DNA of 64,000 nt from a virus (lineage: Duplodnaviria; Heunggongvirae; Uroviricota; Caudoviricetes). How positions within the stretch are numbered: position 1 is the stretch's first letter; every line of letters starts with the position of its first letter. A program made the translations under genes and the position numbers. The notes beneath the pieces were generated by a model. The model was not told where the DNA came from. It saw only the letters and a program-made list of their open reading frames with translations, and did not search any database. Where the stretch lies: IMG/VR virus record IMGVR_UViG_2916199983_000001; one strand, 5' to 3'. This document shows positions 1 through 64,000 of the stretch, in pieces.

Positions 1-1056
1 ATGAGCGAAAACGGCAATAAAAACATAGCGATCGTTGAAGCATTCTCAGAAACAGACAAAAAGACAGGCGAAGTTGTTACGTTAGTTCCTAACACCAACA
101 ACACAGTTCAGCCCGTTGCTCTGATGCGTCTTGGTCTCTTCGTTCCAACGCTGAAATCGACCGCCAGGGGCAGAAAGGGGCAAATGGTCTCTATGGACGC
201 CTCTGCTGAACTCAAACAGCTGTCTCTGGCCAAAGCTGAAGGGTACGAGGACATAAGGATCTCCGGTGTTCGTCTGGATATGGATAACGACTTCAAAACG
301 TGGGTTGGCATCATCCACGCGTTCGCTAAGCACAAGGTTGTTGGCGACACTGTCACGTTACCGTTCGTCGAGTTCGTCAGGCTCTGTGGTATACCAACGG
401 CCAGATCGTCAGCGAAGTTACGTAAGCGCCTGGACAGTTCTCTAACTCGTATCGCCACAAACACGATCTCATTCCGCAGTAAAGGCTCTGATGAGTATTA
501 CGTGACGCACCTTGTGCAGACAGCAAAGTACAGCACCAAGAACGACACGGTCTCTCTGCAGGCTGATCCTAAGATTTTCGAACTCTACCAGTTCGACAAA
601 AAGGTTCTTCTGCAACTCCGGGCAATCAACGAACTCTCCAGAAAAGAATCCGCGCAGGCGCTCTACACCTTCATCGAAAGTTTGCCTCCTGACCCGGCAC
701 CAATCTCGTTGGCTCGCTTACGCGCCAGACTTAACTTAACCAGCCGCACCATCACCCAGAACGCGACAGTCAGGAAGGCGATGGAGCAGCTGCGGGAGAT
801 CGGCTATCTCGATTACACCGAAGTGAAGCGCGGCAGCTCGGTCTACTTCATCATCCACTATAGGCGGCCGAAATTACGCCCAGCACTGCCACCAACTAAA
901 GCTGCGCCTGAAGAACCAGAAGACATCTTGCCTGGTGATGATCAGGAGGACATTATCGATGTTGTTCCTGAAGAAAAAGAGGGTGAGATGGTCATGTTGA
1001 GCAAGGAAGAACTGGCGATTCTCGAAGAGCTGCGCAAGGCAAAGGCTCGCAAATAG
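1..1056 (+). CDS. repA: RepFIB-type plasmid replication initiator RepA (N-terminus may be truncated by the window edge)
   Basis: The translated ORF matches stretches I remember from F/P307 RepFIB RepA ([87 protein letters not shown]). An iteron array lies immediately downstream. Confidence 0.85.
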
Positions 1057-1665
1057 CCCAACCACTGTAGAGAGTAGAAAGGCTCACTATCCGCTGTAGT
1101 GAGCCTTTTGTTTATCTGAAATCCGCTAACCACTGTAGTGAGTAACAACTACCGAATAGTAACCACTGTAGGCAGTAGCGCTCAAATAACGAAATAAATG
1201 TTAGTGGTTACAAACCTAGATGAAACAAGGGCTGCGAGGTTAGTGGTCACTGGGTGACTTGTTAAATCCACTCTCTATAGTGGTTATCGTTGCTCCCTTC
1301 GCTATTGGCTATCCACTGTGGAGAGCAGAACCGGTTGGCTGGATTTACTATCCACTGTGGAGAGCAGAACCGGTTGGCTGGATTTACTATCCACTGTGGA
1401 GAGTAGATATCTGCTGAAAACAGTGAAGGTTTACTCTCCATAGTGGATACCCGCTGGAGAGCGCATTCCATCACTCTCTATAGTGGTTGTTTGCTGCGAA
1501 TGAACGCCTGTTTACTCCCTACAGTGGATAGCGACGTCGATAATCTCCACTTTACTCACTACAGTGGATACCGGATGTCACGGCAGGCGTTTTACTCACT
1601 ACAGTGGTTATGGGCCGGATACGCACGCGGTGAGCTGGCTACTCACCGCAGTGGTTAGGGTTATC
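1057..1665. repeat. iteron array with at least 12 copies of a CCACTGTRG / CYACAGTGG core in both orientations, oriV-like
   Basis: The core recurs at about 1063, 1130, 1167, 1270, 1313, 1352, 1391, 1436, 1478, 1520, 1552, 1592 and 1648. No plausible coding frame crosses the region. The track ORF 1262..1474 lies inside the repeats and is judged spurious. Confidence 0.7.
1311..1404. repeat. 39-bp perfect tandem direct repeat, two copies plus a partial third
   Basis: atccactgtggagagcagaaccggttggctggatttact occupies 1311..1349 and is repeated exactly at 1350..1388. A partial third copy starts at 1389. Confidence 0.9.
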
Positions 1666-1879
1666 AGTGGATTTTCTTCAGCAGACCCCAGAGTGTCCCG
1701 GCCTTCGTCGTGAGCTTACCTGTTTCCGGATCGTACATGCGCCATTCGCGACGCTGGTGGACAATGACACCGTCCTCACGTTCCAGACGTTCCAGCACGC
1801 CAGGTTGCTTAAACCCTTTGGCACGCCAGTAGCCGCTTGTTTTTTCGATTTCCAGACCTGCCAGTGTAACCGCCATCAA
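1664..1879 (-). CDS. hypothetical protein
   Basis: 71-codon ORF. Its start overlaps the stop of the next minus-strand ORF in an ATGA coupling at 1876..1879. Confidence 0.4.
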   Translation of the reverse strand: MMAVTLAGLEIEKTSGYWRAKGFKQPGVLERLEREDGVIVHQRREWRMYDPETGKLTTKAGTLWGLLKKIH

Positions 1880-2211
1880 CCAACCTCCTTGCAGTCATCG
1901 AAAAGATAGCTGGCGTTCTTCGCGTGAACGCCGTAGACATCACCTGATTTGTTGTAAACGAACTTATCTTCACCCACGCCAGACAGTTTGCCGTTACGTT
2001 TGGTGAGATAGGGGGAAGACAGGACGCGATCATCGCGCACAACATAAAACTGTTCGCCGCTGTCCACAACCATCGCGCCGTAGCTGGCTTTGACGACATT
2101 GCGGATCACGTCGTTCTTCACTTCGGCCACTGACATCTCACACTCATAGACGTGCGTGTCCGCGTAGACAGGGAGGGAGAGCAGCGCCAGAGCCAGGGCT
2201 ATTTTCTTCAT
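1876..2211 (-). CDS. hypothetical secreted protein
   Basis: The N-terminus MKKIALALALLSLPVYA looks like a signal peptide. It is co-directional with and coupled to its neighbour. Confidence 0.5.
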   Translation of the reverse strand: MKKIALALALLSLPVYADTHVYECEMSVAEVKNDVIRNVVKASYGAMVVDSGEQFYVVRDDRVLSSPYLTKRNGKLSGVGEDKFVYNKSGDVYGVHAKNASYLFDDCKEVG

Positions 2212-2217
2212 GCCACG

Positions 2218-2388
2218 ACTCCTTTGATAACGCCGAATGCTGAGTCGAATACCAGCACTACGGCCAGCGCATTAACCATCGCGCCATTAACAGGCGCCAG
2301 CGCTTTACGGATTGCTCCGGTGAAGATGCAATCGAGCACAAAAGCTATCGAGACAATAAGTAATAAAGTGTCTAATACAGTTTTCATG
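2218..2388 (-). CDS. small hydrophobic protein (about 56 aa, below the ORF-track threshold)
   Basis: ATG at 2388 on the minus strand. The product is hydrophobic (MKTVLDTLLLIVSIAFVL...). It fills the gap between minus-strand genes. Confidence 0.3.
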
Positions 2389-2427
2389 ATAGGTAGATAC
2401 TAACTTATATATTTTTTGCTGTAAATA

Positions 2428-2703
2428 TCACTCAAAAGTGCTGATGCCTAAGATACGCTCAAGATGAGCCGCGTCTTCATCGCTTACCGGCATCGTGTCG
2501 TCGACGTACCAGCAACTACCGTTGTGCCAACAAACACCGTCATCATCGACATACACAGAATCCGCATCCATGCCTGTGTACTCAACGAGATTGCGCTCAA
2601 TTGCCGCTTGAATTTCTTCATCGTTCAGCCCATCACACTTGACCATGAACAACGGGTAAACGTCATAGTCGGTGCTGGCTGAAATGCGAACCAAAATCTT
2701 CAT
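2428..2703 (-). CDS. hypothetical protein
   Basis: 91-codon ORF. The hairpin-promoter motif sits at 2721..2734 just upstream of its start. Confidence 0.45.
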   Translation of the reverse strand: MKILVRISASTDYDVYPLFMVKCDGLNDEEIQAAIERNLVEYTGMDADSVYVDDDGVCWHNGSCWYVDDTMPVSDEDAAHLERILGISTFE

Positions 2704-2770
2704 GTGTTTCTCCTTGTTGGTAAGTACTTATTTATATTAATGTGCGCCATGCGGCGCACAATCATTGTGT

Positions 2771-3181
2771 TCAGGCTGGAGGAAAGAACTTCTCCAGCGT
2801 GCGGTCTACAGCTTTATCAATGTGCATCAGATGCCAGACGACCATATCTTTGCTTCCCAGACCGCGGGTGTAGATCACGTCGAACTTACGCCAGGCGGCG
2901 TGAAACCAGTGCGGTGTATCATCAACCGGCAGATTCTCTCCAGCCTCCTTGAAGTACTTGAGCAGCATGGCCTGTTCAGCGGTGGGCGTCGGGCCAATCT
3001 CTTCCGCGTACATTCTGATGAAACGCTGCCAGTCGGCTTCATCTTCTGAAGGTTCCGGTGCGTTCATCTCTGCAATCGCCTCACGCAGCTGCGTCGCCCA
3101 TTCTGGCTCCGGGAAGCCCTGGGCAATTTCGGTATCCACTACATCCAGCGCAGCGTTGGCCGCGTCATACAGTTTCTTCAT
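2771..3181 (-). CDS. hypothetical protein
   Basis: 136-codon acidic ORF in the minus-strand operon. Confidence 0.45.
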   Translation of the reverse strand: MKKLYDAANAALDVVDTEIAQGFPEPEWATQLREAIAEMNAPEPSEDEADWQRFIRMYAEEIGPTPTAEQAMLLKYFKEAGENLPVDDTPHWFHAAWRKFDVIYTRGLGSKDMVVWHLMHIDKAVDRTLEKFFPPA

Positions 3182-3536
3182 GCTTTTTCTCCTGCATTAA
3201 AAGGAACACGGTCATTGCCGCTCTGAAAGGGTTAGGGTTCTGGATCAGATGTTGTGGCGTTGAGCTATCCACCTTTCTGTGGGCCGCTCTCCACTCACCG
3301 GGCTGTCTGGCAGGAATTACACCGATTCTGTGTCGGTAAATAATGTCCCACGCATCTTCCGGATCGTTACACCAGTCGAAGGTTCCGGCTCCGTTCGGGC
3401 CGATGGCGACCACTGCTGTGTAATCGCCTTCCTGTGAGCCTTTCCAGCCATATTGTGAAATGAGCGGTCGGTGGCCGGTGGCTTCCGCGACCAGGCAGTT
3501 AATCTCAAAGTCCGTCATCTCGCTGTAATTTTTCAT
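3165..3536 (-). CDS. hypothetical protein
   Basis: ATG at 3536 is preceded by AGAAGGAGATCGGGA, a strong SD. The track ORF extends upstream to 3554 where there is no SD. Confidence 0.5.
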   Translation of the reverse strand: MKNYSEMTDFEINCLVAEATGHRPLISQYGWKGSQEGDYTAVVAIGPNGAGTFDWCNDPEDAWDIIYRHRIGVIPARQPGEWRAAHRKVDSSTPQHLIQNPNPFRAAMTVFLLMQEKKHEETV

Positions 3537-3619
3537 TCCCGATCTCCTTCTCATCCGTTGCCGAACAACTATGTGGCGTTGTCACTTTGTACTTCTACGG
3601 ATGGTAATTCCGTATTAGT

Positions 3620-3634
3620 AACCAATTTGTTTTC
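3620..3634 (-). promoter_or_regulatory. AACCAA-T-TTGTTT leader motif (copy upstream of the 3536 gene)
   Basis: AGAAAACAAATTGGTT in the leader of the minus-strand operon. Confidence 0.35.
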
Positions 3635-3698
3635 TTGTTGGTGATAATACGGAAATAAAAAAGGCGTCCAAGTGGACGCCGTATCTTTGAAAAGGCTG

Positions 3699-4529
3699 TT
3701 ACTTCAACGCGATAAACGGAGTATTAGCCCCTTCAGTCATGTACTGAGGCAACTGGCCATTCCATTTGTTGATGGCTTCCAGCTCCATGACGTTCGGGTT
3801 CTGACGCAATGCTTCACCGCGCAACTTGATGGCATCAGCTTCTGCTTGAGCACGCTTGCGGATAGCGTCGGCTTCACCTTCGGCTTGTTCACGCAGCATG
3901 TTCGCTTCTGCCTTGCGCTGCTCAACTTCCTGCTGGCGCTGGAGCGTTTTCTGGTTCGCGGTCACTTTGGCATTGATAGATTCGATGACAGTGTCCGGGT
4001 AGTCTGGTTTGCCCACCCATGACAGGCTAATAACCTCAATACCTACCGGTGACATTTCTGCCTGAATGTCTTTCAGCGCATTGTCGAGCAGAGACGCCTT
4101 GCCGCCGTCGATGAACGTGTCGGTAGTCATGCGGCTGGCCAGACGGTTCAGTGAGTCCGCAATCTTCTGGCGCAGATCAGTGTCGGTAATGTCATCAACA
4201 CCTTTGCGATAGGTCTGGAATACGGTAGTTACTTTGTCGCGATTAACCAGATATGCCACACCAATTTTGTGGCCGATAGCTGTACCGTCGCTCATCTGGA
4301 ATGTGAACGGCTCATCGTAGGTTTTCATCTGTTTGAAAGTGGGGAAGGTGTACAGCTCGGTATTCAGACCAGTCCACTGACGGCCAACGCCGACAACTTC
4401 ACCGATACCTTTGTCTTCACCCAATTTGTTTACCTTAATGCCAACGTACCCCGGTTCCACGCGATCGCAGCCGGTCAGACCCATTGTGCAAATAGCAGCC
4501 AAAGCCACCGCCAGTAAACCTTTCTTCAT
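3699..4529 (-). CDS. SPFH/band-7 (prohibitin/HflC-like) lipoprotein
   Basis: The lipobox LTGC follows a signal peptide. The body is SPFH-like and is followed by an Ala/Glu/Gln/Arg-rich coiled-coil tail, as in HflK/C and YqiK. Confidence 0.7.
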   Translation of the reverse strand: MKKGLLAVALAAICTMGLTGCDRVEPGYVGIKVNKLGEDKGIGEVVGVGRQWTGLNTELYTFPTFKQMKTYDEPFTFQMSDGTAIGHKIGVAYLVNRDKVTTVFQTYRKGVDDITDTDLRQKIADSLNRLASRMTTDTFIDGGKASLLDNALKDIQAEMSPVGIEVISLSWVGKPDYPDTVIESINAKVTANQKTLQRQQEVEQRKAEANMLREQAEGEADAIRKRAQAEADAIKLRGEALRQNPNVMELEAINKWNGQLPQYMTEGANTPFIALK

Positions 4530-4532
4530 TAC

Positions 4533-4733
4533 TTACTTCTCCTTAGTTTTATTGAGTGAGTTGATATACCTTCGGCCAGCTTTTAACAAGGCAACCGGGA
4601 AGACTACAGCGATGGCAAGTCCGATAAATAAGGCCAGATCGCTTTTAGCTGAGATAAGCGATGGAACCAGTAAACCGTAGATAAAGCAGACTGATATCAC
4701 CGCTGAAACAGCCATGAGATAACCCTTGATCAT
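4533..4733 (-). CDS. small two-TM membrane protein
   Basis: 66 aa with two hydrophobic helices. It sits immediately upstream of, and is co-transcribed with, the SPFH gene. The promoter motif lies at 4766..4784. Confidence 0.45.
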   Translation of the reverse strand: MIKGYLMAVSAVISVCFIYGLLVPSLISAKSDLALFIGLAIAVVFPVALLKAGRRYINSLNKTKEK

Positions 4734-4765
4734 GTGTTTCCTTTTGTCGTTTTGGTGTAGAAATG

Positions 4766-4784
4766 ATAAGTAAGTACTTATATA
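4766..4784 (-). promoter_or_regulatory. recurrent operon-start motif ATAAGTA-ag-TACTTAT (representative copy)
   Basis: gataagtaagtacttatat. See the findings for the other copies. Confidence 0.45.
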
Positions 4785-4823
4785 TTTTCAAGTATAAAAA
4801 GGCGTCCATTGGACGCCTTGTGA

Positions 4824-5900
4824 TTACGCTTCTTCTGTCTCTGCTGGGGACGACTCTTTCGCTCGCCGTTCGTCTATCGCCTGGAGTGCTGCGATGATTT
4901 CCGGGAGTGGCTTCTCGCGGTACATCTCGACGATCTGCGATTTGGTGTATTTCTTATCGCTAATTTCCACACGCCCGCTGGCGTTCTTGGGCAGGTATCC
5001 TTCTTCCAGCATGTACTCAACCAGCGATTCGATGACGTCCAGCCCGCGAGTCGGGTCGAAGTAGAATTTCCATGAGCATTTGCCAAACGGAGGCGCGACT
5101 TTGTTTTTAATGCACTCGGCGCCAACGTCCTGTCCGATCTTCTCTTTGCCATCCTTCATGACGGATGCACCCAGACGGATGCGCACCGACGCGTAGAACT
5201 TCGGAGAGTCGCCACCCGGAGACGTAGTCGGATCGCCAAACATCACACCAATTTTGGTACGCACCTGGTTCAAGAAGATGATGCACGCGTTGTACTTACG
5301 CGCCCAGAGCGCCAGAGTAGGGAAGTTCGCACTCGTCGCGCGCGCCAGCGCCGTGTTGTCGTTCATGTTCAGCTGATCTTTGTCCTTCGCAGTGCCTTCT
5401 GCCATCTTGTCGAACTTCTCAGCCTTCGAGTTCGGAACCATCGACGCCAGAGAGTCGGCAACGATGCAGATAGGGGCTGTTTCCGGGATAAGCTCTTCGT
5501 CGCGCACCAGCTTGAGGATTGTGCCGATCAGCTCGACGGAGTCTTCGAAGGTATCCGGCTGTTTGTAAACCCACTGGCCGTCATCTTCGTCGGCGTTCAA
5601 GCCATTCGCCACCGCAAGACCAACGTCGAAACTGTTTTCGTGGTCAAGGAACACGGCCAGACCATCCTGTTTCTGTGCTGACACCATTGCAGCCGTCGCC
5701 AAAAAGGTTTTACCGGCGCTTGGTGGCCCGAAGACTTCAACGATACGCCCACACGGAAAACCGCCGTCGTAACGTCCGGAAATGGCTTTGTTCAGTGGAG
5801 GGAAACCGGAGTCAATCCAGTGGGAGACCTTCTGGATCTCGTCATTGCTGCCGATTTTCTTTTTCAGCGCCAGTGCCAGTGCGGATTTGCCTTTTGCCAT
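4824..5900 (-). CDS. RecA-family recombinase (RecA/UvsX-like)
   Basis: Walker A GPPSAGKTFLA. The core aligns with E. coli RecA (FLNQVRTKIGVMFGDPTTSPGG, KFYASVRIRLG, KNKVAPPF). Confidence 0.8.
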   Translation of the reverse strand: MAKGKSALALALKKKIGSNDEIQKVSHWIDSGFPPLNKAISGRYDGGFPCGRIVEVFGPPSAGKTFLATAAMVSAQKQDGLAVFLDHENSFDVGLAVANGLNADEDDGQWVYKQPDTFEDSVELIGTILKLVRDEELIPETAPICIVADSLASMVPNSKAEKFDKMAEGTAKDKDQLNMNDNTALARATSANFPTLALWARKYNACIIFLNQVRTKIGVMFGDPTTSPGGDSPKFYASVRIRLGASVMKDGKEKIGQDVGAECIKNKVAPPFGKCSWKFYFDPTRGLDVIESLVEYMLEEGYLPKNASGRVEISDKKYTKSQIVEMYREKPLPEIIAALQAIDERRAKESSPAETEEA

Positions 5901-5902
5901 GA

Positions 5903-6169
5903 TTAGGCTCCTTTTGATTCGTTGATTCGCTTCGAAGCAGCGGCTTCGTCAAACTTGATTGCGTCGTGGTTCAGGTGTTTGGCGACGCGAGCGATGATCT
6001 TCACGACCTGCTCGCTGACCAGCGCGAACTCGCGCTCAGTTGCAGAAATGCCAGCAGCGCCCAGAATGTTCGGCAGCGCCATCACAGCGTGCTCGCCGTG
6101 GCAGAAGACAATCTCTTTAGCCAGCATGGTTGGCGTAGTTGCCCCGCCATTAATGATGGATTTCAGCAT
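5903..6169 (-). CDS. hypothetical protein
   Basis: 88-codon ORF, translationally coupled between the FEN gene and the recA-like gene. Confidence 0.4.
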   Translation of the reverse strand: MLKSIINGGATTPTMLAKEIVFCHGEHAVMALPNILGAAGISATEREFALVSEQVVKIIARVAKHLNHDAIKFDEAAASKRINESKGA

Positions 6170-7164
6170 CAGCAGTACCTCTCAAATGGCAGAACAAACA
6201 CTTCCAGATCTTCCAGAAACGACCGGAAATTCAGCTCGTAACACATCTGTTCGAAGGCATTCATGTCGCGTGCGCCTTTAATCGACTCGATTTCGCTGGG
6301 TGGGAATTTTGTGTCGATAAGGTTCATCAGCATCATGTTGCGCTTAAAGGCTTCGAGCATCCGGCAGCCCGTCTTCTCGTTGAAGGCGTTCTTTGCCAGC
6401 TTGTTGAATGCCGTCTTATAGCGACCCTTATTGATGACAATGGAACCGTCGTTAATGCCGCGTACCATTGCGGCCACGCTTCCCCACTCATGAAGCAGCT
6501 CTTTCGCGCCACCATCACCAATGCCGCCGACGCCTTTGATGTTGTCCGAGTTATCGCCCTGCAACGCTTTCGCTTCCAGAAACGCGCGTGGTGTTGGCAG
6601 ACCTGTCAGCTCTGCGAACTGTTCGAAGTTCACCTGCTTGTGCTTGGCATCTTCACGCAGGCTTACCCAGCTCACATTCTCGCGAACCAACTGGAGCCAG
6701 TCGCCATCGCCCGTCAGCAGGTAGATGTGATCGACGGTCGGCTGCGGAGCCAGGCGAGAGACCAGCATTCCAGCCAGGTCGTCCGCTTCTGCGTCCTTTG
6801 CAATGAGTTGGTTAACGCCCAGCGCGGTCATCATTTTCAAGATGTACGGCTTCTGGATGGCAAAGCCTTCTTTCATCTTCTTCATATCCGGGTCGTCATC
6901 GCGATTCGCTTTGTACTCCGGGTAGAAGTCGCGACGTTTGTCGCTGAATCCATCCCACAAGATCATTGGCCGGGCATGGAGAATTGAGGCGTAACGACGA
7001 ACGTTCTTCACGAAGCCAAAAGCCGCCTGAACTTCCATCTCGCCGTTGTGTAATTTGTCGGATTGCTGGTGGTAATAGCCCAGGCTGTTACCGTCCACAA
7101 AGAGATAATTCACCGGTACACTCCTTCCAAAAAGTAAGGCGTCCGTAGACGCCTTACTGGTCAC
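6169..7164 (-). CDS. flap endonuclease / 5'-3' exonuclease (T5 D15-like)
   Basis: N-terminal LFVDGNSLGY, then LLTGDGDWLQL, then GDNSDNIKGVGGIG, which looks like the helix-3-turn-helix. The layout matches the T5 exonuclease. Confidence 0.8.
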   Translation of the reverse strand: MTSKASTDALLFGRSVPVNYLFVDGNSLGYYHQQSDKLHNGEMEVQAAFGFVKNVRRYASILHARPMILWDGFSDKRRDFYPEYKANRDDDPDMKKMKEGFAIQKPYILKMMTALGVNQLIAKDAEADDLAGMLVSRLAPQPTVDHIYLLTGDGDWLQLVRENVSWVSLREDAKHKQVNFEQFAELTGLPTPRAFLEAKALQGDNSDNIKGVGGIGDGGAKELLHEWGSVAAMVRGINDGSIVINKGRYKTAFNKLAKNAFNEKTGCRMLEAFKRNMMLMNLIDTKFPPSEIESIKGARDMNAFEQMCYELNFRSFLEDLEVFVLPFERYC

Positions 7165-7173
7165 GTTATGGGA

Positions 7174-8202
7174 TTACAGAGCGTCCAGTTCAGCCAGCAG
7201 GTCGTCGAGACCTTCGTCAGCTGGTGCAGATGCAGCGGCAGAAGATGCTGAAGCACTTGCAGCTGCGGCGGCTTCCGGAGCTTTAACTTCTTCCGGTTTA
7301 GTTTCCGGTTTGAACTCAGCTTCAGCGGCACGCAGGATCTCTTCATCAACCAGGCTGGTGGACTCTGGAGCCGGAGTGTGTGCTGTAGCGACAGCAGCTG
7401 CACCTTCCGTATGACCAGTGATAGAGCCAAAGCCTGGCAGTTCAGCAGCGGCTGATTTTGCAGCGGAAGAAATGGCCGGAGACGACATTGTTGCTGCCGG
7501 AGCCGCGATACCAATCAGACGACCCATAGTGCGAGCTGTAGACAGCAGACGGGTTTCGTCAGCCTGGTTCGCGTATGCGATCAGATCGTGTTGAGTAGTC
7601 CATAGCTTCTCAGGAATGTCGCCTTTGTAGACTTTACGTTTCGGGGATACGTCGTACTTGGTGTCACGACCGGAACCGGTACGCTTAATCAGGAACGCAT
7701 AGCCTTCTTCTTTGCTCAGTGGGTTGCCGATATCATCCGCAATATCTTCGGACATCACTTTGCAGATATCGTCGAAGACCGTAGACGGCAGCTCAATCAG
7801 CTGGCATTTCTCTGCATCCGCAAAGTCTTCACGCGCAGACAGAACACCGTTGACCAGATAACGCGGTGTGGCACGCATACTGTTAATGCGCTCTTCCATC
7901 GCTTTATTGCCCTTAAAGCGAGCACGACCTTCCATAACCATCTCACACAGCTGGCAAGCGTGGCCGTGGGTGTGCTGTTCGCAGATGTAGGCGGTGGTTA
8001 CATCTTTGCCTTCCTCATTCTGATGCTTAACGTAGTGCATACCGAAAGTCTGGAAGAACACGCCATTCGGGTCGTCCTTGTTCGGAAAAATGCGCAGATA
8101 GTTATTGCCGTCTTTCAGACGGGTCAAATCAACGTTATTGCCACGTTTAGAAGCAATATCGCCACGGGTCTTGTTAAGCAGATCAAGTAATGACTTAGAC
8201 AT
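7174..8202 (-). CDS. ssDNA-binding protein, T4 gp32-like
   Basis: The N-terminal region resembles gp32 (NYLRIFPNKDDPNGVFFQTFGMHYVKH vs gp32 AVIRFLPSK..APFAILVNHGF). It has a His/Cys cluster and an acidic C-terminal tail DDLLAELDAL. Confidence 0.65.
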   Translation of the reverse strand: MSKSLLDLLNKTRGDIASKRGNNVDLTRLKDGNNYLRIFPNKDDPNGVFFQTFGMHYVKHQNEEGKDVTTAYICEQHTHGHACQLCEMVMEGRARFKGNKAMEERINSMRATPRYLVNGVLSAREDFADAEKCQLIELPSTVFDDICKVMSEDIADDIGNPLSKEEGYAFLIKRTGSGRDTKYDVSPKRKVYKGDIPEKLWTTQHDLIAYANQADETRLLSTARTMGRLIGIAAPAATMSSPAISSAAKSAAAELPGFGSITGHTEGAAAVATAHTPAPESTSLVDEEILRAAEAEFKPETKPEEVKAPEAAAAASASASSAAASAPADEGLDDLLAELDAL

Positions 8203-8321
8203 GTATTTCTCCTTGTTGTGATTGTGGCCATTGGCGCTATGCGCGTTGGGCGTTCGTTTATTCGTGGCTCTTTCGAGCGAGAAGAATGATAGATCAGTAC
8301 TTACTTACGATCTAGCATAAA

Positions 8322-8753
8322 TTAACGGGGAGAGTGGAAACGTTCGGCGCCCAAACGTTCAATCTCCACGATAGCCATTTTGGACGCCTGGACAATCATG
8401 TCGCGGCGGTGAGAGAAGGCGGCTACAGCGTGCTTGTACAGATCTGCAATGTGCCGGGCATCGTCGAGTTTCTGGCGCTTTGCGAGGTATTGCGGGTTGG
8501 TTCTAACCTTCGCCTCCAGTACGGACTCATTAAACTTAATGCCGTTCATACTCAGGTTCTTACGCTCATTGTCGTAGATTTTCGCCTCAATCGCATCGAG
8601 AGAGAGTTTTGCATCTGCGACCTCGCGTTCTGCCCGCGCCAGCTTAGAGCCGTATTCCATCAACAGGCGCGGTTGCTGACGCCAGACTTCTTCAAGATTG
8701 TCGCGGTCGAACTCCAGATCGGACATGATTTTTTCGTAGATATCGGTGCTCAT
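8322..8753 (-). CDS. hypothetical protein
   Basis: Internal ATG at 8753 gives MSTDIYEKIM.... The longer track ORF extends to 8942 and would overlap the plus-strand moron. Confidence 0.45.
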   Translation of the reverse strand: MSTDIYEKIMSDLEFDRDNLEEVWRQQPRLLMEYGSKLARAEREVADAKLSLDAIEAKIYDNERKNLSMNGIKFNESVLEAKVRTNPQYLAKRQKLDDARHIADLYKHAVAAFSHRRDMIVQASKMAIVEIERLGAERFHSPR

Positions 8754-8911
8754 GGTATTAAGTTTCCACTTACATTGATGTGTTAATTTTATCATGAGTA
8801 ATGCAGGGTGTTGCATGTTGGGGCAAAAAATGGAGGTTATACAGATCTCCTGTTTGGTACTATTGTCGCTATACAAAAATGGTGGATACCGTCCCCAAAT
8901 AAGAGGCTCAA

Positions 8912-9586
8912 ATGGCAAAGGACACGAAACCCGGCCGCGCATTAATCAGCGCCATAAAATCCGAATCTGTAGTCGAGCTTGGAAAAGAGTATGTCGAACT
9001 AGGTCTTGATGCCTTGCTTGAATCTAAGGCTCTTGAATCCATCCCCTTCGTGAATACGCTGGTCGGTGTATATAAAACGGCAGGCCATATCCGCGACCAA
9101 ATCTTCACGGATAAATTAGTTCACTTTCTGAACCCTTTGTCGGAGATGACTGAATCTGAGCGTATTGAAATGACTGACCGTCTGAATGATGACGACAAGT
9201 TCGCCGGTAAAGCAGGTGCCAGTCTGATCGAAATAATTGACCGTATGGAAAGTGAGAAAAAACCAGAGTTGGTGGCATCTTTCCTCAAGGCTTTTGCCAG
9301 GGAAGATATTGATTTCAACACTTTGAGACGCTTGCTTTATGCTCTTGAAAGAGTACCTGCCTTCGATATTGAACAATTGGCTGAATTTTGCCTAAGAGGA
9401 GGGTTTAGCTCTAGATCTAATGATGACCCACTCTTGGTAGGTTATGTTAATGCTGGTTTGGCAATAAACAACGGCGCAACTGATGGTGGTTATATTATTC
9501 CGACCAAGTTATGCAAAACTTTCGTTCAGGCTGGGGCGTTAAAAGCGAAAAAACCAGAAAATGACCTTGAACAGTTTTTTCAATAA
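8912..9586 (+). CDS. hypothetical protein (plus-strand moron)
   Basis: 224-codon ORF on the opposite strand to all its neighbours. It is followed by a strong bidirectional terminator. Confidence 0.5.
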   Translation: MAKDTKPGRALISAIKSESVVELGKEYVELGLDALLESKALESIPFVNTLVGVYKTAGHIRDQIFTDKLVHFLNPLSEMTESERIEMTDRLNDDDKFAGKAGASLIEIIDRMESEKKPELVASFLKAFAREDIDFNTLRRLLYALERVPAFDIEQLAEFCLRGGFSSRSNDDPLLVGYVNAGLAINNGATDGGYIIPTKLCKTFVQAGALKAKKPENDLEQFFQ

Positions 9587-9589
9587 ACA

Positions 9590-9617
9590 TTAACGGAGGC
9601 CGCAATGCCTCCGTTAA
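9590..9617. terminator. bidirectional rho-independent terminator
   Basis: TTAACGGAGGC-cgcaat-GCCTCCGTTAA is a perfect 11-bp stem. It sits between the convergent 224-aa gene and the lipoprotein gene. Confidence 0.6.
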
Positions 9618-9627
9618 CTGGTTATTG

Positions 9628-9927
9628 TTAGTTGTTGCCCAATGAACCGGCCATTGCTGCATATTTGATTTCATCAGCAGGGATCTCCGGGTGAAGTTTG
9701 ATTTGCCTGATGACATAGGCTGGGACTTCATCTCCCCAAAGTTTGGCGGCGTCTTTGCAAACTTTATATGCGAAATCTCTGTGTTCAAATGCGTAGGATT
9801 TGCCGTAAGCATACTGCTGGCAGTTATAGACGTAAGCGCCGTAATCTCCATCCTTATCCGGGAAAGCACAACCTGACAGTGTGAGAATCGTAGCGGTCAG
9901 AGTCAGAGTTTTGATCATGCTTTTCAT
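9628..9927 (-). CDS. lipoprotein
   Basis: Signal peptide plus lipobox LSGC (MKSMIKTLTLTATILTLSGC). Confidence 0.6.
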   Translation of the reverse strand: MKSMIKTLTLTATILTLSGCAFPDKDGDYGAYVYNCQQYAYGKSYAFEHRDFAYKVCKDAAKLWGDEVPAYVIRQIKLHPEIPADEIKYAAMAGSLGNN

Positions 9928-9937
9928 CGTTTTATCC

Positions 9938-10363
9938 TTAAAACTCAGGTTTCATTTGATCAGGGAATTTCTTGTATGCCGCGTAATAGCTTCCCAGCGT
10001 GTAGGCTTTCAACTGCTGCTCAGTATCAACACGACATGAGGCGTCGTAACAAGCTCCACTGATTATTCCGTATCCCGCAGCCTTCTTGTTCAGATCGGAC
10101 TTTGCTTCCTCAACACTATTTTTGCCCATCGTCACTACGCATCCGGAAACAATGGCCTGGGCCTTGTGGTCGTCCATTGTTAGGATCACCGTGTTGGCCA
10201 GTTTGCTGTAACCATTGTTCTTGTACACATCGGCAGCGAACTCGCGGCATTCTGAGTAGTACGGGCTTGTTTTTATCTCGGCATAATCAGGTACCTTCAT
10301 GCCGGCACAACCAACCATTCCGAAGCACATCGCTGTTATCAGCGTGTTTTTTATTCTATCCAT
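9938..10363 (-). CDS. lipoprotein
   Basis: Signal peptide plus lipobox MVGC (MDRIKNTLITAMCFGMVGC). Several Cys residues lie in the mature part. Confidence 0.6.
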   Translation of the reverse strand: MDRIKNTLITAMCFGMVGCAGMKVPDYAEIKTSPYYSECREFAADVYKNNGYSKLANTVILTMDDHKAQAIVSGCVVTMGKNSVEEAKSDLNKKAAGYGIISGACYDASCRVDTEQQLKAYTLGSYYAAYKKFPDQMKPEF

Positions 10364-10739
10364 AACCCAGGGACTCCATTTTGAAAACCAAATGATTTAA
10401 TTCAGTACCATCGTTGGTGGGTGGTATGTTCCCAAATTTTCCAAAATAAACAAGATCATCCCTACAAAAACTGTGGGTCTGGAAAGGTGTTCAGTTGGAG
10501 GGAGATTGTGAGAATGGAAAAATAAATATTGCACAAAGTTTAAGGTCATGACTTAATAGTGGCGTCGGTTTGCAAGACAGACCTTATGAAAGCAGTTTTA
10601 GTAAAGCAGTCCGTAGTTCAGGTGTTATCCAACAGATTTCCCTTCTTCGTGAGTCTCCTCCTAAGTGCCCAAGTAAGTCCCACTCTATCAGACCAAATTC
10701 GCCGCGTTGTGTGGCTCTCGAATCAAGAAGGTAATATCT

Positions 10740-10955
10740 ATGTCTAACAAAATGACTGGTTTAGTAAAATGGTTTAACGCTGATAAAGGCTTCGGCTTTA
10801 TCACTCCTGCTGATGGTAGCAAAGATGTGTTCGTTCACTTCTCTGCAATCCAGAGCAATGACTTCCGTACCCTGGATGAAGGCCAGAAAGTTGAGTTCTC
10901 TATCGAGAATGGCGCTAAAGGCCCGGCAGCAGCAAACGTTGTAGCCTTAAGCTAA
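10740..10955 (+). CDS. cspA: cold-shock protein CspA family
   Basis: [23 protein letters not shown]...VFVHFSAIQ matches the CspA RNP1/RNP2 motifs. An SD AAGGTAATATCT precedes the ATG at 10740. A long 5' leader follows, as in cspA. Confidence 0.85.
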
Positions 10956-11085
10956 TACACTCTGGTAATCCATTTGCTGCGATAACGAAGACGGCTTTAG
11001 CCTGAGTAGACAGAACGATGTGATTATCAGACGGTGAAAGGCTGATCTGGCGGCATTCGCCCGACCAACACGCCACCAATAAATG

Positions 11086-11110
11086 AAACCCGCCAATCGG
11101 CGGGTTTTTT
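11086..11110 (+). terminator. rho-independent terminator
   Basis: AAACCCGCCaatcGGCGGGTTTTTTGTTT, positioned after cspA. Confidence 0.7.
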
Positions 11111-11112
11111 GT

Positions 11113-11556
11113 TTATGCGACTTTCGTACCAAAAATGTTGGATAGCGTGACTCTGGTCTGGCGTTTCAGCCTGTACTGTCTCACATCGCCAATCTTGTTC
11201 ACTTCCATAAACTCTTTGGCCACCTTCAGCACCAGCCGATTGCGGAACACTTTGAACGCCTCCAGCTGTTCCTCTGGATTATCCGATTCGTAAATCTCCA
11301 GCAGATACTGGCACGCCTTCGGATCTTGCGTTTTAAGCGCCAGCGCTCTGGCACATTTACGCAGACGACTGACTTTATCGGCACCATCCAGCCAGGCGAA
11401 CGCCAGCGCCAGATCTAACGTGACCGGGCAGTCGATGATCTCCCAGAACTGCGACCGCATGGTGGCCGCAACTGCTTTATCCTGAAAATCCGCTGGGATA
11501 GCCGCCAGCGCTTGTGCAATCTTCTGTGCCTCGTTCATGGTGTTCTCTTTATTCAT
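11113..11556 (-). CDS. hypothetical protein
   Basis: 147-codon ORF. Its start overlaps the dnaE stop at 11553..11556, so the two are coupled. Confidence 0.5.
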   Translation of the reverse strand: MNKENTMNEAQKIAQALAAIPADFQDKAVAATMRSQFWEIIDCPVTLDLALAFAWLDGADKVSRLRKCARALALKTQDPKACQYLLEIYESDNPEEQLEAFKVFRNRLVLKVAKEFMEVNKIGDVRQYRLKRQTRVTLSNIFGTKVA

Positions 11557-14500
11557 TTGCTAATAGTCTCCGCTACCTCTGCCAGAATTGCTTCCAGCTT
11601 TTCGCCTTCCTCTGGGCGAAAGTACAAAATGTTCGGGTTAAATCCGTAGAAAACGGTCACATCCAGCTCTGGCAGGTACTCTTTGCGTCCAACCAGGTCG
11701 GATGGTTTGCTCTTGTTGTTGAAGAGTGACGTCGCCCGGCTGCCACACGTCAGCACATAGGTCGGACGCACCAGATTGATCTCTTCACGCATAAAGTCGG
11801 TGAACTGGCCGATCTCGTCTTTGGTGTAGTCCTTTTCTTTGTCTTTCACCTTTTTGCACACGCCGGTGACGTAGAGATCGCCCATGCGCAGATCGCCTGC
11901 AGTAAGCAACTTCGCCTTAAAGTCGTCGTAGCCGTTCTCCATGAAGTAGCCGGTACGCCCATCATTGCCGTTCGCGTTGTCCAGAATGACCATGATTTTC
12001 GGCTTAATGCCAATGCTTGGGCGAATCAGGTCGTCTCCCAGACCCATTTCGGCCGCCATGCGAGTCATCAGTACATTCACTTCAGCAGAGCGCTTAGGGT
12101 TCATCTCGAACGGTCGAGAGGCTTTTACAGCGTCGATCACCAGATTGCCCATCAACTCTGCCTGGTCGCGCAGCCGTTCCGGATCTGTCGCTGGCAGACT
12201 GCCAGGCTCAATCGATGCGAACGCACCTACTTTTTGCAGTGACTCGCGTACCCGGCTGTTACACGCATGCTTCTCGACCGCCTCCTCAAATTGCTCAAGT
12301 GACTCGAATTTGCCGCCAACTTTCTCACGCGCTCTCATGATGGCTTGGCAACCATTCTCAGAACAGCCTTTCACAGCAGAGAATGGCGCATACAGAACCT
12401 GGCTGCCGTCTTCCAGCGTGCGGATCTCAATTCGGTTAGATGACACGTTAACGTCTGGTGGCAATACGCGAATGCCATAGGTCAGCGCATCCTTAACCAG
12501 CCCCTGGTGTTTATCCTCGCCCAGAATGGTGAGCGCAGCAGCGAAGAACTCAGCAGGGTAATGTGTCTTTAACCACATAGACTGATAGCTGATCAGCGAG
12601 TAGGCAACGGAGTGTGATTTGTTGAACTGATACGCACCGTTCTTCTCGAAGGCATCCCAGATCTCCTTAGCTTTCGTCTCAGACAAGCCCGGTTGTGACC
12701 CTGTAACGCGTACAGCAGCCATAGGCAATTTCACACCTGCCTCCAGCGCTTCTTCGACCGTCCGCAGTGCGCCGTCCTCACATTTGAAGTGTTCCGCGCG
12801 GTGAATACGCTGCGTGGTGCCGTCTTCCATCTCAACATCGATCCAACCACCTTGAGCCTGAACGACGAACTTCTCGCCCATGCTCTTCATCTTTTCCATA
12901 TCCTTTTTACCGATCGCTTTACGCACACCATCTGCTTCGGCCATCGTGAAGCCGGCCAGCAATCGTGTCGCGTTCATCGTCTGTTCCTGATACAGAATCA
13001 CGCCGTTGGTTTCCGCGGTAAGTTCGTCCAGTACCGGGTGCAGCGACTGTGGAGCCATGAAGCCTTTGGCCACGGAGACATAGTCGTCCAACATGCCGGA
13101 TTGAATCGGGCCAGGTCGGAAGAGTGCGGTCGTGGCGACAACGGTTTTGAAGCTCATTGGTTCAATGCCGCCGCCAAGATCTTTAAGCAGCTTGCGCATG
13201 GGGCCGGACTCCAGCTGGAATACGCCCTGAGTGTACCCTGCAGCGAACCCATCCAGAACCTTGCGATCGTCCAGTGGGATCGCATCGAGATTGATGTCAT
13301 CCCCGGTGCTCTCTTTGATGTAGCGTTTCGCGCTATCCAGCAGATCGAGCGTTGCCAGACCGAGAACGTCCAACTTAATCAGCCCCATCGCCTCGCAGTA
13401 ACGTTTATCGAATGCAATACAGCGAGCGTTGCCACGCAGCTCGACGGGCGTGCGCTCTACCAGTGGAACGCCAGCGACGATCATCCCCGCTGCGTGACGG
13501 CCAAAACCACGCATCAGGCTTTGCAGCTTACACGCCGCTTTGAACGCTTCCGGGTTTTTCGTGGCGTATTTGTCCAGGCTGGCCAGTTGCTCGCGCAGCT
13601 CTTCCAGTGACAGGCTATCGTCCTCCAGATTCTTGAACTCTTTGGATACCGCCATATCAGCAGCGTCGACACCGTAAATACGCGCAGTGTCACGCAGCGC
13701 AGAAGCGGCGCCCAGATAGGTGAAGTTCGGAATACCGGCAACGTAATCTTCGCCATAGCGTTCATTCAGATACTCGATCACCTCATGACGACGTGCCTGG
13801 CTGAAGTCCAGATCCGCATCCGGCAAGTCTAGACGTTCAGGGTTGATGAAACGCTCAAACAGAAGACCGTGACGGATAGGATCTACGTTGGTTATGCCTA
13901 TGCACCACGCCACCAGAGAACCGGCAGAGGAACCACGACCAGGCCCGACAGGAATGCCAGTTTCACGGCTGTGATTCATCAGGTCGCGCACCATCAGGAA
14001 GTAGCCACAGAAGCCCAGGCGGGTCAGCGTGTCCATTTCGTACTTCAGGCGATCAACATACACACGGTGCTCAGAAGCCGGTGGGGTGTAGCCAAACTCT
14101 TTGGTAGTAAGACGCTTGCGCAGCCCCGCGACAGCCAGCTTCATCAGCGTTGCAGGTTCGTCGTCTGCCATCTTGGGCAGTGCTGGTGGCAATTCATGCC
14201 AGCGCCATGTGCAGGCTTCAATAATAGTGTCCTGCGTTGTTGAGGCCATTGCAGCTATTACCGGCACATCCATTCGAACGGAGAAGGCTTTCAGTGCTTC
14301 AAGGAGATGGCGGCGACCATTAACGGCGTTATCTCGCTGGTGGGGAATACGCAGACGATGCGGCTGGTCGATTTTGATGTTGTTCGTAACCATGTGCGCA
14401 ATGTCTTTAATGTCAGCGTCGTCGACCGCTTCGTAATAAGCGGGATAGAATGCCACTGGCTCTATTTTCAGTGCGCTCGCCACTTTCATCGCCCGGACGT

Positions 14501-15071
14501 TAATCTGGTCGTAGAATGGGGTAGGGTGCGGATAAACCACGCTGTAGAAGTTATCGCGTCCTCCAGCTGTCACCAGCGTCCCGATAATCTTTGCGAAGTC
14601 CCGGCGCTGGAATACACTGCCAATGTCAGACGTCAGCAGGATGATGTTGCCTTTGGCATATGCGGCCGCCAGCTGGTCAAGCGCCAGACGCGGGACAAAG
14701 TAGAATTGCTCGCGCTTGTTGGCTAAGGTCATCAGTTCGCACACGTCGCGATAACCTTGCTCATTCTTTATCAGTGCCGTGAAGCAGTAGCTGCGATCAC
14801 GTACCAATGATCCCATACATCCCCCTGACTCTTTCGCAAGGCGGGCGCGGTGCTCGTATGTCGGATCGTCGACAACATTCAGCTTAACACCACAAATAAC
14901 CGCCATGTCGTCGCCAGCGGCACGTTGCAGGGGGATCACACTGGCAATGTTCATGCTGTCAGCGGAAATGACAGCGGTGTAGCCAGCGTCTCTCGCGATT
15001 TTCACCGCGTTTTCTGCTTTTAGAGCCGACTCTCCCAGGGAGAAGTCAGTTCTGACCATCAGAGCCTTCAT
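11553..15071 (-). CDS. dnaE: DNA polymerase III alpha subunit (DnaE-type, with N-terminal PHP domain)
   Basis: 1172 aa. The N-terminus has PHP motifs. The core is Pol III alpha-like (GIPVGPGRGSSAGSLVAWCIGITNVDP, FERFINPER, DLDFS). The ATG is preceded by an AAAGGT SD. Confidence 0.9.
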   Translation of the reverse strand: MKALMVRTDFSLGESALKAENAVKIARDAGYTAVISADSMNIASVIPLQRAAGDDMAVICGVKLNVVDDPTYEHRARLAKESGGCMGSLVRDRSYCFTALIKNEQGYRDVCELMTLANKREQFYFVPRLALDQLAAAYAKGNIILLTSDIGSVFQRRDFAKIIGTLVTAGGRDNFYSVVYPHPTPFYDQINVRAMKVASALKIEPVAFYPAYYEAVDDADIKDIAHMVTNNIKIDQPHRLRIPHQRDNAVNGRRHLLEALKAFSVRMDVPVIAAMASTTQDTIIEACTWRWHELPPALPKMADDEPATLMKLAVAGLRKRLTTKEFGYTPPASEHRVYVDRLKYEMDTLTRLGFCGYFLMVRDLMNHSRETGIPVGPGRGSSAGSLVAWCIGITNVDPIRHGLLFERFINPERLDLPDADLDFSQARRHEVIEYLNERYGEDYVAGIPNFTYLGAASALRDTARIYGVDAADMAVSKEFKNLEDDSLSLEELREQLASLDKYATKNPEAFKAACKLQSLMRGFGRHAAGMIVAGVPLVERTPVELRGNARCIAFDKRYCEAMGLIKLDVLGLATLDLLDSAKRYIKESTGDDINLDAIPLDDRKVLDGFAAGYTQGVFQLESGPMRKLLKDLGGGIEPMSFKTVVATTALFRPGPIQSGMLDDYVSVAKGFMAPQSLHPVLDELTAETNGVILYQEQTMNATRLLAGFTMAEADGVRKAIGKKDMEKMKSMGEKFVVQAQGGWIDVEMEDGTTQRIHRAEHFKCEDGALRTVEEALEAGVKLPMAAVRVTGSQPGLSETKAKEIWDAFEKNGAYQFNKSHSVAYSLISYQSMWLKTHYPAEFFAAALTILGEDKHQGLVKDALTYGIRVLPPDVNVSSNRIEIRTLEDGSQVLYAPFSAVKGCSENGCQAIMRAREKVGGKFESLEQFEEAVEKHACNSRVRESLQKVGAFASIEPGSLPATDPERLRDQAELMGNLVIDAVKASRPFEMNPKRSAEVNVLMTRMAAEMGLGDDLIRPSIGIKPKIMVILDNANGNDGRTGYFMENGYDDFKAKLLTAGDLRMGDLYVTGVCKKVKDKEKDYTKDEIGQFTDFMREEINLVRPTYVLTCGSRATSLFNNKSKPSDLVGRKEYLPELDVTVFYGFNPNILYFRPEEGEKLEAILAEVAETISK

Positions 15072-15249
15072 GTGTTTTTACCTTTCTGGTTTTCTTGATT
15101 TTGTCATTGGGGAAGCCAACGAACTTCCCATACATCGAAATCGCAACCTCTTTGGCTGACTGGTGGCACTCGGACCTATCCGGACACGCCAGACAAGCCC
15201 GGCCAGTTTCAGACGCTGCGATAAGAGAGCCGAAACATCCTTTACGCAC
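15046..15249 (-). CDS. small Cys-rich ORF (GTG start), doubtful
   Basis: 67 codons. It overlaps the dnaE start by 26 nt in another frame and contains CLACPDRSEC. Confidence 0.2.
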   Translation of the reverse strand: MRKGCFGSLIAASETGRACLACPDRSECHQSAKEVAISMYGKFVGFPNDKIKKTRKVKTHEGSDGQN

Positions 15250-15251
15250 GA

Positions 15252-16487
15252 TTAACCGAAGATCTTCTGAACCACTTCACGCGCTGCCTGTGCAGACGTG
15301 GATGGAAGTTTATTGATAAACGACTTTTCGATGCCGGCAGAGAAATCACCGCGCATCATTCCGATTTTTGCGGACAGCAGCAGCTCGCGAGGGCCGATTG
15401 GCTGGCTGATCAGATGCTGTTCATAACCTTCACGGACAAGGTTCGCGAATTTCACCATCTTCTCGGCGTATTCGCGGATGACGCCAGCCTCAGCCAGCAT
15501 GTTGACTTCAGCCTTAGTGCTCATGTACTTCACGTTCGAAACAATGCCGAAGCGCGAGAAGTTCGCCGCGTTCTGGATGTTCGTTCCTTGATAGAGACCC
15601 GTTTCGTCGCCAGAGCCGTTAGTGTTGCCAGTGCCAATGAAGGCAAAGCGTTTATGCGGAGTGATACGGCGCCAGTCCGGAGTTGCCTCTTTGATGATCA
15701 GCGGCTCTCCTTCAAGAACTGGCTGGTACACACCCAGAATCTGCGGGAACGCGAAGTCATATTCATCAGCGAGGTACACCCAGCCATTTTTCATCGCCAG
15801 CGCCAGCAAACCCGGCTCGAAGTAGGTGGAGCCATCGCGAGCGAGGATCTGGCCTGTAACGTGTGCTTCTTCCATAGACGCCGTATGCTGGGCGCGGATC
15901 AGTGGTCGATTCAGCAGGGCGCATAGCTGCGTAGGAAGAGAAGATTTACCGGTTCCTGCATGACCCCAGAGATAGCCTGGGATTCCGATTTCCAGCATCA
16001 TGAAGATGTCTTTAATCAGGTCGAAGTCGCCATACACATAGTTCTTCTTCGCTTCCGGTACGAACTCCGGATATGGCGTGTTGACGTTGACTGTCACCTG
16101 TAGTGGTTTTCCGCGTGGCGTTCCCAGCTCTTTGATCGTTACGCCAAGCAGCTCGTGCGCGGCCACCAGTTCAGTCTTGTATTCGACCGTTCCTACGTAG
16201 CCCGGATGTGCGCTAATCTCCGCTACTTTTCCTTCGCCTGAATGCTTTTCGGCAAGCTTCTCATTGAGTTTGGCCAGTGCCGTGCGAGAGATCGTTGGTT
16301 CATCCGGAAACGCAGAGGTGTACATTTTCACCACTTCGTCCACGTCCAGACCCTTCGCGGACTCAGGAATGTTTTCGCAACGGCCCATAGAGATATGGGA
16401 TTTCAGGTAATGAAAGGATTTGCCACACCACTTGCAGACGATGGCTTCCGGCAAATGTTCTTCTTGCTGTAGTGCAGTAGCGGTCAT
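15252..16487 (-). CDS. AAA+ ATPase, CobS/MoxR-like
   Basis: Walker A GHAGTGKSS. There is an N-terminal C2H2-like CKWCGKSFHYLKSH. It is paired with a downstream vWA gene, as in phage cobS/cobT. Confidence 0.65.
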   Translation of the reverse strand: MTATALQQEEHLPEAIVCKWCGKSFHYLKSHISMGRCENIPESAKGLDVDEVVKMYTSAFPDEPTISRTALAKLNEKLAEKHSGEGKVAEISAHPGYVGTVEYKTELVAAHELLGVTIKELGTPRGKPLQVTVNVNTPYPEFVPEAKKNYVYGDFDLIKDIFMMLEIGIPGYLWGHAGTGKSSLPTQLCALLNRPLIRAQHTASMEEAHVTGQILARDGSTYFEPGLLALAMKNGWVYLADEYDFAFPQILGVYQPVLEGEPLIIKEATPDWRRITPHKRFAFIGTGNTNGSGDETGLYQGTNIQNAANFSRFGIVSNVKYMSTKAEVNMLAEAGVIREYAEKMVKFANLVREGYEQHLISQPIGPRELLLSAKIGMMRGDFSAGIEKSFINKLPSTSAQAAREVVQKIFG

Positions 16488-16583
16488 GTGTTTTTCCTTA
16501 CTGTTTGTCGTTCGTGGGGTATATCTTATATAAATATATTAGTCTGTATAGTAAGTGATTACTTATTTTTACGGGTAAAACAA

Positions 16584-18980
16584 TTACCCAAGAATGATAC
16601 GAGATAGCTCAGTGACGACTGACGGCCCTAACTCTTCTACGCTGTTTACCAGTGCGTAATTTTTGTAGTAACGCCGTGGTGCGTCGGTCAGAACGCCGAT
16701 AGCCATCAAATCGATGTCACTCAACGTCTCAATTTCTTTGGTGACGGTTCGCAAATGCTGATGGAACCCATCGCCTGCAGCACATGGCGCCCCGTCGCTC
16801 ATAACCAGCATGATCTTCTTGTCCTCCATTCGCCCTGCAAACAGAGTCGCCAGCTGCGCGACGCTCTCACCATCGACGTTATTGAGCAGGGGGAACGTCT
16901 CACACACGCAGCCCATGCGGGCGCGGATCTCTGGAGAGTTAGCTTTCTCATTCCAGTTTTTGATAATGGGCAGCATTAGCGCCTCGAAACGAGTAAACCC
17001 GCGCTTCGACATGGTTTCATAATCCGGACTACCAAACGTGGTAAAGCCGGTGATGATGTTAGGCACATTGATACGATCCAGAGCATCCGCAATGGTGTAG
17101 GCGCTGGCGAGTGCCAGTTGAATCTTCCTGCCGCCCATTGAGCCGGACAAGTCGATCACCTGCTGGACGCACGCGTTCACGGCTCTGTGGTCTTCTTTCT
17201 TGCGGAATACGCGGTCGTCGTTCATTGCCAGACGATACAGGTTCGCGCCATGTATCCGCCCACGTCTCTGGCCTGGGATAAACTGAACTCGGTTGCGGCT
17301 GGCGATAGCTCGCTCTAGGTCTTTGGCCAGAGTCGAAGAAACGCCTGCTGACAGATGTTTTTCGATTTTCAGTTCAAAGAGTTTTCTACCTTCCGGAACC
17401 ATGCGGTAGCGATCGACCGGTGAGTGCATTGGGATTGCGCCGAACGTCTTTCTGGTGCGCTTTACATGCTCTTCAGCCTCATCAATCAACCCGATAAAGT
17501 CGTATGAACGATCGTATGGGCGATACTCAGAAAGTGAGGTACTCATAAGCTCTTTGCTGATGGTGGCCGACAGCGCGTCTTCGGTCATTTCGCCTGTTCC
17601 GTCTTCCATCTCGTCGAGCGCCTTGAGTGCTTCCTCCAGAGTCATTTCATCCGGAGCGGGAACAAAACCTGACTCACTGTCTTCAGGCGCTTCCGCGGCA
17701 TCTTCATTTTCTTTGCCTTCGCCGTCTGTGTGATCGGCTGCGTCATCTTCCTCTTCTCCTTCTCCTTCTCCTTCTCCTTCTCCTTCTCCTTCTCCTTCGG
17801 ACTCCCCGTGACCAGCATCAGAGTCTTCGCCGTCATCACTATCACCATCGCCAGCGGCGCCAGAGCCATAACCATCGGAGTCATCGGCGTCTTCGCGAAT
17901 GCCATCACCAAGCGTTGGAGAGCCAGTGTCATCACTACTACCTTCGTCATCAGAATCACCTGATTCCATGCCGGCATCATCGGATTCTGGGGTGTCTCCT
18001 GATTCCTCTTCGCCTGCTTCTGTATATTTACTTTCTGTATCACTAATTTCTTTATCTTCTGTAGGTAAGTCCCTATCTACTGATTCAGGCAAATCAGAAT
18101 CCCCAGACTCTTCCTCTTCTGAGGCATCATCTTCTTGTTCTTCCTTGTCGTCGTCTTCGCCTTTGGTACGCTTTGGTGCTGATTCACTATGAGTCGGTTC
18201 ATCACCGGCTTCTGGGGTTTCCTCTGACTCGTCCTCACTCTTCGACGGCTTCCTAGCAGACGATTTCAGCTCTGGTAATTTGCCCTCTGGCTTGTCTTTC
18301 ATATCCTGCATGATTTGGGCGATAGCAGCTGCGACCTTCACACAGTCTTCTGTGTTCGACATATTGCGAACGGCCACGTCGATCCCATGTTCTTTGAGCA
18401 AGGCTACAGGCTTATCGATGAGGTGCCAGTGTTCTTCCATAAAGTCGATGAAAGGGCTTTGGCCATCCCAGGCGCGGACGACCGGGCAAAGGAAGAATTT
18501 CAGGAACAATTCACGCTGGTTGCCGTGGCAGATTGAAACCGCCTCTGACACTTTGCCCTTGAAGTATTTGTCGATCACCAGGTTCTGTGTGGCCAGCAAA
18601 TTGCGACGAGTTCCGTTGAATACCTGTCCCATTCTGCGTTCAATAAAAACGTCTTCCAGCGCGTTCCAAAGACCGGTAGACGGAGCCTTTCCTTTCTCGC
18701 GCATCTTCATTGCGACTTTCGGATCAGTAAAGAGGATATGGGCTACCTCATGGTCGAGAAAACCACGCACTGCGTTCATGAGGGTTGGCGATGCGTCGTC
18801 AGGTATAGATGGGATATTTACCAGCACTGGTTCGCCGCGCCGGTTGTAGCGGACATATGCTTCATTGCCTCGCTCTGCAACAGGTATCTGTTTACCTGAA
18901 AGCATCGCTACAACTCGTTTTACGCAGTCGCGGAAGTCCTGTACCTCTTTCAGCACAGATCTGGTCATGGCTTTGGACAT
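16584..18980 (-). CDS. CobT-like vWA-domain protein with a long acidic Gly/Glu/Asp repeat region
   Basis: The central region is (GE)n/DDxD-rich. The C-terminus has a vWA/MIDAS motif (DLSGSMGG). I place the start at ATG 18980, with AGGAAA 8 nt upstream. The track ORF begins at 19034. Confidence 0.65.
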   Translation of the reverse strand: MSKAMTRSVLKEVQDFRDCVKRVVAMLSGKQIPVAERGNEAYVRYNRRGEPVLVNIPSIPDDASPTLMNAVRGFLDHEVAHILFTDPKVAMKMREKGKAPSTGLWNALEDVFIERRMGQVFNGTRRNLLATQNLVIDKYFKGKVSEAVSICHGNQRELFLKFFLCPVVRAWDGQSPFIDFMEEHWHLIDKPVALLKEHGIDVAVRNMSNTEDCVKVAAAIAQIMQDMKDKPEGKLPELKSSARKPSKSEDESEETPEAGDEPTHSESAPKRTKGEDDDKEEQEDDASEEEESGDSDLPESVDRDLPTEDKEISDTESKYTEAGEEESGDTPESDDAGMESGDSDDEGSSDDTGSPTLGDGIREDADDSDGYGSGAAGDGDSDDGEDSDAGHGESEGEGEGEGEGEGEGEEEDDAADHTDGEGKENEDAAEAPEDSESGFVPAPDEMTLEEALKALDEMEDGTGEMTEDALSATISKELMSTSLSEYRPYDRSYDFIGLIDEAEEHVKRTRKTFGAIPMHSPVDRYRMVPEGRKLFELKIEKHLSAGVSSTLAKDLERAIASRNRVQFIPGQRRGRIHGANLYRLAMNDDRVFRKKEDHRAVNACVQQVIDLSGSMGGRKIQLALASAYTIADALDRINVPNIITGFTTFGSPDYETMSKRGFTRFEALMLPIIKNWNEKANSPEIRARMGCVCETFPLLNNVDGESVAQLATLFAGRMEDKKIMLVMSDGAPCAAGDGFHQHLRTVTKEIETLSDIDLMAIGVLTDAPRRYYKNYALVNSVEELGPSVVTELSRIILG

Positions 18981-18998
18981 GAGAATTTCCTTGTTATT

Positions 18999-19014
18999 AA
19001 AACAATTTGTTTTC
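18999..19014 (-). promoter_or_regulatory. AAACAA-T-TTGTTT palindromic leader motif (cobT-like gene copy)
   Basis: On the coding strand it reads GAAAACAAATTGTTTTAATAACAAGGAAATTCTCATG. Confidence 0.45.
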
Positions 19015-19089
19015 TGATGTGCGTAATTTATCACTGTACGAACAGGCGACTAAGCTGTTCGTACAGGCTTCTATCGGCAGGAATGTGTT

Positions 19090-19302
19090 TTAAATGGTTC
19101 TAACGGCAAGAGAGCCGCAGCCAGTATTGATGAGAGTGAAATGTTTATTTTTTAGCTCAAAAGTGAAAACCGTCGTATCAACCATCTCCACGGGAAGCTC
19201 TTCGGATTCCAATTCCGTCAGGATCGTTGCCACGCCATCCAGTCCAATCGCATACGCGTGTCCAACCTCAAGGGCGGTCAATTTAGAAGTTATATTTTTC
19301 AT
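19090..19302 (-). CDS. hypothetical protein
   Basis: 70-codon ORF only. Confidence 0.3.
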   Translation of the reverse strand: MKNITSKLTALEVGHAYAIGLDGVATILTELESEELPVEMVDTTVFTFELKNKHFTLINTGCGSLAVRTI

Positions 19303-19566
19303 TTCATATCATCCAACTGAACACATTTGAAAGTTTGTCAATACTACTACCTATTGTATCAATATGGAATGAGTCTATATCAGATACGTATTACTTTTGC
19401 CTGTAAGCTAATAGTGACAAATTGCCTAAAAAACATAGTATAATAGCGGTGTCCCAGGGGATTAGTACCTATCGAAATTAAATAGATAAGTCTTTACAAC
19501 CCTGGCCTTTGCTGTAATATCAGTAAGCACTTACCAGAGATAAACAAAACACGCAAGGTTTACTAC

Positions 19567-19953
19567 ATGGCTACCAACGAAACAGAGATCAAACAAGGTC
19601 GCTACGCAGCTTATATTGACTCGTTAATCACAATCTCGCCTAAAAGTCAGGCCACCATTGCCAAAGAGGTTGGGTACAAGAACGCCAACAATCTCTCCCT
19701 CATTAAAAGCGGCAAAATCCCGCTGCCGGTAGATAAAGTTCGAGCTTTAGCTAAAGCGCTAGATGCAGACCCGGTTCGACTGATGCTGATGGTTCTGGAA
19801 GAACGCCACCCTGAGTTGCTCGAATTTTTTCGCGAAGAGGGAACTGCGCCTCTCTCCGCTGATGAAAAACTTGTTCTAGAAGCGTTCCGTAACCGTTTTA
19901 ACGGTCAGCAGGGCGCATCAGAAAAGGTGGTCGAGGCCATCAAGTCACTGTGA
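19567..19953 (+). CDS. HTH (XRE-like) DNA-binding protein
   Basis: SQATIAKEVGYKNANNLSLIKSGK fits a helix-turn-helix. It follows an AT-rich region with a promoter-like TTG..TATAAT (about 19420..19445). Confidence 0.55.
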   Translation: MATNETEIKQGRYAAYIDSLITISPKSQATIAKEVGYKNANNLSLIKSGKIPLPVDKVRALAKALDADPVRLMLMVLEERHPELLEFFREEGTAPLSADEKLVLEAFRNRFNGQQGASEKVVEAIKSL

Positions 19954-21051
19954 GAAATTTACACGAATAAGCTCGGTGGCTAGACGATCTCCCTTGAATT
20001 TGTGGTCTATCTCGTCTAAGTCTGTTTGATTAACGATAGATGCGATGTACGCTGAGAAGTTGTTCAAGGCGTCTCGCATCTCATCCATATAATCGTGGCG
20101 ATCATAGACGCGATCTATCCCTTCAAGACTGTGGTTCATAATCTTACGAGCCACCTCCTGGTTAATCCCTAGAGCAGGGAAATAACTACGCGCTGTACGT
20201 CTCAGATCGCGTGGGGTGAATGACTCAACCTCCATCAACTCAGGTCGTTCCAGTATCCTTCTCAGTGCCTGGGCAATGGCCACCTTAGACATTGGCGTAT
20301 CCACGCCCTTCTTCTTATTCGAAGGAACGAGCCACTGGCTGCCTTTCCCGTACTCAAACAACTCTTCCACGCATTTGCGCATTAATGGGCTTAACGGCAG
20401 CGCGTGCTGTCTGGCCGATTTGTTACGCGTACCTTGATTCCATACATCACGTTGAAGGTTGAACTCATCCTTTCTGGCTCGGAGCACTTCATCGGGGCGT
20501 CTGGCAGCGACAAGACAGAGCCTGGCCGCCCACTTTGTGCCTTCGCACACATTGAAGTAATCCCAGACGTTCCAGAATACCCAGACCTCGGCGTCGGTCA
20601 GCTTACGTTCGCGCGGTACTGGCTTTGCGCCACCGGCAACTCTGTTGAGCGACATATCATTCAACGGTGATGTATCAATCAGCCCCTGAAAGGCGCACCA
20701 GCTCAGGAACTGTTTCATCAGGGAGAACACACGTCTGCCCTGGACGATCTTGCCTTCCAGTATCAGCGGGTTCACCAGCTGGTTAACCAAGACCCTACTT
20801 ATATCACTTACCTTTACTTCAGAGATATGCGGCATTACATGTATCAAAACACAATGAACAGCTATTTCAGGTCGACGCCTCGTTATCAGTAAAGATAAGC
20901 GAGTGAATAACATGAAGGCGGAAGAAAATGACATGTCTCCGTCGAATTTGGCGGTCGACATTGCCGACAAACCGGAAGCGCGTTCGAGGTACTCGATGGC
21001 TTCCCGAGAGGTGTTTTCTGCTGCGCGTGCTTTATCAAAGGTGTTTTTCAT
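19945..21051 (-). CDS. tyrosine recombinase (integrase / Cre/Xer-like)
   Basis: The C-terminal catalytic signature is present (RDLRRTARSYF ... HSLEGIDRVYDRHDY, i.e. R..H-x-x-R..Y). The exact start is uncertain. Confidence 0.7.
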   Translation of the reverse strand: MKNTFDKARAAENTSREAIEYLERASGLSAMSTAKFDGDMSFSSAFMLFTRLSLLITRRRPEIAVHCVLIHVMPHISEVKVSDISRVLVNQLVNPLILEGKIVQGRRVFSLMKQFLSWCAFQGLIDTSPLNDMSLNRVAGGAKPVPRERKLTDAEVWVFWNVWDYFNVCEGTKWAARLCLVAARRPDEVLRARKDEFNLQRDVWNQGTRNKSARQHALPLSPLMRKCVEELFEYGKGSQWLVPSNKKKGVDTPMSKVAIAQALRRILERPELMEVESFTPRDLRRTARSYFPALGINQEVARKIMNHSLEGIDRVYDRHDYMDEMRDALNNFSAYIASIVNQTDLDEIDHKFKGDRLATELIRVNFSQ

Positions 21052-21148
21052 CGTCCACTCACTGAGTGAAGCCCTTTTACTGTATGTATAAACAGTATAT
21101 TAGGCATAAGTTTCTGTATGATCAACCATAAAATAGCCTGTTTTGTAC

Positions 21149-21181
21149 AATGATTCCATACTTACTAGGTATGGAATCATT
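21149..21181. other. lox-like site: 13-bp perfect inverted repeats around a 7-bp spacer
   Basis: AATGATTCCATAC ttactag GTATGGAATCATT. It lies about 100 bp upstream of the tyrosine recombinase start. Confidence 0.5.
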
Positions 21182-21224
21182 AAAGGGCGGAAATTTAAAT
21201 TCTGAGGTTTTATTAGCGTGATTG

Positions 21225-21635
21225 TCACGGATTAGTGAGCGCTTGAAATGCAGCGGCGTATGCAGCGATATCGGCCATAATTTTTGGATCTTTCGCATAC
21301 TGATGTGCGTTGTTAGGGAAGATTGCCAATAGGCTATACACATCTTGGAAATGTGCATGTTGACTGTAAACGAGTGCGCGGTCGCTTGTGCAATTGAATC
21401 TGTTGCGGCTGCTGGTTCGTTCTTGCTTCGTGAACAAGAGATGAACGTGATAAACGCGGGAGGACACGATAGCACCCGGAGCCGTATACGGGCCATCTTT
21501 GCCGAATACGGCTGGGCACATGCCTTGTTTAAGCGACGTGAAATCGTCGAGTAACGTGATCTTTAAGTCAGGCTTTATATCGAAGGTCGGCTGTAAAAAT
21601 TGGGCGTAACTATCACTGTTCCATGTGACCTTCAT
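21225..21635 (-). CDS. YafO-family toxin-like protein
   Basis: It aligns with E. coli YafO (GMCPAVFGKDGPYTA vs GVLPDIFGRDALYDD; VYHVHLLF vs VAHIHLAN; LVYSQHAHFQDVYSLLAIFPNNAHQYAKDPKIMADIAAYAAAF vs LVYCQGAFDEQAWLLIAILKPEPHKLARDNNQMHKIGKMAEAF). Confidence 0.5.
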   Translation of the reverse strand: MKVTWNSDSYAQFLQPTFDIKPDLKITLLDDFTSLKQGMCPAVFGKDGPYTAPGAIVSSRVYHVHLLFTKQERTSSRNRFNCTSDRALVYSQHAHFQDVYSLLAIFPNNAHQYAKDPKIMADIAAYAAAFQALTNP

Positions 21636-21644
21636 CGTTCAACC

Positions 21645-22253
21645 TCAATGGAATGAGAAGTTGGCGAAGACGTCCTCATCAATGAGGCCAGTCTGCGATT
21701 CGATGACGTCTACGTCGTTAAAACACTGATTTAAAATCAATAGCAGATCAGAGATAGCCAAACGATACTCAGTTACAGAATCGCTCAGGCGCTTCAAGTA
21801 TGGATGAGGTTGCTCAGAGTCACGAATCAACTTGTTAACGAATCCCTCCAAACCACGAATGGTCAGGTCAACGTTCTTCAGTTCTTCGTAACGGCTTTCA
21901 CCGAAGCTGCTGCGAATCTTTTCCGCTTTCCATCCAGAGATGGCATTAGCCAGGCGAACGTGTTTCGCCGTCAATTCTGCGAGCTTGCTTTCGATCTCTG
22001 CCAGCTGTGCGGCATCGCCGTTCTCCTGAACAGGGATACCTGCGGTTCTCACATAGGTTTGTTCTTTGAATCCTGCGAATTTTGCAGAGTGCTTCACCGT
22101 GCCACGGAAGCGTCGATATCCAAGCGGCTCAATAAAGACACGCCCAGATTTAGCTTTAGGCTTTGCATTTGAAAAGCGCGAAGCGTTAGAGGTCACAGTA
22201 GCAAGGGCATTGCTAATGACACTCATATCTTCCAGGCAATTTTCTAAACGCAT
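21645..22253 (-). CDS. hypothetical protein (candidate partner or antitoxin of the YafO-like gene)
   Basis: 202-codon ORF ending 10 nt upstream of the YafO-like start. I recognise no family. Confidence 0.4.
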   Translation of the reverse strand: MRLENCLEDMSVISNALATVTSNASRFSNAKPKAKSGRVFIEPLGYRRFRGTVKHSAKFAGFKEQTYVRTAGIPVQENGDAAQLAEIESKLAELTAKHVRLANAISGWKAEKIRSSFGESRYEELKNVDLTIRGLEGFVNKLIRDSEQPHPYLKRLSDSVTEYRLAISDLLLILNQCFNDVDVIESQTGLIDEDVFANFSFH

Positions 22254-22348
22254 AAAACCTCTTAACTACTCAATGGCTCGTAACTAAGTGTACGCTGTGT
22301 TGATGAAAGCGACAAATAATAAACGGCCCCAAAAGGAGCCGTATTGTA

Positions 22349-22597
22349 TTACAGAGTGCTCGCAAAAGCAGCAAATTCTGTATAGCCGCCGATAGGTTCA
22401 CCATTTACGAACACCTGCGGTATGGTTTCCACCGGCTTGCCAACCAGGTCGCTTAACTTCTCTTTGTCGATCCCGGCAGACACAATATCGATGTATTCGT
22501 AATCACCAAAGTCGTGGCCGTGCAGCTGCTTCGCCAGCTCGACCGCACGTTTGCAGTATGAGCAATTATCCCGTCCGTAGATAACGACCTTCATCAC
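22349..22597 (-). CDS. glutaredoxin (NrdH/GrxA-like)
   Basis: CSYC active site at residues 12-15 of MMKVVIYGRDNCSYCKRAVELAK. Confidence 0.7.
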   Translation of the reverse strand: MMKVVIYGRDNCSYCKRAVELAKQLHGHDFGDYEYIDIVSAGIDKEKLSDLVGKPVETIPQVFVNGEPIGGYTEFAAFASTL

Positions 22598-22953
22598 TTC
22601 ACCTCGTGCAGCTGCTGCTTGAGAAGATAGCCTTCCAGGGGCCAGATTTTGGCAATCGCGTTCTGGCGTGCAATTTTACGTCCGATCTCCGGATCAAAGT
22701 TCTCCGGGCTGGCGCACGCAGACTCGCCGGTTACGGTGTAGCCGTTCTCCAGCACAAGAACGCAGAAGGTCAGCAGTTCGAGCGGGGCCGGTTCAGGCTC
22801 TTCCTGCTTCAGCCACAACGGTGAGCTGCGATATCCGTCCGCGCCGGTAAAGTAAAACTCGCCTGAGATAACAGCTTCAATGCGTTCCGGGGTAACACGC
22901 GCGGCCGTTTTGCCTTTGGCCACAATCTCTTTTTCGATATCCATATCGGTCAT
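22594..22953 (-). CDS. hypothetical protein
   Basis: 119-codon ORF coupled to grx. Confidence 0.45.
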   Translation of the reverse strand: MTDMDIEKEIVAKGKTAARVTPERIEAVISGEFYFTGADGYRSSPLWLKQEEPEPAPLELLTFCVLVLENGYTVTGESACASPENFDPEIGRKIARQNAIAKIWPLEGYLLKQQLHEVK

Positions 22954-22968
22954 TTTGGTTTCCTTACG

Positions 22969-23172
22969 TTAAAACTGAGCGATCCGGGCACGAAGAATCA
23001 GGTCATACGCCTTCATCGTGTCCAGCTGCTTAATGAGGATGATGCGGTCGACATACAGCAGGCGAGCAAACTCGTCGCCGGCAATGTATGCCTCCAGTTC
23101 TTTTATGCGGCTACACAGTTCTTCGTGTTCATCCATGACACGTTTCTGGTGTGGCAGGTACTCTTTGGTCAT
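22969..23172 (-). CDS. hypothetical protein
   Basis: 67-codon ORF. Confidence 0.35.
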   Translation of the reverse strand: MTKEYLPHQKRVMDEHEELCSRIKELEAYIAGDEFARLLYVDRIILIKQLDTMKAYDLILRARIAQF

Positions 23173-23181
23173 TGGCTTTCC

Positions 23182-23955
23182 TTACTGATAGGCTTCCAGT
23201 GCGACTTTGCATAGCTCAGAACGCACGCAGTCTTCGGTCGCAAACTCAATAAGGCCAACATGGGAGGAAGGTTTAAAACGCTCCAGTGCATCTTCCAGAC
23301 CAGACTTAACATTGCCTGGCAGGTCGCATTGCGTCACATCTCCGTTCACAATGACGGTTACGTTCTCGCCCATACGGGTCAGGAACATTTTCATTTGTGA
23401 CGCTGTAACGTTTTGCGCCTCATCCAGAATGACTACAGCGTTCTCGAATGTGCGCCCACGCATGTAAGCGAAGGGGGCAATTTCTACTTTGGCCACCTCT
23501 GGCTTTAAGCAATATTCAAGGAACGAGCCACCCAAACGCTTCTGTAGCACGTCATAGACGGGCCGGAAGAACGGAGCGAACTTCTCGCTCATGTCGCCCG
23601 GAAGGAAGCCCAGATCTTCTTCTGCTTGCAATACCGGACGCGTCACGATGATCTTCCCGACTTCCTTATCCAGCAGACGCTGCGCTGCGACGGCAGCTGC
23701 CAGGTACGTTTTGCCGCAGCCAGCTTCGCCTGTGGCGAACGTTAGCGTTTTGGTATCGAGGGAGATGAGATAGTGGGCCTGGGCCTCGTTTCGCGCTTCG
23801 AGAGGAGAGTTGTCGCGCTTCGGTTTCGGAGGCAGAGCAGGGGCGGCAGCCAGTTCGTCAACAATGATTGTGTCAATTTCGTAGCCGTGGATGCGTGGTT
23901 TTGACTTCAGAGCCTGACGAGCTGCGCGACGCGTCTGTTTACGTTTGTTTCCCAT
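23182..23955 (-). CDS. phoH: PhoH-family ATPase
   Basis: Walker A GEAGCGKTYLA and the PhoH core are present. I place the start at ATG 23955, with AAAGGA 8 nt upstream. The track ORF starts at a TTG at 23970. Confidence 0.85.
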   Translation of the reverse strand: MGNKRKQTRRAARQALKSKPRIHGYEIDTIIVDELAAAPALPPKPKRDNSPLEARNEAQAHYLISLDTKTLTFATGEAGCGKTYLAAAVAAQRLLDKEVGKIIVTRPVLQAEEDLGFLPGDMSEKFAPFFRPVYDVLQKRLGGSFLEYCLKPEVAKVEIAPFAYMRGRTFENAVVILDEAQNVTASQMKMFLTRMGENVTVIVNGDVTQCDLPGNVKSGLEDALERFKPSSHVGLIEFATEDCVRSELCKVALEAYQ

Positions 23956-24195
23956 ATTGAGTCCTTTCAAGTGAGTAACTGAAAGTACTATACATTAGAA
24001 ACACAAAAAAGATAAGTGTGTACCTACCTATCAGAATGACTTCAACAAAGTTTTTTACGGTATTAAAGGGGGAAAATAAAGTTTTTTTAGTTATTATAGG
24101 ATAGGCGCTTTGCTTCAATCATGACTACTATGAAGCGGTCATGTGATACAGTTTAAGCTTGCCAGTGCGTCTACTAAAGGAATACTGAAATTATT

Positions 24196-25401
24196 ATGAC
24201 GATACCAGCCAAAATAGATACCACTAATTTACTCACTATACTTGGAGTGATCGCTGCCGTATGGGCAATAATTACTCCTACCAGCAGACTGCGATTTCGT
24301 TTTTGTATGACTCGGTGGGACCTACTAATCATTGGGCTGATTTTTATACTAGCTAATTATTTGGTTTTTGCACCTGCATTAAGACAAGTTGGACTGTATT
24401 ACAGTTTCGGACCGTGGATATGGGGATTGGATAGTTCGAGTGCAGTATATCTATTGTTTCTCTTGGCTGCCTCATATCTTTTCATTCGGCTAAAATCGCC
24501 AACATTAAATCGAGGTAAAATAACACTATTTCTTGAGCTAATTGAGAGTTTACATCTTACCAAAAAATATGATGAGTTAGTATTGTTAGTTGAGCCTCAG
24601 TTAGACGAAATAATATCCCTTGCTAATGGAAAACCGAACCTTATTGTTCAATGGATTGATAAGCTATATGGCGGCTCCGATCGAAATGCGTTATTGAATG
24701 GAGAAGAACCCAAAGAACGAAATGTCTTGGTGAAAGGTCTATATTCCCTACTAAGTCCTTTGCGTAAAAAGCTATCATCAAATTATGAAGCCAGTGATAA
24801 AGCCCGAGAGGTTTTGCTGAATATACTAACTTCTCCTGATCTTACAAGGCATCTTTCACTTGCATATCCTCATTTTTGTTTGAGGCTTATTGGTGCTGAT
24901 GAGGTCGTTCGTTCTGATTTCATTGATAGATTTATTAATTCGCTGCTTGACTCACCTGGTAGTCGTCTTTATGTAGAACTTAAAAATAACCAAAATACAT
25001 GTACTGGAGGACGTCTTGCGATACCTGAAACCAACCGCTTGCTTCACTTTTTCTTTGCCGACTCAGTGTATGCAAGTAAAAGTGGCATATATAGAGCTAT
25101 AGGTGAATCTGTTTGCTGGCGTTTAGATGAAGACAGTAAGTTATCAGAAATACTAAACAAGCCCCTTGGCTCTTACCGTGAGCAAAGTAGATTTAGTTGT
25201 CCTATTAATTCTGGAATAACAATGTTCGAAATTATGGTGCATCAAGGTATTCATCAAAGATTGCAAGATCATCTTTGGCTGCATTATTTCAAACACTTTG
25301 CTGAAAAAATATTATATCAAATGAAAGTTCAGAGTATTGACTCAATCGCAGAACATCAAACACCATATCACTATCTTCTATGTCGCCTATTCGGTATTGC
25401 T
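24196..25401 (+). pseudogene. N-terminal 402 codons of an IS-disrupted, AT-rich gene for a 3-TM membrane-anchored protein
   Basis: Three N-terminal TM helices are followed by an unrecognised cytoplasmic domain. The apparent stop TGA at 25402..25404 is the first 3 nt of the IS terminus TGACCTGCC. Confidence 0.6.
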
Positions 25402-25534
25402 TGACCTGCCCCCACGATTAGATACAACACTCAGTTAGTAACGTCGGAATCTTCATTCTCAGAATGGTAATCCCCCCGAAAAGCCGGTGTGTTCATAAGT
25501 AGAATTTTCTCGTAATCTGAACCGGGAGATTTCT

Positions 25535-25801
25535 ATGAAAAAATCACGTTTTACCGACAGCCAGATCATGGCCATCCTCAAGCAAGCAGAAGCAGGAACG
25601 CCGGTGGCTGAATTGTGCCGCGAGCATGGCATGAGTAGCGCCAGTTTCTATAAGTGGCGCTCACGCTTTGGCGGGATGGATGCCTCCATGATGGCCCGTC
25701 TGAAAGAGCTGGAAGATGAAAACCGCCGCCTTAAAAAGATGTATGCCGAAGAACGACTAAAAGCCGAGATCATTCAGGAGGCTATGGCAAAAAAGTGGTG
25801 A
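25535..25801 (+). CDS. IS3-family transposase OrfA (HTH + leucine zipper)
   Basis: [32 protein letters not shown].... Confidence 0.85.
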
Positions 25802-26622
25802 AGCCATCGCATCGAAAGCAGATGGCACAGGACGCAGTCAGGAGTCGAAGCGTCAGCATACATTTTGCCTGCCAGTTGTTTGCTGTCAGCGAAAGTTGCT
25901 ATCGCTATCAGCCTCAGTTGAATGAAGAAAATGTCATTATTGCCGACTGGTTGCTCCGCATCACTGGCAATCAGCGCAACTGGGGATTTGGCCTGTGCTT
26001 TTTGTATCTGCGTAACGTAAAAGGCTTTAAGTTCAACCACAAAAGGGTGTACCGAATTTACTGCGAGTTATCGCTGAACATGCGAATAAAGCCGAAAAAA
26101 CGACTGAAACGGGATAAGCCCGAACCGCTGACGGTACCTAAAAACAGTAATGAATGCTGGTCGATGGACTTCATGCACGATCAATTATCAGATGGTCGCT
26201 CAGTCCGTCTGCTGAATATTATCGATGATTTTAACCGTGAGGCACTGGCAATAGAGGTCGATTTTTCTCTGCCGGCAAACCGAGTTGTGCGAACGCTGGA
26301 ACAGCTCATTGAATGGAAAGGTAAACCCATAGCAATACGATGTGATAATGGACCAGAATATACCAGTAACACGTTGATATCATGGGCTAATGACAGGGGC
26401 ATCCAGATTAACTTTATTCAGCCCGGCAATCCGCAGCAAAATGCCTATATTGAGCGTTACAACCGTACGGTACGCTATGATTGGCTGGGGCAACACCTGT
26501 TTACATCACTGGATGAATTGCAGAACTATGCCACGCAGTGGCAATGGTTTTATAATCATGAACGACCAAATATGGCGTTGAATGGTTTCACGCCGATGCA
26601 ACATATTCAACGCATGGCCTGA
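25795..26622 (+). CDS. IS3-family transposase OrfB (DDE), expressed by -1 frameshift
   Basis: DDE region ...WSMDFMHD...IRCDNGPEY...[12 protein letters not shown].... Confidence 0.85.
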
Positions 26623-27463
26623 TTCTACTTATCACCTCCGTCAAAAATGGGGGTATTACCGAATGACCCTTTCTCCAGCCCGCTGCAAATTCAGACGGTG
26701 TCTGATAATTCAGCGTGGAGTGCGGGCGGCATTCGTTATAATCCTGCCGCCAGTCATTAATAATTTTCCTGGCATGAACGATATCGCTGAACCAGTGCTC
26801 ATTCAAACATTCATCGCGAAATCGTCCGTTAAAGCTCTCAATAAATCCGTTCTGCGTTGGCTTGCCCGGCTGGATTAAGCGCAACTCAACACCATGCTCA
26901 AAGGCCCATTGATCCAGTGCACGGCAAGTGAACTCCGGCCCCTGGTCAGTTCTTATCGTCGCCGGATAGCCTCGAAACAGTGCAATGCTGTCCAGAATAC
27001 GCGTGACCTGAACGCCTGAAATCCCAAAGGCAACAGTGACCGTCAGGCATTCCTTTGTGAAATCATCGACGCAGGTAAGACACTTGATCCTGCGACCGGT
27101 GGAAAGTGCGTCCATGACGAAATCCATCGACCAGGTCAGATTGGGCGCCGCCGGACGGAGCAGCGGCAGACGTTCTGTTGCCAGCCCTTTACGACGTCTT
27201 CTGCGTTTTACGCCCAGGCCACTGAGGTGATAAAGCCGGTACACGCGCTTATGATTAACATGAAGCCCTTCACGGCGCAGCAACTGCCAAATACGACGGT
27301 AGCCAAAACGCCTGCGCTCCAGTGCCAGCTCAGTGATGCGCCCTGATAAATGCGCATCAGCAGCCGGACGGTGAGCCTCATAGCGGCAGGTCGACAGGGA
27401 TAAACCTGTAAGCCTGCAGGCACGACGTTGCGACAGACCGGTCGCATCACACATCAACATCAC
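26588..27463 (-). CDS. IS407-group transposase OrfB (DDE)
   Basis: ...WSMDFVMD...IRTDQGPEF...[23 protein letters not shown]...RPHSTL.... Confidence 0.85.
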
Positions 27464-27821
27464 GGCTTCCCGCTTCTGGTCTGTCGTCAGTACTTTCGCC
27501 CAAGAGCCACCTGAAGCGCCTCTTTATCCAGCATGGCTTCGGCAAGCAGCTTCTTGAGTCTGGTGTTCTCTTCCTCAAGCGACTTCAGGCGCTTAACTTC
27601 AGGCACCTCCATACCGCCATACTTCTTACGCCAGGTGTAAAACGTGGCATCGGAAATGGCATGCTTGCGGCAGAGTTCACGGGCGGGTACCCCAGCTTCG
27701 GCTTCGCGGAGAATACTGATGATCTGTTCGTCGGAAAAACGCTTCTTCATGGGGATGTCCTCATGTGGCTTATGAAGACATTACTAACATCGGGGTGTAC
27801 TAATCAACGGGGAGCAGGTCA
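26590..27821 (-). mobile_element. IS3-family (IS407-group) insertion sequence, copy B, inverted relative to copy A
   Basis: The outer terminus read in IS orientation is TGACCTGCTCCCCGTTGATTAGTACA, ending at 27821. Its orfB 3' end overlaps the 3' end of copy A orfB. Confidence 0.8.
27487..27750 (-). CDS. IS407-group transposase OrfA
   Basis: [30 protein letters not shown]...[15 protein letters not shown].... Confidence 0.85.
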
Positions 27822-28209
27822 TGCTATAGATTGGGCAGAACAAAGTTCATATATAAAAACAGTTAATAATTCTAAGGAGGATAGTAGGTATATCCCTAAG
27901 GAAGCGACGAAAGTATTAGGCTCTATGTTAGAGCATGTTATTCCTAGCCTGAAATTGAAGGGGTACTCAAAAGTATCCATATTACAGATGGTTGTCACCT
28001 GTTACACCAGGCTCGAAGAAAGGCAGATTAATGATATAGGTGAGGCATTATTGATACACACAACAACGGGGGAATTTAACTCTACAAGTTTAACATATCG
28101 TAGGAAGCTTCTATCGATATTCAAACGAATGGACCCTTACTTACAGGGAAATGCAAAAAAATTCAGAGAAAAGATAGAATTGGCTATTCAAATTAAACTT
28201 AACAGGTAA
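27822..28209 (+). pseudogene. C-terminal about 128 codons of the IS-disrupted AT-rich gene
   Basis: Once the IS pair and one TGCT copy are removed, the reading frame continues from the 24196 ORF (..FGIA|IDWAEQSSYIKTV...). The track ORF start at 27661 lies inside the IS, antisense to orfA. Confidence 0.5.
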
Positions 28210-28324
28210 TGGTTTAATTAAGCAGAGGAGCAAGGTCCTCGATTATGACATTGGTGTTATTAAATGAAATTGACTAACTTTGTCTTTTTTTTCAAGTAAT
28301 ATTGTTCTTTTTTGCTAATCTTAC

Positions 28325-28347
28325 AAAAGGGGCCGAAGCCCCTTTAA
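28325..28347. terminator. bidirectional rho-independent terminator
   Basis: AAAAGGGGCcgaaGCCCCTTTAAT. Confidence 0.5.
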
Positions 28348-28420
28348 TTATTTGCGCTGAAAAAAGTGTTGCTACGATGCTAAGAAGCAATGGTTAAGAA
28401 CGTCTGCCGTGTCTATCACA

Positions 28421-28496
28421 GCGCTGAACGGTCTGGCGACATTTTGCGGAGTCTTTCCGTTCGGACGGTGGTGGCGAACTCCAAACCGTTCAGCGC
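28421..28496. other. long hairpin: 12-bp perfect inverted repeat GCGCTGAACGGT/ACCGTTCAGCGC closing a structured 52-nt loop
   Basis: The inverted repeat is visible directly. Nested sub-stems (GGAGT..ACTCC, CCGT..ACGG) lie inside the loop. It sits just 3' of tRNA-Asn on the minus strand. Confidence 0.5.
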
Positions 28497-28501
28497 TATG
28501 T

Positions 28502-28576
28502 TGGCGATGGTGGGTGGACTCGAACCACCGACCAGTTGATTAACAGTCAACCGCTCTACCACTGAGCTACACCATC
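28502..28576 (-). tRNA. tRNA-Asn (anticodon GTT), CCA encoded
   Basis: Hand fold: acceptor GATGGTG/CACCATC, D-arm GCTC-AGTGGTA-GAGC, anticodon stem GTTGA/TCAAC with loop CTGTTAA, T-arm GGTGG-TTCGAGT-CCACC, discriminator G, then CCA. Confidence 0.85.
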
Positions 28577-29323
28577 ATTTTCGCGGCGGTACTTGTTCAT
28601 GGACAACCAGGCAACCAAGAACTTTCCCGCAACTTGCACTTTACGTTAGTGCCAGACGAGGCTTATGGCTCGCTCACATAGAGCGAAGATCTGGAATCCT
28701 TCTCGGCGGTTGACGGCCGCCAGACTCTTCGATCTTATTGGATGTATGGAATCATCCATGTTGTGGAACCAGGGGCTACATAGGCAACAATGATTTCACC
28801 AGAGGGTTAAAGAATCCTGCTTTCACAACGTTGAGGCCACTGAACCGATTTATGTTCGACCCAACATATTGATCAGTCACTACAGCTCTGTGGAATCACC
28901 TGTATGATTAAAAGAAAAACAGTGACCTCAACGTTGTGCGCTGGCTAACCAAGCCAGCCGGGTTACGTCGCCGCTTTTAACCCAAGATTAAACGACATAA
29001 GTAATGGAAATGACGTAACAGGATGGACGGTCAGCTGGCTGAAACCGGGATGATGGAATGGAATGAGGAAACCAACCGCCCATCCTGTTACTTCATCGAA
29101 TAGGGCATGGGTGGTGCAACATGCCCTATCCTGCGTTCTACAATCACACTCGCTCAGTGTGTCCCATTTCGGTGACGAGGCTGGAAACTGACCTCGCTGG
29201 TGTTTGGCTTCTTAGGCTACTGCCAGGTACGTATCTTCGTTTGCAGTTATATTTAACGTTCAAACAGTCGCGTCTCAACGAAAACAAATGAATCTTATAC
29301 ATAACAGATAAGTAAGTAAATAC

Positions 29324-29557
29324 TTATTTTTCTGTGACTCGTTCAGTTGCTATCTTTTTGACCAAGCTCACCTTCTGTTCCGGCGTTCTAGTGATGATGG
29401 CCGTAAAACGCTTCGCTTGAATAGTGATAGTTTCGTTCTCCTTCAGTTCGCCGTAGTGAGTCTCCAGCAGAGAACCCAGGCGCCACAGACCGTCATCTAT
29501 GCGTTTATGGCTGGCAAATCTGATCAGCAGTAGCTTTACGATTAACTGACCAGTGTA
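29324..29557 (-). pseudogene. 3' part of a 101-codon phage gene interrupted by the Tn3-family transposon
   Basis: Joined with 38363..38439 and counting the GTGTA once, it gives one open frame: MSNLTSFDWWLATYLVAAGFGYAFYTGQLIVKLLLIRF...TERVTEK. Confidence 0.6.
29553..29557. repeat. target-site duplication GTGTA (left copy)
   Basis: Identical pentamer abuts each 38-bp IR. Confidence 0.85.
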
Positions 29558-29595
29558 GGGGTTTGAGGGCCAATGGAACGAAAACGTACGCTAAG
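29558..29595. repeat. Tn3-family 38-bp terminal inverted repeat (tnpA end)
   Basis: It contains the tnpA stop codon, as in Tn3. Confidence 0.9.
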
Positions 29596-32500
29596 AAGTT
29601 AATTCATTGTTTAAATTGAAATTTAGTTCTCTCAGTTCCCCCTTCAAAATATCCTCCGGTAGCGTAAACGTATAATGCCCCAGCATATTGATATGCCCGT
29701 GCATCAGTGGGGACAACCGGGCGATATCTTCAACCCCGATTTCTTCTCCATTACTGCGTATCCAGCTCAGGGCTTCCTGCATATAAAGTGTGTTCCACAG
29801 TACCACTGCGTTAGTGACCAGGCCCAGTGCCCCCAGCTGATCTTCCTGACCTTCACGATAGCGCTTTCTGATCTCACCGCGCTGCCCGTAGCAGATCGCC
29901 CTCGCCACAGCATGGCGGCCTTCCCCCCGGTTTAGCTGCGTCAGGATCCGCCGACGATAATCCTCATCATCAATATAATTAAGAAGGTACAGCGTCTTGT
30001 TGACGCGCCCCACTTCCATGATCGCCTGTGCCAGCCCTGATGGGCGCGAGCTTTTCAGCAAAGAGCGAATGAGTTCTGAAGCATGAATGGTGCCCAGTTT
30101 CAGCGAACCGGCGGTTCGCATCATCTCATCCCACTGATCCTCGGCTTTCGACAGATCGGCACAACCACGTGCCAGTTCGTCCAGTGCACCGTAATTTGCC
30201 GATTTATCCACTCGCCAGAATACCGCTTCACCGGCATCGGCAAGCCGGGGGGAAAACTGGTATCCCAGCAGCCAGAAGAGGCCAAAAATAATGTCGCTGG
30301 TACCGGCTGTGTCTGTCATGATCTCAACCGGATTCAGCCCTGTCTGCTGCTCCAGAAGGCCTTCCAGCACAAAAATGGAATCTCGTAATGTGCCGGGGAC
30401 AACGATGCCGTGGAATCCAGAGTACTGATCAGAGACGAAGTTGTACCAGGTGATGCCACGTCCGGAACCAAAATATTTTCTGTTAGGTCCTGAATTGACG
30501 GTTTTCACCGGCGTGACAAAGCGCATGCCATCAGCTGAAGCCACTTCGCCACCACCCCAGCGGCCAGCAAGCTCCAGTGTGGACTGAAAATCAACCAGGC
30601 GGGCATTGGCGCTGACCAGCGTTTCTGCCCGGAGGTAATTCTGTTTTACCCAGCTAAGCCGGTGGCGCGTCAGCGCCGGTATATTGTGCTTTATCAGCGG
30701 TTCCAGCCCGATATTGCAGGCCTCTGCCATCAGGACCGCGCACAGGCTGATGTGCAGATCCTGTGCCCGGGCCCCGGATTCACTGACATGCGTAAACTCA
30801 CGTGTAAATCCCGTTCTGGCATCTATTTCAAGCAACAGTTCCGTCAAATCTACTGGCGGGAGTAGCAGCCTTACCCGACTGTTGAGACGATGCAACGATG
30901 TTGGCTCCTCCAGTTTCTCCAGGCTGCTGATAGTCAGGGAAGGATGTTTACCGTCATGGCAAATATGAACCTCCGCATTTCCTTCAAAGCGGGATGCGAC
31001 GGTTTTCCAGGTTTCATCTAGCTGGACCGCCAACTGTTGCACGCCTTTATGTCCATCAGTGGGATGTCCCAGCGCCCGGCAAACGGGGACCCGCTGAGCC
31101 TGCCATTCTTCCCCCTGCAACAGCTTCTCGCGGGGATTTCCCCAGCGATCGCTGTTTTCGAGCCAGATGTCCCTTCGACGTAGTGCATCCTGAAGGCGCT
31201 CCAGCAGACAAAGCGAGTAACCGGCACGCTGTATCCGGCCCTCCGCATCGTATACCAGGCGTTTCCAGGGGCCGGTAATAATATGTTCAGGCGCATTGTC
31301 CAGGATGCGCTTTTTCGAGCAGTTCAGTTCGGTCAGATAATGAATGGCGGACAACGTATGTTCTCCGGCTGGCGCTGCCTGGAAATGCAGGTCGCGCAAT
31401 ACCGCCGGAAGAAAGCGCTTTACCCGCCCGTACTGCTCCACCATTTCGTCATGGAAATTGTTGTTCTGAGGCCGGGCCAGCTCATTTACCTTGCAGACGG
31501 ATTCTGCCAGCCTGCTTTTCGGTATGCTGTTGAATATGGTCTCCCTCAGTTCAGCATCGTCAGCCTGTTCATCCAGCAACAATGAACATGCCCGCGCCAA
31601 TATTAGCGCAGCACGATCAAGATCTTTAAGCGTCCTGAGCCGTTTTTTCTGCCCCGTTTTCTTCGCCGCACGAGTGATATCCAGTATCAGCATATCGAGC
31701 ACATCAATGGCCTCATCCAGCGCCGCAGTCTCCTGCGCTTTAACGAATGCTGTGAGTACGGCCAGTTTTCTCTGCTGTGGCATTCGCGCGATATATTTTA
31801 CCGACGCCATGCCTGCGTAACGGGCCAAATTACGCAGTTGTATAGCAGGCAGACCGGTAAAATTCAGTCGGGAAAATTCCAGGTTTCGCAGCCGGATATA
31901 CCGCTCCAGCGCTTCGGTAAATGCCGGGCCGCTGACGGTGACCGGTCCCTTTTTCAGTTGCTCCAGCGGTGAAGTACGCTGCCCCTCAGGAATGTCCAGA
32001 AGCTCCGTCACGCGGGCGGTCTGCCAGCTGTCCGGCAACGCGGCCAGTTTCTTCCACAGCCGCTGATTTGCCCGTTCGCGTATTTCACTGACGAGACGTA
32101 CAAGTGTGGTTGCTCCGGGCAGCAGGACCTTATTCTGAAGCAGCCACGCGGTGGCAAAATCAAACATAAGGCCGGGTCGCTCATTACTGAGCCATGCGCG
32201 GGTGTACAGCAGGCGCTTCAGGCGGAAAGACCAGGGGAAATCGCCAAATTCATGGTAACCGTAATATTCCTTAATCAGCGCAGTATGCTCTCTGAGGGTG
32301 GTAACCCGTTCTGCGTAGCGGGTAAGGACTTCTGGACGGCGAATATTAAGCTGCACCGCGACAAATTGCTGAACACCTGGCAGAACCCGGGTTAAGTCTG
32401 TCAGAAAGGTGCCCAGAAAACGGGCGGTGGTGAGCTGAAGCGCAATTCCCAGCCGGTTATGCCTTCCCCGCCGCTGGTTAATGAAGGCAAGATCCCGCTC

Positions 32501-32599
32501 ATCAAGATGAAAATAGCGCGCCAGCTGCACGTCATTGGGTTCTGCAACATAGCGACCATAATTCAGTTCCTGCTCAGTGGTCAGAAAATCGACGGGCAT
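29591..32599 (-). CDS. tnpA: Tn3-family transposase TnpA
   Basis: 1002 aa. It closely resembles Tn3/Tn1000 TnpA from the N-terminus (MPVDFLTTEQ...ARYFHLDE...NRLGIALQ) to the C-terminal DDE region (GLVTNAVVLWNT.YMQ...LSPL.HGHINMLGHY). Confidence 0.95.
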   Translation of the reverse strand: MPVDFLTTEQELNYGRYVAEPNDVQLARYFHLDERDLAFINQRRGRHNRLGIALQLTTARFLGTFLTDLTRVLPGVQQFVAVQLNIRRPEVLTRYAERVTTLREHTALIKEYYGYHEFGDFPWSFRLKRLLYTRAWLSNERPGLMFDFATAWLLQNKVLLPGATTLVRLVSEIRERANQRLWKKLAALPDSWQTARVTELLDIPEGQRTSPLEQLKKGPVTVSGPAFTEALERYIRLRNLEFSRLNFTGLPAIQLRNLARYAGMASVKYIARMPQQRKLAVLTAFVKAQETAALDEAIDVLDMLILDITRAAKKTGQKKRLRTLKDLDRAALILARACSLLLDEQADDAELRETIFNSIPKSRLAESVCKVNELARPQNNNFHDEMVEQYGRVKRFLPAVLRDLHFQAAPAGEHTLSAIHYLTELNCSKKRILDNAPEHIITGPWKRLVYDAEGRIQRAGYSLCLLERLQDALRRRDIWLENSDRWGNPREKLLQGEEWQAQRVPVCRALGHPTDGHKGVQQLAVQLDETWKTVASRFEGNAEVHICHDGKHPSLTISSLEKLEEPTSLHRLNSRVRLLLPPVDLTELLLEIDARTGFTREFTHVSESGARAQDLHISLCAVLMAEACNIGLEPLIKHNIPALTRHRLSWVKQNYLRAETLVSANARLVDFQSTLELAGRWGGGEVASADGMRFVTPVKTVNSGPNRKYFGSGRGITWYNFVSDQYSGFHGIVVPGTLRDSIFVLEGLLEQQTGLNPVEIMTDTAGTSDIIFGLFWLLGYQFSPRLADAGEAVFWRVDKSANYGALDELARGCADLSKAEDQWDEMMRTAGSLKLGTIHASELIRSLLKSSRPSGLAQAIMEVGRVNKTLYLLNYIDDEDYRRRILTQLNRGEGRHAVARAICYGQRGEIRKRYREGQEDQLGALGLVTNAVVLWNTLYMQEALSWIRSNGEEIGVEDIARLSPLMHGHINMLGHYTFTLPEDILKGELRELNFNLNNELTS

Positions 32600-33748
<1,149 letters not shown>

Positions 33749-33752
33749 TAAT

Positions 33753-33774
33753 GAAGGGGGCAAATGCCCCCTTC
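33753..33774. terminator. bidirectional terminator shared by the convergent arsA fragment and arsC
   Basis: GAAGGGGGCaaatGCCCCCTTC. Confidence 0.6.
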
Positions 33775-33778
33775 GTCT

Positions 33779-34204
33779 TTATTTCAGTCTTTTACCTGAA
33801 TCATCAACGACTTTTTCACCGTCTTCCTTGGTGAAAGCCGCTTTCTGGGCATCTGGAAGGATATCGAGAACAACCTCTGAAGGACGGCAAAGTTTAGTTC
33901 CCAGTGGCGTCACTACGATCGGACGGTTGATCAGAATCGGATGCTGTAGCATAAAGTCGATGAGCTGGTCGTCAGTAAATTTATCTTCTGCAAGACCCAG
34001 TTCCTCATACGGCTCGACGTTCTTACGCAGCAAAGCCCGGACGGAAATGCCCATATCCGCAATGAGTTTGAGCAGCTCATCGCGTGAAGGTGGAGTCTCA
34101 AGGTAAAGAATAACGGTCGGCTCGATACCGCTGTTGCGGATCATCTCCAGCGTATTACGCGACGTGCCGCAGGCTGGGTTGTGATAAATGGTGATGTTGC
34201 TCAT
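33779..34204 (-). CDS. arsC: arsenate reductase ArsC (glutaredoxin-coupled, R773 type)
   Basis: MSNITIYHNPACGTSRNTLEMIR... Confidence 0.95.
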   Translation of the reverse strand: MSNITIYHNPACGTSRNTLEMIRNSGIEPTVILYLETPPSRDELLKLIADMGISVRALLRKNVEPYEELGLAEDKFTDDQLIDFMLQHPILINRPIVVTPLGTKLCRPSEVVLDILPDAQKAAFTKEDGEKVVDDSGKRLK

Positions 34205-34216
34205 ATCAGTATCTCA

Positions 34217-35506
34217 TTACAAAGTGAAAGAGAGACGTAGCGCCAGCGCGGCCAGCGTTACAAACAGCACAGGCAGAGTCATGACGATCCCGGTGCGGAA
34301 ATAGTATCCCCATGTGATGGTCATGTTCTTCTGTGAAAGGACATGCAGCCAGAGCAACGTTGCCAGGCTACCAATAGGTGTAATTTTCGGTCCAAGATCG
34401 CAGCCAATCACGTTGGCAAAAATCATCGCCTCTTTGATAACGCCTGTTGCAGTGCTGCCATCAATAGAGAGAGCACCAACCAGCACGGTAGGCATATTGT
34501 TCATGATGGAAGAGAGGAAAGCCGTCAGGAAGCCAGTACCAAACGTCGCGGCCCAAAGTCCTTTATCTGCCAGCACGTTCAACACACCGGAGAGGTATTC
34601 TGTTAGTCCGGCATTACGCAGACCATAGACCACCAGATACATTCCCAGAGAGAATATGACGATCTGCCATGGCGCACCGCGAAGCACTTTGCCAGTGTTA
34701 ATGGCATGGCCTCGCTTCGCCACCGCAAACAGAATGACAGCCCCTACAGCAGCAATCGCACTGACCGGGATACCCAACGGCTCAAGGACGAAAAAGCCAA
34801 CCAGAAGAAGGATCAACACTATCCAGCCGGTTCTGAAGGTTGCCAGATCTTTAATCGCTTTTGCCGGTGCTTTCAGGAGAGCCAGGTCGTAAGTTGGCGG
34901 AATATCTTTGCGGAAGAACAGATGCAGCATCACCAGCGTGGCGATAATGGCTGCGATATCCACCGGCACCATTACCGACGCATACTCAGTGAAACCCAGC
35001 CCAAAGAAGTCTGCAGAAACGATGTTAACCAGGTTGGACACGATAAGCGGCAGACTGGCCGTATCGGCAATAAACCCGGCGGCCATGACAAATGCCAGCG
35101 TAGTGCCTTTGCTGAAACCTAATGCAAGCAGCATGGCGATAACAATTGGCGTCAGAATCAATGCCGCACCATCGTTGGCAAACAGTGCCGCCACCGCTGC
35201 GCCGAGCAAAACGATATAGGTAAACAGCAAACGCCCGCGACCGTTACCCCAACGTGAAACGTGCAGCGCCGCCCATTCGAAAAAGCCCGATTCATCGAGC
35301 AGAAGGCTGATAATAATCACGGCAATAAAGGTCGCCGTCGCATTCCAGACAATATTCCACACTACAGGGATATCACCAAAATGGACTACGCCAGAGATCA
35401 GCGCCAGTACCGCGCCCAGCGTCGCACTCCAGCCGATCCCTAATCCCTTCGGTTGCCAGATAACCAAAACGATGGTCAGGACAAAAATAGCGCCTGCCAG
35501 TAACAT
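34217..35506 (-). CDS. arsB: arsenite efflux permease ArsB
   Basis: The start at [21 protein letters not shown] matches the R773 ArsB N-terminus. The protein is 429 aa with many TM helices. Confidence 0.95.
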
Positions 35507-35554
35507 AAATCCTCCAGACAGGACGGCTTTGCCGCCCTGTATATACAAAAAAAA

Positions 35555-37306
35555 TTAAACAACCAGCTCTCTGAGTTTCTCGATGCCAGTGGGCTCTGCA
35601 GCCATTACCGGTACTAACGCTATGCGGCTTGCATGCTGGTTTTTCACAACCTCGATTTGAGGACGCTCTTGTAGGGCGCGCTGGCAAAGCAGCGGCGATT
35701 GCGTCTGTGCAATCGAAAGGCTGTTATTGATAATCCAGCCCCAGGGATGAATCCCCGCACGTTCAAGATCGGACTGCAGGTTTGCCGCTTCCAGTACAGG
35801 TGTGGTTTCAGGCAGAGTGACCAGCAAAACTTTGGTACGTTCCTGGTCCTGAAGCTGCATCATCGGAGTGGTAAAATGACCTTTATCCCCCATCTTCCTG
35901 GCAATCTCACGGTGATAAGCCCCGGTAGCATCAAGCAGTAATAGCGTATGCCCGGTAGGTGCCGTATCCATGACCACAAACCGTTTGCCAGCTTCACGAA
36001 TTACGCGTGAAAACGCCTGGAACACCGCAATCTCTTCTGTGCAAGGAGAACGTAAATCCTCTTCGAGCAGCCGTTTCCCAGCCTCATCCAGATCCCTGCC
36101 TTTCGTCTCAAGAACATGCTGACGATAGCGTTCAGTTTCATCGTGAGGGTTGATTCGGCTGACCTGCAGATTTTTGAGGCTGCCATTGAGCGTTGTACTG
36201 AGATGTGCAGCAGGATCTGAGGTGGTGAGATGCACATCAAAACCCTTATCCGCCAGACTGACGGCGATAGCCGCAGCCATTGTGGTTTTGCCCACACCAC
36301 CTTTGCCCATCAGCATAATCAAACCGTGTTCACTGCGGGCGATATCATCAACCAGGACAGACAACGACATATTCTCTGGCTTGTTCTGTGGGCTTTGTTC
36401 AGGAAGCGATGTTATCTCAGCGTGTTCGTTGAGCAGGCCTTTCAATGCGGATACACCAACCATGTTCAGCGGCTGCAGGTATAAGTTGTCTGTCGGCAAA
36501 TCAGATAACCCGGCAGGAAGATTTGCCAGCGCCTCTTGCTCCCGTTGCCATATTGCAGCGGCCAGTGCATCACGTTCTGCTTCGCTCGCAGGCAGGACAC
36601 CGTTAATGACTAAATACTGATTTTTAAGGCCAATAGCTGATAATTCGTCATGAGTACGAGCGACTTCCTGCAGTGTTGATTTTTGCAATCGCGCGACCAG
36701 CACAAGGCGAGTTCGTTCAGGATCGGATAATGCCTCAACCGCATGAGCATATTGCTCGCGTTGTTTTTCCAGCCCAGCCATTGGACCAAGACAGGAAGCA
36801 CCATCCGGGTTACTTTCGATGAAGCTGCTCCAGGCTCCGGGAAGCTGAAGAAGGCGAATAGTGTGGCCAGTTGGGGCAGTATCAAAAATGATGTGATCAA
36901 AGCGGGTCAGCAGAGAAGCGTCAGTCAGTAAGCCAGTAAACTCGTCGAATGCAGCGATCTCTGTCGTACAAGCTCCTGAAAGCTGTTCACTGATGCTGTT
37001 AACAACGTCATCAGGCAAAAGACCTTTAATAGGGTCAACGATTCTGGCGCGGTATTGCTGGGCGGCGTCCTGCGGGTCAATCTCCAGAGCCGAAAGACCA
37101 GACACAGCAGTCACGGGCTGGATAGTGTTACCGATAGTCTGATCGAATACCTGACCGACATTGGAAGCCGGGTCGGTACTGACAAGCAGAACACGCTTTC
37201 CCAGTTCAGCCAGACGTATAGCCGTTGCGCAGGAAATCGAAGTTTTGCCTACACCTCCCTTACCGGTGAAAAACAGGTAAGACGGGATATTCTCTAAGAA
37301 TTTCAT
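35555..37306 (-). CDS. arsA: arsenite-stimulated ATPase ArsA
   Basis: Duplicated P-loops FFTGKGGVGKTS and MLMGKGGVGKTT. The start is at MKFLENIP. Confidence 0.95.
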   Translation of the reverse strand: MKFLENIPSYLFFTGKGGVGKTSISCATAIRLAELGKRVLLVSTDPASNVGQVFDQTIGNTIQPVTAVSGLSALEIDPQDAAQQYRARIVDPIKGLLPDDVVNSISEQLSGACTTEIAAFDEFTGLLTDASLLTRFDHIIFDTAPTGHTIRLLQLPGAWSSFIESNPDGASCLGPMAGLEKQREQYAHAVEALSDPERTRLVLVARLQKSTLQEVARTHDELSAIGLKNQYLVINGVLPASEAERDALAAAIWQREQEALANLPAGLSDLPTDNLYLQPLNMVGVSALKGLLNEHAEITSLPEQSPQNKPENMSLSVLVDDIARSEHGLIMLMGKGGVGKTTMAAAIAVSLADKGFDVHLTTSDPAAHLSTTLNGSLKNLQVSRINPHDETERYRQHVLETKGRDLDEAGKRLLEEDLRSPCTEEIAVFQAFSRVIREAGKRFVVMDTAPTGHTLLLLDATGAYHREIARKMGDKGHFTTPMMQLQDQERTKVLLVTLPETTPVLEAANLQSDLERAGIHPWGWIINNSLSIAQTQSPLLCQRALQERPQIEVVKNQHASRIALVPVMAAEPTGIEKLRELVV

Positions 37307-37323
37307 ATGTCCTCCTGACATAC

Positions 37324-37686
37324 TCAACAACAGGAAGTTTTACCACCACAGCAACTGGTGGAAGCTAAACCCACCTTTTCCAGCGGTATACCAAACCAGC
37401 GAGCCAGTTCAGCGCGTTTTGGGTATCGCCCGGCCATCACCGTTTCACCATCAAGCAACAGCAGCGGAAGCCCTTCAGCTCCAGAAGCCTCAAGGAATGC
37501 TTTCGCTTTTTCGTTCTCAACGAAGCTCATAGGCTGCTGCGCCAGGTTATAACGTTCGATCTGAACCCCACGCCCTTTCAGCCACTGCACATCAGCAGAA
37601 AAATTGACCAAAACCTGATCGACATCTGAACCACAAACGCCGGTACTGCAGCACATCGCCGGATCAAACACCGTTAACATTTTCAT
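37324..37686 (-). CDS. arsD: arsenic metallochaperone / repressor ArsD
   Basis: MKMLTVFDPAMCCSTGVCG...CCGG..C, 120 aa. Confidence 0.9.
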   Translation of the reverse strand: MKMLTVFDPAMCCSTGVCGSDVDQVLVNFSADVQWLKGRGVQIERYNLAQQPMSFVENEKAKAFLEASGAEGLPLLLLDGETVMAGRYPKRAELARWFGIPLEKVGLASTSCCGGKTSCC

Positions 37687-37733
37687 CTTTAACACCTCAT
37701 ATTCGTAAAAACATATATGTACAGGCAAAATTT

Positions 37734-38087
37734 TTAGATACAAACAGCCTTACCGCTGCCAGAGCAGTTGGCCGATGCCAGCTTACGGGCGATGGCCTGT
37801 ACGTCGTCCTGTTGACTTAACCAGGCCTGCTCAATCACCAGGGCAGCCCAGGAAGGAATATGCGGGGATAAGCGATAATGAACCCATTTCCCCTGCTTGC
37901 GATCCAGCAACAGGCCACTTTCCCGAAGCATCGCCAGATGGCGGGAGGTCTTGGGTTGTGATTGTTCCAGCGCTGTGCAGAGATCGCATACGCACAGCTC
38001 CCCCATCTCCCTGAGCAGTAGCACGATACCCAGGCGGGTTTCATCAGATAGTATTTTGAAAAGTTGTAGGGATGCAATTTCTGGCAT
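37734..38087 (-). CDS. arsR: ArsR/SmtB-family repressor ArsR
   Basis: ELCVCDLC metal-binding site and an HTH, as in R773 ArsR. Confidence 0.9.
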   Translation of the reverse strand: MPEIASLQLFKILSDETRLGIVLLLREMGELCVCDLCTALEQSQPKTSRHLAMLRESGLLLDRKQGKWVHYRLSPHIPSWAALVIEQAWLSQQDDVQAIARKLASANCSGSGKAVCI

Positions 38088-38324
38088 TATGTACTCCTGC
38101 TATGAATGGGTATTGTCTCTCCACCAAAACAAGAAGTCAAAATCATATGTGTTTTCTCGCATGTGAGTGCAGGTGTCACTATGCGGTTGAAAAACGACCT
38201 GATGTGCGATCGTTACGTTAGTTGGGTAGGTAAAAAAGTCATTTGAGGCTAAAACATTGCTTAGTGCGGGCTTTCAGTTCATAGAGAAGAATGAATAATA
38301 TCAATTATAACAATTGGTTATTTC

Positions 38325-38362
38325 CTTAGCGTACGTTTTCGTTCCATTGGCCCTCAGACCCC
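38325..38362. repeat. Tn3-family 38-bp terminal inverted repeat (ars end)
   Basis: CTTAGCGTACGTTTTCGTTCCATTGGCCCTCAGACCCC. It is 36/38 identical to the complement of the left IR, with two mismatches (C/G at IR position 33, A/G at position 30). Confidence 0.9.
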
Positions 38363-38367
38363 GTGTA
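38363..38367. repeat. target-site duplication GTGTA (right copy)
   Basis: Matches 29553..29557. Confidence 0.85.
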
Positions 38368-38439
38368 AAAGGCATATCCGAAGCCGGCCGCCACAAGGTA
38401 GGTTGCCAGCCACCAGTCGAAAGAGGTCAAATTGCTCAT
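38363..38439 (-). pseudogene. 5' part (start codon plus 24 codons) of the transposon-interrupted phage gene
   Basis: ATG at 38439 overlaps the stop of the upstream small ORF (ATGA). Confidence 0.6.
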
Positions 38440-38588
38440 TTCCGCACTCCCGTCTCGTGAACAACCCGATACAGACGCTTACCGATGCGAAGCGTTTTGG
38501 TTTTCAGTTCCTGCCTGACCAGGTCGCGACAGATACTGAAGCCGAGGGCCACGCCCCCAGCAAAAGATAATAGGATGTATGGAATCAT
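38436..38588 (-). CDS. small membrane protein (50 aa)
   Basis: MIPYILLSFAGGVALGFSIC.... It is coupled to both neighbours. Confidence 0.3.
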   Translation of the reverse strand: MIPYILLSFAGGVALGFSICRDLVRQELKTKTLRIGKRLYRVVHETGVRK

Positions 38589-38800
38589 TAGAACGCCCCC
38601 GCCTCAGTCAATTGCTGCAACAGTGAGTGTCCTTTTTCAGTGAGTTGATAGTTCTCCACACATCCCTTTGGCGAAACGTTAGCGACAAGATTCATGCGTT
38701 CCAGTTTGGCGCGGGTCTTTGGCTTCCAGTTAGCGTAGAACTCCTTCCACTGGCTGATTTCACGCAGAGTTTCTTTCTCCCGTTTACTTAGCATGATCAT
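38588..38800 (-). CDS. hypothetical protein
   Basis: 70-codon ORF. Confidence 0.4.
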   Translation of the reverse strand: MIMLSKREKETLREISQWKEFYANWKPKTRAKLERMNLVANVSPKGCVENYQLTEKGHSLLQQLTEAGAF

Positions 38801-38959
38801 CCTTAATATCCTTCAGTGTGTACGTGATATCTACAATGCGGTAAATGCGGCCACGTCTCTGCATGACACCGGCTTTTACGTAATCGTTGATGCAGCTGGA
38901 CGTAACCAGACTGCCGATAACAATGCCGACGACCAAAATTACAATCATCCAGCCGAGCA

Positions 38960-40282
38960 TCAGTCTTTATCTCCAATACGGTCTTCGGTATCTCGCAGAC
39001 ATTTCGGCCACTTCAGACGTGGGTGGCGTAAGCTACCGTCTGGCGTTTTCTCATGGCAGTGAACCTCAACGATGCGTCCACGATACTTCTCCTGATTGTT
39101 CCAGATCTCGTCCAGGTACTTATGCTTGATACCGCTGGCACGAACGATGACGCCGTTCTCCAGACGAATCACTATCTTGCCCAGCGTATGCGCAAAGCCA
39201 GAGTCCGGGTCGCCTGGCTCGAAGTCGATGATTTCACCGTCTTCGGAATCCTCGTCTTTCAGCTTCCACCAGCTGCGGGTGCGTTTGAACTCGTAAACAG
39301 AATCCGGATCTTTGCCCATCTCCCCCTCTTCGTTCTCGTCCAGGCGCTTCATAAAGCGTTCGATAAAGTCTTCATGGCTATGGATGATGTAGAACGGATG
39401 CAGGTGGATATCTTGCGCGTAATCTTCCCCGCAAGTGTTGCGGAATAACGCCACCAGCATAGCCAGGCGCTCTTTCAGCTTCATGCCGGTCTTCAGGTAC
39501 TCTTTGCTTTTTGCCTGAGCACGCCACTCCGGTAAGAAGAAATCGAAGATGTGGTAAACGGCACCAATGGCTGTCACGTTCTTCTTGCGAAGCGCCGACA
39601 CGGACTGGTTGAACGTACCTGCAGTACCCTCACCATCGAAAAAGATGTGCTTGAAACCGGAGAGTCTGCCTCGCTCCAGCATGGCCGGTTTAAGGTGATC
39701 GAGTGACGTAATCGGATTGCCGGTACGCGTCAGGAAGTTCACCTCTTCCTCGTCAACGATGACTTCGCAGATAACCCGGAGACCATCGAGTTTGAGGCTG
39801 CCGATCATTGGCCACTTGGCCTTTGGATTTGGTTTAAATGGGTATTTGTCGCCTTTCTCCTTGTACGGAGACGCCAGCTGTACCTCAAACTTCGGAATTG
39901 GGTTTTCGAACACCTTGTTGCACAGACTGATACCGACACCGGCTTTCGGATCTTTCAGCAGGAAGCGACGAAACACGTCCTGCCCGTCAGCGCACATTGA
40001 GGCAACGAGTGATTCGACAGCAGTAACGGCCGCGTTCCCGGTCAGTTCGCGCGCCGCCAGCTTCTCCAGCAGCTCTACTACCTTCTGGTCGCTGGGTACG
40101 GACGTATCGAGTGGCTCGGCCACTTTGTACTTCTTCACACCGAATCGAATGAATGGGTTGAGCATTAGCGAGACCATGCTCTGCTCAAATCCATCAAGAT
40201 TGGCCAGCGCCTCTTTCTTGGCGTTTGTTCCCATCGTTTTTATGGCATCCAGCTTGTGCTTTAGGGCGATCAGTTTTTCCAT
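38960..40282 (-). CDS. ATP-dependent DNA ligase
   Basis: The adenylation motif KLDGLR (KxDG) is present, and the size (440 aa) and fold layout fit an ATP-dependent ligase. Confidence 0.75.
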   Translation of the reverse strand: MEKLIALKHKLDAIKTMGTNAKKEALANLDGFEQSMVSLMLNPFIRFGVKKYKVAEPLDTSVPSDQKVVELLEKLAARELTGNAAVTAVESLVASMCADGQDVFRRFLLKDPKAGVGISLCNKVFENPIPKFEVQLASPYKEKGDKYPFKPNPKAKWPMIGSLKLDGLRVICEVIVDEEEVNFLTRTGNPITSLDHLKPAMLERGRLSGFKHIFFDGEGTAGTFNQSVSALRKKNVTAIGAVYHIFDFFLPEWRAQAKSKEYLKTGMKLKERLAMLVALFRNTCGEDYAQDIHLHPFYIIHSHEDFIERFMKRLDENEEGEMGKDPDSVYEFKRTRSWWKLKDEDSEDGEIIDFEPGDPDSGFAHTLGKIVIRLENGVIVRASGIKHKYLDEIWNNQEKYRGRIVEVHCHEKTPDGSLRHPRLKWPKCLRDTEDRIGDKD

Positions 40283-40316
40283 TAGTGTTTAACCTCCATC
40301 GGTCGCTCGGGAGTTT

Positions 40317-40793
40317 TCATGTGTTTTCTTTGGTTGCTTCTTCAATGAGTGCCGCGTACACGTCAGTGACGGGCGCCAGTGAATCGGTGGACGTGGTTTT
40401 GGGTTTGGCTGGTTCTGTTTTCTTCGTGCGTTTAACCAGACTGTTAATCGTCATGGTGTTGCGCTTCCGGGTGAGCGTTCTGGCATGGTCGTTTTGCTCT
40501 TCCACTTCTTTGATAAGCGCAGTCATATCGATGAAGTAGAGCTGTTCGCCTTTGCGGATCTCTTCGACCATCATCTTCAGCGCCTGGCATTTGCCGGCAG
40601 CAATGGCCGCAGCGCAGGACTGGAACGATGTAGCCGGGAGACGCTTCTCTTTGTAGGCGAGGATGGTGTGCTGGCAGACTGTATAGCTGCAATGAGCCTC
40701 ATGGCCGTTGATCTTCACTTCCGGACAGCGCAGCGAATAACCGTTGTTTCCGGAGATAGACGGGATTTTCGACAAATCTGTTCTTGTGGACAT
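40317..40793 (-). CDS. hypothetical Cys-rich protein
   Basis: I place the start at ATG 40793 (MSTRTDLSKIP...). The promoter motif lies at 40812..40823. The track ORF extends to 40871. Confidence 0.4.
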   Translation of the reverse strand: MSTRTDLSKIPSISGNNGYSLRCPEVKINGHEAHCSYTVCQHTILAYKEKRLPATSFQSCAAAIAAGKCQALKMMVEEIRKGEQLYFIDMTALIKEVEEQNDHARTLTRKRNTMTINSLVKRTKKTEPAKPKTTSTDSLAPVTDVYAALIEEATKENT

Positions 40794-40874
40794 GCTTATA
40801 ACCGTAGTCGTGTACTTACTTATTGAGCGCAGTTTAAAAAAGCCCCACCAGGGGGCTAAATGGTTTATCAAGGC

Positions 40875-41669
40875 TTACCAGGTCGCCCAGCCAGTCATTT
40901 TGTCCTGAGCGGCTTCGAACCGGTATGGCTCCAGTAAATCGTTGGCATGGTGGACGGCGTATGATTTTGCCTCCTGTTTAATCATCGGCAGCTCGTTGGC
41001 CAGGCGTGCCACCTGCCCTGCAAAACTGGCGAGTACACCGTCACATGCCTGACCCGCGTCGACAATGATACGCACCAGGTCTAAGTCGCTACGGCACATA
41101 TCGCAGATGATGCCGTATTCCACCTCACGAATGCGCTCAACGGCCTTTTTGGTATCGCCACTGACCACCAATTCCAGCAAACCAGGTGGGGTTGTCAGAT
41201 CTGTTACGCGTTCGGTAACTTCAGGCAGTTCGACAATGCTCAGGAACGCCGCGATAGACGGATCATCCTCTACACCAGCCCTGCCTTTGATCGCGCGAAG
41301 AGTTGCGTCGACAATTTCCTCAAATCGTTCACCTTCATCACACACCGCCTGATTGGTGTAGACAACGCGGCCGTCGTACCATGCACCGGCACGTACTTCG
41401 ACCGTTGCGTCCTTCATTTTGCGAGTGAACGCCACGAGTGCCGCGCGTTTCTGTTTAACACCAGGCAGCTCCGGGGACTCTCCAAAACGAACCCATACCC
41501 GCATGTATTTCGAGCCTTCCCCAAGAGGTGCGGTGCCCACAGACGTGGCGATGTGCTCCAGCGCAGTTTGGATCGCCTCATCGATAATCTTCTGGCGCTC
41601 TTCTGTATCAATTTCTACGCCTGATTTGTCGATAATTACGGTAACGGACTTCTGAATATCTGCTTTCAT
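40875..41669 (-). CDS. hypothetical protein
   Basis: 264-codon ORF. The promoter motif lies at 41713..41733. Confidence 0.45.
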   Translation of the reverse strand: MKADIQKSVTVIIDKSGVEIDTEERQKIIDEAIQTALEHIATSVGTAPLGEGSKYMRVWVRFGESPELPGVKQKRAALVAFTRKMKDATVEVRAGAWYDGRVVYTNQAVCDEGERFEEIVDATLRAIKGRAGVEDDPSIAAFLSIVELPEVTERVTDLTTPPGLLELVVSGDTKKAVERIREVEYGIICDMCRSDLDLVRIIVDAGQACDGVLASFAGQVARLANELPMIKQEAKSYAVHHANDLLEPYRFEAAQDKMTGWATW

Positions 41670-41852
41670 AAAGGTTCCTCAATTCCTTCGTCGCGCATAT
41701 TCTTACAAAAAAATAAGTATGTATCTACTTAACAATATAGGCATTTTGTTTCGTTTATAAAAGATGCTCTTAATCCTGCCCAGTTGTAGCAGTCACGTCA
41801 CTTCTATATGATTTCACTTAACTAATACGTTAAACACACAAGGCTTAGGTCT

Positions 41853-42923
41853 ATGACAACGTTGTCCAAAAACGTGATGCAACACAGGAAGGTATTGAAA
41901 GAAACCGGTTTGGCATTTGCCAAATCTATACCGCTTGTTGGGCCTCATATTGAGGCAGCGGAAAAAATGTTCACGTTGTTCTCAGAGATAAATGCTACGA
42001 CTTGTCGTGATCGATTCAACCGTTACATTATGGGCATTGGTGAAATTTGCGACGATGAGGTCGATATCTCAAGAGAACACTTTTCGGCGTTAGTCAAAAA
42101 GCTCGTGCTTGATGATGAAGACAAGAAAACAGAATACTACATCCGCTTGACGGTAAGCCTAGCCCGCAGCAGCCTTAACGACGATGAACGACTACTTTTT
42201 ATTCATATATTAAGTGAATTAACCTGCTCTGATATCGATTATGCCCGCAAGCTCTACATTGCAACGAATGCTTCCATCAAAGGTTTTAAAACATCAGCAT
42301 CAGCTCAAGCCAGCATCACATCACAAAAAAAAGCACTGTCTCTGCGCTCACTCAATAAGCTCATTTCTTCAGGACTTGTTTACGAGGATAGAACAGGTGA
42401 GATCAAGGCCAATCCGGGCTACAAACTAACAAGCGATTTAGAGCGTCTTTTGGGATTCATTTTCCATAGTGACGATCTACAACCTACGGCATTGTCCATT
42501 GAATCGAAAGAAGAATATGACGTCATTATTATTGACAGCGACAAGATTTACCGAGGCTCATATCCAAACATTATCTATCGTCAGCTTCGGGCTGCTGGAG
42601 TTAAAGTTTGCATAGAGAAAAGTGAAGACTGTATTGCCTACAAGCTAGCAACGCTCTTCATTTCCGTCAAAACAGGTAGCGGGTTGAACGGTCTTGGCGA
42701 GTGGATAAATTATGGCGATATTAGCGTCCTCACACATTTAGATAACAGCACTAATCGCTTTTATGAAAGTGCATTCAGGGAGACAGTCGACCGCGAGCAT
42801 TTTTCACCTGGAGACGACGATTCGTCATTCGATGCAAGTAAGCTAAATAACGCACTAAATAAGGTAGCTGCGTTTGTTTTAGACCGACTATCTCCATCTA
42901 TAGGAACTAAATTAAAGCCTTAA
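41853..42923 (+). CDS. hypothetical protein (plus-strand moron)
   Basis: 356-codon ORF opposite to all its neighbours. Its 3' end overlaps the primase 3' end by 17 nt in convergent orientation. Confidence 0.5.
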   Translation: MTTLSKNVMQHRKVLKETGLAFAKSIPLVGPHIEAAEKMFTLFSEINATTCRDRFNRYIMGIGEICDDEVDISREHFSALVKKLVLDDEDKKTEYYIRLTVSLARSSLNDDERLLFIHILSELTCSDIDYARKLYIATNASIKGFKTSASAQASITSQKKALSLRSLNKLISSGLVYEDRTGEIKANPGYKLTSDLERLLGFIFHSDDLQPTALSIESKEEYDVIIIDSDKIYRGSYPNIIYRQLRAAGVKVCIEKSEDCIAYKLATLFISVKTGSGLNGLGEWINYGDISVLTHLDNSTNRFYESAFRETVDREHFSPGDDDSSFDASKLNNALNKVAAFVLDRLSPSIGTKLKP

Positions 42924-44118
42924 TTCCCCGTACCTTGCTTTGTAGCTCCAACTGTCTGGAGTACGGCTTGGCACGATAATAGGCTTTTAGTATCTGCTCT
43001 GGCGTCGCGTCGCCGGGGTCGAGACCTTCTTCGCCCAGACAGGCCACTTTGACATTCAGTCCGATGCTGGTGAGACGTTTGGCCGCTGACATGGTGTTGC
43101 GGATCGCTTGCTTTTCGCTGTCCCACATCATGATGACGTTGCGTAATCCACGCGCCTTGAGCGTCAGGAACGCGCCTAACTGATCTTCAGCGTCCTCATT
43201 CATATTTCCGGACAAGTGCATCCCGAACGTGCCAATTGGCTCTACATAATCCCGCAGCGTCTCTTCGTCGAAGATGGCTCGCTTCACGCCCATTACGTCA
43301 AATGCCCCTTCACACACAACGACCGTTTGTTTTCCGACTGCATTGTGGCCGTTGTAGAGAAACTTACCCGACGCCGGCAGCTGCATCGGAAAGAGGTAAC
43401 GGCGTTCTGCTGCACCGGTAATGTCACGCCCTTGGAAGGTCTTCATCACGCCATCCAGATCGTAAACCGGTATCAGGATGCGCATATCAAACACCTGCCC
43501 TTTGACCTGGTCTGTGTACGGATCGACGTATGCGTGCTTGCCTTCGACGCAGTAACGCAGATCAAAGTATTTGGCCAGATCCGGGGAGATATGGCGCTCC
43601 ACCAGATAATCAGGAAGACGACCGTCAATGGGGAGTTCGTAATGTCGCGGGAGAGCTACTGGCCCTTCGAGTTCAACCTTGCTGGCCAGCACGACCTCTT
43701 CCTTCTTCGGCGCCCATCCTTGTGAGATCAGCGCGTTCTGGACGTACTCTTCAAAATCGCGACGGGATTTGCCGCTGTAGTGCTTGAGGAAGACCAGCTT
43801 GTTGAACTGAATCTCTTCGGGATGATCACCAGCAAAGCATTTGCCGACGCCATTGGTCAGGTTGAAATAAACCTTCCAGTTTGAGCTGCCGCATACCGGA
43901 CACTCCTTGATATTCACCTCACGTCCACGAGTACTGACGCCACCACGACGGTAGATGATTCCTTCCATATCGAGCCATTGTTCAAAATCCAGCTCGGTCA
44001 GTAATTCTTTCAAGTCGCTCACGTTCTTAACCCTACTTTTTGCAGGTAATATCTCGATAAGCCTCGGTATTTGAATACCATAAAGGCTCATGTGTTTTTT
44101 CTTTTGTGGCTTTGGCAA
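42907..44118 (-). CDS. DNA primase (zinc-ribbon + TOPRIM)
   Basis: CPVCGSSNW...C looks like a CHC2 zinc finger. A TOPRIM-like C-terminal half follows. The start is uncertain: TTG at 44118 or ATG at 44091. Confidence 0.7.
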   Translation of the reverse strand: MPKPQKKKHMSLYGIQIPRLIEILPAKSRVKNVSDLKELLTELDFEQWLDMEGIIYRRGGVSTRGREVNIKECPVCGSSNWKVYFNLTNGVGKCFAGDHPEEIQFNKLVFLKHYSGKSRRDFEEYVQNALISQGWAPKKEEVVLASKVELEGPVALPRHYELPIDGRLPDYLVERHISPDLAKYFDLRYCVEGKHAYVDPYTDQVKGQVFDMRILIPVYDLDGVMKTFQGRDITGAAERRYLFPMQLPASGKFLYNGHNAVGKQTVVVCEGAFDVMGVKRAIFDEETLRDYVEPIGTFGMHLSGNMNEDAEDQLGAFLTLKARGLRNVIMMWDSEKQAIRNTMSAAKRLTSIGLNVKVACLGEEGLDPGDATPEQILKAYYRAKPYSRQLELQSKVRGIKALI

Positions 44119-44182
44119 AAGAGAAAATTTGTTCTCTTATGGAGACCGGCGTGGAGAGCGTTTCTCCACGCCTTCTTTTTTT

Positions 44183-45523
44183 TTAGAGGACGTCCATAAT
44201 GCGTTCGATGAATCGCATTTGTTCGAGGTTCTGCTTAACGCGGATGCTTACGCCGCCTTTCTGGTTACGTGAACCAGCGAAGTACAGACGCGCTTCGCCT
44301 TTCGCTTCTTCCTCTTCCGTTTTGTTGATCGTGATAACGAGGTCAGCGATACGCACCTTCTCGATGTTGTCCGCTGCGTGCATCATTGTGGCCACCTCTG
44401 AAGCACCACCTTCCCTGTTAGTCTGCGATGCAGTGATGCCGGCAACGTTGTGTTTGTCGTACAGCGCACGCAGGTCAGTGTAGATGCTGCGAATGTTGGC
44501 GCGGTCGTCGCGGAGGTCGTAGCTGGCACGCATCAGGTCGGCGTAGTCGACCACGACCATGTCGGGGATCATGCCATTGGCTTTCATGCTGCCCAACATA
44601 CGATCCAGATCTGCAGGCGACATGCTTCCGGACGGTCGTTCAACAATCCACAAGCTCCCCACGCCTTTCGTCGCGCCCAGCTCTGCCAGTTTGCGATGGA
44701 CGTCGTCGCGGCGCTCCACCAGCTTGGACATTTCGGTCTCAGACAGACGGGCGTCAAAGCGATCTGACAGAATGGAGGTGTGAACTTCCAGCGACAGATA
44801 CAGGACGTTGTAACCGGCAAGCGTGGCGTTGATGGAGAACTCACCCATCGCTGTCGATTTACCAGACTTCGCGAAGCCCATGAACAGCACCATTTCACGC
44901 TTTGCCCAGCCTTTCTGGTAAAGCAGCTTGTCGAGCAGCGGTAGACCCGTCGTGATGCTGTTTGGCACGTAATCGTCGGATGCTTCATACTCACGCGCCT
45001 TGTAACGCTCTGCTGATTCAGAGAAGTAATCGTAAATGCCGGTCGCTTCGTTAGAGCCGATTTGCTGGACTTTGGCCATGATTGCCATTGCGCCCTGGAA
45101 ATCGCCCTTCTCTTTCATCTCAGCCGCTTTAATCAGCGCGTCGTCGAACGCTACGCTTTTGGCAAACGTCGCGACCTGGTCGACCATGTACGCCGTATCT
45201 GACAGCTTCTCCGCGAGAATCCGCTTAAACGCCTCAACGACGTCGGGGAACAGCTCTTCGCGGATCGTCTTATCGCGTTTGGCGCGTTTGAGCATGTCGA
45301 GGATGGCCGACGATGATGGTGCGCTCTTATACATTCTGTAGTAGCCCGACACCATGTTCACCAGAATGGCGTTGGCCGCATTGGAGAACTGGTTTGGCGC
45401 AACCAGATCACCGGCGCGAGTGAGAAATTCATGGTCGCGACAGAAGTAGGCTGCGAGTCGATTCTGGAAATCGTCGTCGAACTCTTCAGACAACCCTCGT
45501 CCTGTGTGGCAAAGTTCGGTCAT
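44183..45523 (-). CDS. DnaB-like replicative helicase
   Basis: Walker A GFAKSGKST. The RecA-like C-terminal domain has DnaB motifs (VVDYADLM, SQTNREG). Confidence 0.85.
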   Translation of the reverse strand: MTELCHTGRGLSEEFDDDFQNRLAAYFCRDHEFLTRAGDLVAPNQFSNAANAILVNMVSGYYRMYKSAPSSSAILDMLKRAKRDKTIREELFPDVVEAFKRILAEKLSDTAYMVDQVATFAKSVAFDDALIKAAEMKEKGDFQGAMAIMAKVQQIGSNEATGIYDYFSESAERYKAREYEASDDYVPNSITTGLPLLDKLLYQKGWAKREMVLFMGFAKSGKSTAMGEFSINATLAGYNVLYLSLEVHTSILSDRFDARLSETEMSKLVERRDDVHRKLAELGATKGVGSLWIVERPSGSMSPADLDRMLGSMKANGMIPDMVVVDYADLMRASYDLRDDRANIRSIYTDLRALYDKHNVAGITASQTNREGGASEVATMMHAADNIEKVRIADLVITINKTEEEEAKGEARLYFAGSRNQKGGVSIRVKQNLEQMRFIERIMDVL

Positions 45524-45542
45524 GTGCTTTCCTTTGGTGCTT

Positions 45543-45557
45543 AAACAATTTGTTTTC
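45543..45557 (-). promoter_or_regulatory. AAACAA-T-TTGTTT palindromic leader motif (helicase gene copy)
   Basis: On the coding strand it reads GAAAACAAATTGTTTAAGCACCAAAGGAAAGCACATG. Confidence 0.45.
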
Positions 45558-45583
45558 TAATACTAAAAAAGCCAAATAGGGGA

Positions 45584-46309
45584 TCAACAGAATCGCCGTG
45601 CTTCTTCCAGTTCTTCCGGGAAGTGCGCGTAAATCACACGCTCAGGCACGATTTCCATCAACCAGACAGCGGAGAAGATGATGCGGACGCGTTTGTCTCG
45701 GGTAATGCCACGCAGACGCTCCAGAACCCACTCAAAATAGCGTTCTTGAATCGGGTCGTCCTGCATGTCTCCCAGATGCTTAAAACTCACCAGAGAGTCA
45801 TCCAGACGGGTTACAGCGCGTTTGGCTAACTTCTCTTCGAAAATCTCGATCAGCTCGGGCTGCCAGAGATGCTGGGGGCGAGGTAATTTGTCCCACAGAC
45901 GGCGTGCAGCTGCGGAAAGAACGGTAGAAATAAAGTAGTCATAAGAGCAGCAGTACTGGTCGGCAAACTGGCGTGCTTTCCAGAGAGACGTTTTGTTGGC
46001 CGTCGACAGCTCCTGATACGGCACACGTTTCAAACCGGTAGTGAATTGGGCCGTCTCATAGTGCTCGCGGCCATGCGACAGCATGATGTATGAGTACTGG
46101 CGCTTGTATGCCTCAGTGAAGAGGCATGTGGCCATAAGCGGGTGCATGTCGCGGTAATCGAACCACTTTGTCTCGAACAGCTCTGCCTCATCCTTACAGC
46201 GTGACAGCCCAATATTCTCGGCCACCCACTTGTCCATGACTGTGGTGTCCCACTCGGTCATGAAGTCGTACTGGTCGTTGTTAATAGTGTTAAAGAAGAT
46301 CTGGCTCAT
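45584..46309 (-). CDS. hypothetical protein
   Basis: 241-codon ORF. The promoter motif lies at 46321..46342. Confidence 0.45.
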   Translation of the reverse strand: MSQIFFNTINNDQYDFMTEWDTTVMDKWVAENIGLSRCKDEAELFETKWFDYRDMHPLMATCLFTEAYKRQYSYIMLSHGREHYETAQFTTGLKRVPYQELSTANKTSLWKARQFADQYCCSYDYFISTVLSAAARRLWDKLPRPQHLWQPELIEIFEEKLAKRAVTRLDDSLVSFKHLGDMQDDPIQERYFEWVLERLRGITRDKRVRIIFSAVWLMEIVPERVIYAHFPEELEEARRFC

Positions 46310-46500
46310 GTGCTTTGCTCGATAGGTAGTTACTTACTTATCATAATGAGCGAATCATAGCGACTGGAGACTGTTTTTGGAAGTGGAAACGGAAGGGAAT
46401 GTGTCTGGGAAGTTGGCATAGAAAAAGACCTGCTCCCGTATAAATAATAATAAGTAACTTAGTATTTATATACGAAAACAGGTTCACAGAAGTATAATTT

Positions 46501-48204
46501 TTAAATTGTTTTAATAATATACCTTACCCTAAATTCATTTAAAGAAGACAATTTAGAAATCCTTACAAGTGCATCTTTGGCCTTTCTGGTTATCTGCTCT
46601 TGCTCACTGGTGGGATTAGTTAAGTTGTCAAATTTTAACAGACCATTTTTGACTAGATTCATCACATCTCGTTCACATGTTGTCATCCAATTGAAATAGT
46701 CATCCTCACTAAAATTATTCAAAGCATCAACATCTCTTGGGTTATAAGAATTGCCTGCACTTAGCTTAATTAGTATATCTTCTAAAGAAATCCCTTCATA
46801 TTTAAGTGCAACGATTCGATTTTTAATGACACTTGACAATTTTTCAAAATTTATATGTGCATCTATTAAATCTGAATACGCTAAATTTATATCACATCTT
46901 TCGAAAAATGCATCAGTATATTTCGTAATGTAGTCGTCACAATCTTCCCCTAGAGATTCCAACATTTCCATTAAACTGGATACCCTACCCAATGGAAGAT
47001 CACAAAGATTTTCTTCAAATAGCTTTTTAATTTCAGAAATAAAAACAAAATCATTCTTTGCAAAGGACCCAGTATAAATAGCCCAAACATCATTAACTTT
47101 ATTATTCAATGTGATATTAGTATAATCTTTATTCTTCTTTTGGATTACTTCACCAAGATTACTTGCAGCGATTTTATAACCATGTTTTAGATGAAAGTCA
47201 ATATCATCATCAAACACACCATCGCATCTATTAAAAACATCTTCGACATTACCTACAAATAGATGCACAGGTGTTTTGTTATCTACTTCATCGTCTGGAA
47301 TGTAGTATGCATTTGTATTAATGAGAGTTTTGAACTCTTCGTAATCGACGTCATGAACCCCAGAATAGTAGACAAATGAAAATAAAGCTACTCTATTGAC
47401 AAAGTCAGCTCTAACCTGTTCATGTGCTTCGCAAAGGTCTTTTTCATATTCTGCAAGCATATTTTTAATTTTAATTAATATCCGAATGTTTTTAATATCC
47501 AAATGCAATACAATTTCTTTTAAATATTTATAGTTTTTATCATTTTTAAAAAAAACTTTATCCAGGTTATCAATGGCCATTGGGGAAAACATAATATCTA
47601 GATCTACAATTTTCTCTCTGTACTCTGAGAATTGTTTTTCCTCTTTTGTCCCCTTGAGATTGTTTTCATTATAAACCAGTATTATTTTACAGTTTTTCTT
47701 TCGGGCTAACTCATCAATCAACCCCATGATATCCTTTATCTCTAAAGAGTTACCTTTTCTTTCTAAATCGTCAAAACAAATTACATAATCCTTTACAAAC
47801 GAATATTCAACAGCCGAAACAAAATTTCCCGCTCTAAAACCTATAGACGTATTGTCGAAATATTTTATAATGAACTTAGATAATCTATTATATTTTAAAC
47901 AATAACAAATTTTGGAAAGGAATTTCCCATTCACTATTTTATCTTGTTCGACAAGTGTCTGCCTATACTTTTTTTCATTTATTGGAGTCGCCAAATGAAA
48001 TATTTCTTTCTTAATTTCATTTATTGAGTTTTTTCCAAAAAGAGAAATATATGAGTAAGCACTTTTATTTAGCGAATTAACATTTTTGTGATAGTACCCA
48101 TTCCAAAAATGTGTTTTCCCTATCCCCCAATCACCTTTTATTACAGCAACCTTATTGTCTGAATTGAAAAAAGTGTTTAAGACTTCATCCAAATTTATCA
48201 TCAT
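46501..48204 (-). CDS. KAP-family P-loop NTPase
   Basis: Walker A VIKGDWGIGKTHFW and Walker B VICFDDLER. The gene is about 30% GC, far below its neighbours. Confidence 0.65.
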   Translation of the reverse strand: MMINLDEVLNTFFNSDNKVAVIKGDWGIGKTHFWNGYYHKNVNSLNKSAYSYISLFGKNSINEIKKEIFHLATPINEKKYRQTLVEQDKIVNGKFLSKICYCLKYNRLSKFIIKYFDNTSIGFRAGNFVSAVEYSFVKDYVICFDDLERKGNSLEIKDIMGLIDELARKKNCKIILVYNENNLKGTKEEKQFSEYREKIVDLDIMFSPMAIDNLDKVFFKNDKNYKYLKEIVLHLDIKNIRILIKIKNMLAEYEKDLCEAHEQVRADFVNRVALFSFVYYSGVHDVDYEEFKTLINTNAYYIPDDEVDNKTPVHLFVGNVEDVFNRCDGVFDDDIDFHLKHGYKIAASNLGEVIQKKNKDYTNITLNNKVNDVWAIYTGSFAKNDFVFISEIKKLFEENLCDLPLGRVSSLMEMLESLGEDCDDYITKYTDAFFERCDINLAYSDLIDAHINFEKLSSVIKNRIVALKYEGISLEDILIKLSAGNSYNPRDVDALNNFSEDDYFNWMTTCERDVMNLVKNGLLKFDNLTNPTSEQEQITRKAKDALVRISKLSSLNEFRVRYIIKTI

Positions 48205-48226
48205 TTATGCTCTATTTGACAAATGT

Positions 48227-48250
48227 AAAAGGCGCCTCTCAGCGCCTTTT
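48227..48250. terminator. rho-independent terminator after the par operon
   Basis: AAAAGGCGCctctcaGCGCCTTTT. Confidence 0.6.
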
Positions 48251-48252
48251 AC

Positions 48253-48612
48253 TTAACCTTTCTTCATCAGCTCACGCTTGATTTCATCGGTGCGCATCGT
48301 GACGTCGGCAGCGGTGATCGCCTCGTTCAGTTTCACGATGTCTTCGATTTCCTGCGGCGACTTCTCTGCCAGATGGAAAATGGCTGCGCGAATCACGTCA
48401 GAACGGGTGAACTTCTCGAAACGAGGGATGAACTTCATCATCTCCAGCAGATCGAAGTACTCGTCTTCCAGCGACATTGTGCGGCTCTTAATCTTCTCTT
48501 TCCCACGAGTCGGACGCCCCTGCGGTCTGACTGGCTGGCGCATTGGGGTGCTGCTTTTTACCGGTTCTTCCGGATCTTTGCGCTTTGCAAGGTCTCCCAT
48601 TCTCATGGACAT
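48253..48612 (-). CDS. partition protein, ParG/ParB-like small DNA-binding partner
   Basis: Coupled to parA (shared nt 48612). It has a basic N-terminal tail and a C-terminal RHH-like segment. Confidence 0.5.
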   Translation of the reverse strand: MSMRMGDLAKRKDPEEPVKSSTPMRQPVRPQGRPTRGKEKIKSRTMSLEDEYFDLLEMMKFIPRFEKFTRSDVIRAAIFHLAEKSPQEIEDIVKLNEAITAADVTMRTDEIKRELMKKG

Positions 48613-49277
48613 TATTCTTCCTCCAGACTCATGATGTAATCTACAAACTCTTCAAACTCGGCTTCTGCCTTCTTATCGCGTTCGGCGCCAGTCATTTCAA
48701 AGATAGAACGACCTGCCTCTTCCGCATCGTCATAAACGTTACGGTTGTACAGGTTAACCGGCGCAGCCTCGATGCCGAATGTCTCGACAATTTCTTTCGC
48801 CGCCAGAATACGTGACGCCTGGGAAGGCAGTGACGGACACTGGTTCACTACCGCGCGGATCTTCACAGTCTCGTTCACGTTGCGAACGTTGTCGATAATC
48901 GGGTCGATATCACGCAGGGATTTCAAATCACGACGCTTAGGGCGAAGCGGGATAATGATGAAGTCTGCCAGCAGCATCGCTTGTCGCTGAATTTCGGAGT
49001 CAAAACCACCCGCATCAATGACGACGTAATCGTAGCGTCCCTTCAGCGATTTGATGTGTTTGACGATGTCGTCCTGAACGTATGCGAACGGGATTAGCTC
49101 AAGATCTTCGTTCTGGCGACGGTCTTCGCACCAGCTCGTTGTGGTGCGCTGAATATCAATGTCGGTGACGTGAGTCTTCTTTTTCTTTTTAACTTTGAGG
49201 CATACCGCAATTTGCTGGGCAACGGTAGATTTGCCTGGGCCGCCTTTTGTGCCGCCAACCACAATGATCCTGGTCAT
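48612..49277 (-). CDS. parA: ParA/Soj-family partition ATPase (type Ib)
   Basis: Deviant Walker A GGTKGGPGKST. 221 aa. Confidence 0.85.
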   Translation of the reverse strand: MTRIIVVGGTKGGPGKSTVAQQIAVCLKVKKKKKTHVTDIDIQRTTTSWCEDRRQNEDLELIPFAYVQDDIVKHIKSLKGRYDYVVIDAGGFDSEIQRQAMLLADFIIIPLRPKRRDLKSLRDIDPIIDNVRNVNETVKIRAVVNQCPSLPSQASRILAAKEIVETFGIEAAPVNLYNRNVYDDAEEAGRSIFEMTGAERDKKAEAEFEEFVDYIMSLEEE

Positions 49278-49312
49278 TGGTGAGTTCCCTTTGCGTGAAT
49301 TATTGTCGTATG

Positions 49313-49327
49313 AAACAACTTGTTTTC
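49313..49327 (-). promoter_or_regulatory. AAACAA-c-TTGTTT leader motif (parA copy)
   Basis: AGAAAACAAGTTGTTTC lies 36 nt upstream of the parA ATG. Confidence 0.4.
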
Positions 49328-49329
49328 TT

Positions 49330-49690
49330 ATATGCGATATAGCCTAAATGCCTACGGCTACGGTGTAAAGGTGAAATGATAGGCAATGCAGGGTGTTAGC
49401 TCACAGAGCAAACTAACAGTTGAATGTTTGGCCAATCAGCCTTATAGTGAATGTACGGAAAGACGCCGTACATATGACGGGTTTGACCGATAATATTATT
49501 GATGCTTGAAATGACTATATAAATACTGATCTTACTGAATAAATACCGTTTAAATTACTGTTACTAATCGCTTATATACTGACATTAAATTATTGAGTTG
49601 ATACTGAAATAGCTTATATATCTGACACTTATATCATTTAATTATATCTAGACAAAGAAGTGCCTCACAGCTTGGGAAGTGAGGCCAGGA
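49330..49690. promoter_or_regulatory. AT-rich parA upstream region with repeated TACTGA / TATCTGACA motifs (candidate centromere/operator)
   Basis: aaatactgatcttactgaataaatac, attactgttactaatcg, cttatatactgacatt, gatactgaaatag and cttatatatctgacactt all lie here. Confidence 0.4.
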
Positions 49691-49697
49691 GTAAAGC

Positions 49698-49967
49698 ATG
49701 TCAGCACTGAAAAAACAGCGCATCGATCTAAGATTAACTGACGACGACAAGAGCATGATCGAAGAAGCTGCGGCAATGACCAACCAGACTATTACTCAGT
49801 TTATGGTTGCCAGCGCCTCTGAACGTGCTGCGGAAGTGATAGAGCAACATCGCCGCTTGATTCTCAGTGAAGAGTCCTGGAATCTGGTAATGGATGCCAT
49901 CAGTAACCCGCCTGCACCGAACGATAGGCTGAAACGAGCTGCCAAACGTCTACAAAGCATGGAGTAA
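49698..49967 (+). CDS. DUF1778/RHH antitoxin (TacA-like)
   Basis: 89 aa. It is immediately upstream of, and coupled to, the GNAT toxin gene. Confidence 0.6.
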   Translation: MSALKKQRIDLRLTDDDKSMIEEAAAMTNQTITQFMVASASERAAEVIEQHRRLILSEESWNLVMDAISNPPAPNDRLKRAAKRLQSME

Positions 49968-49970
49968 GAC

Positions 49971-50495
49971 GTGGCCGACCTGACCATAGAGATGTTTTCA
50001 GCACAAGCCGTATACGATTTTTCTGGCTTCGACTGCGGCGAACCATCTCTGAATGATTTCCTGCAAAACCGCCTAGTACAGCAACACAACGGGCGTATAT
50101 TACGCGGCTACCTGCTTCTTACCAAAGATCCGGTGCCGAAAGTTAAGGGTTTTTACACGCTATCCGGGAGCTGTTTTGCAAGACAGACGCTACCATCGAA
50201 CACCCAGAAGCGGAAAATCCCCTACGCAGATGCACCCAGCGTTACGCTTGGCCGCCTGGCAATAGATATCAGCCTACAGAAACAAGGCTACGGTGAGGTT
50301 CTCGTAACGCACGCGTTGAAGGTTGTTTATCAGGCTTCTCGCGCAGTAGGCATATACGCTTTGTTTGTGGATGCACTAAACCAAAGCGCAATGCAGTTCT
50401 ATCAGAAGTTTGGATTCATCCCTTTGACGGGGGCGAATGCGAACTCGCTTTTCTACCCCACGAAAAGCATTGAAGAGCTGTTTGAAACAGAGTAA
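49971..50495 (+). CDS. GNAT acetyltransferase toxin (TacT/AtaT-like)
   Basis: GNAT fold motifs (RLAIDISLQKQGYGEVLV, FYQKFGF). GTG start. Confidence 0.7.
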   Translation: MADLTIEMFSAQAVYDFSGFDCGEPSLNDFLQNRLVQQHNGRILRGYLLLTKDPVPKVKGFYTLSGSCFARQTLPSNTQKRKIPYADAPSVTLGRLAIDISLQKQGYGEVLVTHALKVVYQASRAVGIYALFVDALNQSAMQFYQKFGFIPLTGANANSLFYPTKSIEELFETE

Positions 50496-50498
50496 ACG

Positions 50499-50528
50499 AA
50501 GCCCCTCAATCGAGGGGCTTTTTTTATT
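50499..50528. terminator. bidirectional terminator
   Basis: AAGCCCCTCaatCGAGGGGCTTTTTTTATTT. Confidence 0.6.
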
Positions 50529-50760
50529 TCAAGGCTTGTCTGTCCTGCCAGTTACACAATCGCTCTCCCATCGTGTTATGGAAGAGGATCTCACGTTCCG
50601 TCTCTTCGGTCATAAAGTCGTCGTTACTGACATAAATAGGGTTTGCTGCATCGCAGAACAGCACGCCGGAAGTCTGTGTCTTAATCACGCAGCCACTTAT
50701 CATGCAGCTCGCGATGAACAGCAGAAGCATCTTTCCGCCGCACTTCATTAAGTGTCTCAT
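50524..50760 (-). CDS. putative o-spanin (Rz1-like lipoprotein)
   Basis: Start ATG 50760 (MRHLMKCGGKMLLLFIASCMISGC) with a lipobox. It overlaps the i-spanin gene out of frame. Confidence 0.45.
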   Translation of the reverse strand: MRHLMKCGGKMLLLFIASCMISGCVIKTQTSGVLFCDAANPIYVSNDDFMTEETEREILFHNTMGERLCNWQDRQALK

Positions 50761-50932
50761 TTTTGACGTCCACTGTGCTTTGAAGCCTTTTCCTGTCCTC
50801 CTGTCTGGCCTTCTCTTCGATTGCTTGCCGGGCCGCACGACCTCCCATCGTATAAGCACCGACAAGCACGAAAAGAACGGCAGCCAGAGTCATCAGAGCA
50901 AACTTCAGCTTTGAAAATAGGCTGCCGGTCAT
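50681..50932 (-). CDS. putative i-spanin (Rz-like)
   Basis: Start ATG 50932 (MTGSLFSKLKFALMTLAAVLFVLVG). An N-terminal TM is followed by a charged coiled coil. Confidence 0.45.
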   Translation of the reverse strand: MTGSLFSKLKFALMTLAAVLFVLVGAYTMGGRAARQAIEEKARQEDRKRLQSTVDVKNETLNEVRRKDASAVHRELHDKWLRD

Positions 50933-50933
50933 A

Positions 50934-51626
50934 TCAGACCATCCCGTTCTGGTGTTTTCGCACCTGTGACCAGGCGATAAAGCCAGCCACCACAATGGTC
51001 GCGATACCGAAGATGATCCGAACCGTATCACCACTGGTGATGTGTCCCTGCGCCTTGTCCATTGCCGCAGAGACCTGTGGCATGACGTCGGCCAGCTGTG
51101 CCAGACCAATTCCCGCCGTAACGGTCGCACCGGCAGTTTCTTTGGTTACAGGAACAGCCTTCACGGTTTTCACCGGCTTAACGACACCAGCGCGACGTAG
51201 ACCTTCCTCAATAACTTCTGCCGCATACCAGGTGTTCGGCGTTTTGAGCGGGCCACGGCCATTTTCATGACGGATAATCGCCTCCACCAGCGGACGCAGA
51301 GTGTCGTAGTCGTGCAGATCGATAATCATGTCCGGGGTCACGCCAACGGCTTTAGATACCTCGTTCACGTAAGCTACGGTGTTGTTTTCATGCGGAGGCG
51401 CCCAGCGTTCGATGACTTCGCGGATCGTATCGATGCTGGAGCCATCCTTCGCGCGGCGCTTGTCGTGGTAGGTAATGAGCGTTACTGCCAGCGCTCGAAT
51501 GCCCCATACGGGATCTTTGAACGTGCAGAAACGCGGTTCGGCAGGGTTGTCAATTAACCCCTGCCACGGCGAACCTTTGTCGAGGTTGCCAGGGTTGTTA
51601 TTACGAATGCCTCTCGGAGTTTTCAT
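50934..51626 (-). CDS. putative endolysin / cell-wall hydrolase with a C-terminal TM segment
   Basis: MKTPRGIRNNNPGNL.... ATG 51626 is preceded by AGGAG. The gene lies between the holin and spanin genes. Confidence 0.45.
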   Translation of the reverse strand: MKTPRGIRNNNPGNLDKGSPWQGLIDNPAEPRFCTFKDPVWGIRALAVTLITYHDKRRAKDGSSIDTIREVIERWAPPHENNTVAYVNEVSKAVGVTPDMIIDLHDYDTLRPLVEAIIRHENGRGPLKTPNTWYAAEVIEEGLRRAGVVKPVKTVKAVPVTKETAGATVTAGIGLAQLADVMPQVSAAMDKAQGHITSGDTVRIIFGIATIVVAGFIAWSQVRKHQNGMV

Positions 51627-51639
51627 CCTTGATCTCCTG

Positions 51640-51975
51640 TTATTGCAGTCCATTCTTCACGCCATAAGCGGCCAGACCCAGCAGCAGCGCGGTAATCAGG
51701 AACGACGTTATCTTTGAGATAATGCCGCCAAAGAACCCGCTGGAGATGGCGTCTAGTCGATTAAGTAGTTTGTCCAGGTTGGAGTGCTGAATGCTGTGTT
51801 GCGAAGGCGTCATATCGCCAAAGTAGGTTTTGAGCTGGTCGTTGACCTCCTGGCCAATTTCCTCACGTAACTCCTTACCTAATTTGCCGACAACTTCACG
51901 CGCAACGATAGCGGCAATGCGCTCTACCTGCTCTGGCGTTACGCCTGCCATCTCGTTCGACATTATTTCCTCCAT
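51640..51975 (-). CDS. putative holin
   Basis: C-terminal TM ISKITSFLITALLLGLAAYGV. Two candidate starts, M1 and M5. M5 (ATG 51963) is preceded by GGAGGAAATA. Confidence 0.45.
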   Translation of the reverse strand: MEEIMSNEMAGVTPEQVERIAAIVAREVVGKLGKELREEIGQEVNDQLKTYFGDMTPSQHSIQHSNLDKLLNRLDAISSGFFGGIISKITSFLITALLLGLAAYGVKNGLQ

Positions 51976-52037
51976 GAATCGTCAAATCGGGATGGCTGTT
52001 TTATACCACAAATCACTCTTACATGGTAGGTAAGTAC

Positions 52038-52826
52038 TTACACACGAGCACCATAAATTGCACCGACTTTAGTCCATGTAGGCACGTTCCCCGTGACAGC
52101 CTTACCCGCCGCGCCACCTCCGTACATTGTCCCCAATCGTCCAGTGGCAGCGGCACCAGCAGCCCCCACATTACCTCCACTACCGCATGTGTATTGGACA
52201 GCAGTAGAGCCGATCAAATATTGAGCGCCAATCCCGGCAGCGGTTAGAGTGCCAGAAGTTGCCGCACGCGAATTTGAAGCTGGTGGCCTTGTAGTGTTTG
52301 CAACACCAAACGGGCGACCGCCCCCACCCATACCACCATCGGCTGAGTTACCGCCACCGCCACCGCCACCACCGGCAATAGCGCCGTTATTGGTTATTCT
52401 TAAACGGGTCCCAATTCCGTTGTTAATAGCAGTGCCACCGGCAGCACCGCCACCTTTAACGCCACCATTACCGCCACGGCCATAGACAGTTACACCTGCG
52501 TTGATTACCAGGCTGATATAAGAGTTGGTAAGCGAACTTGGGAAATCTAAACATGGCACGCCGCTACTGTACGACACCAGATCCCCTGTAATGGTAACAA
52601 CGACTGGTGTCGACCCCTGTGATTTTAAATAGTTGATCAGTGTGTCTTTGTTGTAGTTATGATTCGCACCGATGCTGTAATGAATTTCCGTAGAACGACC
52701 TGCTAACTGAGACATATTCCCAGCAGCAGACAATTGCACCGCAGTTCGAGCCGCGCTCATCCATCTCTGGCCGGTAACACTAACAGCCGAAGATCCAATC
52801 CAACCGGGAACACCGACAATTGGCAC
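52038..52826 (-). CDS. glycine-rich tail fibre-like protein
   Basis: GTG start with TAAGGAG 5 nt upstream. Long GGGGGGGG and GxG tracts. It sits in the tail-fibre block. Confidence 0.55.
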   Translation of the reverse strand: MPIVGVPGWIGSSAVSVTGQRWMSAARTAVQLSAAGNMSQLAGRSTEIHYSIGANHNYNKDTLINYLKSQGSTPVVVTITGDLVSYSSGVPCLDFPSSLTNSYISLVINAGVTVYGRGGNGGVKGGGAAGGTAINNGIGTRLRITNNGAIAGGGGGGGGNSADGGMGGGGRPFGVANTTRPPASNSRAATSGTLTAAGIGAQYLIGSTAVQYTCGSGGNVGAAGAAATGRLGTMYGGGAAGKAVTGNVPTWTKVGAIYGARV

Positions 52827-52890
52827 ACCTAATCTCCTTATTCGATGTGAAAATAGATGATTGGTGGGGAAGCCCCACCAATCGCCTTGA

Positions 52891-55800
52891 TTACATTCTC
52901 GCCTTCAGTTCACGCACTTCCTTGCGCAGCTCCTTGACGGCCTCAACCAGCATACCGATAACGCCGTTATAGTTCAGACGCAGACGAGGCTCTCCGGACT
53001 GATCGTTATGATCAACCGTTACCAGTTCAGGCTGAACATTCTGGACGTCCTGAGCGATGAGGCCGCCAGACTGCTCATACCGGTCACAGACCTGAATCTC
53101 GTACAGAACACCTTCGATCCGATCCAGCTTGTCGAGCGCTCGTTCAATCTTGCGAATATTGCGTTTGCTACGACGGTCAGAGCGGATATAAACGTCATTA
53201 AAGCTGCCATTACCGCCACAAACCCAAGTACCATCATTCTGGAGGTATGCGTTCGCATCCGTGCCGTTTGCGGTACGTGAGTTGTTGATCATGTAAAAAC
53301 CAAACTGACTGTTTCCCAAGCCACCCAAGAAGAATTTGCGATCCGCGTGGTCTTGTCTCAACAACGCTTGTGCAGAGCTTGTACTTACAGCGTTCCTCCC
53401 GAAGATGACGTTCTGGTTACGCATATCTATCCACGCGCCAGAACTGCTGTTGATGGAAAAACGGTTGGCGTAAACCCACGCACTTGACGTGATGTCACCC
53501 GTTACACTCAACGGCTTAAGGCTTTGCAGCGTGCTATTAACGAACCTAAAAACATGGGCGCTATTGGCGTAAACATCCAGAATGCCATCTCCGTTCTGTT
53601 TAAAGCCGGTATCATTATCGCCAAGAACGATTGAATTACCGCCTAACCCGTTTGCAACCCCCAACCCCACACTTCCGTTGATGGTTGCCCCACCACCGAT
53701 ATCAATTCCGTTTGATATTGAAGCACGGCCAGTGGCATTGTTGATGGTTAAAGGACGTAAGCCATTCCAACCGCCATATGCACTGCCAGAATTGGTAAGA
53801 AGAAAATAGGTATTTGCACCGTCGTTACGGATAAAGAAACCGTAGTTTCCACTTACAGCCCTGAATTGGCCTCCATCTGTTTTTGCCGAAGTGACCTGGA
53901 GTTCCCCGGATGCAGTGATTCCGCCAGAGAGTGAACCGCCAGAAATCGGCAATGCACCGACATCAGCCGCAGTAGGTTTGAGAGCAGTGTTGTAATCTCT
54001 GCGCCAGGCAGGGGCATACGCGCTACCGTGATTAATATAGGTGAACTGAGCACAGGCAATCCCACCACCGGTCGTCGTTGTAGGCGTAGTTACTCGGATG
54101 GTCATTGCGCCTTCGGTACCTAAAACCTCGATAACTGCACCAGCAAGACAGATATTGCCGACACCTGTATCAGTGATAATTTTATTGTCGGCATATGACC
54201 AGGAACCCTTCATCATCCAGTACGGCACTTCGAAAGCACCACGCTCCTTCAGCCATGCGATAAATTCAGCGGTAGTCCAATTACCAGCCCCTGTGCTGTA
54301 CGACGCGCTAAATGCTTGCGCGGCCCCAACGTCTTTCGCTGTGGGTTTGTGTGCTGTGGTGTAAACCTGTGCCCAATCAGACCAGTTTGCGTCACCGGCA
54401 TCACGTCGAGATCGCACATATACCGGGGCATGAGCGCCGCTTGTTCCACTCCAACCAACTAAAAGTTCGCCCTCACCAGACGCATAAGCACCTTTCAAGT
54501 GAATAACGTTGCCGTAAGCCGTTGGATAGCTATTGTTATAGGCTTCATACATCTGAATGCCAGGCATGGCACCTTGAGTGTTCGAAGCCAGCGCATTAAC
54601 TCGCCCGCGGGAAACCAACGTCGGGATAGTAATGTTGGCAGAGCCATCGAACATTACGCTGTTGATTGTCCGCGGTGTTTGCAGTTTGGTTGCAGTAGCG
54701 GCATTACCAGTGGTGTTCTGATCACCCTGAATATTCACACCAGGTAGGTTGATATCAGCCGAACCGTCAAATCTCACTCCACCGATCTGGCGTGCAGTCT
54801 GAAGTACAGTCGCAGTGCTGGCATTACCCACCAGCGAACCGGTAATAGAGCCATCCTGATCAGAAATGACGCGATGGTAGACAGTCCCTTCTACAGCGTC
54901 TTCAGGCAGCGTATCCACAACCTCAAGTACTTCCAGAGTTTCGACCACAGCACCGGCAGATTGCAGGTTGACGACCAGCTTCTGAGAGCCAGCACCGGCT
55001 TTGAGGTAAATGTCGTAATTATCGTCAGTCGTGTTAACGGTAGCTACAGTCAACACAGCCGAATCCATAGTGCGATAAGCGACCGCATTCAACGATTTCG
55101 GATCGCCTGCAGCAGTTCGCAGCACAATATCGGCCATTGCAGCAAGCCCTGGCTGCCCGGCTTCGTACCCTGCCCCGCCGATCACTTCGATGTATACGGT
55201 GCTGGTCGACTGTGGCATACGTGCCGTGGACACTTTCACCCACTTCGGCGCATCGGTAGCCATGTCCATTTCAGCCGAAGTCCCTTTCCATTTCACACTG
55301 GCAACACTGGCCTGGGCGTTCTGGGCGTACTCATAAGCCTTCGTTTCTGATTCTTTGGCATTCAGTTCAGAAGTTTTCGCCCCGGCAGCCGCATCGGTCG
55401 CCTCAGTTGCTTTCGTGGATGCCAGAGCAGCAGAGTCAGAGGCTTCTTTGGCTTTAGCTTCAGCCACTGCCATCGCTTCGGTCGCAGTCGCTGCGGAAGC
55501 AGCAGCCTCACCTGCGGATTTGGCAGCAGCTGTTGCAGATCCTTCAGCGGCGGTCTCAGCAGACTTCGCGTTGGTTTCAGAGGTTTTGGCGGCTGCGGCA
55601 GATGCCTCAGAAGCTGTCGCCTGTTCACTGGCAACGTTGGCCTTCTCTGTTGCAGTTGTGGCCGAATCGGCAGCCGCGGTAGCGGATTTGCTCGCAGCAT
55701 CAGCACTGCCAGCTGCGGCAGCGGCACTTTCCACTGCGTGGGCTTCTGAGTTCTGGGCAGCCGCTTTTGATGCTTCGGCAGCCGTTGCGCTCTCCGATGC

Positions 55801-56967
55801 AGCTGTCTCGGACGCCTTTGCATTGGTCTCCGAAGTTTTTGCCTTCTGTTCGCTGGACGCAGCAGCATTTTTACTCGCTAAAGCGGCGTCAGCAGACTCA
55901 CCTGCAGCGGTGGCGCTTTCGGAAGCGGCGTTCGCGCTGGATGCGGCAGCTGACTCGCTGGCAGCAGCAGCCTTCTGTGATGCGTCGGCGTTGGTTTCTG
56001 ACGTTTTGGCAGCCGCAGCACTTGCCGCCGACTCACCGGCGCTCGAAGCAGCATGGGTTTCTGATTCCTTAGCCGCATTTTTTGAGGCCAGCGCATCAGC
56101 TGCACTGCCAGCGGCGGCCTGCTCTGAGGCAGAGGCATTGGTTTCAGAGGTTTTGGCAGCAGCAGCAGAGTCAGACGCAGCAGACGCTGAAGCAGAGGCT
56201 TCGGACGCGCTGGTCGCAGCCTGAGTTTCAGATGCTTTCGCCGCATCTTTGGATGCCGCGGCACTCGTGGCTGATTCTCCCGCTTCAGTCGCTTTGGTAG
56301 ACGCTGTCGCGGCAGACGCAGCAGCTTCTACCTTGAAGCTCTCAGCATTGGTTTCAGACGTTTTGGCAGCGGAAGCGCTTGCACCGGCAGCGTTTTCTGA
56401 TGCAGCAGCTGCGGCAGCACTCTGGCTTGCTTCGGTGGCTTTGGTAGACGCTGTATTGGCGCTTTCCGCAGCGGCCGCGGCACTGGCAGCAGCTTCCCTG
56501 GCCTTGTCGCCAGCGGCATTGATAACGTCGGCGTTATCCGTATACCATTTCTGGTTTGCGTTATGCTCATCGACGATCTGCGTCAGCGACTTCACGGTCA
56601 CTTCCGTACCGTCTTCACGCTCAAGCGTTACCTCATCAACTGCCGTCAACCAGGTGCGCATCGTCTTCGAGTCGGCTGACATTCGGGTCATGAGCGCGGT
56701 AAAGCGTGCGCTGAACTGCGTTAAGTCGCCTTCATAGGTTGTGATGATGCGGCACGGAACGTCCGTCTGGGTCTCGCCCGTGTACGGCTCCGCGAGAATC
56801 AGGCTTGTGTCGCTGATTACACGCTTAATTTCGTACAATTTGTTGTCAGGGCCGATGACGATCATGCCCGGCAGAACGCCGTTGGCGGTCACATTCCAGT
56901 ACGTGCCAGTGCCAGAAAGTGCGTCACTTCCCTGTGTAAATGTGATAGTACCTTCCCTGTACCACAT
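52891..56967 (-). CDS. side tail fibre (lambda Stf-like Ala/Ser-rich shaft, C-terminal intramolecular-chaperone / peptidase-S74-like domain)
   Basis: The central KTSETNA..ASASE repeats match those of lambda Stf. The C-terminal 120 aa (SDRRSKRNIRKIERALDKLDRIEGVLYE...) look like an auto-cleaving chaperone domain. Confidence 0.8.
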   Translation of the reverse strand: MWYREGTITFTQGSDALSGTGTYWNVTANGVLPGMIVIGPDNKLYEIKRVISDTSLILAEPYTGETQTDVPCRIITTYEGDLTQFSARFTALMTRMSADSKTMRTWLTAVDEVTLEREDGTEVTVKSLTQIVDEHNANQKWYTDNADVINAAGDKAREAAASAAAAAESANTASTKATEASQSAAAAAASENAAGASASAAKTSETNAESFKVEAAASAATASTKATEAGESATSAAASKDAAKASETQAATSASEASASASAASDSAAAAKTSETNASASEQAAAGSAADALASKNAAKESETHAASSAGESAASAAAAKTSETNADASQKAAAASESAAASSANAASESATAAGESADAALASKNAAASSEQKAKTSETNAKASETAASESATAAEASKAAAQNSEAHAVESAAAAAGSADAASKSATAAADSATTATEKANVASEQATASEASAAAAKTSETNAKSAETAAEGSATAAAKSAGEAAASAATATEAMAVAEAKAKEASDSAALASTKATEATDAAAGAKTSELNAKESETKAYEYAQNAQASVASVKWKGTSAEMDMATDAPKWVKVSTARMPQSTSTVYIEVIGGAGYEAGQPGLAAMADIVLRTAAGDPKSLNAVAYRTMDSAVLTVATVNTTDDNYDIYLKAGAGSQKLVVNLQSAGAVVETLEVLEVVDTLPEDAVEGTVYHRVISDQDGSITGSLVGNASTATVLQTARQIGGVRFDGSADINLPGVNIQGDQNTTGNAATATKLQTPRTINSVMFDGSANITIPTLVSRGRVNALASNTQGAMPGIQMYEAYNNSYPTAYGNVIHLKGAYASGEGELLVGWSGTSGAHAPVYVRSRRDAGDANWSDWAQVYTTAHKPTAKDVGAAQAFSASYSTGAGNWTTAEFIAWLKERGAFEVPYWMMKGSWSYADNKIITDTGVGNICLAGAVIEVLGTEGAMTIRVTTPTTTTGGGIACAQFTYINHGSAYAPAWRRDYNTALKPTAADVGALPISGGSLSGGITASGELQVTSAKTDGGQFRAVSGNYGFFIRNDGANTYFLLTNSGSAYGGWNGLRPLTINNATGRASISNGIDIGGGATINGSVGLGVANGLGGNSIVLGDNDTGFKQNGDGILDVYANSAHVFRFVNSTLQSLKPLSVTGDITSSAWVYANRFSINSSSGAWIDMRNQNVIFGRNAVSTSSAQALLRQDHADRKFFLGGLGNSQFGFYMINNSRTANGTDANAYLQNDGTWVCGGNGSFNDVYIRSDRRSKRNIRKIERALDKLDRIEGVLYEIQVCDRYEQSGGLIAQDVQNVQPELVTVDHNDQSGEPRLRLNYNGVIGMLVEAVKELRKEVRELKARM

Positions 56968-57003
56968 ATTCTCTCCTTGAAAGGACGGGCATCCATGCCC
57001 GCC

Positions 57004-57026
57004 ATAAGTAAGTACATACCTATATT
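57004..57026 (-). promoter_or_regulatory. hairpin (GGGCATccATGCCC at 56986..56999) plus ATAAGTAAGTACAT motif between the J and side-fibre genes
   Basis: cataagtaagtacatacctatat. Confidence 0.45.
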
Positions 57027-57081
57027 ACTTGTTATAAAAACGCTTTTCTACACTGCATAAAATAACAATTAACGCATTGAG

Positions 57082-60000
57082 TTAGCTAATAACAATACCT
57101 GAAGTACTCTTTTTAACGACTATCACTAATAGGTCGCTGACACGAGATCGAGGCCAACCTCCACTGTTTCCTCTTGTACTTGCAGTAAATGTCAGTGTTT
57201 TGGCACCACGACCTGCAGGCATGTCAAAAATCGCATTATAACATTCCTGCTTCCCTGAACTTGTTGCCTGATAAATCAGTGACCCGTTATGAGTAACTTT
57301 AAAAGTACATTCATCCCAGACATCGTTACTCGTATTACTTTCATATGAGCTTCCCGAAAATAAAATGGGTGGAATAATTATCTGTCGGTCAAAAGATTGA
57401 TCGTCATGAACAGTGACGGTCAGACTTCCGTTAGCATATAAATACTCCCCTGTTGTCGGGTTTTTAAAGTGAGGAAACTCCCTACCCGCTGCTTTAACAA
57501 CATCGCCTATGATCTTTTCAGCTCTTAGCGTGCCATTAATGATACATGTGTCAGCGATAGTGACGTGGTTCAGCGTGCCAGAATTAGCATCTACATTTCC
57601 CCTGAATGTTCCGTTGCAAAACTCGGCTGTTCCATCTTTACGAATACTCCATCCGGATCTTCCTGAAACATAGTCATTTGACTGAATCACGTTGCCAATC
57701 TTGGCATTACTGATCGTCCCGTCTTTAATCCATGCTCCATTCATATAAGCAACACCGTTCTCTATGACAAACGGCGTGGTGATCTTCCCGTTTACGGAGT
57801 TTACCAGGCCAAAACGGTCTGCCTGAACCAAAAACTGCGATAGACCGGTGCTGTCGATACCCAGCGCGATACCTGCAACGTACTTCTGGCCGCCACTGGT
57901 AGACGTTTCCATCTTCAGCGTCCAGGCAGCAGAAACCTTCTTATCGGTATCAGCAATGGCCTTCGCCTGCTCCTGGATGAGAGCCGAGTTACCATCAACT
58001 TCAGCCTTAACCGTATCAATTCTCTTACCGAGAGCACCGTCAGCGTTTGCACGCGCGGTGGCTTCGGATGTGATAGCAGCGTTGATATCTTTGCCGGTCT
58101 GAGCCTGAAGATTGGTGATCTGCCCGGCCAGAGCAGAGTCGGCATCGGTACGCGCTTTCGTCTCCGTGGCAACGGCAGCCTTGATGTCCTCTGCCGTCTG
58201 AGCCTTCAGCGAACTGATCTGCGAAGCCAGAGCACCATCTGCATCGGTTCGAGCCTGGGTCTCTGCCGCAACGGCTGCTTTGATATCCTCACCAGTCTGG
58301 GCCTTCAGTTGGGTGATTTGCTTCGATAGCGCCTCATCCGCTGTGGCTCGGGCAATCTGCTCTTCAGTGAGTGCCGCGCTGATATCCCCTTCAACTTTCG
58401 CCTGCAACGTGGTGATCTGACGAGAAAGCGCTTCGTCCGCAGTCGCACGCGCCTCTTGTTCAGCAACAATGGCCGCTGAGATATCGTCGTTGAGCTGGGC
58501 TTCCAGCTTGGAGATATGCGTCGCAATAGCCTTATCAGCCTCTACGCGAGCCGTTGTCTCTTCCAGAATCGATGCCCGGATGTCCTCACCAATTTCTGCG
58601 CGGATCTCTTCCACTTTTGAGGCCATTGCAGACATATCGTCGGCAAACGTCTTCTGAGTGGTGGCGATCTTCGCGTTATTGACCATTTGCTTGTGCTGGT
58701 CTTCATCCTGACGCAGAGCGAGGTCAATATTGGTTTTGGCCAGAGCCTCGATATTGGTCGATACTTCCGCGCTGGCGCGTTCGACTTCGGCAACGGTCTT
58801 TTTCATCTCTTCGACGGCGGCAACGCTGTCATCGACGGAGGATTTCATTGCCTCAATCTGTTTGGCATTTGCCTTATCGCCTTCGACACGGGCTTCACGC
58901 TCTTCAGCAATCAGCGCGGAGGCATTGTCGAGCGCAGCGTGTGCCGCTTCCACAGCACCTGCAACGGCTTTGCCCTGCTCGGAAACGGTCTCCTGCAACT
59001 CAACCAGAGCCGCATTAGAGTCCTCAACCTGTTGCAGCGCGTCGTTGACCTTGTCCAGCGTGCCAGAGACTTCATTTTTGAGGTCGTTCTGGGCCTGTTC
59101 AAGCCGACCGCTGGTGTCTTCCAGTTTGCTGTCCAGATCGGCAACGGACTGATCAAGCTCTTTCAGGCTTTCTTCCATCTGTTTGTTGATGGCGTCGACC
59201 GCATCCTGAGAGGCTTTAGAGTCGATTTCCTCCAGCAGCTCCTGTCCCAGCTCGGAAGAGGTGATCTTCCCGGTAAGGAATGAGAGGACGTCTCGCGTCA
59301 TCGCTTCCGTACCCAGATTGGAGTTCGGCGGGCTTAACATGCCACGCTTGTTCACCGCGCGAACCCAATAGTACCAGGTCTCGCTATCCCCAAGACCGGC
59401 ATGGGTGAACGTGGTGCTGGCAGCCTCTGCAATCAACTTTGCCGTTTCCAGATCGTTGGTCTGGGAGGCGTACACGTTGATGTGATCGAGGTCGATTGAG
59501 TCCGGGTTGACCCAATTCAGAATCACGTTGCGGTAGTCACCAACGGCCGTCAGAGAGGTAGGAGAGCCTGGCGGCGTCATCGTACCTTTCACCTGGTAAA
59601 CGGTACTGATGATGTCCGTCTTCTTGCCGCTGAACGAAACCGCATAGAGCTGAATGTCGTATTGGCCATTCTCGGCAATATTGAGGATCTCGAACTGCTC
59701 TTCGGTAACGCGTGCGGACTGCCAGTTAGAGACGTTGTTCTCATCGGAACGACGCCAGCTGATCCAATATTCCGCAGACTTACCTTCCCAGGTGGCAACG
59801 AGCTTGATTGAGAGGTTGCCCGGACTGGAGATATACGTCCCTTCCGTCACCTGCAGGTTGGTCGGCTTCGAATAAGTCGGGTCGAGAACGGTGTTGTTCT
59901 CGGGGATCAGCGTCGCGCCGTTGTCGATGGCTTCGTACTTCGATGCGTTATTCTGGACAACGGTAACGTCAAACGTCCCCTGAGCCTCGCCCTGGGCAAC

Positions 60001-61803
60001 GTTGATAACACGCACGCGCATTGGTTCCAGATCTGGCTCGGTAATCGTCCAGACGCCATTCATAACCGGCATATCACCAGAATTGAGCGCTTTGGAGAAG
60101 GTTACTTTGGTAATGTCTTCCCCGGTCTCAAGAATATCGCGCTCAACGATTTCTCCTTCCTGATTCAAGATCCGGATGTAGCTACCAGCCTTATTCAGCG
60201 TAACCGGTGCGTCGAGAGTGATGCTGTTCTTTGTGAACGCCACAATGCGGCCAGAGTTGCGTTTACCAGCACGGTATTTGTTCTGAATCAGCACCGTTTC
60301 GCCCGGCATCAGGAAGGAAGCATCCAGCCCTGCCGTAAAGCTGATAACGTCGGACTCCATGCGTGCGGTATACAGCAGCCACAGACCGACACGATGCGCC
60401 TGGCCACGGCTTGTACAGCCGAACGCAACCACTTCGGTTTTGCGCTCACCATAACGACGCATCGCCTCCTGGTCTTCGACGTACTCGATGTTCTGCTTGT
60501 AGCCGTCTTCCTTGTTGTTGTAGGTCACAAGAGCCACTGACGGACGGTCTTTACGCGCAGATCCCTTGTAACTGAACATGCCATCTTTGACGTTCGCGTT
60601 GGTGAACATCATGACCGGATCTGACGGACTATCCTGCATGACGTTAACCATGCCGCCAGCCCAGAAGACCATTCCGCGGAAGGCGCCAGCGATATCCTGA
60701 ATCAGTCGGTACGCATCCTGACGGCTGGTGATCTGGGTGTTGATAGCGAAGCGCTTCTCTTTGCCACCGAAACCATCGTCAATCTCTTCGTCGCAGTAGC
60801 GCCCAATCTGGTAGATCTGCCCGAGGTCAATCATGGACTCAGAAACGTACTGCCCCAGGCCATAACGGGCGTTGGTAAGCAGGTCGAAGAGAATCCAGGC
60901 AGGGTTGGAAGATGACAACAGCTTGAATGTGCCATCCCATACGCCGATATAGGTGTTTGTGTGCTCGTCGTAGTTGGACGGGACTCGGATCTTAAGGCCA
61001 CGCACCAGATACGAACGAGACGGCATCGAGCTGCCGAACTGCTCTGAGTTGACCTTGAGACCAACCAGCGCGGAGTTCGGGTAGTTCATCGGCGTATCAA
61101 CAATCTCACCGATAGAGTCCACCCACGTATCGTTAAAGATGTACTGAGTGTTGCTGTCATCGGTCAGACGAAGCACGCGAACCTTGTAGGCACGACCTGG
61201 CTTGGGCAGTTTTAGCTCATAGCTGCGGTAGTAGACGCCCGTCTTTTTTGCCGTCAGCGTAATTTCGGAAGTGCTCTCCCCTTCTGCGATGGCGTCCTTG
61301 AAGGCATTATCGCCATTGGCAATCTGGAATTTGTAATTCACGGTCGTACCGTTGGTATCACCGGTCTTTTTGTCGATGCTACGCAGAGACGGGAACTTAA
61401 GAATGACGCGGACACGGTCTGCCTCATCGTTATCGATGGCAATCGTAACGTCGTGCATTCTTTTCAACTGGATGTTGACTGACTTCGGCGTTTCAACGAA
61501 ATCGAACCCGGACATCGGCGTCTGGTCTTGTGAACCATCGCGGAAGTCCCACGTGATACCGCTAAAGTTTGGAGACCCGTCTTCGTTAAGGATTGGCAGA
61601 TCATCAACGAAGATCGACTTTGCGCCATCCACCAGCCCGCCAATGACACCCTCCCCGAGCAGGTCGAGGATGGACGCCATAGCACGCGAGTTTACGGTAT
61701 CGTCGGCTTCAACCGGCGTGCGGCTGGAGCCACTGCTTTTCTTACCGCCAGCACCTGCAATCAGGAGAGGCAGTCTCTTCTTCTTGAACTGTTCCATGTT
61801 CAA
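57082..61803 (-). CDS. tail tip / host specificity protein, lambda gpJ-like central fibre
   Basis: Strong matches to lambda J (NYPNSALVGLKVNSEQFGS..RSYLVRGLKIRVPSNY..GVWDGTFK; C-terminal NVTIA..C.INGTLRAEKI.GD.VKAA). Confidence 0.95.
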   Translation of the reverse strand: MNMEQFKKKRLPLLIAGAGGKKSSGSSRTPVEADDTVNSRAMASILDLLGEGVIGGLVDGAKSIFVDDLPILNEDGSPNFSGITWDFRDGSQDQTPMSGFDFVETPKSVNIQLKRMHDVTIAIDNDEADRVRVILKFPSLRSIDKKTGDTNGTTVNYKFQIANGDNAFKDAIAEGESTSEITLTAKKTGVYYRSYELKLPKPGRAYKVRVLRLTDDSNTQYIFNDTWVDSIGEIVDTPMNYPNSALVGLKVNSEQFGSSMPSRSYLVRGLKIRVPSNYDEHTNTYIGVWDGTFKLLSSSNPAWILFDLLTNARYGLGQYVSESMIDLGQIYQIGRYCDEEIDDGFGGKEKRFAINTQITSRQDAYRLIQDIAGAFRGMVFWAGGMVNVMQDSPSDPVMMFTNANVKDGMFSYKGSARKDRPSVALVTYNNKEDGYKQNIEYVEDQEAMRRYGERKTEVVAFGCTSRGQAHRVGLWLLYTARMESDVISFTAGLDASFLMPGETVLIQNKYRAGKRNSGRIVAFTKNSITLDAPVTLNKAGSYIRILNQEGEIVERDILETGEDITKVTFSKALNSGDMPVMNGVWTITEPDLEPMRVRVINVAQGEAQGTFDVTVVQNNASKYEAIDNGATLIPENNTVLDPTYSKPTNLQVTEGTYISSPGNLSIKLVATWEGKSAEYWISWRRSDENNVSNWQSARVTEEQFEILNIAENGQYDIQLYAVSFSGKKTDIISTVYQVKGTMTPPGSPTSLTAVGDYRNVILNWVNPDSIDLDHINVYASQTNDLETAKLIAEAASTTFTHAGLGDSETWYYWVRAVNKRGMLSPPNSNLGTEAMTRDVLSFLTGKITSSELGQELLEEIDSKASQDAVDAINKQMEESLKELDQSVADLDSKLEDTSGRLEQAQNDLKNEVSGTLDKVNDALQQVEDSNAALVELQETVSEQGKAVAGAVEAAHAALDNASALIAEEREARVEGDKANAKQIEAMKSSVDDSVAAVEEMKKTVAEVERASAEVSTNIEALAKTNIDLALRQDEDQHKQMVNNAKIATTQKTFADDMSAMASKVEEIRAEIGEDIRASILEETTARVEADKAIATHISKLEAQLNDDISAAIVAEQEARATADEALSRQITTLQAKVEGDISAALTEEQIARATADEALSKQITQLKAQTGEDIKAAVAAETQARTDADGALASQISSLKAQTAEDIKAAVATETKARTDADSALAGQITNLQAQTGKDINAAITSEATARANADGALGKRIDTVKAEVDGNSALIQEQAKAIADTDKKVSAAWTLKMETSTSGGQKYVAGIALGIDSTGLSQFLVQADRFGLVNSVNGKITTPFVIENGVAYMNGAWIKDGTISNAKIGNVIQSNDYVSGRSGWSIRKDGTAEFCNGTFRGNVDANSGTLNHVTIADTCIINGTLRAEKIIGDVVKAAGREFPHFKNPTTGEYLYANGSLTVTVHDDQSFDRQIIIPPILFSGSSYESNTSNDVWDECTFKVTHNGSLIYQATSSGKQECYNAIFDMPAGRGAKTLTFTASTRGNSGGWPRSRVSDLLVIVVKKSTSGIVIS

Positions 61804-61818
61804 AAATTTCCCTTCTTA

Positions 61819-62406
61819 CTAAAGCTGGTCGATGGTGATCGAAGAACTCACAACCTGTGAGCCGACCAGAATTTCCTCGCCATAAATGAGCTGAACCGGG
61901 TTGCCCTGGTTAGTGGTGTTTTGTGGCCCGTCGAAATAAAACGAGTTCGAGTTATCTGCCTGCCTTACGCTGTCATTGGTCGCCTGGGGCGAAATTAACT
62001 GCGAAATACCTCCCATCATTAGCGACAAGCCGAGCGGGGCCAGCGCTGGGAACCAGAATGAGGCAACCATGACGAGTGCCCCTACGACTGTCTGGAACCA
62101 ACCAAAAGCCTTACCGCCACTACCGCGAGGAACCGGCGTGATGCGGATCTTCGCGATGTTGTCGGACTGCCCCATCATTTGAAACTCGCTCTCATCAACC
62201 GACCACTTATGCCCCTGCTTATTGGTGATCTGGATGTGGTAACTGTCGTAGGTCTTCATGTTGCGTTTCATCCAGGCTTTTAAGCCCGGACGGTTGGCTT
62301 CGACCAAATCCAACGCCTGTTTGGTGTTGCGCACTTTTAAATGCCAGTGGCGGCCGAAATGTCTGGCCATCGGGCCACCAAGTTGCACATGAACTAACTC
62401 AGACAC
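61819..62406 (-). CDS. tail assembly protein, lambda gpI-like
   Basis: It sits between the K-like and J-like genes. Its hydrophobic C-terminal half resembles gpI. Confidence 0.6.
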   Translation of the reverse strand: MSELVHVQLGGPMARHFGRHWHLKVRNTKQALDLVEANRPGLKAWMKRNMKTYDSYHIQITNKQGHKWSVDESEFQMMGQSDNIAKIRITPVPRGSGGKAFGWFQTVVGALVMVASFWFPALAPLGLSLMMGGISQLISPQATNDSVRQADNSNSFYFDGPQNTTNQGNPVQLIYGEEILVGSQVVSSSITIDQL

Positions 62407-63218
62407 GTTTCATCTCCCTTGAGTAAGTCTCTGTGACGCAGGTGGTGCGTCGTGTGTTTCTGGTACATGCCACCGTAATAAGCGCGACAGCTCAGACGGT
62501 CGATCTGGTGGTGCAGGATCATTCCGTCTCCGATGTACACCGCGCAGTGGTCAGGCATCTTTCCGTACTGAATGAAGAAGACGTCACCACGCTGGGGTTC
62601 CGTCCCCGGCGCCAGACGAACAAGCCCTTCATTGCGGTAGTTCTGATCGAGAATGTCGGTATCGCCCGTGTACCACGATGGAATATGCAGGTGCGGGTTT
62701 GGATTCAACTCGACGTTGAACTCACGCTTCAGGTAGTCGCGGCACAGCATCCAGCAGTCGAAGACACCAAACACATAGGGCCGCCCCAGATAAGGCATCT
62801 CAAAGCCGTCTGGGGTGATCACATTCATCTCACTGAAGTGAAATGGCGCATCGCCCTCGACGTTCTTCCGAACAGCCAGAATCAGCCACGGAACTTCCGT
62901 TGCCTCGCATCCGGCGCGGTCGGCGTCTGACGCTTCAGCTGATTCGTCAGTGTGGGAGTGCCAGATGGCAACCACGTCTCCCGCATCTTCCGCTGCGATA
63001 ATGTCGTCAGCGTGCATAACAAACGTGTTTTCCGGGTTTTCCGACACGTTCCGGGCTTCCATGAAGCGATATTTCTCGCCAGTGGTACGTACCAGAAAGC
63101 CACACGCTTCGTTCGGGTAGCGTTTGATGGCTGTCAGATAGATTTCCTGCATAACGTCCGAACCAAGCTCAGGGAAAGCTCTATTACCCATAACGCGTTG
63201 CTCCAATGAACCCGCCAA
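62394..63218 (-). CDS. tail tip assembly protein, lambda gpK-like (MPN/JAB + NlpC/P60)
   Basis: JAMM motif WHSHTDESAEASD, followed by an NlpC/P60 Cys/His region. Confidence 0.8.
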   Translation of the reverse strand: MAGSLEQRVMGNRAFPELGSDVMQEIYLTAIKRYPNEACGFLVRTTGEKYRFMEARNVSENPENTFVMHADDIIAAEDAGDVVAIWHSHTDESAEASDADRAGCEATEVPWLILAVRKNVEGDAPFHFSEMNVITPDGFEMPYLGRPYVFGVFDCWMLCRDYLKREFNVELNPNPHLHIPSWYTGDTDILDQNYRNEGLVRLAPGTEPQRGDVFFIQYGKMPDHCAVYIGDGMILHHQIDRLSCRAYYGGMYQKHTTHHLRHRDLLKGDETCLS

Positions 63219-63882
63219 AGTGGATTACGCCATTGGCAAAGTAGTTACGGCGTGCGTTGCATGAGTCGTAGCGTTTCGTGCAGTAATCCGCGCCTGACAT
63301 GGTGGTTTGCTGGTTGTTTTTGTCGAAATAGGGGCCGGTGTAGCCGCACTCTGGACCGCGGTATTTCCACGGGCAGGTGTTTTTGATGATCTGGCGGTAC
63401 GGCAGCTGCACGCCCATCAGATCGAACACACTCGACAGCTCAAACTCGACAACCTCATGGGTTTCGAGAGTCTTCTGTTCGATGAACCACATCTCATCCG
63501 GGAAGTGCTGATTTGGATCTGCGGTTGGATTCCCGTCTTTGAAGTTGGCCGCGTCGAGAAAACGCGCCAGCGTCATCTTGCGGATGATGCGACAGCCAAC
63601 CAGATCGTCGTTTGCCTGAACTTCAGCGGAGACAGTTCCGGCAAAGTTGGAGACCTGGATTTTTGGACGCGGCAAAGTACCCTGACCAGTCTTATCAAAG
63701 CCTGACGCCTTGATTGGCCACGGTTCGTAGGACACGCCTTGCCAAACGACTGGCTCCATCAGTTCGTTTGTACCAGCGTGGAAAAACAGCTTGCCCCCAG
63801 AGGTGGTGTTCGACATATCAAGTTCGAACAGCTCAATGAGCGCGGAGGGCGACAAGCTCTGAATATCAGCTTTAATACCCAT
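63184..63882 (-). CDS. minor tail protein, lambda gpL-like
   Basis: It aligns with lambda L (WQGVSYEPWPIKASGF, CPWKYRGPECGYTGP, NGVIHFGGF). Start ATG 63882 is preceded by AAGGAAGAAACG. Confidence 0.85.
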   Translation of the reverse strand: MGIKADIQSLSPSALIELFELDMSNTTSGGKLFFHAGTNELMEPVVWQGVSYEPWPIKASGFDKTGQGTLPRPKIQVSNFAGTVSAEVQANDDLVGCRIIRKMTLARFLDAANFKDGNPTADPNQHFPDEMWFIEQKTLETHEVVEFELSSVFDLMGVQLPYRQIIKNTCPWKYRGPECGYTGPYFDKNNQQTTMSGADYCTKRYDSCNARRNYFANGVIHFGGFIGATRYG

Positions 63883-63940
63883 CGTTTCTTCCTTGAAATA
63901 AAGAGGCGCCAACATCCTGTCAGCGCCTATAGATAATAGT

Positions 63941-63962
63941 AAATAAGTGCTTACTTATCTAG
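63941..63962 (-). promoter_or_regulatory. hairpin plus AAATAAGTGCTTACTTAT motif upstream of the gpL-like gene
   Basis: The hairpin AGGCGCcaacatcctgtcaGCGCCT at 63903..63928 comes first, then the motif. Confidence 0.45.
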
Positions 63963-64000
63963 TGGGTTGAATTATCCTTCATAAATTTGTCGGAAGGTCG

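What the first reader, a model, noticed from the sequence alone, without database searches (positions are those of the whole stretch)
28210..29323. 1.1 kb without ORFs but dense in dyad symmetries, adjacent to tRNA-Asn, including a 12-bp-stem hairpin with a structured loop
No ORF of 60 codons or more exists on either strand between 28210 and 29323. The region contains tRNA-Asn(GTT). It also has a 76-nt element closed by a perfect 12-bp inverted repeat (28421..28496), with nested stems inside. Further inverted repeats follow: CACAACGTTGAGG/CCTCAACGTTGTG at 28813 and 28916, AACAGGATGG/CCATCCTGTT at 29009 and 29069, ATAGGGCATG/CATGCCCTAT at 29091 and 29111, and CTGGCTaaccaAGCCAG at 28931. The region could hold decayed tRNA genes, small RNAs, a pac site or an origin. 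Nothing in the protein-coding annotation accounts for it.
Basis: seen in the sequence. Interest (0 to 1): 0.55.

Follow-up and report, generated by a model that had tools for sequence, protein, structure and literature searches.

The report
tRNA-less tmRNA-like phage RNA gene
The "empty" 1.1 kb is an unannotated structured RNA gene on the minus strand, upstream of tRNA-Asn, that copies the tag-coding part and pseudoknots of bacterial tmRNA but has no tRNA-like part, and relatives occur unannotated in hundreds of enterobacterial phages and phage-plasmids.

Summary
The window is Citrobacter plasmid pRHBSTW-00570_3, an SSU5-like phage-plasmid. The dyads are helices of one minus-strand RNA locus. 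In order it holds a promoter, a roughly 350-710 nt structured RNA, tRNA-Asn, a 20-bp terminal hairpin and a terminator.

The RNA is conserved and never annotated in 808 plasmids, 594 phage records and 258 of 5,426 E. coli genomes. Its helices and two or three H-type pseudoknots covary: 96.8% of cells pair, against 34-42% in slid controls.

Its 5' part reads GCA AAC GAA GAT ACG TAC CTG GCA GTA GCC TAA, or ANEDTYLAVA-stop. There is no start codon or Shine-Dalgarno. The upstream context matches tmRNA's, the stop sits in a hairpin loop, and pseudoknots follow. This is the layout of the tmRNA mRNA-like domain (E. coli tag ANDENYALAA). Fifteen tag variants across phage families keep the frame and show synonymous changes.

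No tRNA-like domain exists in the RNA or elsewhere on a related plasmid.

Best reading: a tmRNA-derived tag-template RNA that acts on host trans-translation. The mechanism is unproven. The 5' end is complementary to host ssrA tag codons, which is unexplained.

The parts
29292..29326 (-). Promoter-like region: -35 TTTACT (29315-29320), a 17-nt spacer, -10 TAAGAT (29292-29297). The palindrome TAAGTA-TT-TACTTA (29313-29326) overlaps the -35 and looks like an operator.
   Evidence: The position is conserved 7-12 nt upstream of the invariant GUUUUCG in all lineages, and stronger versions occur elsewhere: TTGACA-17-TAGATT in 46-kb Klebsiella phages, TTGACA-17-TATAGT in Moogle, TTTACC-17-TATAGT in Cronobacter-type plasmids. 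The palindrome has the compensatory variant TAGGTA..TACCTA. The window's own version scores 8 of 12 and is not called by the consensus scan.
28577..29288 (-). The whole non-coding RNA locus, from the inferred start near GUUUUCG to the 5' end of tRNA-Asn (about 710 nt). The 3' end is inferred to be made by RNase P cutting at the tRNA.
   Evidence: It is 73-98% conserved in SSU5-like plasmids, with 'none' in the annotation column of all 60 records sampled. Covarying helices run along its whole length. No terminator lies between it and the tRNA. The ends are inferred, not measured.
29098..29285 (-). The module shared with unrelated phages: a 5' leader beginning with the invariant GUUUUCG (29279-29285), the tag reading frame, hairpin H5, pseudoknots PKa and PKb, and hairpin Hd.
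   Evidence: An nhmmer profile of the SSU5-type RNA finds this part, profile positions 8-177, in 46-49 kb viral contigs at E of about 1e-11 to 1e-20. BLAST of the Moogle module finds 594 phage records. Alignment is A2.
29212..29244 (-). tmRNA-like tag reading frame: GCA AAC GAA GAT ACG TAC CTG GCA GTA GCC TAA = A-N-E-D-T-Y-L-A-V-A-stop. It has no start codon and no Shine-Dalgarno, and an in-frame TGA lies 5 codons upstream.
   Evidence: The sequence is. Fifteen peptide variants keep the 10-codon frame, except one 11-codon variant. Synonymous changes seen are GCA/GCT, AAC/AAT, GTA/GTG and GCC/GCT/GCG. ARAGORN's 'resume consensus' and tag call fall on the same motif in Moogle. The nhmmer module profile aligns in register to the E. 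coli ssrA tag region.
29197..29226 (-). H5-like hairpin: CUGG (29223-29226) pairs with CCAG (29197-29200), with the TAA stop codon in the loop.
   Evidence: The pairs are invariant within the SSU5 type. They covary in Salmonella phage SP058, where the stem is CUGAU/AUCAG. An inner stem UAGCC/GGCUA (variant GCU/AGC) occurs in the short-type RNAs.
29162..29196 (-). Pseudoknot PKa. Stem 1 is CGAGGU (29191-29196) with GCCUCG (29176-29181). Stem 2 is the loop UUCCA (29182-29186) with UGGGA (29162-29166).
   Evidence: Stem 1 has five complementary variants across families: CGAGG/CCUCG, CAAGG/CCUUG, CAGGG/CCCUG, UGAGG/CCUCA, UAGGG/CCCUA. Stem 2 has six: UUCCA/UGGGA, UUCCA/UGGAA, CUCCA/UGGAG, CCGA/UCGG, CCAG/CUGG, CCAA/UUGG.
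29133..29161 (-). PKb. Stem 1 is CACACU (29156-29161) with AGUGUG (29145-29150), followed by the conserved GAUU. A possible 3-bp stem 2 is GCG (29151-29153) with CGC (29133-29135).
   Evidence: Stem 1 has eight complementary variants across families, and one pair switches C-G to G-C within the SSU5/Cronobacter set. Stem 2 never varies in the SSU5 type, so it is untestable here. In other phages the equivalent stem is 4-8 bp and covaries: GCCCUGA/UCAGGGC, GCCCAC/GUGGGC, GGCGGGAG/CUCCCGCC.
29098..29131 (-). Hairpin Hd: GGAUAGGGCAUG with CAUGCCCUAUUC. Its apical part is variable.
   Evidence: The stem sequence is wholly replaced yet stays complementary in relatives: GGAGGGAACAU/AUGUUCCCUCC, GGUGGCC/GGCCACC. 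In short-type RNAs it corresponds to AAGAGCA/UGCUCUU, with AAUGGCA/UGCCAUU as a variant.
29009..29097 (-). Long hairpin He, about 20-22 bp: GAUGAAGUAACAGGAUGGGCGG with CCGUCCAUCCUGUUACGUCAUU. It is specific to the SSU5 type.
   Evidence: It is inverted repeat I1. All cells of its 20 pairs are paired, 3 pairs show changes on both sides and 5 show G-C to G-U changes.
28958..29000 (-). Candidate pseudoknot PKc. Stem 1 is UUAUGUC (28994-29000) with GACGUAA (28963-28969). Stem 2 is UUGGGUU (28979-28985) with AACCCGG (28958-28964).
   Evidence: Stem 1 was predicted by RNAalifold. Only one-sided changes (U-A to U-G) are seen, and stem 2 is 79% paired on the MAFFT alignment. Support is weaker than for PKa and PKb.
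28940..28958 (-). Hairpin Hf, GCUGGCU-UGGUU-AGCCAGC, which ends the roughly 350-nt core.
   Evidence: It is present in all SSU5-type and Cronobacter-type copies, with one compensatory pair. In Cronobacter-type plasmids a 69-aa ORF follows it directly.
28824..28938 (-). A 19-bp hairpin, CACAACGUUGAGGUCACUG with CAGUGGCCUCAACGUUGUG, enclosing 77 nt. It appears dispensable.
   Evidence: It is inverted repeat I3. Three pairs have changes on both sides. It is deleted in Klebsiella plasmid L011.
28741..28755 (-). The invariant 15-nt motif AUGAUUCCAUACAUC. Its function is unknown.
   Evidence: It is identical in all SSU5-type and Cronobacter-type sequences, although the flanks diverge.
28636..28653 (-). 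Conserved hairpin GGCAC-UAACGUAAA-GUGC, upstream of the tRNA.
   Evidence: Two pairs switch together in the Klebsiella lineage, C-G to U-A and A-U to G-C.
28502..28576 (-). tRNA-Asn(GUU) with an encoded CCA end.
   Evidence: ARAGORN finds it and Rfam RF00005 scores it 76.2 bits. Relatives carry arrays such as Asn-Tyr-Thr-Ser or Asn-Ser at this position.
28418..28499 (-). Terminal hairpin with a stem of about 20 bp and a variable interior. It is inferred to be an RNase III-type processing site or a protective 3' stem-loop for the tRNA operon.
   Evidence: Folding gives -42.5 kcal/mol and z = -6.6. The same stem has two compensatory changes in Cronobacter and Klebsiella (C-G to U-A and A-U to G-C), where it follows the last tRNA. 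The function is inferred only.
28325..28345 (-). Intrinsic-terminator-like hairpin AAAGGGGCUUCGGCCCCUUUU.
   Evidence: It is the only terminator-like site found in the region. The scan reports it on the plus strand (28326-28345) because the stem is palindromic. The minus-strand assignment rests on the U tail, which is 4 U in the window but 6-7 U in Enterobacter, E. coli and Cronobacter relatives.

Best explanation
Window 28577-29288, minus strand, is a gene for a large structured non-coding RNA of SSU5-like phage-plasmids. It has its own promoter and is followed by tRNA-Asn, a 20-bp terminal hairpin and a terminator.

Its conserved 5' module is a derivative or close mimic of the non-tRNA part of tmRNA. 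It has, in order:
- a short leader;
- an A-rich stretch with U at -5 and A at -4;
- a GCA 'resume' codon;
- a 10-codon tag frame, ANEDTYLAVA;
- a stop codon in the loop of a hairpin;
- two to three H-type pseudoknots.

It lacks the tRNA-like domain, that is, the acceptor stem, T-arm and CCA end.

Shown here: it is a conserved, covarying RNA structure. The tag frame is kept with synonymous changes. It resembles the tmRNA mRNA-like domain in sequence and layout. It has no tRNA-like domain.

Inferred: the RNA engages the host trans-translation machinery (host SmpB and alanyl-tmRNA, or an unknown acceptor RNA), so that stalled ribosomes read the phage tag. Alternatively it interferes with that machinery. 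Its 3' end is inferred to be released by RNase P at the tRNA.
For: Conservation without annotation:
- 808 plasmid records match, and all 60 sampled list 'none' except a flanking caf1R or 'C-type natriuretic'/hypothetical gene in a few.
- 594 phage records match.
- 258 of 5,426 E. coli genomes match.

Structure:
- 96.8% of cells pair and 11 pairs change on both sides. Slid controls give 34-42% and at most 2 such pairs.
- Across phage families, PKa stem 1 has 5 complementary variants, PKa stem 2 has 6, PKb stem 1 has 8 and PKb stem 2 at least 4.
- Many conserved G-U pairs mark the minus strand as the folded one.
- The core folds with z = -5.2.

Tag frame:
- 15 peptide variants follow A-N-[DES]-[DENTA]-x-[YFCV]-L-[AM]-[VA]-A. 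The length is constant at 10 codons, with one 11-codon exception.
- Synonymous changes occur at GCA/GCT, AAC/AAT, GTA/GTG and GCC/GCT/GCG.
- There is no ATG/GTG/TTG start, and an in-frame TGA lies upstream.

Link to tmRNA:
- ARAGORN's resume consensus and tag call fall on this motif in phage Moogle.
- The module profile hits E. coli ssrA only at its tag region, in register.
- Four Rfam tmRNA models give sub-threshold hits through the tag region in phages Moogle, SP058 and MII_001, at E of 4e-4 to 1e-2.

No tRNA-like domain:
- ARAGORN and Rfam find none.
- A T-arm scan of the window and 100 kb of a related plasmid finds only tRNA-Asn.
- No SmpB gene is annotated on the related plasmid.
- In SP058 the RNA ends at its own terminator.
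Against: - There are no expression data. A Y. pestis sRNA-seq list does not include this pMT1 locus.
- The window's promoter is weak, 8 of 12, and the consensus scan does not call it.
- No Rfam tmRNA model hits the window copy even at E up to 10.
- Without a tRNA-like domain there is no known way to load the tag frame into a ribosome.
- The tag nucleotides are also constrained by RNA structure (H5), so the synonymous pattern is not pure evidence of translation.
- One Klebsiella plasmid lineage carries a premature TAG in the tag.
- Most compensatory changes within the SSU5-type alignment come from one diverged lineage, represented by four sequences.
Confidence: 0.55

Rival explanations
1. An inhibitor or regulator of host trans-translation that is not itself translated. 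The RNA would mimic the tmRNA mRNA-like domain to soak up a factor such as SmpB, ribosomal protein S1 or RNase R. It might also pair by its 5' end with the tag-coding region of host tmRNA and block or destabilise it.
For: - The 5' ends of all lineages are Watson-Crick complementary to E. coli ssrA nt 95-108, which are tag codons 3-7. The match is 7-12 nt, with 12 nt in an Erwinia phage.
- Shuffled 19-mers reach 10 nt or more in 6 of 2000 trials and 12 nt or more in none.
- The leaders are not complementary to the phage's own tag.
- A tRNA-domain-only tmRNA of mycobacteriophage DS6A is reported to inhibit tmRNA (PMC11915505; PMC4131195), so phage interference with this pathway has precedent.
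- The lack of a tRNA-like domain fits a molecule that never enters the ribosomal A site.
Against: - The codon-level pattern of the tag (synonymous third-position changes, constant 10-codon length, Tyr/Phe exchange) is not needed for a decoy.
- S. Typhimurium's tag is ANDETYALAA (PMC12493166). The 5' pairing would therefore be interrupted in Salmonella, a main host of these phages.
- Pairing of 8-12 nt is short, and there is no interaction data.
Confidence: 0.2
2. A structural leader or processing scaffold for the phage tRNA operon. It would be one of several stable RNA 'cassettes' in phage tRNA arrays, with the tag resemblance a relic of an ancestral tmRNA fragment and no present link to trans-translation.
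For: - The module almost always sits in or next to tRNA arrays.
- It is flanked by recurrent 'punctuation' hairpins, and other structured, tRNA-shaped cassettes lie next to it.
- Phage T4 is known, from general knowledge, to encode stable RNAs of unknown function in its tRNA cluster.
Against: - A relic would not keep the resume-codon context, the frame length and the stop-in-loop across Ounavirinae, Ackermannviridae, Schitoviridae, siphophages and phage-plasmids.
- Cronobacter-type plasmids and SP058 carry the RNA without an adjacent ARAGORN-called tRNA.
Confidence: 0.13
3. The coding piece of a true two-piece tmRNA, whose acceptor piece is encoded elsewhere or is too divergent to recognise.
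For: - The best Rfam hits are to permuted (two-piece) tmRNA models: RF04321, RF01849 and RF01850.
- Moogle has a permuted tRNA-like layout about 400 nt upstream: a T-arm, a 3' acceptor strand, GCCA, then AACA and the matching 5' acceptor strand.
- Unusual tRNA-like elements lie near the module in Ackermannviridae and 46-kb phages.
Against: - None of these elements has the alanine identity pair G3-U70, and none is conserved across the families.
- SSU5-like plasmids have no second T-arm at all.
- The module's 5' end, GUUUUCG, has no complementary 3' acceptor strand nearby.
Confidence: 0.08
4. A DNA-level element (replication origin, pac site or attachment site), or decayed protein or tRNA genes.
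For: - The dyad density first suggested it.
- The neighbourhood is an insertion hot spot: IS elements and Tn3 here, the caf1 operon in pMT1, and a cut tRNA-Asn in Klebsiella plasmids.
Against: - The covariation keeps G-U pairs that would be A-C on the other strand.
- The plasmid replicon (repA) is elsewhere.
- Homologues occur in virulent phages without integrases.
- Similarity to ssrA is to its middle, not the 3' end that integrases use.
- No ORF appears in any relative, apart from an inserted 69-aa gene in one lineage.
Confidence: 0.03

Closest known systems
tmRNA (SsrA), standard one-piece form (Rfam RF00023)
   Same: - An A-rich stretch with U at -5 and A at -4 before a GCA resume codon.
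- A 10-codon tag starting A-N-D/E and ending in small hydrophobic residues.
- A stop codon in the loop of a hairpin (helix 5).
- A series of H-type pseudoknots after the tag.
- The module profile aligns in register to E. coli ssrA nt 80-124.
   Different: - It has no tRNA-like domain: no acceptor stem, no T-arm, no CCA end, no G3-U70 pair.
- No PK1 is recognisable.
- The tag ends LAVA instead of ALAA.
- It is not called by ARAGORN or by any Rfam tmRNA model at threshold.
- It is carried by phages and phage-plasmids that have no annotated smpB.
Two-piece (permuted) tmRNA of alpha-, beta-proteobacteria and cyanobacteria (RF01849, RF01850, RF04321)
   Same: - The coding piece is a separate RNA holding the tag frame and pseudoknots.
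- These models give the best, though sub-threshold, Rfam hits to the phage module.
   Different: - Known coding pieces begin with the 5' acceptor strand and pair with an acceptor piece made from the same transcript.
- No such strand or partner is found here.
tRNA-domain-only 'CDS-less' tmRNA of mycobacteriophage DS6A
   Same: It is a phage-encoded partial tmRNA. It is reported to inhibit host tmRNA, perhaps by titrating SmpB (PMC4131195).
   Different: It is the opposite half. DS6A keeps the tRNA-like domain and lacks the tag frame, whereas this RNA keeps the tag frame and pseudoknots and lacks the tRNA-like domain.
ARAGORN 'tmRNA/ssrA' calls in FelixO1-like phage genome announcements (for example Citrobacter phage Moogle, PMC4319497)
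   Same: It is the same locus. The tag ANDNVFLAVA called in Moogle is a homologue of this module.
   Different: The published call is a composite. It borrows its tRNA-like halves from neighbouring sequences, spans three real tRNA genes, and is not annotated in the GenBank record. tmRNA database surveys did not accept any enterobacterial phage or plasmid tmRNA.
Large phage-associated ncRNAs next to tRNA genes (GOLLD, ROOL) and the stable RNAs of the T4 tRNA cluster
   Same: These are large or stable structured RNAs of unknown function, carried by phages and clustered with tRNA genes. This comparison rests on general knowledge.
   Different: There is no sequence or structure match, since the Rfam scan was negative. 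None of those RNAs carries a tmRNA-like tag frame.

Membership tests
tmRNA (SsrA) | A tRNA-like domain: a 7-bp acceptor stem formed by the 5' and 3' ends (or by two pieces), a T-arm, and a 3' (N)CCA end | tested here: not met
   ARAGORN at default and at ps90 finds no tmRNA in the window. The only T-arm in the window and in 100 kb of a related plasmid belongs to tRNA-Asn. No strand complementary to the 5' end is found.
tmRNA (SsrA) | Alanine identity, a G3-U70 pair in the acceptor stem | tested here: not met
   There is no acceptor stem. The neighbouring tRNA-like elements inspected in related phages have G-C or A-U at that position.
tmRNA (SsrA) | A tag reading frame that starts at a non-initiator resume codon (usually GCA, Ala), encodes about 10 residues ending in hydrophobic residues, and ends in a stop codon | tested here: met
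   GCA AAC GAA GAT ACG TAC CTG GCA GTA GCC TAA lies at 29212-29244. Fifteen in-frame variants show synonymous changes. ARAGORN's resume consensus matches in Moogle.
tmRNA (SsrA) | The single-stranded A-rich context upstream of the resume codon, U85 and A86 in E. coli | tested here: met
   AUAUAACU, GAUAAAU or AUACAAGU precede GCA, with U (or C) at -5 and A at -4. They align to AAAAAUAGUC-GCA of E. coli ssrA.
tmRNA (SsrA) | The stop codon lies in the loop of helix 5 | tested here: met
   CUGG...UAA...CCAG is seen here, with covariation to CUGAU/AUCAG in SP058 and an inner stem UAGCC/GGCUA elsewhere.
tmRNA (SsrA) | Pseudoknots downstream of the tag (PK2-PK4) and PK1 upstream | tested here: inconclusive
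   Two well-supported H-type pseudoknots (PKa, PKb) and a third candidate (PKc) follow the tag. Homology to PK2-PK4 is not established. No PK1 was found in the 40-50 nt leader.
tmRNA (SsrA) | A score above the family threshold with the Rfam covariance models (RF00023, RF01849, RF01850, RF01851, RF04321) | tested here: not met
   The window gives no hit at E up to 10. Homologues in other phages score 15-30 bits against thresholds of 47-84, and match only through the tag region.
tmRNA (SsrA) | Works with SmpB and is charged by alanyl-tRNA synthetase | not testable with these tools
   No smpB gene is annotated on the related plasmid, so host SmpB would be needed. This requires biochemistry.
tRNA operon of SSU5-like phage-plasmids | A canonical tRNA gene with flanking processing and termination signals on the same strand as the backbone genes | tested here: met
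   tRNA-Asn lies at 28502-28576, minus strand. The terminal 20-bp hairpin and the terminator follow it. All backbone genes are on the minus strand.

The most novel reading that the evidence does not exclude
Enterobacterial phages and phage-plasmids carry a free-standing tag-template RNA. It docks by its 5' end onto the tag-coding region of the host's own tmRNA, or onto host SmpB. This would reprogram trans-translation, so that stalled ribosomes add a phage-specified tag (...YLAVA) instead of the host degradation tag (...YALAA). That would be a two-RNA, host-plus-virus hybrid tmRNA.
Probability: 0.15. Interest if true: 0.95.

Novelty: new variant of a known kind. Interest (0 to 1): 0.82.

Why it matters
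tmRNA is thought to need its tRNA-like and mRNA-like halves together. The only known partial forms keep the tRNA half. An RNA that keeps only the tag frame and pseudoknots would be the missing opposite case.

This one covaries and is conserved in hundreds of virulent phages: Felixounavirus and other Ounavirinae, Ackermannviridae, Schitoviridae and 46-kb Klebsiella siphophages. It is also in SSU5-like phage-plasmids, a group that includes Y. pestis pMT1, and in about 5% of complete E. coli genomes.

It raises a directly testable question: do phages rewrite, borrow or block the host's ribosome-rescue and protein-tagging system?

It also fills a blind spot in annotation. No record inspected annotates it, and one published 'ssrA' call in a phage appears to be a composite artefact built on this module.

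Tried and rejected
- Rfam at permissive thresholds on the window gave only tRNA and the IS frameshift element. There was no GOLLD, ROOL, group I intron, riboswitch or tmRNA hit.
- The 78-nt hairpin as a decayed tRNA-Tyr is rejected. The same hairpin ends longer tRNA arrays in relatives, and its stem covaries.
- A protein-coding relic is rejected. No ORF appears in any lineage except an inserted 69-aa gene in Cronobacter-type plasmids.
- An alternative small ORF in the +1 frame ([A/G/C]TG CAA ACG ... TGG CAG TAG) is rejected. Its start varies ATG/GTG/CTG and its residues are not conserved, whereas the GCA frame shows synonymous changes.
- Pairing of the 5' GUUUUCG with the RNA's own tag, which is RNAalifold's first helix, is not supported. 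The tag changes are not compensated, for example in Cba120 and the Erwinia phage.
- The search for a tRNA-like domain in cis or in trans was negative. I used ARAGORN at lowered thresholds, a T-arm scan, and a search for acceptor-strand complements in SP058. Low-threshold ARAGORN calls were noise or composites.
- ARAGORN's tRNA-Lys at 49209-49289 as a partner is rejected. Rfam does not support it, and it lies within an ATPase gene.
- Y. pestis sRNA-seq gave no expression evidence. The pMT1 sRNAs sR082 and sR083 map elsewhere.
- Whole-molecule RNAduplex against ssrA was uninformative for long inputs. I replaced it with a longest-match test.
- The strict-pattern scan of species-representative genomes gave only two true hits (Buttiauxella, Kluyvera) and one chance hit in a Sphingomonas coding region.
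Full report
**Where we are.** The window is identical to Citrobacter sp. RHBSTW-00570 plasmid pRHBSTW-00570_3 (NZ_CP056401.1, 119.7 kb, IncFIB), with the same coordinates. It is an SSU5-like phage-plasmid. Salmonella phage SSU5 is 98.6% identical over window 28462-29557. All backbone genes around the finding are on the minus strand, in this order: primase, ligase, several small ORFs, then an ORF mislabelled 'C-type natriuretic protein'.

In this plasmid that last ORF (29324-29542) is truncated by a Tn3-family transposon carrying an ars operon. To the left, two nested IS3-family elements and other cargo end at about 28324.

**Checking the observation.**
- No ORF of 60 codons or more lies in 28210-29323.
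- tRNA-Asn(GTT) is at 28502-28576 on the minus strand.
- The 12-bp-stem element is real, at 28420-28497. It extends to a stem of about 20 bp, folds at -42.5 kcal/mol, and has z = -6.6.

**It is RNA, on the minus strand.** Blastn at low stringency finds the 747 nt between the upstream ORF and the tRNA in 808 plasmid records from Klebsiella, Escherichia, Enterobacter, Yersinia, Salmonella, Citrobacter and Cronobacter. Identity is 73-100%, and the 60 records sampled carry no annotation under the match apart from a flanking caf1R or hypothetical gene in a few.

An alignment of 13 lineages showed hairpins whose sequence is replaced while complementarity is kept. On a 19-sequence alignment of the roughly 350-nt core (A1), my curated structure has 66 pairs in 10 helices, three of them pseudoknot stems. 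The counts are as follows.

| Measure | Structure | Slid controls |
|---|---|---|
| Cells paired | 96.8% | 34-42% |
| Pairs changed on both sides | 11 | at most 2 |

None of 500 shuffles reaches the observed values. Many conserved pairs are G-U, which would be A-C on the plus strand, so the folded molecule is the minus-strand transcript.

The core folds with z = -5.2. The 3' half, between the core and the tRNA, also holds covarying helices. These are the 19-bp hairpin, a GGCAC/GUGC hairpin and an invariant 15-nt motif.

A promoter-like TTTACT-17-TAAGAT sits 7-12 nt upstream of the invariant GUUUUCG. It is weak here, and the consensus scan does not call it. Its position is nevertheless conserved, and other lineages have near-consensus versions there.

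**The RNA is much wider than SSU5.** A motif scan of IMG/VR and an nhmmer profile of the SSU5-type RNA found full-length copies. They also found a second class that shares only the first roughly 170-220 nt, in 46-49 kb contigs.

These contigs are Klebsiella siphophages such as BUCT541, KpV2811 and YX3973. The same module occurs in:
- Felixounavirus, Mooglevirus and Kolesnikvirus (Ounavirinae);
- Ackermannviridae (Cba120, KP6, Serratia phage IME250);
- Schitoviridae (FSL SP-058, IME11);
- several others.

In total it matches 594 phage records, whose feature column reads 'none' or 'hypothetical protein'. It is in 258 of 5,426 complete E. coli genomes, mostly on plasmids. It usually lies inside or beside tRNA arrays.

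Across these families the pseudoknot stems covary richly. PKa stem 1 has 5 complementary variants, PKa stem 2 has 6, PKb stem 1 has 8 and PKb stem 2 at least 4, including a complete 8-bp replacement.

**What the module looks like.** ARAGORN called a 'permuted tmRNA' with tag ANDNVFLAVA in one locus, which turned out to be Citrobacter phage Moogle. Inspection shows the call borrows its tRNA-like halves from flanking sequence and spans three real tRNA genes. Its 'resume consensus' and tag, however, are exactly our conserved motif.

In the window the motif reads GCA AAC GAA GAT ACG TAC CTG GCA GTA GCC TAA, which is ANEDTYLAVA-stop, at 29212-29244. E. coli ssrA reads GCA AAC GAC GAA AAC TAC GCT TTA GCA GCT TAA, which is ANDENYALAA.

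The features that match tmRNA are these:
- There is no start codon or Shine-Dalgarno, and an in-frame TGA lies five codons upstream.
- The five bases before GCA follow U/C-A-A/G-N-Y, as in E. coli (UAGUC).
- The stop codon lies in the loop of a CUGG/CCAG hairpin, like tmRNA helix 5. That hairpin covaries to CUGAU/AUCAG in phage SP058.
- Pseudoknots follow directly.

Fifteen tag peptides were found. All but one have 10 codons, and all fit A-N-[DES]-[DENTA]-x-[YFCV]-L-[AM]-[VA]-A. The conserved residues show synonymous codon changes: GCA/GCT, AAC/AAT, GTA/GTG and GCC/GCT/GCG.

A profile of the module searched against the E. coli ssrA locus hits only the tag region, in register. Four Rfam tmRNA models, above all the permuted two-piece ones, give sub-threshold hits through the tag region in Moogle, SP058 and Enterobacter phage MII_001. 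None hits the window copy.

**What is missing.** I found no tRNA-like domain. ARAGORN and Rfam find none. The 5' end has no complementary 3' strand. The only T-arm in the window and in 100 kb of a related plasmid belongs to tRNA-Asn. No smpB is annotated.

Cronobacter-type plasmids carry the RNA with no tRNA nearby. In SP058 the RNA runs to its own terminator.

Surveys by the tmRNA database authors list phage tmRNAs only in mycobacteriophages and Bacillus phage G. They also list a tRNA-domain-only form in DS6A. The Moogle genome announcement mentions an ARAGORN 'ssrA', but the GenBank record does not annotate it.

**An unexplained extra.** The invariant 5' GUUUUCG and its lineage-specific flanks are complementary to E. 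coli ssrA nt 95-108, which are tag codons 3-7. The match is 8 nt in the window, 10 nt in several phages and 12 nt in an Erwinia phage. Shuffled 19-mers reach 10 nt or more in 6 of 2000 trials and 12 nt or more in none. The leaders do not match the phage's own tag.

This suggests contact with host tmRNA. However, the Salmonella tag is ANDETYALAA, so the pairing would be interrupted in a major host. I treat it as a lead, not a finding.

**Interpretation.**
- Shown: a conserved, covarying, minus-strand RNA. It has a tmRNA-like tag frame, helix 5 and pseudoknots, has no tRNA-like domain, and is embedded in a tRNA operon with a terminal 20-bp hairpin and a terminator.
- Inferred: it acts on host trans-translation. 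It may serve as an alternative tag template that uses host SmpB and alanyl-tmRNA, or it may act as an inhibitor or decoy.
- Also inferred: RNase P at the tRNA makes its 3' end, and the 20-bp hairpin is an RNase III-type or protective element.

The translated-template reading is favoured by the codon-level pattern. The inhibitor reading is favoured by the missing tRNA domain and the antisense 5' end. Neither can be settled without experiments.

**Verdict.** The finding is real and more interesting than proposed. It is not a pac site, an origin or tRNA debris. It is a widespread, unannotated, tRNA-less relative of tmRNA.

Noticed in passing
window 10564-10998 (+): A full-length match to the cspA thermoregulator 5' UTR (Rfam RF01766, 224.9 bits). 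The phage-plasmid therefore carries a cold-shock-type leader, presumably with a cspA-like gene.
   Followed up: no
window 25535-27750: Two IS3-family elements are nested or adjacent. One is ISSen4-like and holds an IS1222-type frameshift element at 27403-27520 (156.6 bits). They lie just left of the RNA/tRNA locus.
   Followed up: partly
window 29324-29590 and 29591-35590: A Tn3-family transposon (tnpA 29591-32599, a resolvase, arsC/arsB/arsA) is inserted into the backbone ORF labelled 'C-type natriuretic protein'. It leaves 72 of about 101 codons. Homology to SSU5 stops at 29557.
   Followed up: partly
window 29313-29326 (-): The palindrome TAAGTA-TT-TACTTA overlaps the -35 of the RNA promoter and the stop codon of the upstream ORF. 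Cronobacter-type plasmids have the compensated form TAGGTA-TT-TACCTA, which suggests a protein operator.
   Followed up: partly
window 49209-49289 (+): ARAGORN calls an 81-nt tRNA-Lys(TTT) here. Rfam does not support it. The same call in a related plasmid lies within an AAA-family ATPase gene, so it is probably a false positive.
   Followed up: yes
L013 (Y. pestis pMT1, NC_004835) 1501-2030: The F1 capsule locus (caf1R, caf1M ...) is inserted into this RNA locus about 526 nt after the upstream ORF. The tmRNA-like core is left 97% identical. The plague plasmid therefore carries the module but has lost the tRNA-proximal part.
   Followed up: partly
L010, L011 (Klebsiella plasmids): tRNA-Asn is cut after about 20 nt by an insertion. 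L011 also lacks the 19-bp hairpin and has a premature TAG in the tag frame (ANDN-stop). The locus seems to be decaying in some plasmid lineages.
   Followed up: partly
L012, L022, L044, L086 (Cronobacter-type plasmids), about 330-540 nt after the resume codon: A 69-aa ORF (MQDVDELKRAAATLFVKAIQQNRGDYG...) lies between the RNA core and the invariant AUGAUUCCAUACAUC motif. SSU5-type plasmids have the 19-bp hairpin there. These plasmids have no tRNA nearby.
   Followed up: no
L118, L079, L127, L045, L141 (46-kb Klebsiella phages, Ackermannviridae), downstream of the module: These regions hold arrays of further structured RNA 'cassettes'. A recurring hairpin, AAGAGCA...UGCUCUU followed by UCCG(U/A)U, separates them. 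Several cassettes are tRNA-shaped (GUGGUGA...UCACCAC-AACA, some with D- and T-arms and long inserts) but are not called by ARAGORN or Rfam.
   Followed up: partly
L092 2478-2518 (-) = Citrobacter phage Moogle, about 64.1 kb: A T-arm, a 3' acceptor strand and GCCA are followed after AACA by the matching 5' acceptor strand GAAGGGT and a D-arm. This is a circularly permuted tRNA-like layout, in an unannotated 427-nt gap of the tRNA array.
   Followed up: no
L145, L141, L146 (Cba120, KP6, IME250), about 1.5 kb each: These Ackermannviridae stretches have no annotated features, or a single small hypothetical CDS in IME250. They are nonetheless dense in tRNA-like elements. One is a roughly 125-nt RNA with acceptor stem GCCGUU/AACGGC, a UUCGACU T-loop and an encoded CCA.
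   Followed up: no
L144 260-426 (Salmonella phage FSL SP-058): Neither ARAGORN nor Rfam confirms the two tRNAs annotated in the record (Arg, Leu). A T-arm-like UUAGG-UUCAACU-CCUAA lies about 30 nt upstream of the module.
   Followed up: partly
NZ_CP133340.1 78349-79791 (related Enterobacter plasmid): This is another 1.4-kb stretch without listed genes in the SSU5-like backbone. It could hold further RNA genes.
   Followed up: no

Follow-up and report, generated by a model that had tools for sequence, protein, structure and literature searches.

KAP NTPases fused to C-terminal regions without known function have been reported to give up to ~6 logs of phage protection (PMC13552941), and the defence exerted by EF_KAP needs both its Walker B motif and its C-terminal region (PMC13552941). 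The single-gene KAP-family system Reve, which comes from a P4 satellite hotspot, protects E. coli (NAR 2026, PMC13586616); its protection is strong against several phage families, and it was described as unannotated by PADLOC or DefenseFinder (PMC13586616). For KAP genes of this kind, validation as defence has begun only recently, and the validated KAP defence proteins represent subfamilies other than that of the protein described here. QatA, a DNA-binding protein that assembles into heptamers or octamers, and PifA of plasmid F, the agent of T7 exclusion, are KAP NTPases as well.

The window (the whole stretch of 64,000 nucleotides that was analysed) corresponds to the Citrobacter plasmid pRHBSTW-00570_3, an SSU5-like phage-plasmid, and harbors between its partition and replication genes a KAP gene which, judged from sequence comparison, can with reasonable probability be read as a putative stand-alone NTPase acting against phages or other mobile elements, guarding the host cell and hence the plasmid. 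The features of the locus are as follows:

46501..48204, minus strand: KAP-family P-loop NTPase gene, a single-gene cassette for a soluble protein of 567 aa (ORF, RefSeq CDS, Pfam, PHROG, partial PADLOC match)
46486..48253, no strand: exchangeable segment (cargo slot), across which blastn homology to relatives with other cargos is lost
48225..48252, minus strand: GC-rich terminator-like hairpin, directly after the stop codon of the small gene behind parA
46420..46483, minus strand: long imperfect hairpin (46428-46483) and then CUUUUUCU, intrinsic-terminator-like, conserved backbone
48253..49277, minus strand: upstream backbone, with parA (48612-49277) and a small 117-119-aa gene (48253-48612)
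44183..46309, minus strand: downstream backbone, with the gene of a 241-aa conserved protein (45584-46309) and that of a DnaB-like helicase (44183-45523), the primase gene coming next

The KAP ORF starts with ATG, and RefSeq holds at identical coordinates WP_131405960.1, a 'P-loop NTPase fold protein'. The assignment to the KAP family, made in the initial annotation from the letters and the translation, is supported by the profiles: Pfam KAP_NTPase (PF07693) matches aa 14-226 with 32.3 bits (E=8.4e-8), above its curated gathering cut-off of 20 bits, PF07693 is precomputed for most of the listed homologues, and phrog_4740 matches the protein over its full length (E=6e-99); an NCBIfam search with the protein gave no match. 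The 567-aa product and both motifs named at that stage, Walker A GDWGIGKT and Walker B ICFDDLER, are intact, and they fit the GxxGxGK[ST] and hhhhDDL[DE]R types that the 2004 family description by Aravind et al. reportedly gives for KAP proteins. The low GC first noted, ~30% and ~20 points under the neighbours, was reproduced (30% against ~52%), with a GC of 0.300 and a GC3 of 0.264 for the gene versus 0.502 for the whole window and 0.51-0.55 for the neighbouring genes, and the gene forms the longest and deepest low-GC tract of the 64 kb. Its position between partition and replication genes likewise agrees with the RefSeq neighbours, which are parA and the small gene on one side and the 241-aa gene, DnaB-like helicase and primase on the other. 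ParA/CbiA of Pfam match the parA homologue in one relative (L016); the small gene is presumed to encode a centromere-binding partner of ParA, and a Pfam search with its 117-119-aa protein gave no match. The 241-aa protein and the helicase are 80-98% identical among relatives.

The KAP protein comprises two domains, whose parts are located as follows, the two Walker motifs being invariant in 45 homologues:

47521..48204, minus strand: N-terminal NTPase domain, aa 1-228 (Pfam aa 14-226, AlphaFold, weak Foldseek matches)
48112..48135, minus strand: Walker A GDWGIGKT, aa 24-31
47758..47784, minus strand: Walker B VICFDDLER, aa 141-149
47800..47964, minus strand: variable insert in the NTPase domain, aa 81-135, between the Walker motifs (pLDDT, allele identity)
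46504..47520, minus strand: C-terminal all-helical, alpha-solenoid-like domain, aa 229-567

The invariant residues are G24, W26, G27, G29, K30 and T31 of Walker A and C143, D145, D146, E148 and R149 of Walker B. AlphaFold models the NTPase domain as a beta-alpha P-loop core, for the most part at pLDDT >85, and values <50 fall in the insert, at aa 94-125, the insert as a whole showing 7-73% identity to other alleles versus 43-85% in the NTPase core. Foldseek against the PDB matched the NTPase domain weakly to AAA+/STAND proteins (ORC/Cdc6, CED-4, Apaf-1, Avs4, TnsC), all of them generic matches at TM 0.2-0.28, and a PDB sequence search with the family profile returned chance-level matches only. 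The plan of the protein resembles that of the STAND/AVAST proteins (Avs, bNACHT), which join an NTPase core to a variable helical-repeat domain: the KAP alleles, too, combine a conserved core with a C-terminus that varies, and the structures of CED-4, Apaf-1 and Avs4 are among those weakly matched. It differs from them in its signature, which is KAP and not NACHT or NB-ARC, and in lacking an effector domain, as sequence and structure searches with the protein found no recognisable nuclease, protease or other effector fold. The C-terminal helical domain is presumed to be a putative sensor or partner-binding part. No transmembrane segment was found in the protein (top 19-residue Kyte-Doolittle mean 0.93) and no hydrophobic segment in the insert. 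Transmembrane helices inserted in the NTPase domain are common in the KAP family and not universal; their absence here is the mark of a soluble subfamily and is compatible with family membership.

Like the EF_KAP-type proteins, the protein is the product of a single gene on mobile DNA and consists of a KAP NTPase followed by ~320 aa without known domain. EF_KAP, compared by description only, has an N-terminal membrane helix and another one inside the NTPase domain, whereas the protein here is soluble, and the Walker B aspartates D246/D247 of EF_KAP stand against D145/D146. An E. faecalis plasmid KAP protein found by tblastn was considered as the published EF_KAP and rejected; it is a different protein that shares the NTPase domain only. 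Reve, compared by domain name only, is likewise one gene with ATPase and KAP P-loop domains in an Enterobacteria mobile-element hotspot, and differs in residing in a P4 satellite instead of a phage-plasmid. PifA resembles the protein here as a plasmid-borne KAP-family NTPase that excludes phage, but has 741 aa, is encoded with the repressor pifC and aligns with this KAP family over ~210 NTPase residues only (20% identity, hhalign probability 44%). Membership in PifA was rejected, as the PADLOC PifA model, on which F PifA scores 963 bits, has no match in the protein and the gene has no pifC-like neighbour. QatABCD membership was rejected as well: QatA acts together with QatB, QatC and QatD from a four-gene operon, whereas the KAP gene stands alone with par and rep genes as neighbours, and no QatA match was obtained.

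The only PADLOC family matched by the protein is PDC-S49 (E=3.3e-22, partial), a candidate defence family for which no published validation was found in the literature searched, where PDC-S49 is not mentioned. The likeness lies in the single-gene organisation and in the size, with profiles of 619-629 positions versus 567 aa; the difference is that this allele covers only positions 26-208 of 624 (~30%, the NTPase part) in the best-scoring of the three PDC-S49 models, the other two being matched more weakly and up to position 299. All four slot alleles match PDC-S49 partially, and the sister alleles reach positions 319-405. The link to defence suggested by the initial annotation was strengthened by three observations, namely this partial match, the alternative slot cargo PDC-S31 described below, and a 54%-identical homologue which sits in the P2 gpA-gpQ defence hotspot, as defined in PMC9122126; location in a hotspot is an association and not a function. 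Should the gene act in defence, its helical C-terminal domain and the insert would recognise a phage-made molecule, recognition would lead to ATP binding and hydrolysis by the core, probably with oligomerisation, and the activated core might then block phage replication or assembly, either directly or via ATP consumption; because no effector domain was found, this killing or blocking step is a guess.

Extensive turnover of cargo was observed in the par-rep slot, which holds at least five alternative cargo types between the same flanks in ~740 related plasmids. A KAP homologue occupies the slot in ~100 of them, with a composition foreign to the backbone, and ~86% have unrelated genes instead. 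The commonest cargo is a DUF2971 protein, which is the PADLOC candidate PDC-S31; further ones are a 225-aa, a 350-aa and a two-gene cargo. Every cargo lies below the GC of the backbone, and the unrelated cargos occur in either orientation. The allele at 46501..48204 is present in only 4 of the 740 records, and ~100 records have a 42-44% identical KAP allele at the same place and in the same orientation, while the closest relatives by backbone, 98-99% identical in the flanks, carry a DUF2971 gene in the slot. Two cargo types match PADLOC candidates (PDC-S49 partially, and PDC-S31) and three other types none; PADLOC likewise gave no match for the genes of the second variable region beyond parA, in the window and in relatives, for three further ORFs of the window that lie in AT-rich tracts, or for two neighbouring ORFs at 40.3-41.7 kb, and Pfam gave none for the unknown slot cargos and the ORF 41853-42923. 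Homology by blastn breaks off at 46483-46494 and, at the opposite border, at 48228 or 48254, and the exchangeable segment contains the KAP ORF only. On these comparisons the par-rep slot is a true accessory hotspot and the KAP gene its accessory cargo.

Divergence differed strongly between the cargo and its flanks. The KAP alleles of the slot are only 39-71% identical and saturated at synonymous sites, while the flanking proteins are 82-99% identical with a dS of 0.05-0.16, which argues that the alleles were swapped in and did not evolve in place; direction and date of the swap are not readable from these divergences. Direct repeats or other signatures of a recombination site were not seen at the slot borders, which carry the two hairpins only, and homologous recombination in the flanks is thus the default assumption for the exchange. 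A role as a maintenance accessory, that is, an extra partition, replication or stability factor, would suit a gene lying in the same orientation between parA with its small gene and the helicase/primase genes, but is highly improbable given the ~86% of related plasmids with unrelated genes in its place, in either orientation, the foreign composition, the homologues in contexts without par or rep genes, and the non-synonymous divergence of the KAP alleles, which exceeds that of the par/rep genes 10- to 40-fold in the same plasmid pairs.

Relatives of the KAP gene were also observed as solitary genes in cargo sites of other mobile elements, such as beside the cI-like repressor of a Pseudomonas prophage, at two different positions within ICE transfer operons, and between RelB/ParE and a NACHT gene. 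In Enterobacteriaceae carriage is exclusively on mobile elements, with 28/28 E. coli copies on plasmids. The GC of the gene was below its surroundings in 45/45 genomes or loci examined, across phyla, so that low GC is a family-wide trait; since all alleles and all distant relatives are AT-rich against their surroundings, low GC cannot date the acquisition. Of the original description as a recently acquired accessory gene in a hot-spot, the accessory nature and the hotspot are upheld by the alternative cargos, and low GC was rejected as an argument for recency. Neither of the outcomes named there as contrary, a lack of profile support or a universal presence at this site with backbone-like composition, was observed.

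The placement between partition and replication genes, the relatives inside ICE conjugation operons and the mobile-element-only carriage would also suit a gene directed mainly at other plasmids, phage-plasmids and satellites (incompatibility or exclusion) and not at lytic phages, with an NTPase that senses incoming replication or partition proteins. Such a target is rather unlikely, as homologues are found at anti-phage sites too (the P2 gpA-gpQ hotspot and a prophage immunity region), the validated KAP proteins target phages, and no specific tie links the KAP protein to plasmid functions. It is less probable still that the gene aids the element as a phage, by counter-defence or as a lytic-cycle NTPase, for instance by neutralising host immunity or remodelling host complexes after induction. 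A full-length PHROG exists, the family occurs in prophages, and phage hotspots contain defence and anti-defence genes alike; but among 50,697 phage records a full-length relative is present in just one, again an SSU5-like phage-plasmid, the family is also present in ICEs, which have no lytic cycle, and 567 aa with an NTPase and a variable helical domain are typical of a sensor and not of a small inhibitor. Moreover, the gene comes just after the par operon in the same orientation, and as that operon should be active while the element is a plasmid, such a site would suit expression during carriage.

Taken further, the defence reading would make the site between par and rep an undescribed 'immunity cassette' site bordered by two terminator hairpins, in which a soluble, effector-less KAP protein with a hypervariable helical sensor alternates with DUF2971 and other cargos, the KAP NTPase alone defends, either through ATP drain or through sequestration or remodelling of a phage complex, read-through of the par terminator sets the dose, and DefenseFinder surveys miss the system; this fuller picture is offered tentatively and is itself doubtful. 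Clinical Klebsiella, E. coli, Shigella sonnei and Salmonella Typhi commonly carry SSU5-like phage-plasmids. A large SSU5 survey based on DefenseFinder described some clades as having no defence systems, and makes no mention of KAP or DUF2971; as DefenseFinder-based surveys would miss the KAP gene, clades reported as defence-free could carry a system if the defence reading is true. The par-rep slot, if it is a defence slot, would shape the phage susceptibility of its hosts unseen by current annotation and would bear on phage therapy and on the persistence of such plasmids. The KAP family offers a compact soluble model for asking how an effector-less KAP NTPase might stop phage, and the natural series of KAP alleles on near-identical backbones suits the mapping of specificity.

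Hundreds of records have an intact KAP frame, a single KAP allele cluster was encountered on 928 contigs, and the same two-domain architecture is shared by the full-length members across the 420 clusters found. Between KAP alleles pN is 0.16 versus a pS of 0.76, which indicates purifying selection. A silent or decaying passenger, for example one silenced through its AT-richness, would account for the extremely low GC, the weak Shine-Dalgarno sequence (only AGAG precedes the ATG, as first annotated) and the promoter search, which gave only sites starting transcription within the ORF; this is extremely unlikely in view of the intact frames, the excess of pS, the invariant catalytic residues and the constant architecture. 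Expression at a low level, via read-through from the par operon, is predicted as probable instead, as the stretch that separates the hairpin from the start codon is too short to house a promoter and the Shine-Dalgarno sequence is weak.

The hairpin upstream of the gene has a 12-bp stem and a GAGA loop (~-19.7 kcal/mol, z=-4.4), and a hairpin of differing sequence is present at this site in every slot variant. The initial annotation was right in reporting it, but its coordinates 48227..48250 delimit the core only, the full extent being 48225..48252, and the 17 bp given from hairpin to KAP start proved wrong, the ATG at 48204 lying 20 nt past the stem and 22 nt past 48227. The second hairpin, at 46420..46483, contains inverted repeats, has a fold energy of -20.1 kcal/mol (z=-3.5) and falls within the backbone homology to SSU5 and other relatives, which extends to 46485-46494. 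A spacing of 17 nt separates the KAP stop codon from this second hairpin with its U-tract.

The open reading frame at 46501..48204 on the minus strand encodes a protein of 567 amino acids that carries the RefSeq label 'P-loop NTPase fold protein', its Walker A (GDWGIGKT, amino acids 24-31) and Walker B (VICFDDLER, amino acids 141-149) motifs are invariant among 45 homologues, and the product scored 32.3 bits in the Pfam check for KAP_NTPase (curated threshold 20), in agreement with the initial annotation of a real KAP-family P-loop NTPase gene. The GC content of the gene is 0.300 (GC3 0.264); the four genes next to it have 0.51-0.55 and the window as a whole has 0.502. This matches the deficit of about 20 points first described, and the gene forms the deepest low-GC tract of the 64 kb window. 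Its ribosome-binding site is weak, as also proposed, because just AGAG precedes the ATG. The local features, in minus-strand order, are the following:

48612-49277, minus strand: parA (ORF list and RefSeq)
48253-48612, minus strand: small gene of 117-119 amino acids after parA (ORF list)
48225-48252: hairpin that follows the par operon, with a stem of 12 bp (about -19.7 kcal/mol, z=-4.4)
46501..48204, minus strand: KAP gene
46420-46483: second, longer hairpin, then CUUUUUCU, 17 nt beyond the KAP stop
next, minus strand: conserved 241-aa gene, DnaB-like helicase gene, primase gene

The ORF list and RefSeq place the start codons differently for the small gene (48612 and 48606, respectively) and the primase (44118 and 44091). 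The small gene, assumed to encode the partition partner of ParA, is labelled 'RelE/ParE putative toxin' in phage Cyrano (locus L003, 4802-5161) and 'hypothetical' elsewhere, and its window copy had no Pfam match. The hairpin that was said to end the par operon was recovered, but not its 17-bp spacing, as the KAP ATG lies 20 nt past the end of the stem. A GC-rich hairpin is kept right behind the small-gene stop in every variant of the segment between the par and rep genes (48225-48252 in the window, with equivalents in the compared loci L003-L008), while the stem sequences differ among the variants, so the structure is conserved and the sequence is replaced. The hairpin at 46420-46483 is part of the conserved backbone.

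The 3.9-kb region 45500-49400 matches plasmid pRHBSTW-00570_3 of Citrobacter sp. RHBSTW-00570 (NZ_CP056401.1; 119.7 kb, IncFIB, non-mobilizable) with 100% identity and unchanged coordinates, and the par and rep flanks share 94-96% identity with Salmonella phage SSU5, so the element is an SSU5-like phage-plasmid. Megablast of this region retrieved 740 plasmid records, and the KAP part was covered in only four, namely two Citrobacter plasmids (identical) and two from Salmonella (about 85%). Homology to relatives with other cargos is lost at 46483-46494 on one side and at either 48228 or 48254 on the other, and the exchanged segment is barely larger than the KAP gene. The nearest backbones are those of Enterobacter hormaechei plasmids, whose flanks are 98.3-99.0% identical and which hold a DUF2971 gene in opposite orientation in this slot; other relatives contain a 225-aa gene; a 350-352-aa gene; a pair of 136 and 259 aa; or, like SSU5, DUF2971 plus two more genes. 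The non-KAP cargos have 36-44% GC in backbones of 47-52%. The DUF2971 proteins of the slot matched PADLOC candidate PDC-S31 (E down to 3e-41), whereas cargos other than KAP and DUF2971 had no match in PADLOC or Pfam. Between their par and rep genes, SSU5-like phage-plasmids have a hotspot for cargo where two families of PADLOC candidates replace one another; no report of this was found in the searchable literature.

According to tblastn, about 100 plasmids from enterobacteria, 100-130 kb in size, encode a full-length KAP homologue (Klebsiella 75, Escherichia 21, Citrobacter 2, Salmonella 2), in the same slot and orientation in the cases inspected. When 60 of the 740 records were sampled evenly, about 10 carried KAP, and of 5,426 complete E. 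coli genomes 246 have the backbone gene and 28 have KAP, every copy being plasmid-borne. Four KAP alleles, each with about 30% GC, share 39-71% protein identity, compared with 80-99% for ParA, the small protein, the 241-aa protein and the helicase. Between this plasmid and a Salmonella plasmid, flank dS is 0.05-0.16 whereas KAP synonymous sites are saturated (pS 0.76, pN 0.16), which means that the alleles are far older than their present backbones and arrived via recombination instead of diverging in place. The KAP gene is under purifying selection, and the view that it is a dead passenger is contradicted by its conservation. Allele identity reaches 43-85% in the NTPase core (amino acids 1-80 and 136-228) and 7-73%, usually 20-45%, in the insert (amino acids 81-135) and the C-terminal 340 amino acids.

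Low GC extends across the family: homologues within ICEs of 56-60% GC have 30-32%, the Pseudomonas homologue has 39%, and the gene lies below its surrounding 20 kb in 45/45 loci from species representatives of many phyla (median difference -11 points). Low GC is therefore a family trait that marks the gene as mobile cargo and gives no arrival date. The earlier reading of a recently acquired accessory gene in a hotspot holds for the exchangeable cargo hotspot and fails for GC as a sign of recency; with this and the hairpin spacing corrected, the initial annotation was essentially right.

The AlphaFold model (pLDDT 85.5) comprises a P-loop alpha/beta core and an otherwise all-helical remainder, with the insert at amino acids 94-125 between the Walker motifs disordered or poorly defined, and no membrane segment was found in the 567 amino acids. 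Foldseek against the PDB returned only weak AAA+/STAND matches (ORC/Cdc6, CED-4, Apaf-1, Avs4, TnsC; E about 5e-4 to 5e-3, TM 0.2-0.28). Invariant residues of the helical domain are few (N239, R241, G342, L495 and R559) and, in our reading, form no recognisable catalytic motif. A phmmer search with this domain against 1.84 billion representatives gave 420 clusters, and the two-domain architecture is fixed, because nearly all full-length proteins among the 150 matches listed have 510-610 aa with the helical domain at about 220-570. The family has a full-length PHROG, phrog_4740, with no function assigned there, and no NCBIfam model.

The defence-catalogue check proposed initially gave the PADLOC candidate PDC-S49 as sole match, the best-scoring model being matched by this allele over its NTPase part only. 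PifA of plasmid F, the classical KAP exclusion protein, aligned within the NTPase domain only (hhalign probability 44%), and neither PifA's own PADLOC model nor the QatA model was matched. KAP NTPases fused to C-terminal regions of unassigned function are potent single-gene anti-phage proteins, such as EF_KAP, which requires both Walker B and the C-terminal region and is judged non-abortive because protection is equal at MOI 1 and 10 (PMC13552941). The present protein shares the architecture of EF_KAP-type proteins but belongs to a different, soluble subfamily. Reve, a single-gene KAP-family system of P4 hotspots that shields E. coli from phages of several families (PMC13586616), resembles it in architecture.

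Relatives were solitary in all settings inspected. In a P2-like prophage of Rahnella, a 54%-identical relative is flanked by gpA (with a TacA/GNAT pair after it) and the portal gene, a site where P2 has old and tin and which has been shown to be a defence hotspot (PMC9122126); a Pseudomonas relative lies in a prophage beside a cI-like S24 repressor; a 52%-identical relative lies between RelB/ParE and a NACHT gene; and Klebsiella, Salmonella and E. coli ICE relatives (loci L010, L011, L014 and L023; about 35% identity) are single AT-rich genes inside conjugative transfer operons, either after a TraC-like gene or between DtrJ-like and RAQPRD genes, two intergenic positions at which the backbone operons of ICEs may accommodate cargo. 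The gene is unlikely to serve maintenance, because most relatives lack it and homologues also sit away from par and rep genes.

This single gene behaves as an exchangeable cassette in the company of mobile elements and defence sites, its catalytic residues are intact, its core is conserved, its helical domain and insert are variable, and neither an effector fold nor a membrane anchor was found in its product. We propose it as a new candidate for the emerging class of defence proteins that consist of a KAP NTPase encoded by a single gene. The variable parts would sense a phage product, which would license the NTPase core to bind or hydrolyse ATP and to assemble, and the activated core would block phage replication or assembly, directly or via ATP drain. 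A gene that acts on competing plasmids or phage-plasmids would be a version of the defence proposal, inseparable from it here. A counter-defence or lytic-cycle function, though possible, fits the size, architecture and ICE contexts less well. For expression of the candidate defence gene, low-level read-through from the autoregulated par operon would be the simplest source of transcripts, since the hairpin takes up the 48 nt between the small-gene stop and the KAP ATG and no usable promoter was found; the AT-rich DNA may also be silenced.

A DefenseFinder-based survey of SSU5-group elements from clinical isolates reported some clades as having no defence systems and does not mention KAP or DUF2971. 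A cluster of KAP alleles with 44% identity (P0021, from E. coli and Shigella sonnei contigs of about 110 kb) was seen on 928 contigs, and the absence of defence in those clades may represent a blind spot of current annotation.

Other features of the window are the following:

19945-22253: site-specific integrase gene; YafO-family toxin gene preceded by a hypothetical gene of 202 aa; adjoining transcriptional regulator gene
24196-25404, plus strand: AT-rich 402-aa ORF with hydrophobic N-terminal segments, missing from the plasmid's gene table
25535-27750: two IS3-family transposase genes/elements adjoining the 402-aa ORF
41853-42923, plus strand: 356-aa ORF starting in a low-GC tract (0.38-0.43)
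49698-50495: DUF1778 (TacA-like) antitoxin paired with a GNAT acetyltransferase toxin (TacT/KacT-like), across parA from the slot

The 49698-50495 region is replaced by two unrelated hypothetical genes in SSU5, E. coli and Klebsiella relatives and by a 183-aa gene in a Salmonella relative, none of its genes in the window or relatives matched PADLOC, and it resembles a further cargo slot beside the par operon. The low-GC stretch 27701-28500 holds a 182-aa ORF only, and neither this nor the 402-aa ORF matched PADLOC. The 356-aa ORF matched neither Pfam nor PADLOC, and its 3' end overlaps that of the primase gene, on the opposite strand, by 17 nt.
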